A stretch of DNA of 63,593 nucleotides, the filler included, from Octopus bimaculoides (taxonomy: Eukaryota), in the NCBI RefSeq assembly GCF_001194135.2. It is 6 parts of 6 records of this genome, joined end to end, with 100 filler letters (N's around TTAATTAATTAA, not from the genome) between each part and the next. Parts side by side here need not be neighbours in the genome. Positions count along the whole stretch, not along the records: positions 28,310 to 57,235 come from NC_068985.1; 5 more parts are not named here. One strand, given 5' to 3'. Every line of letters begins with the position of its first letter. Position 1 is the first letter of the stretch. Shown here in pieces: positions 1 through 63,593 of the stretch. The notes under the pieces were generated by a model. The model made no database searches. It was not told the DNA's origin and saw only the letters and a program-made list of their open reading frames with translations. Made by a program: the position numbers and the translations under genes.

Positions 1-724
1 ATGTATGTATCTATGTATATATATATATATATGTATGTATCTATATATATATATGTATGTATATATATATATATATATATGTATTTATCTATGTATATAT
101 ATATGTATGTATATATGTATATATATATAAACATAAACAACACTCACCACAACTGTTTGAAACGTGTTGTTTTATTGATGAATAATTGATTGTACATGCA
201 ATGAAATATAAATCCGTGTTTGCTTCGGTGTTTACGTATATGTTCTTCAAAGCTTGTTTTAAACGCGACTGCGATTTCACTGGCCTAGCCCTGGAGTTTT
301 GCTATGTAAGGACCATGTTCAATTGAATCCTGAACTTACAAAGATAAATACATAGATAGATACTATGTATAAGATAATCGACAAACATTACAGAGCGCTC
401 TAGTTTTCTGCTTTTACCAAATCCATCAAACTTACGCTCTACCTATCTGTCTATCTGCTTATACAGACAGCTGCACATATACATATTAATGTCTATCTAT
501 CAACATCCACCACACATATATAAAATAATTGATGCATTCGTCATCAATTAACATAAAAATAAATTCTTGTCGATAGCTTTGCCGCCATATATATAAAAGA
601 AAGTAGGCGTCTTGGAGACTTATTCTATAAGAATGTGTTATCTTTCCAAATATGCAACTGAGTATAATATTGTTAACGAACTTATCCAGGCGGTATTATA
701 TTTCACTATCTATCTATCTCTCTC

Positions 725-769
<45 letters not shown>

Positions 770-1774
770 TCAATCATTAGACTGCGGCCAGCATTGGGCA
801 TCACTCCGAAGAGATTGTATCCAGTACACCTTTTCTAAGCCTGTAATATTCTATTAGTACCCGCGAATGCTAAGTTACGGAGTCAAACACGTCAAGCGTT
901 GTTTGTTACCCACCACATTGGTATGTATCAGGAATGCTCATAGGCCGAACGGTAATCAGTTTATCACGACGATAACAAGGCCCCATATTTAATCCGACTG
1001 CTCGATTGTTCGTCGTATGGGTGCTATTGTAATTCCAAAGTCTAGCATTCTCGCATGATTTCTTGAAGAAAACACATTTCCATGGATTTTCAAAGATTCA
1101 CATGGCAATTAAATAGGTATTTTATATCGTCGAACAAATGAATATTCATAATCGACACAGAAAATATGAGGTTTATGTTACGCTATCTTGCTTATCCATG
1201 TCGACACACAGGCGTGCACTCGCTTATTTATGTTGTTACACAAACAAACACTTAACACTTCACACACACACACACACACACAGACGTGCCAACGGCTGAC
1301 CACTCCAGAAACCCACGTACCTTAACGTAGTTCGGTGGATGCGGTTTAAGGCAATTTAATTCCGAGGTGCTGAATGACTTGTACTATATACAAATTAAAT
1401 ATACAGTCTATGTATGGTTGGATGCAATTTAGAATGTATTGTTAAGTCCATCCATGTCATTTTCTTTCGTGATTGTTACGGTACTGTTAAATTATAGTAT
1501 TATTTTGATTACAATAATGTCATCAAATGAATACTCTCGGAAATATTTTACGTTCTATCTGTAAAGCAAACAAAATATTCAGCGTTTGCAGTTTCACTTT
1601 AAATTCCATCAAATAAACATTTATCCACCGGGATATGTTCATTAGTATTTTAGACATGTAATTCTATCACTACTACAATTTTAAAGGGTATTTGCTGTTC
1701 TCTTTTCAATGAAAAAATATATATATGATTTTTACCGAGGATTTGTGAATTTAGAAGTTCTACTATTAGCTACC

Positions 1775-2062
1775 TGTCAATCCGTCGGTTACTTCGACAA
1801 ATTATCCAGTTGATCCGATCAACAGAACTGCCTGCTCGAGTGATAGTCGTGCAAGCAGCAGAGCGCTCCACAGAAACGAGTGCCCTTAACGTTGGAGATT
1901 CAGCGTGACACAATGTGATACGGCTGGCACTTTGAAATACGAGTAGAATTCAGTTTTGTTAGTTGAATGGACTGGAGCAATCTAAAATAAAGTGTTTTGC
2001 TGCCTGGAATCGAAAGAACAACCTCACGATTATGAGCCGAATATACAAACGACTAACACCCG
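1775..2062 (-). mobile_element. tRNA-derived SINE, family D
   Basis: Minus-strand head GTGAAGGCGCG...TTAGT...TTCGATTCC (B box-like); tail GCAGGCAGTTCTGTTGATCGGATCAACTGGA...GTAACCGACGGA. Confidence 0.55.
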
Positions 2063-2776
2063 CGCCTTCACAAATATCTATCTGTCTGTCTATCTATCTA
2101 TATATCTATCTATCTGTCTGTCTATCTATCTATATATCTGTCTGTCTGTCTGTGTATCTATCTATCTATCTATCTACACACGCACACCCACGTACGTATG
2201 TGATGTGTGACCCCGTATCTGTGTGCGTGTGTGTACATGTGAATAAATGTGAATTTGTATCTATGACTTCAAAGCAAGTACTGGATCCGATACTATCGAT
2301 GAAAACATTTGAAGCAGTGAATTCGTTTAGTCACATATTCAAAGATAGAAAGCATAAGAAGGGAGAAATAGAAAATGCATTCCATATAATATAATTATTT
2401 ACATCTAACGTGGACTAGTTTCCATATACATTCCTCTATCCGCATACATCTCCTTTACAAACTATATATCTTAATTAATAACACGACAATATTTTCGATT
2501 CTTGATTTGTTCTTTTGTTTCAAATTTGGACATAAAGTGATCGTTATCAGGATTAGGAAAAATATATCAAATATATTGCGTATATATTTAATAAACTGAG
2601 CCAATCATAAGACAATGGAAAGAGGCGTGATGATGTGGTTAGGAGTTTCTTTCAAATCACTGTTTCGGATTCATTCTCACCGCGTGAGACGATGAGCAGA
2701 GACGTTCTCCTGTAGTTTCGAGCCGAATAAAACCTTGTGAATGGATTTCGTAGTTAGAAGATGAATGATGTCCATC

Positions 2777-2809
<33 letters not shown>

Positions 2810-2819
2810 CGCACACACA

Positions 2820-2891
<72 letters not shown>

Positions 2892-3019
2892 TATATATAT
2901 TTTTATAATAAAAGGGTAAAATTAATTAAATTCATCAATCAATCAATCAATCAATTAATAATTTTACCAAGTAGCTCGGTACATTAGCTGACTTCTAATC
3001 ATAACCATGGTTATTACAA

Positions 3020-3158
3020 AGTGGTACTTATTTATCAACCCCCAAATCGTGAAAGGTGAAATCGATCTGGGTGGAATTAAAACTGAGGACGAAAAGATGG
3101 ATGAAATGCCGCTAATTATTTTGTTCGCCGCACTAATGACTCTGCCTACTCACTGACT
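3020..3158 (-). mobile_element. Family B SINE fragment, diverged
   Basis: GGTACTTATTTATCAACCCC...GAAAGGTGAAATCGATCTGGGTGGAAT. Confidence 0.55.
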
Positions 3159-3647
3159 TAACTTTTCTAAATATCAATGAGCGATCGTTCATTCGGAAAA
3201 GTTCATTTCTAACTGATAAGTATCTAAATGAACTTCAGAAGTTTGAGATTTTAAAGTTCAATGTAACAGAATATTTTGCTTTATATACCTACATACGTCC
3301 TCCCACGCACAAACGCACACAGACATAATATCTGTGTGTCGGAGTGTGTGTGTGTGTGTGTGTATGATGACACGACCTTGTCACTCAAGTAATGCCTCAG
3401 AATATCGAAGCTTAGTATATTGTGATTAGAGAATGTCCAATTTAGAAGCATTGTAGCGTACTTCACGCTATTTATGAGATCATGCAGTGTGACAAAGTGA
3501 GTCTAGCAAGTTATCTTATACATTGATCAAATCCTTTACCCAGTGATCAATTAGTTAATTGATTAACGAGTTTACGAGTTGAATAAATACCATAAAGGAA
3601 GCAGAATAAGAGCAATACGATGCCAAATTGTATATGGTTTCATATTT

Positions 3648-3857
3648 GTTTAAATTTTGGCACAAGTTCAGCAATTTCGAGGGAAGAGAAGACGGTTACA
3701 TCGACTCCAGTGCTCAACTGGTATTTATTTTATCGACCCAATAGGATGAAAGGCAAAGTCGACTTCGGTAGTATTTGACCTCAGAGCGTAAAGACGGACG
3801 AAATGCCATTAAGCATTTTGCCGGTCGTTCCTTATGTTCGGACTGCCTCACCGCCCT
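3648..3857 (-). mobile_element. Family B SINE, diverged
   Basis: TTTATCGACCC..AGGATGAAAGGCAAAGTCGAC...CTCACCGCCCT. Confidence 0.7.
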
Positions 3858-4699
3858 ATATATGCCATTATATTACAAAATACAGCTACAGATTCTGACC
3901 ACGCTTATCATTCGTGCATTCACAATTATGATACCAAAATATAATAATGATACCGCAATCTATAACATTTTCAAAGATTATTTTCTTTAAGTATGATACA
4001 CAGTTTGCCATTTTCAACTAATACTGCTTCTGTCACTCAGAAATTTTGTTTTTTCTATATTGAGAATCTGTCGGCTAATGGTTTATCGTAGCCCGTTACT
4101 GATGAAGACCGAAGTGGCAGTAACATGTACGAAAAGGAAAAAAATAAATAAAACACAAACAGAACAAAACGTGATCAATCAGATTCTCTACTAACCTTCC
4201 TCCAATTGAACCTGCGCATTAAAGTCGGTCGTAAATTTTCCAAAACTGAAATTTTCTTCGACTTTTATATAGTTGTAACAATTCCCGAACGTGCAAATCA
4301 GAAACGTGTTCGCAGAACCGCATTATGACAATGTCAAGCAACCCATTCCTCTCTGCATGTGTGTGTTTACGTATGTGCATACATATACATAAATACAAAT
4401 GGATACACACACACACACACACACACACACGCACGCATATATGAACAATAGGAGGTCAGAAGATATGGGAGATGAATATATTCATTTAACCACTTGACAT
4501 TCTTAGTGCTACAACTGTTTCGCACCTTCTTCGTGTGGTGATAATTTCAGCGGGGAATAAATTATATTTACACGTTTTCACTAATATTTCTGAAATGCAT
4601 CACACAATACAATTGTATATTCTCAAATGAAGACAAATAATGAACATCCTGGTTACACCAACAATTCGACTTTAAGTATACACACAACATTCAGAGTGT

Positions 4700-5362
4700 T
4701 TGGGTGTCAACTTGAGGACAGTGCAGCCTGAGGACATGCACCACAAGGGATGAAAATCAAGCATCCAATCAACAGCAGGGTGCTTGGAATGATCACTGGT
4801 GATGGCAACGTTATGTCTCCATTCATCTTCCGACACGGCCTCGGACTCCACACGGAGGCCTACATCAAGTGACTGGACGTGGTAGTGCTGCCCTGGTTCA
4901 AGAGGGTCGCTGCTGGGAGACCCTATGTCTAGTAACAGGACTCTGCACCATGCCACATAAGCAAGGGATCCCCTGTCACACAATTTCTGCAACCACATCA
5001 CCCCTAACATCTGACCACCTAACTCCCCAGACAGCAAACTCTGTGATTATCATATTTGGGGTGCAGTTGAGCAAGAGACCAGTAAAACTCCTTGTAACAC
5101 CAGAGACGAACTGAATGAAAGGATTATGGTAGAATTCGCCAACTTAATCAAGGCGACCGTCCAGAAAGGTTGCAGGAGATTACGAAGTCGTCTGGAAGCT
5201 GTAGTTGAAGCCAGTGTCGATTTTATTGAATAAATTTACTCTTTAGAATTTCAAGATATTTTAATGTGATTTTCTAACTTTGGTAAATATATTTGGTAAA
5301 ATTAGATGTCAGTGTTACTTTCATTTTTGCATAATTTAGACAACAGTATATTCACTGCACCC

Positions 5363-5365
<3 letters not shown>
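4700..5365 (+). mobile_element. Tc1/mariner maT (DD37D-like) transposase 3' fragment
   Basis: KHP...GDGNVMSPFIF..GL..HTEAYIK..LPWFKRVAAGRPYV..QDSAPCH...PPNSPD...DYHIWGAVEQET...RLEAVVEA, with stops, followed by a probable 3' TIR region. Confidence 0.85.
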
Positions 5366-5406
<41 letters not shown>

Positions 5407-5543
5407 TAGTTACCAGTGTAGTAAAAATTCACATAAATGTCAAGGATGTTACACCCTACTTATCAAGGTAGAAATTCCAGGGTTTAGTGAAACGATTTTG
5501 AATAACTACGTTTAACTCCATTTCTTTATCTATCTATCTATCT

Positions 5544-5545
<2 letters not shown>

Positions 5546-5582
<37 letters not shown>

Positions 5583-5621
5583 CACAGATATATTTATGTA
5601 TACACGCGCACACACACGCAC

Positions 5622-5714
<93 letters not shown>
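5546..5714. repeat. Head-to-head (TG)n ... (CA)n microsatellite pair; representative of dozens of TA, CA, ATCT and ATGT microsatellites in the window
   Basis: Direct reading. Similar tracts at 709-770, 2776-2890, 8925-9002, 11197-11262, 14895-14985, 16929-16992, 20395-20470, 24770-24847, 60655-60725. Confidence 0.95.
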
Positions 5715-5718
<4 letters not shown>

Positions 5719-5779
5719 TGTCTCTGTTAATATAATGTGGCTAGTTACTCGGACAATGAATGTACGCTATAAAATCGAT

Positions 5780-7290
5780 CCTTTTTTAGCCATTATAGAG
5801 ACAGAAAGGTAGATAACTAACCGCGCAGGATATATATAATCCGTGTTTTACGAATATACTAAATAACGCAAACCAACACTGGAATACGTTAAGATATGTC
5901 TGAGTTTCTCCTCGATATCCAGAAAGATGTATTTTGTAAAATACAGACATGATTTTTTAAAAAATCTCGTTCCTGTTATTCATGCATTTCCTGGAGGTTC
6001 GTAATTTTTTTTAAAGGCATACTTTCTTTCAAGCGATCATACGGACATCATTTTGACCAGTTAGCATATGGTTTTGTCATAGAAAGAAACTTTAGTTTAA
6101 TGTTGTATTTGATGTTCCCGTCCTTACGTTTCCAAACTAATGCCAAAGGTGTTGTAGCATGTCTGTTCTCGGAATGTCTGAAGGCCGAACATCTGTTTCG
6201 CCAGCGCTTAAATTATCCTTTCACAGACCCTTATAATGGTTGGTCTCTGTATGGCCGTTGCCACAGTTTGCCGATACTTGTGCCTCATATAAAACGGAGG
6301 ATATATCACGTAGGTGACCTAGAGGGCATTTAGATTTCTCTCTGCCTATGCATGCAGGACAGGTTCGAGCTAGCATTTGCCTGTTGATGTCGGCCTTTGT
6401 TCATGGTGAAGACCTGAACATGTGACTTTAACCGTTTGCTTATGAAATATTTTGCTATAACTAGGGTGACTGGAAAAGTGATGATTTAATAAGAGTAAGA
6501 CTTCTCTACGTATATTTGCCCTACCGTATAAGAAAAAGCGTTGGGCGAAGCATAAAATATTGCACTACTTATTCATACGTATAGGTGGTTGAGAAGGTGT
6601 AAGGTAACCAAGGTATTTACCAGTGAAGTTAAAAACTTCTGAAGATTTATTATAATATGGGGTTCATTTCAAATATTTTTTAGATGCTTATGAAAAGATT
6701 TGTAGGAATTAGCCTTACGGTCTAAATGAACATCTAAAATGTCTGTCCTAGTTAGGTTATTATCAATAGAAATTCTAAGTCCTAAAGAACTAAAAGTTGG
6801 AATCAACTGTTTTTCGAATGAATCCATAGTGTGAATATTACAGATGTATTCGAGGAATTTTGAATACAGATGGTTTAATTTATATAAACTAACCAAATTG
6901 CATATATCCGCACAATCAAACGAGACCGTTAGAACGTTGAATATTTCACTGGTTTTATTTTCTTCGTTAAAAAAGATCCGTTACTAAATAAGAGTGTTTA
7001 ATGCGTGTTTAATGAGGTTTATTTCTTGCGCATCAATGATTGCAAATTGACGTGCGAACTCCAATGCATCGTGCAGCTGGGTTTAGGATATTGGTTGGTA
7101 GAAATCCATAACAGTGTGAATGGATTTGAACCAAAATATCGCTGAGAAGTGAATGGTCCATAGTAAGAGGCACGAAGATTCCTGAATTTCATTAATATCC
7201 CCTAAAATATTTCTGCTCGTCGAGCATTATTCCGACTTTGCTGGGTTAATTAATTTGCAGTGAAATGTAAGCTTTCTTCTTAGATAGACT
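5780..7290 (-). mobile_element. Decayed Penelope-like retroelement (RT + GIY-YIG endonuclease)
   Basis: Minus-strand translation across stops and frameshifts: CKLINPAKSE...WFKSI...MDFYQPIS...LEFARQF...SFDCADICNLVSLY...GLRISIDNNLTRTDILDVHLD (PLE RT). Then CPLG...VLYEAQV...HYKGL...FRHSENRHATT...VWKRKD...KPYAN (PLE GIY-YIG). Confidence 0.9.
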
Positions 7291-7407
7291 TTCAGTTCAG
7301 GGGATAATTCCGTGTGCTATAATGCAATAAATATCCATCGGTTCAGGGGTATTATTTGTGTTCCATTCAAGTATATATATATATATAGATAGATAGATAG
7401 ATAGATA

Positions 7408-7551
7408 GGCGTAGATGTGGCTGCATGTCAAGAGGTTTGCTTCCCAACCACTTGGTTCCGGGTTCAGTTCCACTGTGCGGAACCTTGTGCAAGTGCTTTC
7501 TTCTGTGGCTTCGACCGACCAAGTCCTTATGAGTGTATTTTGTAAACGTCT

Positions 7552-7597
<46 letters not shown>

Positions 7598-7810
7598 TGT
7601 GTGTGTGTGTCTATGTTACATATATGCATGTGTGTATTTGTTCTCCACCACCGCTTGACAACCGCTCTTGTTTGTTTGTTTACATCCAAGCAACTTAACA
7701 ACACGGCAACAGAGATCTATAGAATAAATATCAAACATGGAAATTCTTTAATGCGGTGACCCAGCATGGCCACAGTCCAGTGGCTGAAACCAGTAAAAGA
7801 TAAAAGATGA
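7408..7810 (+). mobile_element. tRNA-derived SINE, family A (internal microsatellite)
   Basis: Head with GGGTTCAGTTCC B box-like, ..GCAAGTG(C/T)TTTCT..., internal (TA)n/(TG)n, GCTTGACAACCG, tail CCAGCATGGCCACAGT...TGAAAC..GTAAAAGA. Confidence 0.75.
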
Positions 7811-8925
7811 AAATATTTCTAAATAAAACATTTGTAAATTATTAAATCATCCAAAAACCAGTAATACTTCTTTTACATATGTTCTTTTATGGTGCAGCTC
7901 ATATATATTTCAAGCAAAGTTGGATCGGCTCATTTCGAGAAACCAATCCATTTAATTTTTAATCATTTTGTTTTGGTTTGTTGCAATACAAACCTAAACA
8001 ATATAAATACTCGCTGTTGCATTTAATGTTATCCTATTTGCAGTAAATATATTTCTCTGTCTGCCTCATCTAAGCAACTATGAGTATTATACATAAAAAG
8101 AAAAAATATTGTTTGTATGAATAGTGTCTCTGTTTCCAAAGTATATTTTTAGTTAAAGGTATCTGCGGTTATCGAAATCGGATAAGGTAGTTATATCATT
8201 CTGCAGTTTAGGCAATTCATCAAAAATTTACAAAGTTTACATTTTCTTCCTGTGGAGATCTTCCATTAGCATTTTTAGGACACGCTTAAATTTCTATTTT
8301 TGTATAGCAGAATAGATTCAATAGCTTTTCGTTATGGCTCCATTTATTCACTACTATTCAGCTTGATGCTGAACTGTATGCCACTAGTTTCAGACTATAT
8401 GTCTCGTTTCCCTCCCACTCTTACTCCGAAAGCAACTGCAGGTGCCAGCACCGACAATCCTCAGTCAAAATTTCCCATGAAATTTCCTAATTTTATTAAG
8501 CAAATTTAAATATACATTTCAAATTAATCAACTCTAAGCAAGAAATAAATAAGTGAATTTCAACCTCGTTCTGATTGGGTTTTTAATGTGAAATATTTTC
8601 CGCTGTAAAATATGACCTATTATGAAATGTAATTAGGAAGTGTAAGAGGGGAACCTGTCAACTCGCGCGCACGCACGCACACGCACGCACACACACACAC
8701 ATGTGATGAGTCTTGGAATATCATGATCTATACAGAAGATTAATACCTAACTTTATATTATACTCATGCATTTTACTCCTACTCCTCGTGCATTTTAAAC
8801 ATTACATCATTCAAATTTTAAACATCAGTTAAATATATATTTGCTGTACATTGTATTATTCATGGCATATTAAAGATATATAATGGATGAAGTTTATCTA
8901 TCATACAAAAATATGCTTATATGTG

Positions 8926-9004
<79 letters not shown>

Positions 9005-10509
9005 CCTTGTAAACGTGCATAATACATGGGTGTGTTTGTTCTTGCTTTCTCGAAGACAAGATAACAACAAATTGATGTCTTACATTTTATTGTATTTAAT
9101 GCAACTTCATTATTATGTATACATGACCAGATGTACGCCATTGTATTTCGCTGAATTATTTCTGTTCAGTTGCTTAAATATGTTTTCTACATTTGTCGTA
9201 TATCTCTACGTCTTACGACTGCTTGATTCAAGGCAGGGTAACTGCTGTGCTAATGACGTCTATTGAGGCATTATCATGTATTGCCACCTACTTCGTATTT
9301 CCATGAAAAATACAAGTTACTTCTCTCTTATTGACATTTCAGTTTTAGGGAGTTCTTCATTCTTGTATATATCTAATATCCTTATTGTCTGCTGCTCCCA
9401 AGCAAATACAACTGCAATCAAAACTATATTATGCCTTGGTATTTTATATATCGACCTTCACATTTCTTTTCAGAAGTCATACATTGGACACTTCGAATTA
9501 TTTTACTAAGCTACGTGTTCGCCTATATGCATTTGTGTGCGTGTGTGTGTGTGTGCATGTATCTACACATGCCAACGAATGAACCGGTATATGGTGGATT
9601 TGCATGCTAAAAATTATATCATTTCCTCTAATCACACAGGACCACATGAAGAAATGGATGTAAACAATGTATGATATGATCTTAGGTTACGATGAGACTA
9701 CTAGGTTATCGCGACCGAAATACCTTTTCTCATAGGTTACACAATCAAACTTACCATGGGCCTAAGCGATGACATCTTGTGCAAAAGTGATAATTAGATA
9801 TTAAAGTATGGCCTTTCAAATGAAAAGAAGAGGAATTATAATATATAAACTGAATCGTATACAGATATTCTTTATAGATAAATATTAGTGTTCGCAATAC
9901 CTAATTTCATATGCATGGAAGAAACTAATCACCTACAAGTAACAATTTAGTAGCTGTTGTAATGACAGGTTGCATCTGACTTCTCGTAACATCCTGCAGT
10001 AGTAACATAATTGCATAAAGCAATTTCTATACTTTTATATAATTTTAACACGCCTATTACTTTGACTTTTAATTATAACATGTATAAAACAAAGAAGAAA
10101 ATTCCTAAGCAGAATTATGATTTTGAGAAGTTTATACATAATACAGACAAACAGACGTCATGTGCATAATATTAAACAGTAAAATATTGTCAAGATGTAT
10201 TTTAAATTCATGTATTTTATAATTTATTATCGGAATATTGAGTTTAACAATGCATTATCGTCTGAAAACAAATCAAGTAATATGATTCTGATATTTTAGT
10301 CACAGGTTTTTAAAAAAATCTCTTTGTTTTTTTTAAACAATTTACGTAGTCGTTATGGTCATTAATCACAATATTAGACACCTGAATAAGCAGATATACA
10401 ACCATACGTATTATAACTTGGAACATCCAAACTAATTGGAGTGTAACTCTGAACCAAATGTGCCGTACATTTTAAAGAACGAAGAAATGCGTTGCGAAAA
10501 CCTTCAATT

Positions 10510-10549
<40 letters not shown>

Positions 10550-11193
10550 CGCACGTCCGTGCGTGAGTACGTGTGTGTTTGTGTATATTTATGTGTAAAT
10601 TGTATTAGGTTGTAATCCCGAGTTTCAAGTTACAAAATGGAGTCTGTATACAATATTTTAGGACAGAATACCATCAAGGCTTCTACTGGCGAAATTAAAA
10701 TATCAGTCATAATTCCATAACCGGGTATTTATCCTCTGAAGACTTCAATCTGTCTCCCCATTCTGAGAAAGTTATGCATATAGTTACAGAAATTGTATCA
10801 AAAATAGAATATATGAAGTGACTCATAAAAAAAGAATATCACGCAGTTATGCGCTAGATTTAGTAAACTTAAGGAAATTGGTTCGTCGCAGATAATTCCT
10901 CTAAGCATTTTTGACACTGGTACCTTGAATTTGAGATATTACTATTGAAAGTGGCTAGCTTTCACAGATTTGCGTATAAATTAAATTCATTTAGAATTAA
11001 ACATCTATTACTATTTAGAAATGGCTGGTTGATTATTTTTACTCCGCACTGTATCCAGCTAAAGTTAATCACAGATTCCATTCTGTTGTATGAAAATTAT
11101 ATGGTGACAAGTAGAATTTATCAATAAAGCTCTATTATTCGTGGTTCTTGATAAATATATCGAGAACTCTGAGTTTGTGACGAGAAGAGCTGT

Positions 11194-11265
<72 letters not shown>

Positions 11266-12600
11266 CCATATTCATGCCTGTTCAGGCATGACGTTTTCAT
11301 TGCATATAGTTCAATATCTTATTTGGAGCCGAGTGTACTCTACACATGTTTTGAATCATTAAACTGCACCGTAGCTGGGTATCGATTAATTTGGTTATAA
11401 ACATGTTATAAAGTCTGGTAATTAGTGAGGCAAATGTATAGTAATTCATTCATTTCCATCCAGTGAAGTTGTTAATCGTTTATGAATCATCTATGTACCA
11501 CTGTGATGCGTTGGCTCTTTCCACATTTATCTTATTTCTCTATATCTAAGATTAACAGGTTTACATTGTAGAGAGTTGTCTTTCTAATATAGCCATTAAC
11601 AATGGTATTGCTAGACCTGTAGGAAACAAAGGAGAAGATTAAGATCTAATCAGTTCAATTACTACTAGCACAAGTATGTTGGCATCGAATGTACTATCAT
11701 TCTAAAATGCATCTACCGTCAATACATGAATATTCTTATAAACAAGTATAGATCTCAAAATATTGCAAGTTTCATCTAACATAGTAGATCCATTCTTTTC
11801 AACTCTGGCATCATGCATAATAAGCGCTATTATACTTTAAAGAGATAGTATATCACATTATCATAGGGTTAACCAGTGTGCAGAATTTCTAGTGATTTAA
11901 GAGGGTTATTCATAATAATGTATTACTAGTGATTTTGTAACTATAGCATCTAGAAGCGTGAGTTTATGCCTTAAAAACAAAATCATAAGATTTGAGTATG
12001 TATCAGGTGTTAAGAGGACAATTCAGATGGACTAAAGTAAATGATAAAACAAATCTATTCTTGAAGTGTCTGAGATATGTCTCCAAAATCTTCAGCATAA
12101 CTCTGGTAGATTGTTTATGAAATGAATATAAAATGACATAGGAAGAGATAAAATGAGTTTGTAGATAAAAAGCAGAACATATAGAAAAATTTAAGACTAT
12201 TAAGTTTTGGTGATAGGAAACATACACTTACAAAACCAATGAACAATTAGAGGTAGTTTAAGAAGTAGGAGCTGCAAAGCTTTACTTTAAATTATGTAAA
12301 ATGAAGTTTAACATATTGCATTGACAGGTGAACAAAATTAGTTTTTATTGTTTCATGTATGGGAATACTAAATTTAAAGTGTAACATCAATATACAAATT
12401 AGCATGATAACCACATGATAATTGAATATGTTTGAGATCGTTTACTATTCTAAATTTTGTTTCCTTTCCGAAGAAAAGATATAAAAACAATGTTTTATGT
12501 CTTCTTGAAGTTTTTACTTTAAACACGATTATGACTAAAAAATATTTTCTAATGTCCCTTACACAAATTAAAGGTACAATCAATAATGCTGTTTTGTGTA

Positions 12601-12994
12601 GGCACAAGGCCTGAAATTTTGGGGGAGGGAGTAAGTCTATCCCATCAGCCCCACTACTTCACTGGTAATTAATTTATCGACCCCGAAAGGCAAAGTCGAC
12701 CTCGGCAGAATTTGAACGCAGAAAGTAGCTGCAGACGAATTCTGCCAGCTCGCCGCCTTAAATATACTATTAATAATTATTTCTACTCTAGGCACAAGGC
12801 CATGAACATTTTGGGGGAATGGGGCTAGTGGATTACATCGACGCCAGTGCGTAACTGGTACTTATTTAATCGACCCCGAAAAGATAAAAGGCAATGTCGA
12901 CCTCAGCGAAAGTTGAACACACTATGTAGCGACGGGTGAAATACCGCTAAGCACTTCGTCCAGCGTGCTAACGATTCTGCTAGCTCGCCGCCTT
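12601..12994 (-). mobile_element. Two tandem family B SINE copies (12601-12759 internally deleted; 12779-12994)
   Basis: Both end TGC(C/T)AGCTCGCCGCCTT and contain TTTA(T/ATC)CGACCCCGAAA..GGCAA.GTCGACCTC, the reverse complement of 43814-44045. Confidence 0.8.
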
Positions 12995-13884
12995 AAAGGT
13001 ACTATCAATAATGATATTCAACAAGTGTTTGTTGAATCAAAATTTTGAAATTTCAAGACTTCATGCATGCTTCAGGTTTTGTTACAATTCTTTGGTCAGT
13101 TCTTGAAATCGCATTTATTTTTAAAACGTTTCATTTGAAGTTCTATCGCAATGCTGATATGATATTTAACACTTGCATTTAATTTGCAGTTTGATGATTG
13201 ATGCATGAACGAAATCCTCTACGTAACATAGTACTCTTCGTAACAAAGTACAAATAATAACTTAGCTGCTAAGAGATGCATTTGAAAAGAAAGTTATGAA
13301 GTGGACTGATTCATATAGATAGATAGATATAGAGAGAGAGACTGACATACATATAGATGTGTAGATAGCTAGATAGATATATGTGTTTATGTATATAAAT
13401 TCAGAAAAGCATGTATATGTTGTCGTAAAGATTTACTGTGGAAGCAGAGAAAGAGACAGAAAATTAATACTCACGAAGACAAATATTTGGATTCTGACAT
13501 GACTTTCTTCAGTATTTCTTCCTTCTAATTGAATGATTGACGAGATAAGTTTGTCTAATCTTAGTGATTTTAACATCTACAGAAAGTGTGATTTATAGGT
13601 TAAAAGAAACTAACTCAAACTTCTCGTTAGGTTAAATTAAATGGAAAGTTGATTGAAAAAAGATTCCACCTATTAATCAAATATATATTTTTACTGATTA
13701 ATATCCTAGCTCAGCAATTTATCTCGGATATATTGACTGATTTTGGAAAACTTTGAATGTGATACAGCCACGATTTATGCTGTGTGGAAAAAAAATCATA
13801 TTATTCCAGAGGTGTTGAAATATTAATCAATGATATAATAATTTATTAATTTATGCCTCCTTATAGAATATACATAGACTCATT

Positions 13885-14059
13885 GTGTGTAGCGGTGTGG
13901 TAAGTAGCTTGCTTACAATCCACATGATTCCCGATTCAGTCCCACTGCGTGGCACCTTGAGCAAGTGTCTCCTACTATAGCCTCGGGCTGACCAAAGCCT
14001 TGTGAGTAGATTTGGTAGACAGATACTGAAAGAAGCCCGTCATATATATATATATATAT

Positions 14060-14099
<40 letters not shown>

Positions 14100-14293
14100 T
14101 TATGTGTTTGTTTGTCCCCCATCATCGCTTGACAACCGATGCTGGTGTGTTTCCTTCCTCATCACTTAGCAGTTCGAGAAAAAGGCCGATAGAATAAGTA
14201 CTAGGCTTACATGGAATAAGTCTTGGGGTCGATTTGCTCGACTAAAGGCGGTGCTCCAGCATGGCTGCAGTTAAGTGCCTGATACAAAAGAAT
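13885..14293 (+). mobile_element. Family A SINE
   Basis: GTGTGGTAAGTAGCTTGC...TTCAGTCCCACTGCGTGGCACCTTGAGCAAGTGTC...GCTTGACAACCGATGCTGG...GGCGGTGCTCCAGCATGGC. Confidence 0.85.
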
Positions 14294-14556
14294 ATATGTA
14301 TTTATGTATGTGGGGACCGATGTTAGTATCTAATGGCCCCGTCCCCTCAAGTTTGAGAATTTTTGTTCACTCCTGGAAGAATGAATTAATTATTTCAACC
14401 TAAGTGTGCTCGTAGACATTTGAAGAGAATACTTTTAGCAAAAAAAGTTTAAAAAAACTAAATGACATCATTGTAGTTGTCGGTAGATCCCCTTGTAGTT
14501 GCGGGCGGTCCCCCTTAATCTCCTGGCAACAAATATTTTAAGACCCAGTCCGCCTC

Positions 14557-14601
<45 letters not shown>

Positions 14602-14892
14602 GAAAGTTGAATAAGGAGACGAACTAACGGAATGCTGCTAAACCATTTATATCTTGAATTCTTCTACATATGTTTCGACGGATGCACTCCAAAATGTCCG
14701 ACAAGATAAATTATGGTCAGCAATGCATCAGTCTCATCACGAAGGATATAAATAACAAACTCATCAGATATGTTGACGAAAATAGAAAGTCCTATAAAAT
14801 GAAACCTATTTATATTCATATGCACACTGAATTGTGTGAGGTGTAAATACAAACATACCTACAAAATAACGAAAACGTTTACACATAAATAT

Positions 14893-14969
<77 letters not shown>

Positions 14970-16595
14970 CATACATATATATATATACCCAAACACGCGT
15001 ATATATATTCAAATACATACATAGATAGGCAGAAATAAACTCACATGCATATGCATATATATCTATACATATACTCGTAAATATTCTCGCGGCAACAATA
15101 CAGAAGCATACTTACGCTAAAGTATACGTCTACGATCACATACTTCCACACATAAAGAAACAATCATAGACATATAAAAGAGCATGCACATACTGAAACA
15201 TCGATAGACCCAAACACATAATTGCCATACGTACACACACTTACTTAAGCATAAATACGTTAATGTTCATTCACAATATACTAAAATACGTGTCTATGTA
15301 TTATGTGTATGTATATCAATGCGTGTCTATGTTTAATATGTTTGTTACCCCCTCTCTAACAATGCACCAGAAACACTTCGGCAAAATTCTGATCGAATAA
15401 GTAAAATCTATGTTTACTAAGAAAATATAAACCACGATTAATGCCCTTAACAACACACCAGAATGTGAAGTCAATTTATTCACGAAAAACTAGGAATAAC
15501 AAATATAAATCAAAAGTTTAAGTAACGGAATTCGAAAGCTTAACTCCAAACGACTGTACAATAACATCTTACACCCTCTTAAACACTGGTTGATGACGTC
15601 ACCAAAAGCTTAACCAATAAGAGTTTTCCAGGTCTATACCGCTTCCTCTGCAAAAAATAAAACCATTGAGGTGATCGATGGTAGTGTGTCCTTAAGGGGA
15701 TCAATGAACCGGAACGCTGGATGACGGTCAGGTAAAAACAAGCTACCAAGAGCTTTCACAAAAATAATACAAATGACGTAAGCAGAAAATCAACCACCCA
15801 GAGCACCGGATGTCAAGCTGGTCAAAACAAGAAAAAAAAAAAGAAAAGAGACAAGCAAGTGACACCTTCAGGTAGTGAACCAAGAGCGCTGGGCTTCTGC
15901 CAAACCAAAATATTTGACCTCATCATCCTTAAAACTGGTAACATTCAGGCAGTCAGCCAGTAAAAACACTAGACCATATGCAGAAGGGTTACTAATGATG
16001 TCATTAAATTTACAATGAATCAGAGCTTGAACCTTTGGCGTAAAAATCTATGTCTATAAAACAATTCGAATATAGAATAATTCCCCAGCAAAACCAGCAA
16101 CAAAGAATCCTCCTTCATGCACCACGGCAGAAATTGTAAAATAACCATTTTTTTCTTTTTTCTTACTCTTTCAAAAATTTCATCGTAGCTAATTGTTAAT
16201 ATAATTTATTGTTACTGAATTTTCAATCTTGACTGTTATGAAATTTATCGAGCATTTGAACTTGTATTACTGTTTATCTCTGTGAAACTTATTGAATATT
16301 GAAATTTGTATGAACATTCCATCTTTTGATCATTTATTTTTTTTTTTGCCGAATTTTCATTTGTACATTCATTTCTCTCAAACTATTTCAATTTACTATT
16401 GAGAAACAAAACCAAAAAGATTCAAAATTTGTTACAGATTTATCTTAATATGTATGTATTAAAGAAAAGAAAATGGAAAATGAGTACACGTTTTTAGACT
16501 CGTATCCAATTTTAACACCGAAAACCTACTCTCCTATATATATATAAGCGGACGCGTGACAGTTTGCATAAGTGTCTTTTAGTTTAGTCTTAAGC

Positions 16596-16928
16596 CGACC
16601 AAAGCCTTGTGAGTAGATTTGCTAGAATGGAACGATAATAATCCCATCATATGTGTGTGAATGTATATATATATATATATAGAGAGAGAGATGTCTGTCT
16701 ATATCAGTGTGTCTTTGTGTCAACGTTTGTCCCCATGACACTGGCAACTGGTGTTTGTGTGTTCACGTCCCAGTTACTTAGAGGTTTGGCAAAATAGACC
16801 GATAGAATAAGTAGCAGGCTTACGAAAGTAATAAGTAATGGGATCGATTCGTCTGACTAGAATTGACGGAAGCGGTGCCCCAGCTTGGCCACAGTCAAAG
16901 TGACTGAAACAAGTACAAGATAAACGAA

Positions 16929-16929
<1 letters not shown>
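16596..16929 (+). mobile_element. Family A SINE, 5'-truncated
   Basis: CCGACCAAAGCCTTGTGAGTAGATTTG...GACCGATAGAATAAGTA...GTGACTGAAACAAGTA. Confidence 0.75.
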
Positions 16930-16994
<65 letters not shown>

Positions 16995-18475
16995 GTATGC
17001 ATTTATGATAAATATGTTCGTCTCTTTCCAAGTATGTGCTTTCAGTTTTCAGTTGGGCCACATTCTCACCAGTTTAGCTTAGAGGCTGAGTACACGTTCC
17101 GCGGCAGATTCACCGTGGTACAATAATGATAATCCTGGGCTCTTGAATTACATGTGCAATATATCCCGTAGGCTTGTCCATAGCCGCCATCTACACAATT
17201 TCACAAACCTCTTGTTGTTTGACACGCGCCTATGTTAACGACTACACGCAATTGAGTTCGAGCACGCGATGTTGTCATGCAAAGCGCACATTTTAGCCAC
17301 TAGGAAGGTCTGAGACTGGAAGGAGTCTATTCGTGACAGAAATTCTTTCCTGTAAAATAAAATAAAATAAAATAAATATTAGATTGTGGAGCTTAAAACT
17401 AATACAATTCATGAATAGCATAATCCATAAACATCAGATATCCAGATAAGCAGAATTTCGGTTAAAATTCAACGAAAATTAATTTGTATTACAAAACAAA
17501 AACGGCGAAGCAAAAAGTTTACGATAAAGAATGTATAATCAAATTTTTTTAATTTAGGTCTTTCAAATATCTAAAAGAATATTTATATTTTTATAACTGT
17601 AGGATAGTAAAAAAAAAAAATAATAAATTCTTTACAATATTCAGCGACATCCGTTTTTCTATGAATAATTTCAATATCAGCGATTTAATTCCTACCGGAG
17701 ATGGAGGGAAATTAATCAATAAAAACGTTTATGTATCAAGGTCAACAGCTGTACTTTTAATGTAGAGTCTATTATTAAAAACACTTTTGGTTATAGGATC
17801 TGTTATTCAAGTAAATTAGGAAAAATAAGCAATTAGACCAGTTGATACGCAGCGAGAATATTGTGTGTAGTTAACAGCAAATTTCCATTTTGTTTGATTC
17901 AATCTACGCTCCCATCTTGATAAATATTTGATAGGTCGTGCATCAACAAATATAGATTCATCATCATAATCATCACCATTATATATATATATATATATAT
18001 CATCATAAATATACAGGGATTAGCAATTGAGTTGCTNNNNNNNNNNNNNNNNNNNNNNNNNNNNNNNNNNNNNNNNNNNNNNNNNNNNNNNNNNNNNNNN
18101 NNNNNNNNNNNNNNNNNNNNNNNNNNNNNNNNNNNNNNNNNNNNNNNNNNNNNNNNNNNNNNNNNNNNNNNNNNNNNNNNNNNNNNNNNNNNNNNNNNNN
18201 NNNNNNNNNNNNNNNNNNNNNNNNNNNNNNNNNNNNNNNNNNNNNNNNNNNNNNNNNNNNNNNNNNNNNNNNNNNNNNNNNNNNNNNNNNNNNNNNNNNN
18301 NNNNNNNNNNNNNNNNNNNNNNNNNNNNNNNNNNNNNNNNNNNNNNNNNNNNNNNNNNNNNNATTTATGATGATAAATAGTTTTACCGATAAAGGTTTTT
18401 TTTCATACTGAACTACTTGGCAAAATTGTTAATTATTAATTCTATTATTAATTGACGATTCTCTGCCCTTATTCT

Positions 18476-18520
<45 letters not shown>

Positions 18521-18991
18521 TCATATACTCACACGAATGCATACGTGTATACTTGTTTGTATATATATGTATGCATTCATACAATTGTGTATGTAATTTT
18601 CTGTGTGTTTGTTTGTCTAATCTTTGTATTTTCACTCAACATTTATTTAACATTTGGCTATTGAAACTGGCCATATCGAGTACAGATATTTTGATTATTT
18701 TATATCGAAATAGGCAGATTCAGGCTCTCATATCTATTCAACAGCGTTATTTTAAATATAAACAATCACGTCATCGAAATCTCAGTTAGGAAATAATGCT
18801 CGATTAATTCAAAGTAATGTGTTTGAATAAATCAGGATTATATTTCACAGAGTAACCTAAATATTAAAGGATTAAGCTAACACAAATCCATGTGGTGAAT
18901 ATCGTAGAGTAAATTAAATTATTCCAGGAACCAAAACAATATCAGCCCATACCACATACACTGAGACATATAGTGTTTGCTGAAAGGAATA

Positions 18992-19189
18992 TAGTAATCC
19001 CTCGTCATATCGCGGTTCACCTATCGCGTACTCAGTACATCGTGGATTTTTCCGGCTAAATTCATATCACAGACTCCTCAGTATATCCGGGTTTCTGCGG
19101 CCGATAGGTATCTATATTTTTTTTTAGATTTTAATTATTTCTGTGGGAGGTTTTGGAACGTAATTCCCGCGATGTTCGAGGGATGACTG
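18992..19189. mobile_element. pogo/Tigger-like MITE
   Basis: Imperfect TIRs (C/T)AGTAATCCCTCG..ATCGCGG / CCCGCGATGTTCGAGGGATGACTG with TA flanks. Same family as 25235-25458. Confidence 0.75.
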
Positions 19190-19545
19190 TACTGCTTGTA
19201 TTACAAGAAAACGCTAGAATGTTGCTCCATGGAAAGTGAAGGGTTATAAAACAAGAACAACACAAAATGATAGAAATAATGAGGCTAATTACAATGGTGT
19301 TTGTGTTCATTATAGTAGCCCTTAATTATTCGAATTTGCTGATCGTGATGAAGCACAAGAAATTAGAACTTGGAATAAAAATGTCTTTAGAAGTAACAGC
19401 GAGTGTTTAAAGTGATTCCTATTTAGGGAGCTGCAAAATATTGAACGTATGAGATATTATTTTAGAAAAATGCTCTCGAAGTTTTGTTATAAAATATACT
19501 GGCTGTTTCTTCCTTCGATGAGTGTGTGGTTGTGCGGGTGCGTAT

Positions 19546-19703
19546 GTGTGTGGCTGTGTGGTAAGAAGCTTGCGTCTTAACGATATGGGTTCAGTCCCAT
19601 TGCATGGCACCTTCGGCAACTGTGTCTTCTACGTTGGCCACAGTTCGGCCAAATCCTTGGGGGATGATTAGGTAGATGGAAAGTGAAAGAACCCCATCAT
19701 ATA
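19546..19703 (+). mobile_element. Family A SINE, 5' half
   Basis: GGCTGTGTGGTAAGAAGCTTGC...GGGTTCAGTCCCATTGCATGGCACC. Confidence 0.7.
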
Positions 19704-20416
19704 TAATCACTGTGCAATGATTAAAGAATATAGTCTAATAATAGAGCATATTTACGAATAAACGAACTTTAGGTCAGTTATAATATGTCTGTGGCATATT
19801 GTAACTTCTAAAGACAAATTCACTGCAGTTACCCTGAAGAAAAAATCCCCCGTATGGTAAAATGTGTGAAAACAGCAACCCCTTATCTGCAGAGTGTTCC
19901 CATTAAGTCAACGATTTAAGGACTGTGTGAAGTTCTCACTGAAGTCATGTGAAATATGGAACTTCAGTTGGAAAACAAGGTTTGTCGTAGCCACGAATGG
20001 AGGAAACAAATAACTTAGTGGATATTTGGGAGGGGAGGGGAATATTTTCATGTAGAATTTAAGTGAGATGTTCGAAAACGCAGCTCCAATGTAGTGAATA
20101 GGATATGCTTGTTCTGCAATACCTGTGGACGTGTATCTTTACCAAGAGCCGGGCTTATTATTTACGTGGGGAGCTACATGTGTAGAGTGTATGTTTATCT
20201 GAGTGCACAACGTTCTGAAAAATGTTCTTAGGACCATTTAACACCTGGAAGAATTGATCCAACAGTAGACACATTTTTCACCAACTGTGTGTGTGAGATA
20301 ACAAGGAATGACTGCATGCATCACGCTGTCTTTAAGAGAAATAGTAGCCAAGACACGATCAAAGTATACTCTACCAACTTGTATATATATGAGTCCATAT
20401 AATACTATATATATAT

Positions 20417-20473
<57 letters not shown>

Positions 20474-20513
20474 GAGAGAGAGAGAAAAAAGGTTCTGCTT
20501 TGGCTAAAAAAAA

Positions 20514-20600
20514 TACAGTTCTTGGCGGGAGGATGAGAAGTTCCTGGCTTTGGGGTAAAGAAAATACAGGAGGATCAGTTACCTATGATTTTATGATGTG
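20514..20600 (+). mobile_element. Mariner-like terminal fragment
   Basis: TACAG...GAGAAGTTCCTGGCTTTG resembles a mariner TIR (TACGAGGG..GAAAAGTTCCTGGCTTT). No partner TIR or ORF found. Confidence 0.35.
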
Positions 20601-20792
20601 GCAATTTTATAAAACAAAATCGACAGAACACCACTGGAAAATACAAAAACTACAAGAAGCAGCACATATGCTAGGACACAACCTCCTAAGCAGACTGAGT
20701 GCAGATATGAATAGCATATGGGGACCAATATTAAGGAAGGGTAGGAAAATATCAGATTTATAATCCCTAAAATTAACTCCATAATTCCTCAC

Positions 20793-20972
20793 GGCCATAT
20801 GCCGTAGTTGTTAAGAACGCGGGCTACTAACCCCAAGATTCCGAGTTCGATTCCAAGCAGTGGCCTGAATAATAATAATTTTCCCAAGACACCTGATGAA
20901 GGCTGGACGGTATATCAGCCGAAACGTTGTGTTAACAAACACGATGAGAAATATCCGTCAAATGTAAATAAT
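20793..20972 (+). mobile_element. tRNA-derived SINE carrying a hammerhead ribozyme
   Basis: tRNA-like head 20793-20866: GGCCA/TGGCC acceptor-like ends, A box TGCCGTAGTTG, B box GAGTTCGATTCC, loop CTACTAA. Followed by an (AAT)n linker and an HHR. Confidence 0.7.
20888..20933 (+). ncRNA. Minimal type I hammerhead ribozyme (Penelope-type)
   Basis: Stem I GACAC/GTGTT; CTGATGA 20893-20899 plus one extra A; stem II GGCTG/CAGCC; GAAA 20921-20924; loopless palindromic stem III AACGTT; GTT triplet. Confidence 0.8.
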
Positions 20973-22693
20973 TAGCAGTATATGTAAATAGATAACGCTG
21001 TTGGTTTCTGTTACGTAGTGTTATTATAAAGAGAGCATCTGGGTTTCCAAAACTTGAATTACCAACGCAAGGTTGGCCCTGCAATTTGATGAAGAGCAAA
21101 GCAATGCTCGGTTTGATAACGAAATTGAAGCCTTTCAAACTGAAGATGCCAGTAGTTTTCTGAAAATGAAACTACAATCTTTACAAATTTTTCTAACACG
21201 ATTGGTATGACCTAAACATGGGGTACTTATAGTTTTCGTATTTTCCAGTGGTGTTCTTCTGTCTATTATTTTATAAAATCGCTAATGTAGTAGCTTCTTG
21301 GTTTATTCTGGTTACAATACTCGAATACATCTGCAAGATCCATCATTCGTAAACGTTACAAAATAGTGAATTACAAAGAGGTCTTGTAATACATGGTTAT
21401 AATCATTTGTTTGACAATAACACGACTAAGGAGAAAGTTTAAAACTATATGAATATTAATCCTTTGGATTATTTCTCAGAATAATTTATATACAGTGTAT
21501 GTAAATTTATCTTCTAGCGATCAGCAATCAACTATAATTTATACGATTCAATTCGATGCAGTGTCTTCAGAGATAAAAACTATCTCCAAACACTGCATAT
21601 ATAATCTAGAAATATCAGATTCAATTCAAATGAAATTATATCTAATATAAGACTAATACATATTGTTACTAGTCGAATATTTAAATTCGCTATTTTCCCA
21701 AGATTTTCCAATATATTTTACACAAAATTGATTAAAATGCTTGAATATATAATAAGATGAACACATGCGTTTCTTTTGCATCTAGACAACGCACACATAT
21801 TCATATCGACTTCACACGCATTTACACACGTGCATATCTACGTATGTGTATAAACAGAATGACTCCACATTTACATACGCGCACGTGTATGTCTACGCGT
21901 ACGCATGCATATAGCTATGCGTATCTAGATAAATCTTTACATATTTAGCTATTTAACTTCACGATCACATTTTGAATGGAGCTGGAAACCGGTAAATCTA
22001 ACATGATGGTAACAATATAGATGCACACTATGCGAAAAAGTCAATCTAGACGGAAATGTTACATAGAACCAAGAAGAATACAAATGTATGTCATCTCAGA
22101 ACTTCAGAAGTGATATGCAGGTGGCAATGTAAAACTGGATATGTATAGAATTGTTGCAATTAATTCATCCACTTAGATGAAAACCTATCTTTTACAATGA
22201 AGTATAAGTTCGTTACTGTAGACTTGAAGTGCAGAATATGAAGAAATTCTCTTAATCAGAACGACAAACCTCTATAAAAAAAACAAAAGGCAATTTATAA
22301 TCCTGGTACCTACACATACGAATGCAAATCGATAATTGATCGAATTCTTGTTTCGGTAATATATTAGAACAAAAGCAGGAGTAAAACAATTACATAATCT
22401 CCTTGCTTTTCGATGCACTTCTTCTAGTGGGCCACAAGCTTATTTATTCCATTGAAAAATATTTTCGGTCAGTCGCTTAGCAATTTGTGCGCCACTCTCT
22501 GAACGTTTTCGCCCGTAGGAAATGGACAACCTCGTAAAAGAGGTATGCGCCGCTCAAATAATGTTATGGCTGGAAGGGGCGAGATCTAGACTGCATTCAG
22601 AATGTTCCAGCAACTCGAAAACAAATTATACAATGATTTCAAAAGTGTGGTGGCCATATGAGAGCGTGCATTATTATGCACTAATAACACTAG

Positions 22694-22851
22694 CTTGTAA
22701 AAGGGGTCTAGAGTCACAAGTATAGGCTACAGTTAAATGCAGGCCAACAAACTAAAACCAGTCTCAGAGCTTGGTATGAGTTGCTGGTTTCAGTTTGTTT
22801 ACCTGCATTTCACTGTAGCCTATACTTCTGACTGTAGACCACTTATACAAG
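22694..22851. repeat. Long hairpin / fold-back MITE
   Basis: ~68-bp imperfect arms (22694-22761, 22784-22851) with core AAGTATAGGCTACAGT / ACTGTAGCCTATACTT and a 22-nt loop. Confidence 0.85.
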
Positions 22852-22854
22852 TAA

Positions 22855-23250
22855 TGTCCCAGTATTGGCGATTTTGTGACCCCTAAACGGTTAGCATCAC
22901 TTCTTTCTGAGGAAGGTTGAGTCTTTGATTTCTTTTTCGCTGGCGATTCCGGCTGTTTCCATTCTATTTTGTAATTTTATGCGCTCATACGCTTCGGTAA
23001 GATCAATTAGCACCATCTCGCACAGGTTTTACGTAAGCGACGCTTGTCGTGGATTATCTCGTATGCAGAGCATCTGCTAATTTGCTGAGAACATGCAGTC
23101 TCGTCGATGGTCACTAATTGGTTCATCAGAACCATCTGTCGTGCTTGTTGAATGTTCACGTATGTGGTGGATTGATGGACATCTTGCTCCATATATAAAG
23201 AAAGCTTTGGTTTCGGTGCGGATAATTTTTGACTTCCCCTAGTATATATA
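22855..23250 (-). mobile_element. Mariner transposase 5' fragment
   Basis: STT..NIQQARQMVL...VTIDE...AYEIIHDK..RKTCARW and MEWKQPESPAKKKSKTQPS..VMLTV; TIR-like end near 23245. Confidence 0.75.
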
Positions 23251-24387
23251 TCAACTTCACTAAAAAAAAAAAAAATAAAAAAAAAAAAAAACGCAGCGGA
23301 ATCCCAACAGTGACCAATCCGCAATTGATTCGAAAATAATACGAATAGCAAATAATGAATATTTTAAGTGAACTTAACAAACTTTCTGGATCTTTGAATG
23401 TCTAATAAGTCTCTCCAACGATACAATCGCTCTTGCTACAACGCAGGTATGGGATCGAATCACATAACTGGCAAATGCGCCTTCAAATCTCTCTATAGTC
23501 ATTTAAAAATCCATGTGACAGTTGCTTAGAATATTTTGGAGCACGAGAATATAAAAATCGAAATTGAGAAAATAGAAATTTCTTATCTGCAAGGACTTGT
23601 CTTTGCACAGCTGCGGGAAAAATCTGTGAGACAAGATTTGTAGACTTAATTCATGGTTGAACACCACCAAATGAGTCTATCAATTGTTTCAAAGAAATAA
23701 TGCGGGTAGATAATCAACGAGTAAAAATGGTTTCATTATAATAATATTACGCATGAACAAAACTTACATGGGAAGAGAGACGTGCATAAATAATTTTATC
23801 AACGTAAAAATTCATGGGTCTAATATAATGCTGTTAGTTCAAATATACAGGAAAAAAATTGAATTGACACACTATTTCCTCTGCTCTTTATTTTTACTTG
23901 CACACTTAATCATTCTCATGCAGTAATTGTCTTTTATCTATCATTTACTTGTATATGTTGTACAAATATTTTTTATCATCATGCATTTATAGCACGTTGC
24001 AACATCATAATTCTCATTTGCTCATTTATGTCCATAAAAGCCTATTACTAACGTTAAAATAGGCCAGTAAAACATTTTATCATATGACAAGTCAGCAAAT
24101 CAGAGAGACGATAACATATTCAGTGTAAACAATTCCGATGTTCAGTTTTCTGAGATCCAAATACTATCTTCTAAACATTTTGTACAATATTCATTGATAT
24201 TTATTAGTTTTAACCAGTTATAATCCGCTGCAGCCTGTAATTTTACAAAATAAATTCGCCGTGTAGAAGCAAATCATTTCCTCTTCTTCGTCAACCTTAT
24301 ATTTCAACCATATGAATTCTATTTCATATTGCCGTTCGCGATTTCATTTACTGCTCAACATTAATTATTTTACCTTTCCTTTTACAT

Positions 24388-24620
24388 TCTCTCTCTCTGT
24401 GCTTCTCTCTCTCTCTCTCTGTGCTTCTCTCTCTCTCTCTGTGCTTCTCTCTCTCTCTCTGTGCTTCTCTCTCTCTCTCTCTGTGCTTCTCTCTCTCTCT
24501 CTCTGTGCTTCTCTCTCTCTCTCTGTGCTGCTTCTCTCTCTCTCTGTGCTTCTCTCTCTCTCTCTCTCTCTCTGCTTCTCTCTTTCTCTGTGCTTCTCTC
24601 TCTCACTCTCTCTCTCTCTC
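24388..24620. repeat. (CT)n-based minisatellite, ~20-bp unit CTGTGCTTCTCTCTCTCTCT
   Basis: About eight GTGCT(T) interruptions in a CT tract. Confidence 0.9.
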
Positions 24621-24623
24621 ACG

Positions 24624-24660
<37 letters not shown>

Positions 24661-24768
24661 AAACACGCGTTCACAAATAGGAATGTGGCTGTTATCTTTC
24701 GCGTAAATGTCGCGTACGCTTTAATAACGACGTAAATGTGCCACTTGATATGCATACATACACACGTA

Positions 24769-24849
<81 letters not shown>

Positions 24850-25234
24850 GTTCACAAATAGGAACGTGGTTGAATTATCTTTCGCGTAAATGTTGCGTTC
24901 GCTTTAATAAGGATGCAAATGTGCCGCTTGATATTATTATAATGCCCATGTGTATGTAATATTGTTGATTGTCATTTCCAACATATAAGCTTTACAGACA
25001 TCGACGTTAATCATTCTGGGAATATTACGGTAGTGAACTGAAACAAAACTATTAATTGTATCGTTTTCAGTAATTTGTGATAAATAATAAACACAATTAA
25101 GTGGCTGTCTTTACATGAATAAACCTTTCGTGGTAAATATATTAAAGCATAGTCAATTGCTGTCAGTCCTTATACAAATGTTTCAGGACTTCAGAAACGC
25201 TTCTGAAAATACAACTCGGGTAGAAATTTAATTA

Positions 25235-25458
25235 TAACAATCCATCGCTATATCGCGGTTTACCTATCGCGATTTATGATTTAAGCTTACGTTGATTCAT
25301 CCGTGATGATGTTTTGCATTTATAATCAAATAAATATATGCAAATTATAAAAATAATAGATACATATATACAGTACAGCACTGTTTCTGCTTCGTGGATT
25401 TTCACCCATCGCAGGGGTCCTTTGGAACGTAAGACCCCCGATAGTCGAGAGATTACTG
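25235..25458. mobile_element. pogo/Tigger-like MITE, second copy
   Basis: Shares TATCGCGGTT(T/C)ACCTATCGCG and the TTGGAACGTAA...CGA..GATTACTG ends with 18992-19189. Confidence 0.7.
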
Positions 25459-25961
25459 TGCTGTGAACAAGAATAGGAACAATGGTTCATAAATATTGCT
25501 TGCCATTTTTGCCTAAATTTCTACAAGTTCTCTTAGAGAGATTTCCTAGTTATTTAATGGTGCAGTGTAGTGGTTTCACTATAGAGAAACAGCTACACTA
25601 ACTCTTTTAATGTATGGTCTAGATCAAACATGAAAAACACTCGAGCAGTAAGTTAAGATTTGAGTTGCTTTTGATTGGAATTTGGTGCGGTGTAACATGC
25701 AAGGATTCTATTCCAAGTGACTGTAATTTAGGGAAAATAATTAGCAAATTATGGTTCAGCAAACGTAGGAAATGCAGGAGAGAAGCGGATATCTATCATT
25801 TTTAAGAGTCTGCTTTGCTTGAGATGTGTGATGGACATGACAGAGATAAACGATTAATACGAAAGATTAGAAATGCCACTTAACTTCGGGTGGTAACCAG
25901 TCTCCTTTTATCTATTTCTCTGATAAAATGTGATATGATACAATATGCTATGATGTAATAT

Positions 25962-26006
<45 letters not shown>

Positions 26007-26202
26007 AGGGCGTATATACATGGTTACGCACTGATGCATAAATACGTAAGGACAGACACATAAATGCATACACACACATGCACACACATATATACACACA
26101 CATACAGATGTATAAATAAATGAATACATACATATACGTACATATACTCACATACACACACATATATATATATATATATATACATATATACATAAATTTA
26201 TA

Positions 26203-26236
<34 letters not shown>

Positions 26237-26336
26237 NNNNNNNNNNNNNNNNNNNNNNNNNNNNNNNNNNNNNNNNNNNNTTAATTAATTAANNNNNNNN
26301 NNNNNNNNNNNNNNNNNNNNNNNNNNNNNNNNNNNN
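26237..26336. other. Artificial assembly join N44-TTAATTAATTAA-N44 (also 28210-28309, 57236-57335, 59657-59756, 62390-62489)
   Basis: Five identical 100-bp blocks; TTAATTAATTAA places a stop codon in all six frames. Confidence 0.95.
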
Positions 26337-26443
26337 TACATATATACATATACATATATATATATAAATATATACATATACATATACATATAAAAATATA
26401 TACATATACATATAAATATATATATATATACATATACATATAG

Positions 26444-26474
<31 letters not shown>

Positions 26475-26834
26475 AATATATACATGTATATATATATAAA
26501 TATATAAATATATACATGTATATATATATAAATATATAAATATATATATATATATACATGTATATATATAAATATATAAATATATATATAAATATATATA
26601 AATATATATATAAATATATATAAATATAAATATAAATATATATATATAAATATAAATATATATCAATATAAATATGTATCAACATATATATAAATATATG
26701 TATTAATATATATATAAACATATATATATATAATTATATATAAATATATATTTAAATATATAAATAAATATATATTTAAATATATAAATAAATATATATT
26801 TAAATATATAAATAAATATATAAATAAATATATA

Positions 26835-26881
<47 letters not shown>
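26337..26881. repeat. Compound AT-rich low-complexity satellite
   Basis: TA/TACA/TAAA units with short higher-order repeats, e.g. AAATATATATTTAAATATATAAAT x3. Confidence 0.95.
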
Positions 26882-26884
<3 letters not shown>

Positions 26885-26889
26885 AAAGA

Positions 26890-28209
26890 TGGAACGAACG
26901 TAAGTATGTACGTAGTTTCGAACGTGCATAAGTATGTACGAAAGAACGACTGAATGTACGGACGAACGAAAGCATCTACATACATCCGTATGTAGGAATG
27001 AGCGAATGAATGTACGAATGAACAAACTTACCTACGTTATTATGTATGTACGAACGAACGCCAGAACAAAAGTAGGAAAGGACGAATGGAGATACGTGCG
27101 TGCGTGCGTACGAACGAACTAAAGAATGAACCAACGAAAGAACTAACGGACGAACGTACGTGCGAACCAACGAACTTAGGTATGTAAATACGTATGAACG
27201 AACGAACGATCGTACGTACGTAGGTACGAAAGAATGAGTGAGCGAACGGACGTACGTTCGTAAGTACGTGCGGACGAACGAGCGGTCAAATGAATGAAAG
27301 ATCGAACAAACAAAAGAAAGAACGAATGAAGGAACGAACGAACGAAAGTATGTACGTAGGTACGATTGAAAGAACGAGCGTACCTACGGTCGGACGAAAG
27401 AATAAACGAACGAAAGCATCTACTACCTCCGTACGTACAAACGAGCAAATGAACGTACGTACGAAAGAACGATCGTAAGTACGTACTAACGAACGAACGA
27501 ACGAAATGAAGGAACGTATGTACGTACGAATGCACAATCAATGAATGAACGAATGTACGTATGTATGAACGAGTGTACGTACAAACGAAAGAACGAACGT
27601 ACTCACGTACATACGAATGAATGAACGATCGAACGAACGTACGTACGAACGAGCGAACGAGTGAATGAACGTATGTACGAACGAACGATAGTACGAAAGG
27701 ACGAGGAACAAAATGAAGGAACGAACGAAATGTCGAACGAAAGAACAATCGTACGTACGTAAGAATGAAAGAAACCACGAACGAACAAAAGAAGAAATGA
27801 ACGAAAGAACAAACGTACGTACGTACATACGAACGAACTAACGAACGTACGTATGTATGTACGCAGGAACGAACGAACGAAGGAACGAATGAACGAACAA
27901 AAGAACTAAAGAAAGAATGTACGTATGTACGCACGAATGAAAGTACGTACATACGAAGGAACGTATGTAAGAACGAACTAAAGAATGAAATTACGTACGA
28001 ACGAACAAAAGAACTAATCTACGTTATTAAGTATGTACGATCGACTAAACGAAAGAACGAACGCAAGAACGAACTTAGGAACGTACGTTCTTACGAACGA
28101 ACTAACGAACGAAGGTCTGTATATACGAACGAACGTACGTATGTATGTACGCAGGAACGAACGATCGAATGAACGAACGAGCGTATGTACGTACATAAGC
28201 ACGAACGAA
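26890..28209. repeat. Cryptic tetranucleotide satellite (ACGA/ACGT/ATGA/ATGT/AAGA)
   Basis: ~1.3 kb of permuted 4-mers such as CGAACGAACGTACGTATGTACGAAAGAA; source of the spurious FVRS/RTNE ORFs. Confidence 0.95.
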
Positions 28210-28816
28210 NNNNNNNNNNNNNNNNNNNNNNNNNNNNNNNNNNNNNNNNNNNNTTAATTAATTAANNNNNNNNNNNNNNNNNNNNNNNNNNNNNNNNNNN
28301 NNNNNNNNNTCCTTAGTGAAAATCGTGCGGGTGATATGATCAAATAAATACCTGGAAAACGGGGTGCAGTGGGTTGGAACCCTCGGAAATTTTACCCCCA
28401 CCCCCATTTTCAAATATTTTTTGCTATTTCTTTCTTTACCCATAATTTTAGATAACTTTTCGCAGAAATACATTTTCGAGAGAGTGTGGATTACATTAGA
28501 TTGAAAATTCAAAGAAATTTGAAATTAATAAGTGAAAATGCAGAGGTTATAGAAGTTAGTGGTAACAAAGTGTGTGGAAAGATAACAAACGATAAGTTCA
28601 TCTAAAAAAACGTTTGCATGTATGTGTAGAATGAAGTAAAAGTATAATATTAAAACAAAAATATCTTTTTCCTACCTCTTAAAATGACTGAATATAATAA
28701 TACCAGATTGCAAAATAAATTTTCAATTTTTGGCATTGAAATGAGTTTCATTTTTGTGTGTGTGAGAAGAGAGAGAGAGAATGGTGTAACAATACATCAT
28801 AATCATATATATCTTG

Positions 28817-29080
28817 TATTTCAAATTTTGGTACAAGGCCAGCAGTTTTAGTGGGGAAGGGATAATTGATTATATCAAACCCAGTACTCGACTGGTACTT
28901 CATTTTATCGACCCTGAAAAGATGAAATGCAAGGTTTTGAGCTAGCAAAATCAGCACATTAGACAAAATTCTTAGCAACATTTCTTCCAGCCCTTTATGT
29001 TGAGTTCAAATTCCAAGATCAATTTTATCTTTCATCTTTTGGAATCAATAAAATAAGTACCAGTTGAGCACTGGTTGATG
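28817..29080. mobile_element. Family B SINE fragments (minus 28817-28950; plus ~28990-29080)
   Basis: TTTTGGTACAAGGCCAGCAG...ACTGGTACTTCATTTTATCGACCCTGAAAAGATGAAA, then GAGTTCAAATTCC...AATAAGTACCAGTTGAGCACTGG. Confidence 0.6.
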
Positions 29081-29339
29081 AAATTAATTATATAGGGATG
29101 GATGGATATGCATACAAACTTAATTATATAGGGATGGATGGATATGCACACGTAAGTATATCTATTTACCTATCTATCTATCTTGGTCATTAACTCAATT
29201 TTGAGCATAGCCATTTCCTCATTGCAGCCATAAGCCTGTAGAAATTTTGACAGCATTTCTATCATAGACCCTCAGATAACTACCTAGCAGCTAGTTTTAA
29301 ATTTTTGTGATAAATGTACTATGTAATTTGGTCAAGAAT

Positions 29340-29722
29340 CATACCAACAGTAGCTTTGCTCTAGTGCATTTGTCCAAAATGAGCTTTTAGCCCAGCAGTA
29401 GATGAGCTATTATAGTCACTCTGGTTGTCATTTGTTGGAGCACTGAGTATAACTTAGCCAGGATCACAATGTCATCAGCATAGTCCAAATCCATTAGGCA
29501 TCTACCTACTGTCCACTGCATTCTGGCAATTGGTCCATTTATGACTCTTCATGAAAAAGTCAATGACCAGAAGAAATAACAGGGGTAACAGGAGACAGCC
29601 CCGTCTCATTTCTGTGATGATGTTGAAGAATTCTGTGTTGCCACTTTCAGTTCTCATACAGCAGCTTAATTTGGTATAGAGACTCTTAAAGATGGGGATG
29701 TCTTCTGGGATACCACAAACTT
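29340..29722 (-). mobile_element. RTE-clade LINE, inverted 5' segment (RT core)
   Basis: GIPED...LY..LSCCMRTESGNTEFFNIITEMRRGCLLLPLLFLLVIDFFM...MDLDYADDIVIL (YADD at 29471-29482). Confidence 0.9.
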
Positions 29723-30322
29723 TGGCAGCATTATTGCTACAGAAAGGAGTACTGAGGAAGATGTCAGTTCCTGAATTGGGCATGCAGCAGCTGTGTTCAG
29801 AGGAATGAATAAGATCTAGGCTAGCACTTTGATTTGTGACTGAATGAAAATCCTATTGTGCCAGACCACTGTCCTTCCAACAGCAGTCTTTGCAAGAGAA
29901 ACCTGAAAAGACTGCCAAGGTCACTCAGGCTGAATGCATTCTACCAATGGTGTCTATGCAGAATACTGGAGATTATCTACAAGAACAGAATCACAAATTT
30001 TGAAGTCCTGTGAAGAACCAATCTCTGCAGCCTGTAAGAGATTGTGGCAGAAAGAAGAACAAAACTTGCAGCTCATGTTTTCTGACTGCCAGAAGGACAA
30101 GTAACCTAGGTGCTATATGATAGGTACTATCAGTGGGATGAAGAGAGAGAGAGAGAGAGACCCAAGATGATATGTTATGACACCTTCAAAAAAGATCTAA
30201 AGCAACTTAGCATCATCTGAAAAGATGCAGGCAACTATGCTCTAAACTAGGATTATTGGAGACATCTTGCTACCCAGTGTACAGGCCTACTGTACAGGAG
30301 GAACTAAGACTTAGTAAATAAG
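29723..30322 (+). mobile_element. RTE-clade LINE, 3' segment
   Basis: GSIIATERSTEEDVSS*IGHAAAVF...RLNAFYQWCLCRILEIIYKNRITNFEVL..., ending in the RTE-like tail AGGAACTAAGACTTAGTAAATAAG. Confidence 0.85.
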
Positions 30323-30804
30323 CACACCTTTGGCCATAAAAGACAGCAGTGTTCTGCTAGTATCATTAAAGTTGTGTGCATGCAAATATTGTATGCTGGT
30401 ATGCCAATATTTAACTGTTCATTGATGATGAGTCTAGTTTTTGAAAGTGTAGTGTGACCAAACTGCAGGCAAAATCATCTTTGGATCCTCTTCTATATAA
30501 GCTTTAACATTCTTTAGTTTTAGAGGTGTTATGTTTCACTATTTCATGGCAATTCAAGTGTTCTCAAACTGTGTGCTATTGTTTTTTGTTATAGACATAT
30601 TCACTGTCATTCATGTGAAATGTTCCCAATGAGCAATGCTGGTGTTCAAGGATTTAAGGTTGTTTTTGTGATGTTACAAAATCTCTTTTTGTAGTTTTTG
30701 CTGGAGACACATTCCAAGTACTGATTCCCCATATCATCATGTTTAAAGATTGATATAACTATAACAAATGATAAAACCAGTTCATGGTACAAGATGAAGC
30801 AAGC

Positions 30805-31100
30805 TTATAGTCTGAGACAGCCCACAGTCTTCACCACTTCTGTGTGAGGGATAAAAGATTTCCAACTGATGTTCATTATAAGCCTTAGATATTTCTGGTA
30901 AAGTTTCTCAAGTATATTGACATGTCTTTGATGTCTCAGAAGGCAAATAAAACAGAATCCAGGGAAGCTAGTGGTGATCAGTGTCAGCAAAACTTGTATT
31001 TTTTGGTTAAAGTGACATAAAGAATACTGTAAAATTGTGACAGGGAGTGGAGTGTCCAACATTTTGAAGTCCTTCTTCAGGGTAAAAACTGACTGCAGTT
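30805..31100 (-). mobile_element. RTE (BovB-like) LINE fragment
   Basis: RHVNILEKLYQKYLRLIMNISWKSFIPHTEVV resembles the RTE post-RT consensus HIKxLExFHQRCLRxILxIxWxDxIxNxEVL. Confidence 0.75.
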
Positions 31101-31320
31101 GGTGAGGAACACAAGACACTGTGAGCTTACTTTTATAGACAAGAAGTAGTGGGTGAGAGAAACTGGGTGAAGAAGGTTTGTGTCTGAAACTTTGGATACT
31201 CCATTCCCCATGGAATTTCACTGTACTCTCTCCCTCTTTAAATATATATATATTTATATTTTTTTAATTAGCAGAAGTTATCTCAAGAGATGAGGGTATA
31301 TGGGTGTGTGTGTATAGGCA

Positions 31321-31629
31321 TAGCTTTAGGAAACACCGTTCCCAGTTGGCCATGACACATTCTCTGTGTCCTTATGTTTTCAAAGGCGAATAAGCATTGA
31401 TAGCTTGCAAGCCATGCTACTCTAGACTGATGATGAGCAATGACTCTGAAACTAGTCTCTGGATGCTGGCTTTGCCGGGTGGAGGTGCTTATCTCCCTTT
31501 TGAAAACATAAGGACTCAGAAAATGTGTCATGACCAACTGGGAATGGTGTTTCCTAGGGCTAAATAACAGTAGCATTCTTTCCTTTCATGGGACTGCCAC
31601 ATTAAGCTGGCAACATACCATCACTTTAT
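31321..31629 (+). mobile_element. Retrozyme-like element copy 1 with 5' fold-back extension
   Basis: Aligns by eye to 34972-35318, 35316-35609 and 36948-37240. Contains an HHR. Ends at CCATCACTTTAT, followed by (AT)n. Confidence 0.8.
31421..31463 (+). ncRNA. Type I hammerhead ribozyme, retrozyme-like family, best-preserved copy
   Basis: Stem I TCTAGA/TCTGGA (one G-U pair); CTGATGA 31427-31433; stem II (T)GAG-caatga-CTC(T); GAAA 31448-31451; palindromic stem III ACTAGT; GTC triplet 31455-31457. Confidence 0.85.
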
Positions 31630-32074
31630 ATATATATACATACCATCACTTTATATATATATATATATATAAAAAAAAGACCAATATATATATATATAAA
31701 AAGACCAATTCAATACAATGGCCCTTCTCTCTCTCTTTTACCACATCCATCTCTCTATCTGTCTGACTATCAGTCTATCTATCTATCTCTCTATCTGCCT
31801 ATCTATCTATTTGCTTATACATCTTCCATTGTCTCCAAAGCCTCACCCCAAAAAAACAAAAAAACAAAACAATGTTCTGTTATAAACAAAACCCCCAAAA
31901 ACACCTGTTTTTATATAAATAAGCTAGATCTCTGTATTTTCACAGTTATATTTGACAAGTTCGAAAGACGAACAAAAGTGCTAATATATGTATAAAATAA
32001 ATGAAAGAAGTTATTCCAAAATTCTGTCGACTTTTTTTTCAATATTTACTTCTGTACATCACACCTAACACTCT

Positions 32075-32121
<47 letters not shown>

Positions 32122-32138
<17 letters not shown>

Positions 32139-32330
32139 GAGAATGTGTCTGTATATGTGAATCCCTAAAACATGAGGCCTACCCAATTGATTTCATTCAA
32201 ATTTTACACATGCATTACTTAGGGTCCATGGAATGTTATGGGCCCAAAAAATTTTCAACTTCTTGCCTAATGCAGGTCCAGAGCAATCTTTCAGGCTGGT
32301 TTGATATTACATGTCAAAAGTGAATATTGT
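32122..32330 (+). mobile_element. Non-autonomous Helitron-like 5' fragment
   Basis: TATATATAAAA.TGAGAATGTGT...GAATCCCTAAAAC...TTTCATTCAAATTTTACACATGC..TACTTAGGG is shared with 57021-57235. A TC-TATATA start plus a (GTCT)n tract is typical of Lep1/DINE-like elements. Confidence 0.5.
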
Positions 32331-33463
32331 TTCACTTTTAATTCTATTGTGACAACACTAAATTCAAGTTACATAAAAATACACAGCTACTATAAACATA
32401 ATAAAAAAAAAATCAAATAGATAAAATAAATTAAGTAAACATAACAATTACAACATAAAATGTTCTTATGCATCTCCAATAATTTTAATCTCAAATAATC
32501 ACTGCCCATTTTATTATATAATAAGGTCTATATAATATGTTTAGAATTTATGGTGGAGTAGGAAATATATTTTATTTAAAATTTCTATATACTATGATGA
32601 AAAAAAATTAATAAGGATATATTTTATTCAGACACTAAATTCATTAATAAAAAAAAAACAACTTTTAATCAACAATTCATTCATTCAAAAGTTTCTACTA
32701 AATATGATGATGTTAAATAAATGTATAAAGTTATGATTATTATAAACTATACTACGTCTTTCTTAAAAATGTTAATAAAATATAAATAAAGTATCAGAAT
32801 TTTACTTAGTTTAGAGTAAGCCAATAGTTTTATTATTTTATAATTTTTGTGTGTATACAAGTTTGAAAGAACATAATATAAGGATATATACTAAATATTA
32901 TAGGATCTACAAAAATATTCATATATATACTAAGCAGTTTGCTGGTGTGCAACACTTCTGCCAGCCCACTACCTTTAGTGGAAAATATTGCCCACAATAG
33001 ACTAGTCTATGGCCTAGCGAATACTCCACACCTTCAGTATACACTATGGACTTCTATCCTCCTTGCCACTGAACTGGTGTCTTCTAAATTTGTGCACTGA
33101 TTCCATATTTATGCACATGTGTTACATACTTAATTTGTTATAAATTATGACTATTGACACTGTATACTAACTACTTAGATAAGCTGTCACTTGGTTCATA
33201 CATCAATTACAAAGGACATTGTTACTTAAATTTCCTACATCATTGAATGACTCATCATAACTGGAGTAACCTTCACTGCTACTCACACAAATATTACACC
33301 CAAGGTACATTATACTGATAATTTATAGTGAGTTATGCACCTTGTGCTACTTATATAAGAGAATATCATCTGAAATTTATTGGAGAATATTTGATAAATG
33401 AATGCTCATATGGTTTGCGTTTAATGCTTCTGTATTGCATGCATACTATATAACAAAAAAGAT

Positions 33464-33510
<47 letters not shown>

Positions 33511-33835
33511 NNNNNNNNNNNNNNNNNNNNNNNNNNNNNNNNNNNNNNNNNNNNNNNNNNNNNNNNNNNNNNNNNNNNNNNNNNNNNNNNNNNNNNNNNN
33601 NNNNNNNNNNNNNNNNNNNNNNNNNNNNNNNNNNNNNNNNNNNNNNNNNNNNNNNNNNNNNNNNNNNNNNNNNNNNNNNNNNNNNNNNNNNNNNNNNNNN
33701 NNNNNNNNNNNNNNNNNNNNNNNNNNNNNNNNNNNNNNNNNNNNNNNNNNNNNNNNNNNNNNNNNNNNNNNNNNNNNNNNNNNNNNNNNNNNNNNNNNNN
33801 NNNNNNNNNNNNNNNNNNNNNNNNNNNNNNNNNNN
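33511..33835. other. Sequence gap (also 18037-18362 and 60412-60618)
   Basis: Runs of N; this gap is flanked by (TA)n on both sides. Confidence 0.99.
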
Positions 33836-33862
33836 TATATATATATATATATATGCATGTAT

Positions 33863-33988
33863 ATGACGGGCTTCTTTCCGTTTCCGTCAACCAAATCCAC
33901 TCACAAAGTTTTGGTTGGCCCAAGGCTATAGTAGAAGACACTTGCCCAAGGTGCCATGCAGTGGGACTGAACCCAGAACCATGTGGTA
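33863..33988 (-). mobile_element. Family A SINE fragment
   Basis: CCAAATCCACTCACAAAG...GACACTTGCCCAAGGTGCCATGCAGTGGGACTGAACCC. Confidence 0.8.
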
Positions 33989-34260
33989 TAGTAGAAGTGC
34001 TTTTACTATAACCTTGAGCCAACCAAAGCTTTGTAAGTGGAAATGGTGGTCATCACACTTTAATTATAAAACAATGTTATTTGCTATCATCTATGAAAAC
34101 ATGTCTGGCCATTGTGCTGTCCCTATTGGAAAGACTAAGAAAACATTATCTTTCTTGGAAACAGATAAAGGTTGGCTGTAGAAAATTTGCCTTAACAAAT
34201 TTCGTCTGGTCTGTGAAAACATGGAAAAGTGGACATTAAAATAATGGTGTATATATGTTG

Positions 34261-34424
34261 TATCTTGTAACTTTTACTTGTTTCTGTCATTGGACTGCTG
34301 CCATACAGGAGCACTACCTTGAAGGGTTTAGTCAAATAAATCGACTCCAGTATTTTTTTTTCATTGGATCAGTAAGTTACAAGGATGTAAGCAAACCAAC
34401 ACTGATTGTCAAGTGGTGTGTAAA

Positions 34425-34485
<61 letters not shown>

Positions 34486-34632
34486 TGAAAGGAGTGACAT
34501 TCCTTTCAATTTCTGTCTACTGAATCCTCTCACGAGGCTTTGGTTGGCCTGGGGCTGTAGTAGAGGACACTTGCTCAAACTGAAACAATGTGATTGGGAC
34601 ACACGCTTCTTACCGCACAACCATGCTGCACT
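34261..34632 (-). mobile_element. Family A SINE
   Basis: TTTTACTTGTTTCTGTCATT...GTTGTCAAG-like...GACACTTGCTCAA...CTTCTTACCGCACAACC. Confidence 0.65.
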
Positions 34633-34971
34633 TATATATATATATACATAGGTGCAGTCATGTGTGTGTGTGTGTATATATATACACACACAGCCTTTGT
34701 ATTTAGATTTCATTCACATGTGTAAGAATATTCCCACTAACTTTTAGTAATCATTGTTCTCAAAAATCTTATGCTGTGAAAAATTTTTCATGTGACAAAA
34801 CTATGTGCCCACTGAATGGATAAGTATAATTATTAATTACTACACTAACCCATGCACCAGTTGAAAAATGTATATGCACACATAAATACACATGCACAGC
34901 TTAGAATAGTGATATGCATGCCCCCCCCCTCCAATGTATGTGTATTGTTTTTTAATGAAAGTAAAATAATA

Positions 34972-35318
34972 ATAAAATGATGGAATGTTGTCAATTTAAT
35001 GTGACAGTCCATGAAAGGGAAGAATGCTACTGCTATTTAGCCCTATGAAACACCGTTCCCTGTTGGTCTTGACACATTTACTGTGTCATGTTTTCAAAGG
35101 GGAGATAAGCACCTCCACCTAGCAAAGCCAGCATCCAGAGACTAGTTTCAGAGTCATTGCACATCATCAGTCTGGAGTAGCATGGCTTGCTAGCTGTCGA
35201 TGCCTATTCGCTTTTGAAAACATATATTTCAAGTGAAATACATTCACTGATTTCAAAAATAGAAATAATACATTTCTAAATCTCTGAGAGAGATTTATTT
35301 ATACAGTAGCAGCACGAT
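34972..35318 (-). mobile_element. Retrozyme-like element, one complete circularly permuted monomer (~345 nt)
   Basis: Minus strand starts ATCGTGCTGCTACTG, passes through the HHR and ends CCATCATTTTAT. In other copies these two ends are contiguous (CCATCACTTTATCGTGCTGC at ~37167-37187). Confidence 0.85.
35134..35176 (-). ncRNA. Type I hammerhead ribozyme, retrozyme-like family
   Basis: Minus strand reads TCCAGA CTGATGA TGTGcaatgaCTCT GAAA CTAGTC TCTGGA. Stem I is a perfect 6 bp, core and GTC are intact, one stem II pair is broken. Confidence 0.8.
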
Positions 35319-35609
35319 GCTGGCTTTGCTGGGTGGTAGTGCTTATCTCCCCTTTGAAAACATAAGGACACAGAAAATGTGTGAAGGCCAACAGGAAACG
35401 GTGTTTCCTGGGGCTAAATAACATAGCATTCTTCCCTTTCATGGGACTGTCACATTAAGTTGACAACATATCATCACTTTATCATGATGCTACTGTGTAA
35501 ATCTCTCTGAGAGATTTAGAAATGTATTATTTCTATTTTCGAAATCAGTGAATGTATTTCACTTAAAATATATGTTTTCAAAGGTGAATAAGCATCAACA
35601 GCTAGCAAG
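35316..35609 (+). mobile_element. Retrozyme-like element, partial monomer (left part of interrupted tandem)
   Basis: Runs from GATGCTGGCTTTGC (just 3' of the HHR cleavage site) to CAGCTAGCAAG (just 5' of the next HHR). Confidence 0.85.
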
Positions 35610-36947
35610 GGCAAGCCTTTTTCCTCTGCGACACGTTGTCTTCAGTTTGTTACCTGCAATATGTGAGTTCGTTTCCTGTTCTGTTTATTGTAAATTTGTT
35701 ATTTTGAAGTGTCACTGAGGTCGGAAGAGTGGGCACTACTGCCATCCTACTGTGGCAAACGTGCAGCCAGAATTAGGATTGGCAGAGTGCCCCCAGAAAT
35801 CGATGAAATGTGGCTTGTGGCAGCCATCCTCTTCAACATGGAGGAGGAGACCAATGTGCTGAAGGTCACGAGACAACAGAGGTAAACTGGTTTGAATACG
35901 GTCTCAACATGAAGGTCCAAATCAGTTTACCAGACCTGCATAAAATTGTAAATGAAATTATGTTGCCAGAGGATGTTAAACTAAGAGTGGTAGTGGAGGG
36001 AAGACCTCCCATCTGCTACTACTGTGGAGTACAAGGACACATGAAAGCAAGGTGTCCCCAGAAACAAGAAGTAGAGAAGGAGGTGGAACAAGGAGTGGTA
36101 GTGCAAAACCAAGTAAGTGAAGAGATGGAAAACAGAGAAGGAAAATACTCAGTTGGAAAAAGAAAGAAGAAAAGAGATGAAAATGCATATTCACCACCAA
36201 AAAGCCTGCAAAAAAAAAAAAGAAAAGGCAACATAGAGGAGATACAAATTGAAAGAACAGAAATAAGAAAAAAAGGAAATTACAGAAGAAAAAACAAGTA
36301 TGCAGAAAAGAAAGGAAGCAACAATAAAGAGTAAGGGAGAGATAGAGATGGTTGAGACACCAAAACTGGAACATCAGGAGAGAATGGAGATGGAAAATGG
36401 GAAGGAGTACTGAAAGGAAAAAATGTGAGGACATTGATAGAGTATAAAAAAAGCGTAGAAATAGAGAAACGGATCGCTAAAATGAAAAACGTAATCAGAG
36501 TAAAATTGTTGGGGAGTGAGGATAGACGACAGGGCAGTTTTGATAGAGAGGGAGAAAGGAGAAAGATTAAAAGAATTATTTGGTGAACAAATTGTATTAA
36601 CAGAGTTGATGGTTCGATGTGACGAACTACCACCAGTGGTACCATTTGATGACATAATAGAGTACATAGTAAATTGAAATAAGTGAAATTTGTAAAACTT
36701 AAAATAATGTTTTTTAAAAAAAAGAACGTTGTAAAGAAGAATAATGAACTGTTCGTGAGTAATGTGTTACATAAACAGTTAAATGACATTACCTGCTTGT
36801 GAGGCGCAGGTAAGACATTTCATTTTTCATCATATCATTATATTCATAATTTCATTCAATTTATGTTTTTTGTACTCCACTGTATTGTGTTGTCTGTCTT
36901 TATTCATCCCTTCCCTGTAAGAGCCAATGTGCTCGTAATAAAGAATA
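35610..36947 (+). mobile_element. Non-autonomous non-LTR-like insertion with a frameshifted gag/ORF1-like sequence (CCHC zinc knuckle)
   Basis: ORF 35810-36334 contains VVVEGRPPI-CYYCGVQGHMKARC-P (CX2CX4HX4C) and a K/E-rich tail. Coding-like frames extend ~35750-36675 with frameshifts. The 3' end has AATAAAGAATA. TAGCAAG is repeated at both junctions (35603-35609, 36948-36954). No RT seen. Confidence 0.7.
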
Positions 36948-37240
36948 TAGCAAGCGAGCCATGCTACTCCAGACTGATGATGAGCAATAACTCTGAAACT
37001 TGCCTCTGGATGCTGCTGGCTTTGCTGGGTGGTGGTGCTTATCTCCCTTTTGAAAACATATGGACACAGGAAATGTGTAAAGGCCATCAGGAAATGGTGT
37101 TTCCTAGGGCTAAATAGCAGTAGCATTCTTCCCTTTCATGAGACTGTCACATTAAGTTGACAACATACCATCACTTTATCGTGCTGCTACTGTATAAATC
37201 TCTCTGAGAGATTTAGAAATGTATTATTTCTATTTTCAAA
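36948..37240 (+). mobile_element. Retrozyme-like element, partial monomer (right part of interrupted tandem)
   Basis: Resumes at TAGCAAG..AGCCATGCTACTCCAGA, includes the mutated HHR, and runs to TATTTCTATTTTC. Confidence 0.85.
36968..37010 (+). ncRNA. Type I hammerhead ribozyme, mutated stem III, probably inactive
   Basis: TCCAGA CTGATGA TGAGcaataaCTCT GAAA CTTGCC TCTGGA. Core is intact, but GTC is changed to GCC and the palindrome is lost. Confidence 0.7.
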
Positions 37241-37264
37241 ATAATAATAATTTATAATAAATTA

Positions 37265-38400
37265 TATTAAGTGGGCAATATTTTGAACCATGAAGAATTT
37301 ATACCAGATTTTTGAATTTTTTTTGCAGTTGTCTGGTAATAAACATAGACTTGCCCAAATGCATCAGTAAATTAACATTGGTATTTTTTTAACCATTGTT
37401 AGAATCATCTGAATTGGAACTGTCAAAGCGCAATATTCGATCAATTTTGCTATTCAACTTCAAAAATGGATGTAAAGCAGCTGAAACTGCTCGTGATATC
37501 AACAAAACATTTGATGAGGAAATGACCAGTTAGTGGTCAGCTTGAAAATGGTTTAAACGATTTCACAGTGGAGACCTGAGCCTTGAAGATTGTGAGCATA
37601 ATGGAAGACTGTTATTGGGAAAGATCCACGTAAAACCACTCGAGAACTGACAGAAACCTGCCTGCACCCATTTACATGTGATCAGAAAATCAAAAAAGCT
37701 CAACAAATGGAATGAAAATCAAAACATGCACAGATATGAAATTTGCTTGTTGCCTCTTCTCTGTAACCAGACTAATCCATTTCTCAACCATATTGTAACT
37801 TGAAATGAAAAGTGGATTCTGTACAATAATAACTAAAACGTTCATCACGGTGGCTGGACTAAAATGAAGCACCAAAAACTTTCCCTAATCCTGAGCTCTT
37901 TAAAAAGAAGATTATGGTTACTTTTTGGTGGTGTACAGCTGCACTCATCCATTATAACTACTTAAAAACCCAGAAAAACTATTACTGCAGAAACATATTG
38001 CCATGAAATTGCCAAAATGAAGTATAAACTGCTACTCTTCTATCCCAGACTGGTCAACAGAAGAGCACCAATCATTCTTCATGACAATGCTCGACCACAT
38101 TTCACTAATGACGCTCCAGAAGTTGAGGGAACTTGACTATGATGTTCTTTCCCACCCAGTTATTCCCCCGACCTTTCTCCTACCGACTACCACTTTTTCA
38201 AGCACTTTGATGGTTTTTCTGTGAGAGGAGAAGTTAAAAAAATCAGACCAATGCTGAAAGTGCATTCAAAGAGTTCATCAGCTCCAAAACTCCAGATACT
38301 TATGTTACCAGAATAAACAAACTTGTAATTCATTCACAAAAATGTGTTGATTGTAATGCTACTTACTTTGATGAATAAAATTTCCACATTGTTGAAATAT
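37265..38400 (+). mobile_element. Decayed near-full-length mariner (DD34D)
   Basis: AILLFNFKNGCKAAETARDIN...KWFKRFHSGDLSLED...KKIMVTFWW...TITAETYCHEI...IILHDNARPH...HPVYSPDLSPTDYHFFK. Confidence 0.9.
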
Positions 38401-38494
38401 ATTAGGATATCATAATTTTGGCCTTGTACCAAAATTTGAAACCAATATTATGTTATAATTTATTGTAATAATAAGCTATTATTAAAGTGGTGAA

Positions 38495-38950
38495 GGTAGT
38501 AAACTGGCAGAATTGCCCGAGTGTCAGAAAATATGCTTTATGGTTATGCTATTTGTTCCAACCCTAGACTCTGAATTCAAATCCTGCCAAAGAATTACTG
38601 AGAAACTTTTTTTTGGTGGGCTGAACAATTATGCCAGCTCACCACCTTAATAATAATAATAATGATAATAATACTAGTAGTAGTAGTTTCAACTTTTGGC
38701 ACAAGGCTAGCAGTTTTGAGGGGATGGGTGTTAGTCAATAACATCAATCCCTGGTACTTTATATTATTGACCCTATTGAAGTAATAATTTTTAACATCAG
38801 CACATGGCTACAAATTTAGTGGAAAGTTTAAATCAACTCCAATACTTCATTGATACCTTACTTTATCAACTCAAAGATAATGAAAGGTTTTTATTTGAAT
38901 TTGGAACATAAAAAGCCATAACTATATACAGCAAAGCATTTTGTCTGATG
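38495..38950. mobile_element. Cluster of decayed family B SINE fragments
   Basis: CTGGCAGAATT...GAATTCAAATCCTGCC, TGCCAGCTCACCACCTTAA, TTTTGGCACAAGGCTAGCAG. Confidence 0.55.
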
Positions 38951-40154
38951 CTCTAACAATTCTATCAATCTATAAATCTTCTTTTGTAACTAGGTAGTTT
39001 ATTTATTTTTGAGTGTATAAGTCAATTTGTAAAAGCACCTTTTCTCTAATCAAGTGTTTCCTTGGAGTTGAGTGCTTGTGCTTTTTATGACAGTTTCAAA
39101 ACTGAAACTTCATTTTGCACTCTTTGAATGGAAACATGATAGTGTGCATGTGAGAGTAACCACCTTTTGAGTGTTGCTAGAAAACAATAACTTTAGCATA
39201 AATTCAGATTTCCAAATATTACTGCAATTAACTGATGCTTCACAACCTGTTTTGTTCGGCATTTTAACCAGATGGTTTTGTTTAGACTTTAATGACAACA
39301 ACAATAGATATTAAATTCTTGTGAAACTTTTTTTTCAGTAGTAATTTATTGGCTGACATGGCTTGGTTTAATGTTTCATTGTAGCATGCTCTTTATTAAC
39401 TACTAAACAAAGAATAATTTTTTGAAGGTTATAAGTTGAAGTCAGTTACTTGAAATATTTAGAATTCAACTAACTCTTTTCAGTTAAGGCACAACCTTAC
39501 TTTTAAGGATGGCAAAAACTGATTGATTGTCAGCAAAATCTTATTGTCCAATAATGGAATAAAATCTGTCTTGTGTTTATAATAGTAAATTGTAGTTTAT
39601 AATGTAACATACATGTTAAGAAGCTGTAATAAAATTACCATAAAGGCATGATTCCTGAGAAGAATACATTCAAAGTAGGTTGTTTTAATGTGACATGCAT
39701 TTAGGATTTCTGTTTGTGATTAATGCAGTTGATGCTTAACATTAATTGGATAATGTTAAAGTGGTTGACATTTGTAACTGGGTGATATTTAACTGAATGA
39801 TGTGTGATGTTTGGTGTAACAGGATGATGTTAACATTGGTTCATATTAAGGATACTTGAGTGTGGTTTAATGATGAAGTTGAATGGAGCTGAATATTTTT
39901 CATTTCTAAATTTAGCTATTTTTTTTTTATTGAAACTAAAACTTATAACTACAATCATCATTGTAACATTTGCTTTTCTATGCTTGCATGGGCAGATGGA
40001 ATTTACTGAGGCAGATTTTGTACAGCCAGATGCCTTCCTATCATCACCTGCTTCCTGGCAAGAAAATATTTCCCTATAGCCAGACATGTGTTTCATGGAA
40101 GACTGGTTTACAACACCACATGATGTCATTGCATGGGTGCACACACCTCTATTT

Positions 40155-40285
40155 ATACAAGCTCCTTTCAGTTTCTGTCAACCAGACACACTCACAAGGC
40201 TTTGGTCAACCTGCTGCACAGTGAAACTGAACCGAATACCATGTGGTTGGGAAGCAAGTTTTTTAACTACAGCCACTCCTGCATT
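40155..40285 (-). mobile_element. Family A SINE fragment
   Basis: CTTTCAGTTTCTGTCAACCA..CACTCACAAGGCTTTGGTC...ACCATGTGGTTGGGAAGCAAG...CAGCCACTCCTGC. Confidence 0.7.
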
Positions 40286-40410
40286 TATGTCCGGTGATTT
40301 ATCAGTTTCAACTTAATTAAAGTTCAGTTTAATTTGCATTTTATTTTCTTCTCTTTGTTTTGCTATTTATCAATTATTTAATTATTTTATGTTTCTTTTT
40401 TATGTTGTAG

Positions 40411-40814
40411 CCTTGAAGTGCTGTATATTGGAGGTAACCAGTTAACTGAGATACCTGCTGAAGTTGGATGTCTCACTAAACTTAACACACTTGCACTCTG
40501 TGATAACAAAATACATACTCTGCCTCGAAGTCTTGGTCAGCTGCATAAATTAAGAACTCTCAGCCTCCACAACAATCGAATTTCTATGCTACCTCAAGAG
40601 ATAGTTTCTCTCAATTTAATTGAACTTAGTCTACGAAATAATCCTCTTGTTGTTCGTTTTGTGAAAGATCTAGTTTGCGATCCTCCTTCCTTATTGGAGC
40701 TGGCAGGAAGGACAATAAAAGTTGAAAAAGTTAAATATGATGTAGGTGATATGCCTCAGAACCTTCACCAATATCTTGAATCTGCTAAAAGATGTGTTAA
40801 CCCAAAATGTAAAG
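40411..40814 (+). CDS. LRRC58: Leucine-rich repeat-containing protein 58, internal coding exon (C-terminal LRRs, BC-box-like motif, start of Cys-rich tail)
   Basis: Acceptor tttttatgttgtag|C at 40410/40411 and donor G|gtaagt at 40814/40815. The frame reads LEVLYIGGNQLTEIPAEVGCLTKLNTLALCDNKI...LSLRNNPLVVRFVKDLVCDPPSLLELAGRTIK...CVNPKCK. This closely matches my recollection of human LRRC58 (LECLYLGGN...LSLRGNPLVVRFVRDLTYDPPTLLELAARTIK...CPNPKCG). Confidence 0.95.
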
Positions 40815-40851
40815 GTAAGTTTCATTTTTATGATTTTAGATTTTGATTTCT

Positions 40852-41076
40852 GGCTGTTGCCAGTACCACCTGACTGGCCCTCGTGCGGGTGACACGTAAT
40901 AGCACCCACTACACTCTCTGAGTGGTTGGCGTTAGGAAGGGCATCCAGCTGTTGAAACTCTGCCAAATTAGATTGGAGCCTGGTGTTGCCATCCGGTTTC
41001 ACCAGTCCTCAGTCAAATCGTCCAACCCATGCTAGCATGGAAAGCGGATGTTAAACGATGATGATGATGATGATGA
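40852..41076 (+). mobile_element. SINE family C with (GAT)n tail (RTE-type 3' end)
   Basis: Nearly identical to 42000-42235: GTTGCCAGTACC...GGAAGGGCATCCAGCTG..GAAACTCTGCCAAA...CCATGCTAGCATGG...TTAAACGATGATGAT. Starts 37 bp downstream of the LRRC58 donor site. Confidence 0.85.
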
Positions 41077-41679
41077 TTTCTGCATCTCAGAAACTATTCA
41101 ATTACAAACATTTTTTAGCAAAAGTGCTGCATAGAACACAAACATATAAATAATAAAATAATACATTTTTAACTTTTATTATAACTATACACCAGGCCTT
41201 TGCTGAAAATTGTTTGTGTGTATGTTTATCTTACATGTATGTGGTGTATGCATTCATCATGCAACAGATAAAAATTTCTTTCTAATTTTTGCCAGAATAA
41301 GTGAAGTTTAGATGTAGTTTCACTTACTAATGGTGAAAATTTTTGGTAAATTTATAGTTTAACACCCAACTCAATTTTGGTGATAAATGTTTTTTCCTCG
41401 TTTTTTTTTTCTTGTGCTATCAACTAATCTCATCTAATATGTTGTAAATAATGATTTTTTTTTCCACGGAAATTGGAGGTGGGAGGGGTAGGGTGGACCC
41501 TTGAAAATTCCTCCACCCCTCACCTCACCCAATTAGGCCCCATACCTCCTACAGCCAGCCCTGGTTGTGACTAAGTCAGACAGATAATTACATTCTTATC
41601 TAGATTTAGGACAACTGGATCTGAAAGTTTTCAGAACTTTCTCCCTCTTAATCATTATTTTTTATTGAGACTTTTTTTA

Positions 41680-41980
41680 GCTCTTGTGAAGTTGAACATC
41701 TTATCTGGCCACTACAGTCCCCAGATCTCAATATTATTGAACATTTATGGTGCATTTTAGAAAAACAAGTAAGAAGTCGATACCCTCCGCCATCATCACT
41801 ACAAGAACTGGAGACTGTTTTAGCTGAAGAATGGACAAAAATTCCTTTTGAAACAATTAACTTTGTACAAGTCCATACCTTGTAGAATTCAAGCTGTAAT
41901 TACTGCCAAAGGTGGTCCTGCCCTATATTAAAATTAATTCGTTTGAAATTTTAAGGTTTTTCCATCATTTTGTTCAACTC
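41680..41980 (+). mobile_element. Tc1-like transposase 3' fragment
   Basis: HLIWPLQSPDLNIIEHLWCILEKQVRSRYPPPSSLQELETVLAEEW...IQAVITAKGG. Confidence 0.85.
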
Positions 41981-41999
41981 TCTCTCTATATATATATAT

Positions 42000-42235
42000 G
42001 GCCGTTGCCAGTACCGCCTGACTGNNNNNNNNNNTTCGTGCGAGTGACACGTAAAAGCACCCACTACACTCTCTGAGTGGTTGGCGTTAGGAAGGGCATC
42101 CAGCTGTAGAAACTCTGCCAAATTAGATTGGAGCCTGGTGTTGCCATCCGGTTTCACCAGTCCTCAGTCAAATCGTCCAAGCCATGCTAGCATGGAAGGC
42201 AGACGTTAAACGATGATGATGATGATGATGATGAT
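42000..42235 (+). mobile_element. SINE family C
   Basis: Near-identical to 40852-41076. Confidence 0.85.
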
Positions 42236-43329
42236 ATCATATAGATATGTTAAAATATCATCTTCCAATTAAGTCCAAAAGTCCAACACTAAAGTTTTCA
42301 CATGACTATGACAGTTCTGTGTTATTGGTTATAATATACACAAGATCACTCTTGGATGAACAATCACTATTGATGATTATAAGTGCTTGTAGATTGTACA
42401 TAATACCACACCGACCATTACAATAAGTAATTCACTTTTTAAATGTTTATCATAATTACCATATTTGTGCAGTGTAAAATAAAGTGAGGACAAAAAAGGG
42501 AGTTTAATTAGAATATTGGATACTTGTTTAGTCATTAAAATGTGATGTGAAGGTAAAACATCAAGATGTATTTTAATGGTCTGTAATTATTATTAGTAGT
42601 CTACAAAATCTCCTGCTCTACATTGATCCTTATATTACTCTATCTAATTAATCAATATCAACCCTTTAGCATTCAGATTACTCTATCTAATGTAATGCTT
42701 ATTTATTCAAAATGTTTTGAATTAATCATGCATTATCTCATTGCTTTGAGATTTTGAGGATGTGATTATTTTGACATTCTATGGTATACATGAGAATCCA
42801 GATCTGGCTGGTATAAATATAAAACAGGTGAAATATTTGGCCTGCATATGGCCAGTTTGAATGCTAAAAGGTTAAATCAAGTGATATCTAAGATTATAAA
42901 TAAAATGAAAATATTCCCTCTTCAGTAGTATGTATTTTGTTAACAAAATGTTTGAGTACATTAACACAGTATAGCAGACAATATTGTTTTCTAAATATAT
43001 TTCAGTACTTAGCCTATCATGTTCTAGTCTGGTTATTTTGCCAGAAAAATGCTGAAGTAGTGTAAAGAAAAATGTAACTGGAATGTTTAGTAAGATGTAT
43101 CCAGTTTCATAAACATTGCTGCTCTTCTCAGCTAGACAACAAACTAAACAAAATTAAAGGCCAAGAATATTTTTTTTCGTTTTGTTTTGTAGCAATGTAG
43201 TTATGTTCTATGAGTATATCAATCTTTTCCAGTGTATCTATAAAAACAAATGCTTATTGTTACTATAATGTTGTTATTATTGTTGTTCTATGATGTAAAG
43301 ATCCTTGACATTTCTGATTGCAAGACAAT

Positions 43330-43740
43330 GTGCAAGAGAGAAAAATCAAGACAGTTGGGGGAGAAGTGTGTATGGAAGGATAATGATCCTCTTAAAGAGA
43401 ATGAAAAGTCATAGAAGTGCTACTGTGAAAAGTTGTTTATTGAAGAGAAAACATAGAAGAAAAAGGGTTTACACCAAGTAAACCCAACAGAGTCCAACCA
43501 TTCAAGTTGACAGCAAAACAATGGATATAGCAGGAAGGTACTTAGTCCATCAGAAATCACCAGCATGATACTTAAAATATCTGGCCAAGTGTGATATGGA
43601 CTAATCATCTGCATAATAAATTAGGTTGTACAGGAAGGTGTTATACCCAATGACTGGTGTAATAATATCATCAACTGCTACAAGGATAAAGTTTAACACA
43701 CTAGAGAGCAGTAATTATTGAAGTAGTACTATTGACTAGG
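43330..43740 (+). mobile_element. Decayed RTE LINE fragment (RT N-terminal region)
   Basis: SPSEITSMILKISG...QEGVIPNDWCNNIINCYKDK resembles GPSGITAEMLK...IPxDWxxSxIVxCYKGKG. Confidence 0.65.
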
Positions 43741-43813
43741 AAGAGAATTAATAGGTACATGAGTGTCTTCATTTTGCGATCTTGCAAGTGAATTTGGTTG
43801 GCAGAATCTGTAA

Positions 43814-44045
43814 GGCGGCGAGCTGGCAGAATCGTTAGTACGGGTTAAATGCTTAGCAGTATTTCATCTGCCGCTACTTTCTGAGTCCAAATTCCGCCGA
43901 GGTCGACTTAGCCTTTCATCCTTTCGGGGTCGATAAATTAAGTACCAATTACGCACTGGGGTCGATGTAATCGACTTAATCCCTTTGTCTGTCCTTGTTT
44001 GTCCCCTCTATGTTTAGCCCCTTGTGGGTAATAAAGAAACAAGAA
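43814..44045 (+). mobile_element. tRNA-derived SINE, family B (well preserved)
   Basis: Head GGCGGCGAGCTGGCAGAATCGTTAG (A box), GAGTCCAAATTCC (B box-like), body GGTCGACTTAGCCTTTCATCCTTTCGGGGTCGATAAATTAAGTACCA, A-rich tail. Confidence 0.8.
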
Positions 44046-44203
44046 TCTGTAAGAAGCCCACTATAATACATATATGTATAAGTGTGTGTGTTTGTGAGAG
44101 AGATTTTTTTAATGTCTTGACATCATGTGTTAGTTGACTACAAGAATCACTGTCTTACAAGCTGTTAACTACCCCATCCAGGCATAACAAAATGGATGTT
44201 AAA

Positions 44204-44238
<35 letters not shown>

Positions 44239-45099
44239 GGATGTCAAGTGGTTAAATAAATATATTAATCTCTTATACCTTCTGACCTTTTGTGGTTCAT
44301 ATATATGTGTGTGTACTGTCAAGTCTACATTATTGACTTCATTTATATCTCTATACTTGCCCTCATTACTAGTCCCTCTAATCACACATCTTTATCATTC
44401 ATCTATTTATCTCTCATACCCCCATTGTTCTCCTCTTGATCATTCTCCCCACTTCTCAATCTCACAGTTGCTGGTGTGACCAAGGATGGCAGTGGATATC
44501 TTGTTTTCTGTACACTGCTTCAAGTGTAACTGGCTCTCTCATCAGCATCTCACCTCCACGTCTCTTTCATTTTACTTTTGCTCTCTTGGCTAACTTAAAA
44601 CACATACATAAGGGCCCTTACCATGTACCCCATGCACTCTACCTATACTCTGCTCCTGACCATAAATAGTTGATAATCTTTGTTATTTAAGTGACGTAAA
44701 TAGTTGAGGAAATGTAAGAAGTGGAAGCATAGTGAATAAGGTTACAGATGGATAGTCATAAAACAGTCAACAAAAGATTTATCACATTGTATAAAAAGTA
44801 GGCTATATGCTTATAAAACAAGAGGATCTGTAATTATTGGAGAGGTATAAGTTGATATCCTGTTTAGTATGCAGTGTTAACCTAAGAGAAATAAATGCAA
44901 AGGAATGACTGAATAAAAAGTACCGTGATTAAAGGAACTCACAGTTGAGATCACACAATGGGAGAATTATTACAGACTTGTCCAATTCATGCTGGATGTT
45001 GAAATGGTGATGATATTAGGGACAGTAATAAATGTGGTACAATAATAATGATCACACCACCATTATCATCATCACCACTTCCTTTAATTCTATATTATC

Positions 45100-46790
45100 T
45101 TATCTTGAAATCTGAAACCAAACCTACTGAGGCATCACTGTTTCTTTCCATGTCTACTACTAGAGGTATCTTTCACTCTTAGTACATAACACATTTCCTC
45201 TGATCATTTGTAGTGCATTTGTATCTCCTGTCAAACCAGTATAGTCTCTTGCACTCATTGATTGATACCCCTTCTTCTATGCTCAACCTTTCCTGGAAGT
45301 TAGTGTTGCACATCCTATCTATCACACTCGACTCCTTTCTCTTCAGAATCTGAAAGACTTTTGTATTCAGAGCCTTATGTCTCACACACATGCAGCATGA
45401 CACTTCTTCATACAGTGTCTTTTGCATGAAGAGAGAAACTTCTTATTACTAATAAATCTGAGAATTTCTTTGGCCCCTTTCTTACTTAAGCTGCTATACT
45501 TTCTCTAGAAATACCCCTAATTGAAATAGGGAACAGAAATTATTGTCTCAAATGACCCATCTGAGAAGTCTATGGACTTCACTTTATAAATGCTACTTTA
45601 CTTAACTACTCTTGTATATGTAGCACATCTGAAATCCTTGTTCATAACCATTCTCTAGAATTCCCACTGTATCTTTTGTATACTCATTGCTTACACTAAT
45701 TACATAATACTAGGATCCCACTAACTCTCTCCGAAACATATCAGACTATGTCACTTTCAAATTTCAGTTCTCTCTACCAATTAGAGTTTTGGTTTTTGCC
45801 ATGTTGACATTTTGGCTTTTCAATTTAAGGCCTTTTTTTTTTTCTTTAATTCTTCAAAATATTTTGCTATGATAACTAGGTCACCAGCAAAAAAAAGTTC
45901 ACAAAGATATTTATTTTGAATGTAATTTAAAAACCTGAACTGAACACCAGCTTGACCATGAAATTTCCTATAAACACTTCCTTAAACACTAAATTCTTCA
46001 TGATCTACACTTGACTTTTCCATTACTCACTAGGATACAGAATGTAGGACCTTAAGTAATAACTTGTTCTGTGTTTGTCTCTTTGTGAATATGGATGCAC
46101 AAATGTGATATTTTCATTCAGAAAACAATATCTTATCCAAACAAAAACACATAACTTCCAACAGTTGTGACTTTGTGAATCAAAAAATATTGAATCTTCA
46201 AAATTTGATAATTACTTTACTCTTCTACATCTCTTTGCCTTATAATGGATAGTTTTTGCCAGACATTTGAGCTAACATCTCTGTGCACAAACTGATTAAC
46301 TAAGTATTTGATTTTTATAACATTTCTGCAACTATTTTGGATGCACCAGTAGCATTCACTGCTTAAATCTAACTAATCACCCTTACTAATCAAGGTAAAT
46401 CTAATCTCTGTAGTTTCTGTTGGATCTATGGGGAATAGATATTCACTCTCCTTCAACAACTTTTCATGGTAGTAGTTCAAAACTTCTTTTTCTTTGCACT
46501 GTCATTAACATCTTGATTCATACAAACATTTTGCCTTGCAATTTAGAATCCTCTCTAGCTTTTCTCTTTACAGAAGGACATTAACTCTCAGTTTTTCCCT
46601 AAGTAAACTTGATTCTTGCTTTCTGCCTAGACTCTTGATTATGATTCATATTACTTGTTATTTTCTGCTTCTTTTAAACCTTTCACTTGGCCATCTATCT
46701 GTGGCATAAACTTCATATTTTAAAGTGACAAGGTTATTTGACAAAATTCATCAGCATTTTCAAACTTCATTGAAGCAAATGCAGAAGAGA
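45100..46790 (-). mobile_element. Highly decayed RTE LINE
   Basis: ELFFAGDLVIIAK..EELK...NVNMAKTKTL (ELLYADDL...VNxxKTK), then the post-RT segment ...RKESSVIDRMCN... Confidence 0.7.
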
Positions 46791-47384
46791 GAATAAGATG
46801 AATAGATGGAGAATGTAATGTTAAGACAAAGAGGCTGGATTGCTGGCTTTAATCATCATGAGTTCTTATAGCTAAAGACGAGTGGTGGAGTACTATACAA
46901 CATTTACTACTGACATATGATTTAATATATCCATTAAGTTGATAAAAAGTTTATAGTTACCAAATACTATTTAGTTTTGTTCTCATTGATAATTAGCAAA
47001 GTAAGAAAACCAAAGGAAGCCACAAAAGATCAGTAATTACAAAGAACATGATAGTAGAAAGGAGGTATAAAAGTAATGCCATCTGTTTTAAATGTAGTAG
47101 ACTGTACGTGAAGTAGGCACTTCTTTCAAAAAAATTTCAATTTTTCAAAATTTTGTTTTTGTTTTCTAATATTTCCTGACAGCTTGTTGAAATTTAGTTG
47201 TCAAAAGCTTCTACCTAACTCATCACTTGCTCTATTTTGTTTTACTGAATGTGTGTGTATGTATTCTTGGTTACATATGAATAAATATATTTACAGGCTG
47301 AATGAAAGGAAAGTACAACTGAATTAAATTTCCCTTTTAAAATACAACATATGCAATGTTCTATTTTATCAGTACTATGAGTCA

Positions 47385-47930
47385 GGTCAGATGTTGAGGT
47401 ATGCATTGTTGCAGTGCATTGCTGCAGTCACTATTTGTTGGTATATTCTTGGGTCCTTCCAGGCAACCCATTGAACAGAGTCCCAGTCAGTCCTCATTTC
47501 CATGAGAAACCTCCTCATCTGCTGTGACCATGTGGCTGACCAACATGAGCTGTCAGCCCAGCCAGATCCTCAGTGAAGAGAGCATGGTAAGCAGGGCCTA
47601 GCTTGGAAAATCAAGCAACATGGCTAAACTGTTTGAACTGGTGCTCCCAAATCATGCAAATAACAGGATGCATCCCAGTTTTTGAGTAGAGCTATTGGTT
47701 GGATACAAAATGGTAACCCATAATTCTGCATAACATCCTGCTACCAAGGGAGTTCAGGCAGCTCCTAAGGGCCCCAGACAATGTCTAAGTTTCACAACTA
47801 TAGAGTAAGACGGGGAGAACCAGAGACCTAAAGACTCAAACTTTTGTCTTCCTGCACAGTGCCAAACACCCTTGTCCAATGAGTGCACAACTGCACCAGC
47901 TCATCCAACCCTTTTCAGGAGTCTAAAGTC
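47385..47930 (-). mobile_element. RTE LINE 3' fragment
   Basis: RIMGYHF..NQ*LYSKTGM.PVICMIWEHQFKQFSHVA...TWSQQM...W..WKDP..Y..IVTAA.HC. Confidence 0.7.
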
Positions 47931-48213
47931 CAAACTATGAGTAATTAGTACTAATTAGTACTAAAATGTCAATGTATGTGTGTGTCAATATAGTTAAAAT
48001 TTATAGAAAAACAAAGATGAAGACAGGTGTAGGAACAACAAGCGTGTTAGTTTGACACTCAGAGAAAATGGAAAAGTCTTTTATGTTTCGAGCCTACGCT
48101 CTTTGACAGAAAAGAATAAGAGAAAATAAACAGAGATAGAATGAGAAAAAAATTTGTTGAGTTCAGTGGTCCAACATGGCAAATATATATAATTATCTGC
48201 TTATATTTTACAG

Positions 48214-48407
48214 GTGTTTACTTTTCATCACGTTTTGAAAGTGTGAACTTCGTTGACTTTTGTGGCAAGTATCGTTTGCCCTTGTTACAGTACTTGTGTA
48301 CTCCAAGATGTACCACATCACAGCCATCAGTGCGAGGTAACAGTGACACAGACACAGATGAAGAAGATGTAGCTAATGGAATCATGAAGAAAGTTCTTTT
48401 AGGATAA
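48214..48407 (+). CDS. LRRC58: LRRC58 terminal coding exon
   Basis: Acceptor ttatattttacag|GT at 48213/48214 is phase-compatible with the upstream donor (G+GT=Gly). It reads GVYFSSRFESVNFVDFCGKYRLPLLQYLCTPRC...DTDEEDVANGIMKKVLLG*, matching the LRRC58 C-terminus (FVDFCGKYRLPLMHYLCSPEC...MQKVLLG). Intron 40815-48213 is GT-AG. Confidence 0.95.
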
Positions 48408-49018
48408 ATATTTACAAATTGTTAATATTTTACCCCTTTGCATTTGATTTAATCTCACTGCCATTGGATGTTCAAAATATTTAAGACATCCTCCCTGCAT
48501 GTCACAAAAACCATTTCATGAAAATCAAAGTTTATTGAACTGTATTTTTCAAATAATCTATCTTTGATTAAATATCTTATAACTGAAAAAGAAAAAGGGA
48601 AAAAAACAACAAAACCTTTTGAATATATAATTTTATCTTGTGTTATTTTATTCTGCAGGCTGGTCCTCTGTCAGATTTGTCTTTAGTTCTGTAATAATAC
48701 ACAGAAAAAAAAAGTTAGTTAACACCATAAAGAGTAAATTTTCTTTCTAAATTTACACATAGCAACAACTAAGAAAATTCAGGGGAAAAAAATCGATATT
48801 TCATGTTTTGCCTTTTTATGTCCTGTGAATTTTCAAAAATGTCACAACTAGAAACCATTTTTATCTCAGGTAAAAAATTTTTTTAAATACTAAACATTTA
48901 ATGATTTACCATTGACTAATTTGAACCTGGTTGCTGGCCTGAGTGTTATGTAGAAAAGCATATCACTTGAACAGCTACATCATTTATAACATATTACTGC
49001 TGGTTGTATGTGTCGTTC

Positions 49019-49052
<34 letters not shown>

Positions 49053-49055
<3 letters not shown>

Positions 49056-49199
49056 GGAGTGGTTAGCATTAGGAATGGCATCCAGCTGTAGAAACTCTGC
49101 CAAATCAGATTGGAACCTGGTGTAACCACCTGGTTCACCAGTCCTCAGTCAAATCGTCCAACCCATGCTAGCATGGAAAGAAATGTTGATGATGATGAT
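49053..49199 (+). mobile_element. SINE family C, 5'-truncated, in putative LRRC58 3' UTR
   Basis: GGAGTGGTTAGCATTAGGAATGGCATCCAGCTGTAGAAACTCTGCC...CCATGCTAGCATGGAAAG..GATGATGAT. Confidence 0.8.
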
Positions 49200-49912
49200 A
49201 TATATACATATATAGAGACAGACAGACAGATACTCTACATAAGTAAATATGTTGTTCTAAATTACCTCTAGCTAAATTTATTGAAATAAATAGGAAAGTC
49301 AGTTTGTGTTAATACTTCCCAACATGTAAGCGTCTGCAATTTTTGTGTAATGCTGCTGCAACCAAGCTTCATTTTCTTATTCAAGTCTAGTTACCTATAG
49401 AGATGAAGTTGTTGAGTCAGCAGTTGCATGACCTGCTAGAAAATAGTAACCAAATTTTCTAATCACACCCTACTATTTTAAGTATACTACACTGAACAAT
49501 CTAGTCTCTCATATACAACAAAAGTGTGGGATGGTTGCAACTAAAATGCCTTGGATCATAGGTTTGCTCAATCAGGGCTGACTTGGGGTTAAACTACAAC
49601 TTTAGGAGTTGTGAAAAGCAGACACATACACACAATCATGCAGTTAATATTTAAGAGACCATCTTCAAAAATAATTTTTGCCTTTCATATTTATTTTTCT
49701 AAATATATCTTCATATGTCATCAAAATTCAGCGATTTTATTGCATTTGATTTACTGAAGAAAGTGAATACAAATCAACTGAATGAATGCTGTTATTAAAA
49801 AGAAAATGATTTGTTTATATAGTAATTTACCTGTTATAACTTGTCTAATTATATTACTTTTAAAAATCCAATAATATTTAATTTTATTTATTTATAAAAA
49901 GAAATGAATTTA

Positions 49913-49918
49913 AATAAA
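49913..49918 (+). promoter_or_regulatory. Candidate LRRC58 polyadenylation signal (AATAAA)
   Basis: AATAAA followed ~10 nt later by CAACA, then GTGTGTTTT and a long T run (GU/U-rich downstream element). Implies a ~1.5-kb 3' UTR. Other A(A/T)TAAA hexamers exist, so this is not unique. Confidence 0.4.
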
Positions 49919-50789
49919 GTATTTACAACAGATTGGAGAGTGTGTTTTAATTTTTTTTTTTTTTTTTTTACATCAATTTCTCAATGCCTTACAACTGGAT
50001 ATCCTTCTTACAGATAATCACTTTGACAGGGAAGTAGTAGTGGTGCTTACTTTTTGCTCATTCAAACTCTAGCAGAGTTTATACCTCAGGGGTATAAATC
50101 AATACTCTTGTACTTTACTTTCATAACCTCACATAAAATACTCATGAAATTCAATATAAATTATTAAGCTCCTGTTTTATAACTTTCAAGACAAGCTTCA
50201 TGTGAGGATTTAGCATTTTCATCAGTTAAAAGAATTGGCTCAAAACAAAGAACACAAATTTTTAAATTTTGTTTCCACAGTTGGGCTTTGAATCAGAGTA
50301 GTTTGCGTTATAGTTAAAAACTGAACTGGTCACATCTATCAATAACATACCTGTAAGATTGATGGAAGAAGAATTTTTAAAAATACTATTTGCTAAAATT
50401 CTGTGCTTTTAGTAATTAGGGGACTTAAATTCAGTGGTTTTATTTGCCTAACTTAAGCTTTGCTCTCATAAGTAACTTGTATTCAAATCAAATCTGACTT
50501 GTAAATGAAACCAATAAAACTATCCTCATAAACAATGAACAAAACGAGTAGTCTCTACATGTAACTTCTAATTCAGTCTCTATATTAAGCATAAAGTCAA
50601 GACTGTATCGCAAGTCTAGATTTCATGTTTCAGATAAGACAACTGATACCCACTCATGTTTATAAAACTCTATAACAAAGAAAAAGTGGTCTTTTTTTCT
50701 TTATGAATTGTTGGCTCAGTGAAAAGGAGGCAACAGAATTTTCCGTTGATGATATGGTAGTAACAATGTTTTATAATGGCTATAGGCTA

Positions 50790-51785
50790 TATTTTTATCA
50801 GGAATAGTATAGTTGATTTAATTACCGAACTTAAGAATATTCATTTTATTGGAGTCAGAAGAATGAAAAGCAAAATCCATCTCGGTGAAATTTGAACTGA
50901 AAGTGCTACCATTTGTACCACCTCCCTTCTCTCATAATTTCTAACTTTACTGCACAGACACATCATTTTCGGCACTTGATGCTTTTCTTTTTCCATAAAG
51001 GGAAAAATGCCTCACAAGCAACCAAAGAAATATGTGCAGTTTACGGTGATGTTTCTTTATCCAAAAGAACTGTACAAAAGTGGTTCACACGGTTCTGAGC
51101 TGGAGATTGTAGCCATATTGATAAAGTGTGATCAGGCAGACCATCCATTACAGATGATGACCAAATCAAGTCATTAATTGAGAATAACCCACATTGCACA
51201 ACCCGAGAATTGGCAGAAAGCCTCAACCTATCAAAATCCGCTGTTCATGAGCACCTGGTAAAGCTTGGGTACACAAATCGCTACAATGTTTGGGTACCAC
51301 ATGAGTTGAATGAGAAGAACTTTTTGGATCGCATTTCCATCTGTGATTCACTTTATAATAAACGGAATGAAAACACACCTTTTTTAAAGCAAAATGTGAC
51401 AGGTGATGAGAAATGGATTATCTACTGAAATGTTCAGAGAAAGCGATCCTGGAGTAATCGACATGAGTCACCCTTAGCCACCCCAAAAGCGGGTCTTCAT
51501 CCTAAAAAAAGTCTTGCATTGTGTCTGGTGGGATTGGAAAGGAATTCTGTACTATGAGCTTCTCCCAAGTAACCAGACAATTCATTCTGAGAAATACTGC
51601 ACACAACTGGACGAGTTAAAAGCAGCAATTCAAGAGGAACTTCCAGAATTGGCCAACAGGAAGGGTGTTGTTTTTCAACATGATAATGCAAGACCACACG
51701 TTTCTTTGGGAACCAGACAAAAATTGCTGCAGCTCAGCTGGGGTGTGTTACACCACCCTCAATATTCACCAGATATTGCATCAAA
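50790..51785 (+). mobile_element. Decayed mariner, 3'-truncated
   Basis: HHFRHLMLFFFHKGKNASQATKEICAVYG...WVPHEL...VTGDEKW...LLPSNQTI..YC.QLD...VFQHDNARPH...HPQYSPDIA. Confidence 0.9.
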
Positions 51786-51859
51786 AGAGAATGACACAAC
51801 AGAATATGCTTCAACACACGAACTCACATAAAGAATCTTACAAACCAAATCCAAAAACG

Positions 51860-51892
<33 letters not shown>

Positions 51893-52249
51893 AGAGGTGA
51901 CTCCAGGTCATCAATGTCACTCAGGCTCATCACAGATTTCGCATAAGACACTTGAAGAATTTCACGTTTTCCCACTTTATTTCTAGCCCCAAATGATTTA
52001 TTTTTGATATCTAGCATTATATCTTTCTAAGTTAAGGGTAAAAATAAAGCAATCCTGTAAAAAAAAAACTGATCTTTACACACAGGTGCACAGAATAACA
52101 ACAATCAAATAATGACAGTGGAGTGCACAACAAACAACAGCGATCTGACAGTCGCCTGTACTCTTGACAAGAGATGCCAGCTAGTCTTTTATATCTACCA
52201 GGCTCATTCTTATTAGCCAGCGTTGCTGGGTAATTTTTCATTGAGCCAT

Positions 52250-52507
52250 TAAGTTACAAGGACGTAAAACACACCAGCATCAGTTGTCAAGCGATGTTGG
52301 GGAGACAAACATACACACACATAAATATTTACATACACATATATATGACAGGATTCCTTCAGTTTCCGTCTACCAAATCCACTCACTGGGCTTTGGTCTG
52401 CCCAAGGTTATAGTAGAAGACACTTGCCCAATGTGCCATGCAGTGGGACTGAACCCAGAACCATGTGGTTGGGAAGCAAGCTTCTTACCACACAGCAATG
52501 CCTGTAC
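52250..52507 (-). mobile_element. Family A SINE
   Basis: GGACGTAAAACACACCAGCATCAGTTGTCAAGC...GTGGGACTGAACCCAGAACCATGTGGTTGGGAAGCAAGCTTCTTACCACACAGC. Confidence 0.85.
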
Positions 52508-52518
52508 CTATATATATA

Positions 52519-53494
52519 CCATAAAAACCCATGTAATTTATGCACTTTTTTGCAAAAATAAAAATAAACTTTAGTGGGTGCGTAAATTACATGAGTAGAT
52601 TGTTGCCAGAATTTTTTTTGAAATTCTTTTTATTGCAAAGACATACAAAACTTAAACATTCGTACCAAAAGTTGACTCATTTAATGTCAGAATAGGTTTT
52701 TACAGAAAAAATAATGGCTTAAATATAAAGTTGACTTTTATTTATGCTGGACGGTATAATGCTTACTTTTTCTGTATTGGTTTCCTTAACATTAAAATGC
52801 CTTCCGGCAGTTCTATTGCCATGTTCAAATGCATATTAAACATATTTAATTTCTCCTTCCCAATAAATGATTCATAAGTTCTGCCCATGCTAACAATAAT
52901 GGTAATGACAAATTTTAAAGTTTGCTTGACATTTTATAAGTGTGAAAGGGATTAAAATTTCGATACTCTGTATCAAAAGCTCTGACAAGAACAGGCGGAA
53001 AAGAATTCTGTTTACATAATCAGTTTGATTGGTCACCTTCCTCTGTCATCGAAGCTGATGTTTATTGGTAATTAAACTTAATTTGCAACGCCTGTGCATA
53101 TTTATCAGCTTTGTTTTTGTTAATAATTCTTATCAACAACTTTTCCCATAATCGTGATTTGAGAAGACATACAGCAGTATGCTAAAGATCAGACATAATC
53201 TCTTGTGGGCAAGAAATGTAAAATAAAGTTTATTATAAACAGCACAAACACTTTGTAATTTAATAGCTTTCAATGTGATACCTGTTAAACAGAAATTATT
53301 TTTATTTAATGAAAATTTAATAAAATCTAATCATAAGTAAGTGAAATTATGCTAAATACAACTAAACAATATCGGCAATTCTGAAAACTTTTGGGTACAA
53401 ATTTTACATGAGTAGAAGCTTTTTTTAACAAATTTTATCCTGAAAATCACCTGTGTAAATTCCACAGGTGCACAAATTACATGGGTTTTTATGG
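52519..53494 (-). mobile_element. Non-autonomous pogo-like DNA transposon
   Basis: 27-bp TIRs CCATAAAAACCCATGTAATTTATGCAC / GTGCACAAATTACATGGGTTTTTATGG (1 mismatch), TA on both flanks. Minus-strand remnant YAFEHGNRTAGRHFNVKETN resembles the Brinker-type DNA-binding domain of pogo transposases. Confidence 0.85.
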
Positions 53495-53699
53495 TATACA
53501 CACAAGCAAATGTCAAACAATGAGAATGAGTGTTCAACACTGTATTAGTGGATAGATATTCTTTATTTGTGTATTAAGGCTACCATTGGTTTCATGTTAA
53601 GAAAGTTATGAATTAAAAAGCAGCACTAGTAACGTAAACATTATTAACTGCTTATACTCACTGTATGTGTTTTGTTTGCCAGTTTGATGCATTATAGTG

Positions 53700-53951
53700 C
53701 TTTGGGGATGACTCTGTCATGTAATCATAATGGCTCACTAGCAAATGGTTCTTACACTATTCGTATACAGTCATAAACCAGTGAGTCATTTCATCCCTGG
53801 TTTGACTCAAGTACATAAATATGATAAGCCATAAAAATGACAAAATATCAGTATCCATCACTCCTGGATGGGATTAGAGGTGAGTTGTCTCATCTGTCAA
53901 TAACTTTCAGGTGTTTTAACACCTAGTGTTATGAGGGAGTCATCCCCAGAG
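53700..53951. mobile_element. Possible old MITE
   Basis: ~21-bp imperfect inverted termini CTTTGGGGATGACTCTGTCAT / ATGAGGGAGTCATCCCCAGAG. No clear TSD. Confidence 0.35.
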
Positions 53952-55230
53952 TGTTGTATGGCAGTGAACCAGCAAACAAACAAAATGCATAGATTGACTA
54001 CTATGTATGTGTGGTTCATAAAGCTTATAACATTAGTGCTGCTTTTAATTTGTAATTGAAGATATAAAGAGAGAAATGTTCTCAAGACAATCTGATGAGG
54101 ACTATTAGATCCATGGGTGGTGTGAGGTTCAGCCCAATGAACACGGTGGTAGAATAATATTGCAGATAGTACCATGAAAGCTAAGAGATACAGGAATGGA
54201 TGAAAAGTGATACAGTAGAGAACTATATCAAATAGTTAAATGTCAGATATACTTAGAAGCAGAAAGCAAGTTGTTTACATATGTTCTGCAATGTGAAGAT
54301 CAGAGGTATGAGGTGTTGCAAATTGCAAGGCAATGTACTAAAGCTGAATCATCATTAAGGAGAAGCATAGATAAATACAAACAATCATATACACACATAT
54401 ACATACACGAAATGTGTTCAGCTATTTCTCCCCATACTATAATATATATTGTCATATAGCATTGTATTTTTTTTTTTTGTCATGACAAAACAAAGGTACT
54501 ATAGTAGTCAGTTGTGAATATTAGAAGAAAAAAAAAAGAAATTATGATAAATAGACTGTTGATTCTCCAACAATTAGTATTGAATTTCATAGTTTACATG
54601 ATTAGATTTTATTCCAGTCATATTCTAGAACAATATAAACTGATGACTGAAATGCTGAATACAGATGAATTCAAATTGGCATCAGCAAAAGAATCTGCAA
54701 CTGAAAGCAACCTCAAATAATACTCTTTACAAATTCATATTTTTGATAAAGGAAAGGGAAGTAGCTATTTACATCACAATTTGGTCATTACATATACGAA
54801 GAGGAAACTAAATTACTATGTGCAGTTTTATCATCACAAGTTCTAACTTACAATTTGTTTATATGACATTCCTGGATATATAATTTATTAATTCTTAAAC
54901 CTTTTAATCAGTTAAAATAACCTATCTCTCTAGATGTGCATATGTGTAAAATTTCTTATGATTATAAAAAGTTCTGAATAAGCATTATTAATTTTTAAAA
55001 TGAAAAATGCTTTTCTACAACATTATTGGCAGTAGATGCTTTTTATAGCAGTAGAAGAGGCTGGAAAAATTGCTTTATAGTGAAACAGTGAGACTTACTT
55101 ATCCAGTGCGGTCTTCTGATTGTAGTTTAGATTATGTGTATATGGCAGGCATTCCTTAGTATAACTGGTAAGGTGGTCAGAATGGCTCAAAGCAATCACA
55201 AAATTAAATATGTAGCAGTGACAGTGATTG

Positions 55231-55317
55231 TCATCATCATCGTCATCATTGTTTAACGTCCGCTTTCCATGTTATCATGGGTTGGATGATTTGACTGAGG
55301 ACTGGTGAACCAGATGT
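55231..55317 (-). mobile_element. SINE family C 3' fragment
   Basis: CATCATCATC..TTTAACGTCCGCTTTCCATG...GATTTGACTGAGGACTGGTGAACC. Confidence 0.75.
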
Positions 55318-56095
55318 TATGTGCGTGAGCGCATGTCTGTGTGTGTGTGTGTGTGTATGTGCATACACATACAGACATGAGCGCATGTCTGTATGTGTGT
55401 GTGTGTGGTATTTGTGTGGTGTTGGCTGTTTATATGTGTATGCGTGAGTGAACTTAGTGTCTCTTAATGTAGGAAGAATTCAGCAGCATGGTAACTGGAG
55501 TGGTGGTCCTTTATGTGGTTGTGTGTCTCTTCACATATGCATAGAGGAATGGTCAGTAGAAAGGTGTTTGACTGTCAGTTTGAAGTATGTGTGTGCGTGT
55601 GTATGTATGTGAGTGCATGTGTGTGTGTGTATATATACCCATGTATGTGTGTGTGTGTGTATGTATGAATGTGTTGTGTGTGTGGGAGGTATGTGTGCAT
55701 TCATGTGCATGTGTATGTGTGTGTATATATGTGTGTACGTGTGTACCATGGAGTTGTGTGTGTGGAGGTATATGTGTATTCTTGTGCATGTATGTGTGTA
55801 CGTGGGGTTGTGTATGCTAGGTATGTGTGCATTCCTGTGTGTGTGCTTGTGTATGTGTGTGCGTATGTGTGTGTGTGGGGTTCTGTGTGTGGAGGTATAT
55901 GTGCGTTCCTATACACATATATATACATACATATATACATGTATATATATACATCTATACATATACATTTATATATATTCATATATATATATATATATAT
56001 ATATATACATGTGCAGATGTATATATATACACACACACATATATATATACATACACACATAATACATACATATATATATATATGTATGTATATGT
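55318..56095. repeat. Degenerate (TG)n then (TA)n/(CA)n low-complexity tract
   Basis: Direct reading; includes a repeated TGTGTGTGGAGGTATATGTG motif. Confidence 0.9.
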
Positions 56096-56149
56096 GAGAT
56101 AATAGTTTCAGTATTAATATTGAAAGTGTTAAAACTGAAAGTATCTCAC

Positions 56150-56213
56150 GGTACTACTAAAGCAGCGCGGACTCGCACGCGCAGTCGCGCGTCCGCGCTG
56201 CTTTAGTAGTACC
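56150..56213. mobile_element. 64-bp Mutator-like MITE
   Basis: Perfect 23-bp TIRs GGTACTACTAAAGCAGCGCGGAC / GTCCGCGCTGCTTTAGTAGTACC, 18-bp spacer, perfect 9-bp target duplication GTATCTCAC (56141-56149, 56214-56222). Confidence 0.85.
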
Positions 56214-56347
56214 GTATCTCACATTACGATAAATTAATGAATGAATGAACATTCATTAATTTATTTATATGCAAGGACAATACGAACCATTGCAGAAATA
56301 CATCTTACCTAACGCATGAAATATGTGTGTGTGCATATATATATATA

Positions 56348-56512
56348 TATATAGCAATAAGAAAATGGAGGGGAATATGTGGTACTCATCAACTTGCGGA
56401 CATGGTATTATGTCAATTTGCCTTTGAAAAATAAACAAGCAAATTGTCATAATACAATGTCTGCAAGTTGATGAGTACGACATATTCCCCTCCATTTTCT
56501 TATTGCTATATA
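56348..56512. repeat. Long hairpin / fold-back MITE
   Basis: 74-bp arms (56348-56421, 56439-56512), ~4 mismatches, 17-nt loop, TA at the ends. Confidence 0.85.
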
Positions 56513-57020
56513 AATTAAGGGTAAAATTTCCTTTTACCTGCACCTATTTATTGCACTCGGTAAAAACACCAGTGTAATAGTAATTGGGTATCCTTCCGGC
56601 AGTATATTGGATAGATATTATCCCTTAGTGCATGTGTGTATGTATATGTATGTATGTATGGCTGTGTATGTATATATGTAAATATATATATATATATATG
56701 TGTGTGTTTTTTATATTATTAATAAATTCATAAACTCATCAATAATATACTCAGGAAATCAATATTTAATATTTTGAAAGACATACATCCAACATGACAC
56801 GGCAACATAATAAATTTAAAATTTAAAATATAAATATACGAAATATAAATATCAATATATATAAAAATCTGAATATAGATAAATATATGTGTGAATATAT
56901 ATGCGTATAAAAATTTTTGCGTAATTAAGCATGAATATTGTAAAGTCTAAAATATAAAATATAAAGGAACCTAAAATTTAAAGAGTTAAATATCTTACAA
57001 TCGTTTCGCGGATATCCGCA

Positions 57021-57235
57021 TATCTATATATATAAAAATGAGAATGTGTGTCTGTCTGTCTGTGTGAATCCCTAAAACTCGAGAACTACGCAACCAATTT
57101 CATTCAAATTTTACACATGCCTTACTTAGGGTTCCAGTTGTGTTTTAGTCAAAAAAAATTATTAACTTCTTGCAGAGTTCGAGCACACGGCAACATAATA
57201 TCTCCTCCACTATTTAAGTATTACGTGTCAAAAGT
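57021..57235 (+). mobile_element. Non-autonomous Helitron-like 5' fragment, second copy
   Basis: Begins TCTATATATATAAAAATGAGAATGTGTGTCTGTCTGTCTG; homologous to 32122-32330; cut by an assembly join. Confidence 0.5.
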
Positions 57236-57469
57236 NNNNNNNNNNNNNNNNNNNNNNNNNNNNNNNNNNNNNNNNNNNNTTAATTAATTAANNNNNNNNN
57301 NNNNNNNNNNNNNNNNNNNNNNNNNNNNNNNNNNNCACACACACACACACACACACATATTTATATGTATACATATATGTATATTTATATGCACAAACAC
57401 ACACACACATATATATAATGTACATACATATATGTATATATTTATATATTATTTTTTATCAAAGAAGTT

Positions 57470-59656
57470 CGCCACAAGTAATGGACCCAGGATGGTCACT
57501 ACTGCCGCCGAGTCCTCCATTACACCAATTCTACACATGAATATCGGATGCCTGTTGGAAAGCAACCGCAAGAGCAAAATTTCACATCTGGAAGCACTGT
57601 CTGCATGCAATCAAGCTATCTGTATTGCTCTCACAGTGACTAATCTGTCAGTAAACATACATGACGCAGTGATACACGTATCAATGTATACTGTGTTCCT
57701 TACAGACAGAAAAGAGAGAAGTCACGGTGGAGTTGCGATGTACATCAGGGAAGATGTCACAACACTGACACTGCTGTCGCATTGGAATGCGGTCTGTGAC
57801 ACACTCATAGTACATCTAAAGCAACTTGATGTGGTAATATGCACATTGCACCGCCCACCCGATGCCTCAAACTACGATGACAGGTTTGAGGAATGCCTTA
57901 CAAAGATAACAGTAGTCACAAAACTAGACCAGTGCCTTAATGTACATCTTATGGGTGACTTCAACTTCACCAATATTAAATGGCCCGAAGGTGCCATAAC
58001 ATCAGGACTGACACGAAAAGAATGCAATCAGGAAGAATCTCTAGTAGATCTTATGAAAACGATGTTCGTGGAGCAGACCCTATTTTCTTCATCCAGAAAT
58101 GACATCATCCTGGACCTCAGCTTCACAAACAATAAAGGCTTTATCCACAACATAAACATATCACCGTGTTCCCACTCAGATCAGAACTGGCAATATATGG
58201 TCCAAAGTTAAGTAAAGAATCGTATAATACTGCTGGATACCAAGCGCTAGCCAACCTGAACAAGGCTGACTGGAAGTCCATCAACAAAGAGATACTCCAG
58301 TAAATCTGGCTTAAAAGTTTGTCCATGCAAGTCACTAACATGAAATTCAATGAATTCATGTCTATAATGCGAGCCAAAACCATTAAATTTGTCCCAGAGA
58401 ATAAAGCCACCACACACAAGAACATTATTCCCCGAGATTGAAGAATCCTAATGAGATGGAGGATAAAGATCTCGAATCGCTTAGATAAGGAGCCTACGGA
58501 CAGCAAAAAGCCCTACCTCAAAATGGTGCTCTGAGAGACTGAGAATTAATCAGACCTCCCATGAAAAATAATGGGTAAACAGCGAAGCCAGGGCGGTGGA
58601 AAATACAAAAAGCAACCCCAAAGCTTTCTACAAGTTCACAAAAGTGTCTGCCACAGTGCAATACAGAATAGGGTTACTGTTTGATGAAAAGGGCCCACCG
58701 AATGCAGACTCCAAGAGTATAAGCGAAGCACTTAAACAATTCCAAAGTGTTTTCACCTCTCCATCAGAAAACATGAAAATAAACAGACTTGATTAGTTCT
58801 TCAACACATCTAACCTACAAGAGGAAAAGGCGTCCATGACATTACAGAAGAGAATGTATTCTGGAGATTGACGTGTTAAACCCAAATTCTGCAACAGGCC
58901 TCGATGGACTCCCAGGAACTCTGTTAAAAAAATGCAAGAAAGATCTTACAAAATCCACTGCAAATGCTTTCCCAGAGTTCCCTTGAATGCGGTACATTTC
59001 CTCAAACGTTAAAAGAAGGAGTAATCTGTCCTGTCCATAAAGGAGGAAGCAGAGCAGATGCTGTAAACTACAGACCTATCTCTCTGACCTCATATGTCAG
59101 CAAGAACATGGAACGCATTGTCAGAAAAAGACTGACCACGTTCCTAGAGGAAAATGACTTGCATACTTACACGCAAAATGGTTACCTTCCTGGACGGAGC
59201 TGCCTAATACAGCTGCTACAGCACTTCGACTATGTACTAAAACAAGAGCTCAACCATTGAAATGTAGATGTGATATATCTCAACTTTGCCAAGACCTTTG
59301 ACAAAGTCGATCATGGGATGATATGTCACAAATTGCGTGACATCGATATCGCTGGAAGACTGGGAGAATGGCGGCATGATTTCCTAAGGGGCAGAAGTCA
59401 GGCTGTCAGTGCAAATGGTGCTTTTCTGAAGTGACAATAAGTCTCAGTGAAGTCCTCTAGAGAATAGTACTGGGTCTACTAGAGTTTATGGTTGCACTCT
59501 CGGACACGCCCACAGCCAAAGTGTCAGCAACACTCACCAGCTACACCCGTGTTGCAAAAGTATGGTAAGCGGTCAAGGATCCGACTGACATCCTAAGACT
59601 GCATGGCCTGAACGCAATATATAAATGGGCTGATGAGAATAATATGCAGTTCAATG
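57470..59656 (+). mobile_element. Decayed CR1-clade LINE ORF2 (APE endonuclease + RT)
   Basis: Endonuclease: DRKERSHGGVAMYIRE...HRPPD...MGDFNF..IKW...RNDIILDL. RT: SNPKAFYKF...GPDG-like...PVHKGGSRADAVNYRPISLTS...GRSCLIQLL...VDVIYLNFAKTFDKVDH. Multiple stops and frameshifts. Confidence 0.92.
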
Positions 59657-59756
59657 NNNNNNNNNNNNNNNNNNNNNNNNNNNNNNNNNNNNNNNNNNNN
59701 TTAATTAATTAANNNNNNNNNNNNNNNNNNNNNNNNNNNNNNNNNNNNNNNNNNNN

Positions 59757-59805
<49 letters not shown>

Positions 59806-60379
59806 CGTGTGGGGTGGGGTGTATGTGTGTGTACATCATAATTACGCTTAGATCTTGTCAAGTAAATTGAATATGCTTCCCCAACTCGATCTAAGATCGA
59901 AACATGTCCGTCGCTTTAAATACATGTTCTATTCACATCCATATTTTTCAAATATATCTCATAGCTGATGTTATTGACATATTGTATTTTAAATTTTGAA
60001 CACCATTCGAGGAAGTGTTTACTTAGTAATTGTGAACGACTGTGAACTTTTTTCTATCATTTGAATTTTCAAACTTACAGATAATTGTCGATACATATGA
60101 AACCATCAAGCATAGATGTTTTGGTTTGTCTTTTATGTCTGGGATTTTTGATCTTTTTGTTTCCTTTTCTTTTGCTTGTACGATGACGTCAGTGAGTGCG
60201 TGTGTAACTGTGTATGTTTCTGCATTCACCTTTACAGTTGTGTACGTATTTTCATTCTTGTGTCAGCGTTTATACATCCGTAATTTGTCGTTTACAAGTG
60301 GATGACTTTCTTTACAATTTCAAATACTCTGTGCAAATATGTATATACTGGGGTGTGTATGTGTATATGTATGCTTGTA

Positions 60380-60411
<32 letters not shown>

Positions 60412-61135
60412 NNNNNNNNNNNNNNNNNNNNNNNNNNNNNNNNNNNNNNNNNNNNNNNNNNNNNNNNNNNNNNNNNNNNNNNNNNNNNNNNNNNNNNNNN
60501 NNNNNNNNNNNNNNNNNNNNNNNNNNNNNNNNNNNNNNNNNNNNNNNNNNNNNNNNNNNNNNNNNNNNNNNNNNNNNNNNNNNNNNNNNNNNNNNNNNNN
60601 NNNNNNNNNNNNNNNNNNACAGCATTTGAACTGTGAATCGATTAACTTATCTATATGTATGTATGTATATGTATGTAAGTATGTATGTATGTATGTATGT
60701 ATGTATGTATGTATGTATGTATGTATTCCTACATACATAGTTACTTTATAATCTTCCTTTTGAAGTAATAGACAGAGAAGAGTTGGGCGGTCTGCAGGAA
60801 GAAAGTTATTACATATGACATAAAATGAAAATGCAAACGAAAAGCACGCGAATACATCCGAAAATGATTCACAATTATGTATAGAGTCACGCTTAGACAT
60901 TTATTCCCGTCGCAATTACATATGAATATCTTAAGCATCAAGTATTCACAGATTATGATTTCTTCTCTATTTTTGTCTGTATAATTTTGGTATTTTGTAT
61001 TCGATAAAGATTGGGAAATAATGTTTTAACTGAAATTTCTGTACCACTTAACAATATTTTTCAAGTTTGTGCGCCTTTTGGATAGGTGAGTTCTGGTCAT
61101 GATGTCGTTGTTGGTGTTATTTAGACCCACTTGTT

Positions 61136-61230
61136 TCACTTAAGCCCTTCGATCCCTATGGGGCATACGCCATCAACAACTTTCCTCCACTCATCTCGAT
61201 TCTGAGCTGTCTTCCTCTCCCAGGTCTTAT
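61136..61230 (-). mobile_element. RTE LINE extreme 3' end
   Basis: AQNRDEWRKVVDGVCPIGIEGLK*. Confidence 0.65.
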
Positions 61231-61379
61231 TGTTTTTGAATTGTCATTCATAGTTTGGTAATTTCTTCAAATGGGTTAGATGGCTGCTACGCAAGGATAC
61301 AACGAATGGTCCTGAATGTGATATGGCATCAACCTTTATGGTGATATGTAGAAAGTTAGAGAAAAGATCAGCTAAAAAC

Positions 61380-61560
61380 GGCTGCGACCATCTGGTTATT
61401 GCGTGCGCCACCCTGAATTGGAAGCATCCAAATTAGACTTGTGTCATCCACTTCATGATAATGTAGGAGGAAAACGTTGTCACACTTATATCGACAACTC
61501 GATCACAGACACTAGCCCGGAATATATACAGGACTTCGAGGCAATGATCTTAGTCCCAGA
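61380..61560 (+). mobile_element. RTE/RTEX LINE 3' fragment
   Basis: GYCVRHPELEASKLDLCHPLHD...KRCHTYIDN.ITDT resembles GHCxRHPExxASKLxLWxPxHG..GRxxxTYID. Confidence 0.65.
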
Positions 61561-62144
61561 AGTGTGACAGGTGAACTTTTTTGCTGCGCCCGATCTGGAA
61601 TCAGGCCATTAAAAACTTATACTTCTGTATCTTTGCTTTTTTTCTAGTCAGAATTGTCGGCCCTATGCAGACATATTTTTGCTTCTGGAGAGAGGCAGTC
61701 CATGTTATTTTGGCCTATATCCTTTGGCCTGTTCAGCATGGTGGGGCGGGGTGGCTTATCAACGGCTTGCACACTATGCATTAAAGCACATGATCCACAT
61801 CTCTGCAACAAAGACTAGACCTTACAGTAGTATTTAGATCCAGGTTATCCTAAACTGACTGAGCAAGCCGATTGTCAGGTGCAGCCCAGCCATAATCAAG
61901 ACGTCTTTTTTATTGGGCTTTGAATAATTAAAATGATATTATCCGTTGTATCTCACCCTTTCATGACAGTAGGGCATGATATGAAAGAGAATCAACCGTT
62001 GTTGCTTGTTGATTGAGAGACAACATAGAGACTCACTCGTTGACTCAGGTTTTCTTCTTTAGGCAGAACTAGTCCAATCCATCAGCAATTTTCTACTCGA
62101 TTTAATCTTGGTCATCTCCTCCCACCATTTCCTTTTTATAGTCT

Positions 62145-62350
62145 TTTATTCTTTTGTTTGTTTCAGTCATTCGAATGCGGCCATGCTGGAGCACCGCCTT
62201 TAGTCGAACTAATCGATCCCAAGACTTATTCTTTGTAAGCCTAGTACTTATTCTATCGTACTCTTCTGCTGGACCGATAAGTTACGGGACGTAAACACAC
62301 CAACATCGGTTGTCAAGTGAATGTGGGGGAACAAACATAGACACAGAAGC
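62145..62350 (-). mobile_element. Family A SINE, 3' half
   Basis: TTTCAGTCATT..TGCGGCCATGCTGGAGCACCGCCTTTAGTCG...CGGTTGTCAAG. Confidence 0.8.
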
Positions 62351-62489
62351 ACACACACACACACACAGATATATATATATATATATATANNNNNNNNNNN
62401 NNNNNNNNNNNNNNNNNNNNNNNNNNNNNNNNNTTAATTAATTAANNNNNNNNNNNNNNNNNNNNNNNNNNNNNNNNNNNNNNNNNNNN

Positions 62490-63593
62490 TAAGTACGTGC
62501 GTACATACATACGTATAGAGGTACATACAAACGTACGTATATACGTACGTACAGACGTACGATCGTACGAACAGACGTACGTATATAAAAACGTACGTAC
62601 ATAAGTAGGTAAAGACGTACGTACAGCGGTACGTAGGGACGTACGTACATACACACGTACTTACAGATGTACTACGTACGCACGTACATACATACGTACG
62701 AANNNNNNNNNNACGTACATACATACGTACGAACACACGTACGTATATACTACAGACGTACGCACACACGTACGTACGTACAGATGTACGTACGTAGGTG
62801 CAGATATACGTATACACGTACAGACGTACGAACGTACACACGTACTTACATACAGACGTACGTACNNNNNNNNNNNNAGATGTACGTACACACGTACTTA
62901 GGTACGTACAGACGTAAGTACAAGACATATGTTCACACGTAAGTACGTACGTAGAAATGTACGTACAGACGTACGTACGTACATACGTCCATAAGGACGT
63001 ACGTACGTAACTACATAAGTAAATACAGACGTACATACATACGTACGTTCGTACGAACATACCTATGTACAGACGTACTGAGAAACGTTCGTANNNNNNN
63101 NNNACGTAAATACGTACATAAGTAGGTACAGACGTACGTATATACGTAGGTACAGACGTGCGTACATACGTACACACATGCGTACACACGTACACACGAA
63201 CGTACGTATGTAGCTACGTCTGTACCTATGTATGTACGTACGACTACTCGTACAGATTTACGTACATAAGTACGTACGTACAATCGTACGCACAGCGGTT
63301 CGTACAGAAATACAAACAGATTTACGTACATACGTACAGACGTACGTGCACACGTACGTACAGAGGTACGTACTTACAGACGTACATACGCACGTACATA
63401 CATACGTACGTACACACGTAAGTGCACACGTACGCACGCACGTACGTACATACACACGTACGTGCGTACACACGTATGTATGTACAGATATACGTACAGA
63501 CGTACATTCACACGTATATAAACACGTACGTGCGTACGTACAGATATACATACACCTACGTACAGACGTGCGTTAATACAGATATACGTACAC
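62490..63593. repeat. Cryptic tetranucleotide satellite (ACGT/ACAT/ACAG/ACAC)
   Basis: ~1.1 kb of permuted 4-mers such as TACGTACGTACAGACGTACATACA; source of the spurious YVRT ORFs. Confidence 0.95.

What the first reader, a model, noticed from the sequence alone, without database searches (positions are those of the whole stretch)
31321..37240. Candidate new retrozyme family: a ~345-nt, highly structured, hammerhead-bearing circular unit
Seen in the sequence: four related pieces (31321-31629 +, 34972-35318 -, 35316-35609 +, 36948-37240 +) overlap so that their ends close into a circle. My by-eye consensus, starting at the predicted cleavage site, is 345 nt: TCTGGATGCTGGCTTTGCTGGGTGGAGGTGCTTATCTCCCCTTTGAAAACATAAGGACACAGAAAATGTGTCAAGGCCAACAGGGAACGGTGTTTCCTAGGGCTAAATAGCAGTAGCATTCTTCCCTTTCATGGGACTGTCACATTAAGTTGACAACATACCATCACTTTATCGTGCTGCTACTGTATAAATCTCTCTGAGAGATTTAGAAATGTATTATTTCTATTTTCGAAATCAGTGAATGTATTTCACTTGAAATATATGTTTTCAAAGGCGAATAAGCATCGACAGCTAGCAAGCCATGCTACTCCAGACTGATGATGAGCAATGACTCTGAAACTAGTC. 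It is non-coding and folds extensively. The HHR caps a long stem (TATGTTTTCAAAGG..AAGCA / TGCTT..CCTTTGAAAACATA). Other helices are GACACA/TGTGTC, CAGGAAAC/GTTTCCTG, CAGTAGCA/TGCTACTG, TCCC/GGGA, TGTCA/TGACA and AAATCTCT/AGAGATTT. Established knowledge: metazoan retrozymes are tandem units of a few hundred nt with type I HHRs that can yield small circular RNAs (reported in coral, mussel and axolotl; older examples are newt satellite 2 and schistosome Sm-alpha). Inference: this is such a family in an octopus-like genome. I know of no cephalopod description but cannot check.
Basis: partly seen in the sequence, partly recalled or inferred. Interest (0 to 1): 0.88.

Follow-up and report, generated by a model that had tools for sequence, protein, structure and literature searches.

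The report
Octopus hammerhead-ribozyme retroelement, two sizes
The window holds two old insertions of an octopus mobile element built around a 345-base, tightly folded unit with a hammerhead self-cleaving ribozyme; it resembles the "retrozymes" known from mussels, corals and salamanders, but the same unit also forms the end-repeats of a larger version that carries a small gag-like gene.

Summary
Both circle junctions (345|1 and 172|173) are each crossed by several copies. The circular fold is far stronger than shuffles (z = -9.2).

The hammerhead ribozyme (HHR) is a canonical metazoan type I motif. Its helices covary with a diverged Octopus sinensis relative. No Rfam hammerhead model scores it, and only one of the three window HHRs is intact.

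- There is no tandem array in the window.
- The four pieces are two insertions: 31321-31654 and 34976-37237. The second is bounded by a 13-bp target-site duplication.
- Each insertion has an inverted partner copy upstream, and the 3' ends lie in AT-rich microsatellite. This is the anatomy described for Penelope-like elements.
- The 1.3-kb "insert" between pieces 3 and 4 is not foreign. A paralogous O. sinensis copy has the same unit / gag-like CCHC ORF / unit layout. A more diverged copy has the gag-like ORF followed by an HHR and the same 3' end.

So the unit exists in two forms: an ORF-less 345-nt element, and the pseudo-LTR of a ~1.7-2.2-kb element with no reverse transcriptase.

Circular RNA, self-cleavage and genome-wide copy number could not be tested. 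I class it as a new member of a known kind, of moderate interest.

The parts
31321..31372 (-). Inverted fragment of the unit (reverse complement of consensus 53-105) lying upstream of copy A. The overlap zone with copy A runs to 31396.
   Evidence: 92% identity to the consensus
31373..31629 (+). Copy A, a 5'-truncated ORF-less unit covering consensus 261-345 then 1-172. Its 3' end at consensus 172 abuts (TA)n.
31410..31471 (+). The only intact hammerhead domain in the window. Layout: closing stem AGCCA/UGGCU; helix I UCUAGA/UCUGGA; core CUGAUGA; helix II GAG/CUC with loop CAAUGA; GAAA; helix III A:U closing CUAG. The predicted cleavage is after C31457 (GUC|U).
   Evidence: 78 bits with model R1; a match by construction
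31638..31654 (+). 17-nt repeat of the element's 3' terminus (ACATACCATCACTTTAT), 8 nt of TA after the end of copy A.
   Evidence: D11; TRF period 25
34963..34975 (.). Left copy of the 13-bp target-site duplication AAAATAATAATAA. It overlaps the end of copy B by 4 nt of microhomology.
   Evidence: exactly two occurrences in the window, 0 expected in shuffles
34972..35318 (-). Copy B, an inverted ORF-less unit of exactly one turn plus 2 nt (consensus 171-345 then 1-172). Its 3' end (consensus 172) faces the left TSD.
35126..35187 (-). Hammerhead domain of copy B. The core is intact. The middle pair of helix II is broken (GAG>GUG).
35316..35609 (+). Copy C, the 5' pseudo-LTR (consensus 5-299). 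It has no hammerhead. It joins copy B through 3 nt of microhomology (GAT).
35610..36948 (+). Internal region of the large form. It holds a decayed gag-like gene: frameshifted, and lacking about 540 nt of its 5' part compared with L001. The 3' UTR ends in AATAAAGAATA.
   Evidence: 84% identity to L001 9900-11146
35810..36334 (+). Longest ORF remnant (174 aa), with a CCHC zinc knuckle.
   Evidence: PF00098, E = 8.8e-5, above the cutoff; 70% identity to O. sinensis LOC118767225
36949..37237 (+). Copy D, the 3' pseudo-LTR (consensus 290-345 then 1 to about 235). Its 3' end abuts the right TSD.
36957..37021 (+). Hammerhead domain of copy D. It is inactivated: U16.1>C (GAAACUUGCC), and a 3-nt insertion lies after helix I.
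37238..37250 (.). Right copy of the 13-bp target-site duplication AAAATAATAATAA.

Best explanation
These are two old insertions of an Octopus family of non-autonomous retroelements built around a hammerhead-bearing 345-nt module.

The family exists in two forms:
- A 345-nt ORF-less unit, retrozyme-like. Copies A and B show its connectivity.
- A ~1.7-2.2-kb form in which a gag-like CCHC gene sits inside the unit. Partial unit copies then flank the gene as pseudo-LTRs. C / internal region / D in the window is one example; L001 in O. sinensis is another.

Inferred life cycle:
1. Transcripts that contain two hammerheads are cut at GUC|U. The weak helix III (an A:U pair closing a CUAG loop, giving the 6-nt palindrome ACUAGU) suggests that the ribozyme works as a dimer of two motifs, as in newt and axolotl.
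2. The monomer may be ligated into a circle by a host tRNA ligase.
3. cDNA is made by target-primed reverse transcription at AT-rich microsatellite targets. Priming starts preferentially at ...CAUCACUUUAU (consensus 172).
4. Both strands of the staggered break are often primed (twin priming). This gives an inverted partner copy, with the two 5' ends joined in the middle.
5. Copying often covers more than one unit length, which makes the pseudo-LTRs.
6. The enzyme is most likely a Penelope-like element RT/endonuclease supplied in trans.

Shown here: the sequence family, the ribozyme motif and its covariation, the fold, the insertion anatomy with its TSD, and the two size forms in two species.

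Inferred only: cleavage, circularisation and the identity of the RT.
For: Unit and junctions.

Fold: z = -9.2.

HHR:
- The core positions are all canonical: CUGAUGA...GAAA, A15.1:U16.1, C17. Topology is type I.
- The descriptor hit has 0.03 chance expectation per shuffled piece.
- Against the diverged L002 copy, 9 of 16 pairs change on both sides, and 0 of 500 shuffles reach this. Four of these pairs (three in helix I, one in helix II) sit at positions fixed by the invariant core.
- The architecture matches the published description of canonical metazoan type I HHRs: helix I 6 bp, helix II 4 bp, helix III 1-2 bp with a palindromic loop (PMC4209133).
- The U.U at the base of helix II has a precedent in axolotl HHR_Amex2 (PMC7229834).

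Insertion anatomy:
- The 13-bp TSD is unique to the two boundaries of B / C / internal region / D.
- Element 3' ends face outward on both sides.
- An inverted upstream copy is present in all three events: window A, window B-D and L001.
- 3' ends fall at consensus 172 in A, B, L001 and L002, next to (TA)n or AT-rich DNA.
- The head-to-tail junction 172|173 is precise in C, D and two L001 copies.
- These are the traits described for Penelope-like element insertions: pseudo-LTRs from partial tandems, an adjacent inverted 5'-truncated copy, microsatellite targets and terminal 'tails' (PMC8557442).

Composite form:
- L001 carries unit / gag / unit at about 83% identity with non-colinear flanks.
- L002 carries gag, 3' UTR, HHR and the same 3' end.

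Context:
- Octopus genomes hold many Penelope families (PMC13282606).
- Animal retrozymes have been proposed to be non-autonomous derivatives of Penelope-like elements (bioRxiv 10.64898/2026.07.22.740005).
Against: - No Rfam 15 hammerhead model reports the motif at any setting tried: at gathering score, at E <= 10 over 6.2 kb, or on ~100-nt slices of the window and of L002.
- Only 1 of 3 window HHRs is intact, and neither of the 2 in L001 is.
- There is no uninterrupted tandem array.
- No copy begins or ends at the cleavage site.
- The recurrent 3' end at 172, and a copy of exactly one unit length (B), fit a linear element with fixed ends as well as they fit a circle.
- Covariation over the rest of the unit does not exceed shuffles (4 pairs; 72 of 500 shuffles reach the number of cells changed on both sides).
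- The L002 HHR was aligned by hand to the structure. The five closing-stem pairs therefore lean towards it.
- Copy number, expression and the partner RT are unknown. Only about 165 kb of octopus DNA could be examined.
Confidence: 0.68

Rival explanations
1. The '345-nt circle' is a by-product. The real element is a linear, gag-encoding, RT-less retroelement. Its 5' UTR is consensus 173 to about 305 and its 3' end is consensus 290-345 then 1-172. Tail-to-head joining in partial tandems creates the apparent circle. The ORF-less copies A and B are internal-deletion derivatives across the 14-16-nt direct repeat that flanks the gag region. The hammerhead trims read-through transcripts or is a passenger. 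No circular RNA intermediate is needed.
For: - Four of six 3' ends fall at consensus 172, and none at the cleavage site.
- B starts at 171 and ends at 172, as a full-length linear copy would.
- The gag + HHR + 3'-end arrangement is shared by two subfamilies that differ by 20-29% along their whole length. It is therefore older than the ORF-less copies seen here.
- A 14-16-nt duplication flanks the gag region in both the window and L001.
- The function of hammerheads in Penelope-like elements is unresolved (PMC8557442).
Against: - A duplication flanking the gag region is what an insertion leaves behind, which suggests that the unit predates the composite.
- Gag-only copies exist without the unit: one poly(A)-tailed in L003 and one gag-gag tandem in L004. 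The gag region is therefore a separable module.
- Copies longer than unit length with precise 345|1 and 172|173 junctions, a very strong fold and a conserved HHR are the hallmarks of described retrozymes (PMC7229834).
Confidence: 0.25
2. The unit is a LINE-dependent, SINE-like element. It is mobilised by a stringent-type LINE (CR1, RTE or Dong-R4) that recognises its 3' end, and the gag-like gene is a captured LINE ORF1-type sequence. The hammerhead is an inherited relic with no current role.
For: - A 13-bp TSD, twin-priming inversions and AT-rich targets are also typical of LINE target-primed reverse transcription (established knowledge).
- The gag-like protein shows only a CCHC knuckle to Pfam. 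By eye, its upstream region resembles the RRM-type ORF1 proteins of non-LTR elements.
- A poly(A)-tailed gag-only retrocopy exists in L003.
- LINEs are abundant in Octopus.
Against: - Pseudo-LTR formation by copying more than one unit length, with a precise head-to-tail junction, is characteristic of Penelope-like elements, not LINEs.
- The HHR helices covary across subfamilies, which argues for selection on the ribozyme fold.
- No LINE with this 3' end was seen in the DNA available.
Confidence: 0.1
3. The hammerhead-like motif is a chance resemblance, for example a C/D-box or k-turn-like UGAUGA...CUGA pair, inside an ordinary structured repeat.
For: Rfam reports no hammerhead hit. It reports only weak C/D-box snoRNA-like hits, the best at 16.8 bits with E = 0.28.
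Against: - All 11 core nucleotides, A15.1:U16.1 and C17 are present, with three correctly placed helices.
- Compensatory changes occur in helices I and II in a relative whose flanks are colinear.
- The C and D boxes lie only about 12 nt apart, too close for a snoRNA.
Confidence: 0.03

Closest known systems
Metazoan non-LTR retrozymes (Cervera & de la Pena 2020, PMC7229834), for example the ~350-390-bp units of the mussel Mytilus galloprovincialis
   Same: - Type I hammerhead.
- Unit size within the 150-450-bp range, and GC below 50%.
- No ORF in the small form.
- Highly self-paired RNA.
- TSD longer than 4 bp.
- The host is a mollusc, in a genome that also holds Penelope-like elements.
   Different: - No tandem array is seen here. 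Copies are dispersed twin-primed insertions, with 3' ends at an internal position of the 'circle'.
- A second form carries a gag-like ORF between partial units.
- Circular RNA and cleavage are untested.
- The published mussel HHRs lack most loop-loop contacts and cleave as monomers. Helix III here predicts action as a dimer.
Newt satellite 2 and axolotl retrozymes (HHR_Amex1 and HHR_Amex2)
   Same: - Helix III is a single base pair capped by a palindromic tetraloop, as in Amex1. Here A:U closes CUAG, so ACUAGU can pair with a second copy.
- A U.U mismatch sits at the base of helix II, as in Amex2.
- The unit is ~330-350 nt.
   Different: - Those families form very large tandem arrays (about 126,000 HHR motifs in the axolotl genome). 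The window shows none.
- There is no sequence similarity beyond the ribozyme core.
Penelope-like elements and the hammerheads in their pseudo-LTRs (Cervera & de la Pena 2014, PMC4209133; Craig et al. 2021, PMC8557442)
   Same: - Pseudo-LTRs whose boundaries differ from copy to copy.
- An inverted 5'-truncated copy next to the upstream repeat.
- (TA)n or other microsatellite targets, and a repeated terminal 'tail'.
- An HHR about 170 nt from the 3' end.
   Different: - There is no RT or GIY-YIG ORF. The internal ORF is a ~420-aa gag-like CCHC protein.
- The HHR is the canonical type I, with a 6-bp helix I and loops. It is not the minimal variant reported in most metazoan Penelope-like elements.
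Chlamys-2_cBra, a Penelope-like element of the alga Chara braunii with a gag-like zf-CCHC ORF and a canonical 3' HHR (PMC8557442)
   Same: A CCHC gag-like ORF and a canonical hammerhead near the 3' end occur in one retroelement.
   Different: - That element also encodes the RT/endonuclease ORF. The octopus element does not.
- The host is unrelated.
- Protein similarity was not tested.
Plant LTR retrozymes (PMC4918200)
   Same: Two hammerhead-bearing direct repeats flank an internal region, so cleavage at both would release a unit-length RNA able to circularise.
   Different: - Plant elements have type III HHRs, true LTRs with fixed ends, PBS and PPT, 4-bp TSDs and a non-coding interior.
- Here the HHR is type I, the repeat boundaries vary (5-235 in the window, 303-172 in L001), the TSD is 13 bp and the interior encodes a gag-like protein.

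Membership tests
Hammerhead ribozyme, type I | Conserved core C3-U4-G5-A6-N7-G8-A9 ... G12-A13-A14, an A15.1:U16.1 pair, and a non-G at position 17 | tested here: met
   The consensus, copy A and L002 carry CUGAUGA...GAAA, A:U and C17. Decayed copies have lost single positions: D has U16.1>C and the 5' HHR of L001 has A9>C.
Hammerhead ribozyme, type I | Three helices around the core, with helix I open and helices II and III closed by loops | tested here: met
   Helix I is UCCAGA/UCUGGA (6 bp). Helix II is GAG/CUC plus a U.U, with a 6-nt loop. Helix III is A:U closing CUAG. The descriptor scan gives 1 hit against 0.03 expected.
Hammerhead ribozyme, type I | Helices supported by compensatory substitutions among relatives | tested here: met
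   9 of 16 pairs change on both sides, 0 of 500 shuffles reach this, and slid controls give at most 2. Only six sequences were available, and one diverged lineage (L002) supplies all the changes. The five closing-stem pairs were placed by eye.
Hammerhead ribozyme, type I | Score at or above the gathering threshold of an Rfam hammerhead covariance model | tested here: not met
   No hammerhead family is reported at the gathering score, at E <= 10 over 6.2 kb, or on ~100-nt slices of the window and of L002. No positive control could be run.
Hammerhead ribozyme, type I | Site-specific self-cleavage | not testable with these tools
   This needs in vitro transcription of monomer and dimer constructs.
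Metazoan non-LTR retrozyme | Unit of ~150-450 bp, GC below 50%, non-coding and highly self-paired | tested here: met
   The unit is 345 nt with 40.6% GC. The longest open stretch is 74 codons. The circular MFE gives z = -9.2 with 66% of bases paired.
Metazoan non-LTR retrozyme | Occurs as head-to-tail tandem repeats, from dimers to large multimers | tested here: inconclusive
   TRF finds no array in the window. However, copies C, D and two L001 copies run through the 172|173 junction, and A, B, D, L001 and L002 run through 345|1. The gag-bearing copies span more than one unit of the large form. A genome-wide census was not possible.
Metazoan non-LTR retrozyme | No LTR, PBS or PPT; TSDs longer than 4 bp when present | tested here: met
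   The repeat boundaries differ between copies (5-235 against 303-172), so they are not true LTRs. The TSD is 13 bp. PBS and PPT were not searched for formally.
Metazoan non-LTR retrozyme | [quoted passage not shown] | not testable with these tools
   No octopus RNA-seq was reachable. A protein-index search with the unit's longest open stretch found nothing.
Penelope-like element (autonomous) | ORF encoding a TERT-like RT, with or without a GIY-YIG endonuclease | tested here: not met
   The internal region encodes only a gag-like CCHC protein. None of the ten longer relatives scanned with Pfam carries an RT domain.
Penelope-like element (insertion style) | Pseudo-LTRs from partial tandems, an adjacent inverted 5'-truncated copy, microsatellite targets and an HHR in the pseudo-LTR | tested here: met
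   All three insertion events examined show these features, matching the description in PMC8557442.
Plant LTR retrozyme | Type III HHR in true LTRs, PBS and PPT, 4-bp TSD | tested here: not met
   The HHR is type I, the repeat boundaries vary and the TSD is 13 bp.

The most novel reading that the evidence does not exclude
The ~1.7-2.2-kb form is a protein-coding retrozyme. Its two hammerheads would release a unit-length RNA that is circularised. This RNA would encode a gag-like CCHC nucleic-acid-binding protein that helps package or mobilise both its own RNA and the 345-nt ORF-less circles. This would be an animal ribozyme-delimited circular RNA with a gene, sitting between retrozymes and autonomous Penelope-like elements.
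Probability: 0.12. Interest if true: 0.75.

Novelty: new member of a known kind. Interest (0 to 1): 0.45.

Why it matters
Hammerhead-bearing retrozymes have been described in cnidarians, bivalves and amphibians. Recent work ties them to Penelope-like elements. I found no description for cephalopods in the searchable literature, including a 2026 curated repeat annotation of Octopus vulgaris.

If the family is confirmed genome-wide, three things follow:
- Small ribozyme-processed, and possibly circular, RNAs would be added to the octopus transcriptome. Retroelement activity in that transcriptome is already of interest.
- The family would be a clean case in which the same hammerhead module is seen both as a stand-alone 345-nt element and as the pseudo-LTR of a larger element. 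That bears directly on the open question of how animal retrozymes relate to Penelope-like elements.
- It would be a candidate example of a retrozyme carrying a protein-coding cargo.

The insertion anatomy seen here also gives testable predictions about how such RNAs are reverse-transcribed. That anatomy comprises twin-primed copies, a fixed internal start site next to (TA)n, and copies of one turn or more.

Tried and rejected
1. Rfam at three settings found no hammerhead. I kept this as a failed membership test, not as a refutation, because the descriptor and the covariation fit.
2. I tried to fetch more copies through spurious ORFs of the unit in the protein index. There were no candidates.
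3. Exact-pattern scans of the metagenome and viral contig collections gave 0 hits, as expected for animal DNA.
4. A profile search for more gag-like proteins returned only the same proteins. Five contig look-ups were not on record. Two Logan contigs (L006, L007) held neither the unit nor the internal region.
5. My first reading of the 1.3-kb region was a recent foreign TE or retrogene inserted into a tandem dimer. I rejected this as a recent event because the same junctions occur in L001, and the gag-to-HHR order occurs in the diverged L002. An ancient insertion remains possible.
6. True-LTR reading: rejected, because the repeat boundaries differ between copies.
7. The idea that the unit is much better conserved than the gag region between subfamilies: rejected. 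Identity is 80% for the unit against 71-77% for the gag region.
8. Covariation over the whole 345-nt fold does not exceed shuffles with these 8 partial copies.
9. Nearest-neighbour folding of the HHR domain as monomer or dimer was uninformative. The MFE sequesters the core in a GACUG/UAGUC pairing.
10. A covariance model built from the six HHRs found no further HHR in 165 kb.
11. Mariner truncation of copy D: rejected, because D ends at the TSD.

Full report
**Observation**

It finds exactly the four pieces and nothing else:
- Copy A, 31373-31629 (+): consensus 261-345 then 1-172.
- Copy B, 34972-35318 (-): consensus 171-345 then 1-172, which is one full turn plus 2 nt.
- Copy C, 35316-35609 (+): consensus 5-299.
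- Copy D, 36949-37242 (+): consensus 290-345 then 1-235.

Identity to the consensus is 94-96%.

One correction is needed. The first 52 nt of piece 1 (31321-31372) are the reverse complement of consensus 53-105. They join copy A inside the 24 nt where the two arms of the long stem are complementary.

Both junctions of the circle are seen repeatedly. 345|1 is crossed by A, B and D. 172|173 is crossed by C and D.

The unit has no long ORF. The longest open stretch in a trimer is 74 codons. GC content is 40.6%.

As a circle, the unit folds to -122.4 kcal/mol, against -78.5 +/- 4.8 for dinucleotide shuffles (z = -9.2). The minus strand gives z = -5.6. They include a 40-bp stem that continues hammerhead helix I.

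The assembly gap at 33511-33835 lies in a (TA)n run between the two insertions and touches no feature.

**The hammerhead**

The motif reads:

AGCCA-UGCUAC-UCCAGA-CUGAUGA-U-GAG-CAAUGA-CUC-U-GAAA-C-UA-G-U-C|UCUGGA-UGC-UGGCU

Its features are:
- a 6-bp helix I with an internal loop and a closing stem;
- a 3-bp helix II with a U.U at its base;
- helix III reduced to A15.1:U16.1 closing the loop CUAG, so ACUAGU is a 6-nt palindrome;
- a GUC cleavage triplet.

This fits the published description of canonical metazoan type I hammerheads: helix I 6 bp, helix II 4 bp, helix III 1-2 bp with a small palindromic loop. Ribozymes of this kind are thought to act as dimers (PMC4209133). The U.U has a precedent in axolotl HHR_Amex2 (PMC7229834).

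A hand-written descriptor hits only copy A, with 0.03 hits expected per shuffled piece. B has a broken helix II pair. D has U16.1>C.

Rfam 15 reports no hammerhead at any setting I tried. It reports only weak C/D-box-like hits to UGAUGA...CUGA. I record this as a failed test.

The strongest support came from a relative, described in the next section.

**Relatives**

The 1339 nt between C and D encode a decayed gag-like protein with a CCHC knuckle. Its homologues are all Octopus proteins. That identifies the source genus and let me fetch genomic loci.

*L001 (O. sinensis CM016877.1).* This locus has the following layout:
- an inverted unit fragment (consensus 90 to about 236);
- then a unit copy, consensus 303-345 then 1-299;
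- then the same internal region, 84% identical and with about 540 nt more of its 5' part, including the ORF start;
- then a second unit copy, from about consensus 290 (with a deletion of about 299-311) to 345 and then 1-172.

The flanks are otherwise not colinear with the window. L001 is therefore a paralogous copy of a composite element, not the same locus.

*L002 (O. sinensis CM016864.1).* This locus holds a more diverged gag copy: 71-75% nucleotide identity in coding parts, 77% in the 3' UTR and 80% in the unit part. The gag copy is followed by a hammerhead and about 170 nt colinear with consensus 1-172. It ends at the equivalent of position 172, directly before (AT)n.

The L002 hammerhead reads:

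GUGAU-UGU-CACACA-CUGAUGA-C-GGG-UCAAUA-CCC-A-GAAA-C-UUGG-G-U-C|CGUGUG-U-AUCAC

The core is identical to the window's, while helices I and II are different in sequence but still paired. On the six-sequence alignment, 9 of 16 pairs change on both sides. No shuffle out of 500 reaches this, and slid controls give at most 2.

Four of those pairs sit at positions fixed by the invariant core. The five closing-stem pairs were placed by eye and count for less.

Rfam also misses the L002 ribozyme. A covariance model built from the six hammerheads finds no further copy in the 165 kb held.

Other gag loci lack the unit. L003 is a poly(A)-tailed gag-only copy. L004 is a gag-gag head-to-tail tandem. L005 is cut by a gap.

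**Anatomy of the insertions**

The 13-mer AAAATAATAATAA occurs exactly twice in the window, at 34963-34975 and 37238-37250. None are expected in shuffles. So B / C / internal region / D is a single ~2.26-kb insertion with a 13-bp target-site duplication.

Both outer ends of this insertion are element 3' ends: B at consensus 172 and D at about 235. The two 5' ends meet in the middle (B at 171, C at 5) through 3 nt of microhomology.

L001 has the same topology, and so does copy A with its inverted fragment.

Four of six 3' ends are at consensus 172 (...CAUCACUUUAU), next to (TA)n or AT-rich DNA. Copy A is followed by a 17-nt repeat of that terminus.

The direct repeats that flank the gag region have different limits in the two copies: 5-235 in the window and 303-172 in L001. 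They are therefore pseudo-LTRs made by copying more than one unit length, not true LTRs.

These traits match what is described for Penelope-like element insertions (PMC8557442):
- pseudo-LTRs;
- an inverted 5'-truncated partner copy;
- microsatellite targets;
- terminal tails;
- a hammerhead near the 3' end.

Octopus genomes carry many Penelope families (PMC13282606). The element itself encodes no RT.

**Interpretation**

The best-supported reading is a family of non-autonomous, hammerhead-bearing retroelements in Octopus with two forms:
- an ORF-less 345-nt form, shown by the connectivity of A and B;
- a ~1.7-2.2-kb gag-carrying form, shown by the window C-D copy and by L001, with L002 as a diverged relative.

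Both forms are inserted by target-primed reverse transcription, often twin-primed, most likely by a Penelope-like element enzyme.

The remaining steps are inferred by analogy with described animal retrozymes (PMC7229834; bioRxiv 10.64898/2026.07.22.740005). They are cleavage as a dimeric hammerhead, ligation to a circle by a tRNA ligase, and rolling reverse transcription.

The main rival is that the circle is only apparent. On this view the element is linear with ends at 172|173, the unit is its UTRs joined in partial tandems, and A and B are internal-deletion derivatives.

Points that fit the rival:
- the recurrent 3' end at position 172;
- the exact one-turn length of B;
- the absence of any copy ending at the cleavage site.

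- the 14-16-nt duplication flanking the gag region;
- the existence of gag-only copies;
- the strong fold;
- the conserved ribozyme.

The data in hand cannot separate the two readings.

**Novelty**

The kind is known: metazoan non-LTR retrozymes and hammerheads associated with Penelope-like elements, including in a bivalve mollusc. I found no cephalopod description.

The gag-carrying form is unusual for retrozymes. A Penelope-like element with both a CCHC gag-like ORF and a 3' hammerhead has been reported in an alga.

I class the finding as a new member of a known kind, with a possible new variant in the coding cargo form. Interest is moderate.

Noticed in passing
window 33839-33987, 34468-34616, 52321-52469, 40202-40265: A short interspersed repeat family, 61-87% identical among copies. 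It also occurs in L001 (about 530-650 and 1030-1180) and inside the gag ORF and 3' UTR of L002. It is probably an octopus SINE. ARAGORN finds no tRNA gene in the piece.
   Followed up: partly
window 40881-41077, 42036-42232, 49052-49180, 55231-55309 (-): A second short repeat family (88-99% identical). Two copies lie 1155 bp apart and flank the region just after the LRR exon. The family is also present in L001 at 20157-20331 and in L003 at about 11040-11170.
   Followed up: no
window 37396-37533 (+): A fragment of a mariner/Mos1-type transposase (HTH_48, E = 1e-7), interrupted by stop codons, about 150 bp to the right of the insertion complex. It does not truncate copy D, which ends at the TSD.
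   Followed up: partly
window 40418-40846 (+): An exon-like ORF encoding leucine-rich repeats (LRR_8, E = 8e-17). It is likely part of a host gene. The retroelement cluster lies about 3-9 kb upstream of it.
   Followed up: partly
L003 about 11262-11283; L004 10222-11167 and 11775-12686: The gag-like unit also occurs without the hammerhead unit. L003 has a copy ending in AATAATAAAAAAAAAAAAAG (a poly(A) tail). L004 has two head-to-tail copies, 91% identical, joined directly 3' UTR to 5' UTR. The gag unit is therefore a separable mobile module.
   Followed up: partly
window 31426-31458 (+): The hammerhead core region gives weak Rfam hits to C/D-box snoRNA models (the best is SNORD109A, 16.8 bits, E = 0.28), because UGAUGA and CUGA mimic boxes C and D. 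No Rfam hammerhead model scores it.
   Followed up: yes
window 31630-31700: Downstream of copy A, the motif AAAAGACCAAT occurs twice, flanking a (TA)n run (AAAAAAAAGACCAAT-(AT)n-AAAAAGACCAAT). It may be the footprint of another event or microsatellite-associated duplication.
   Followed up: no
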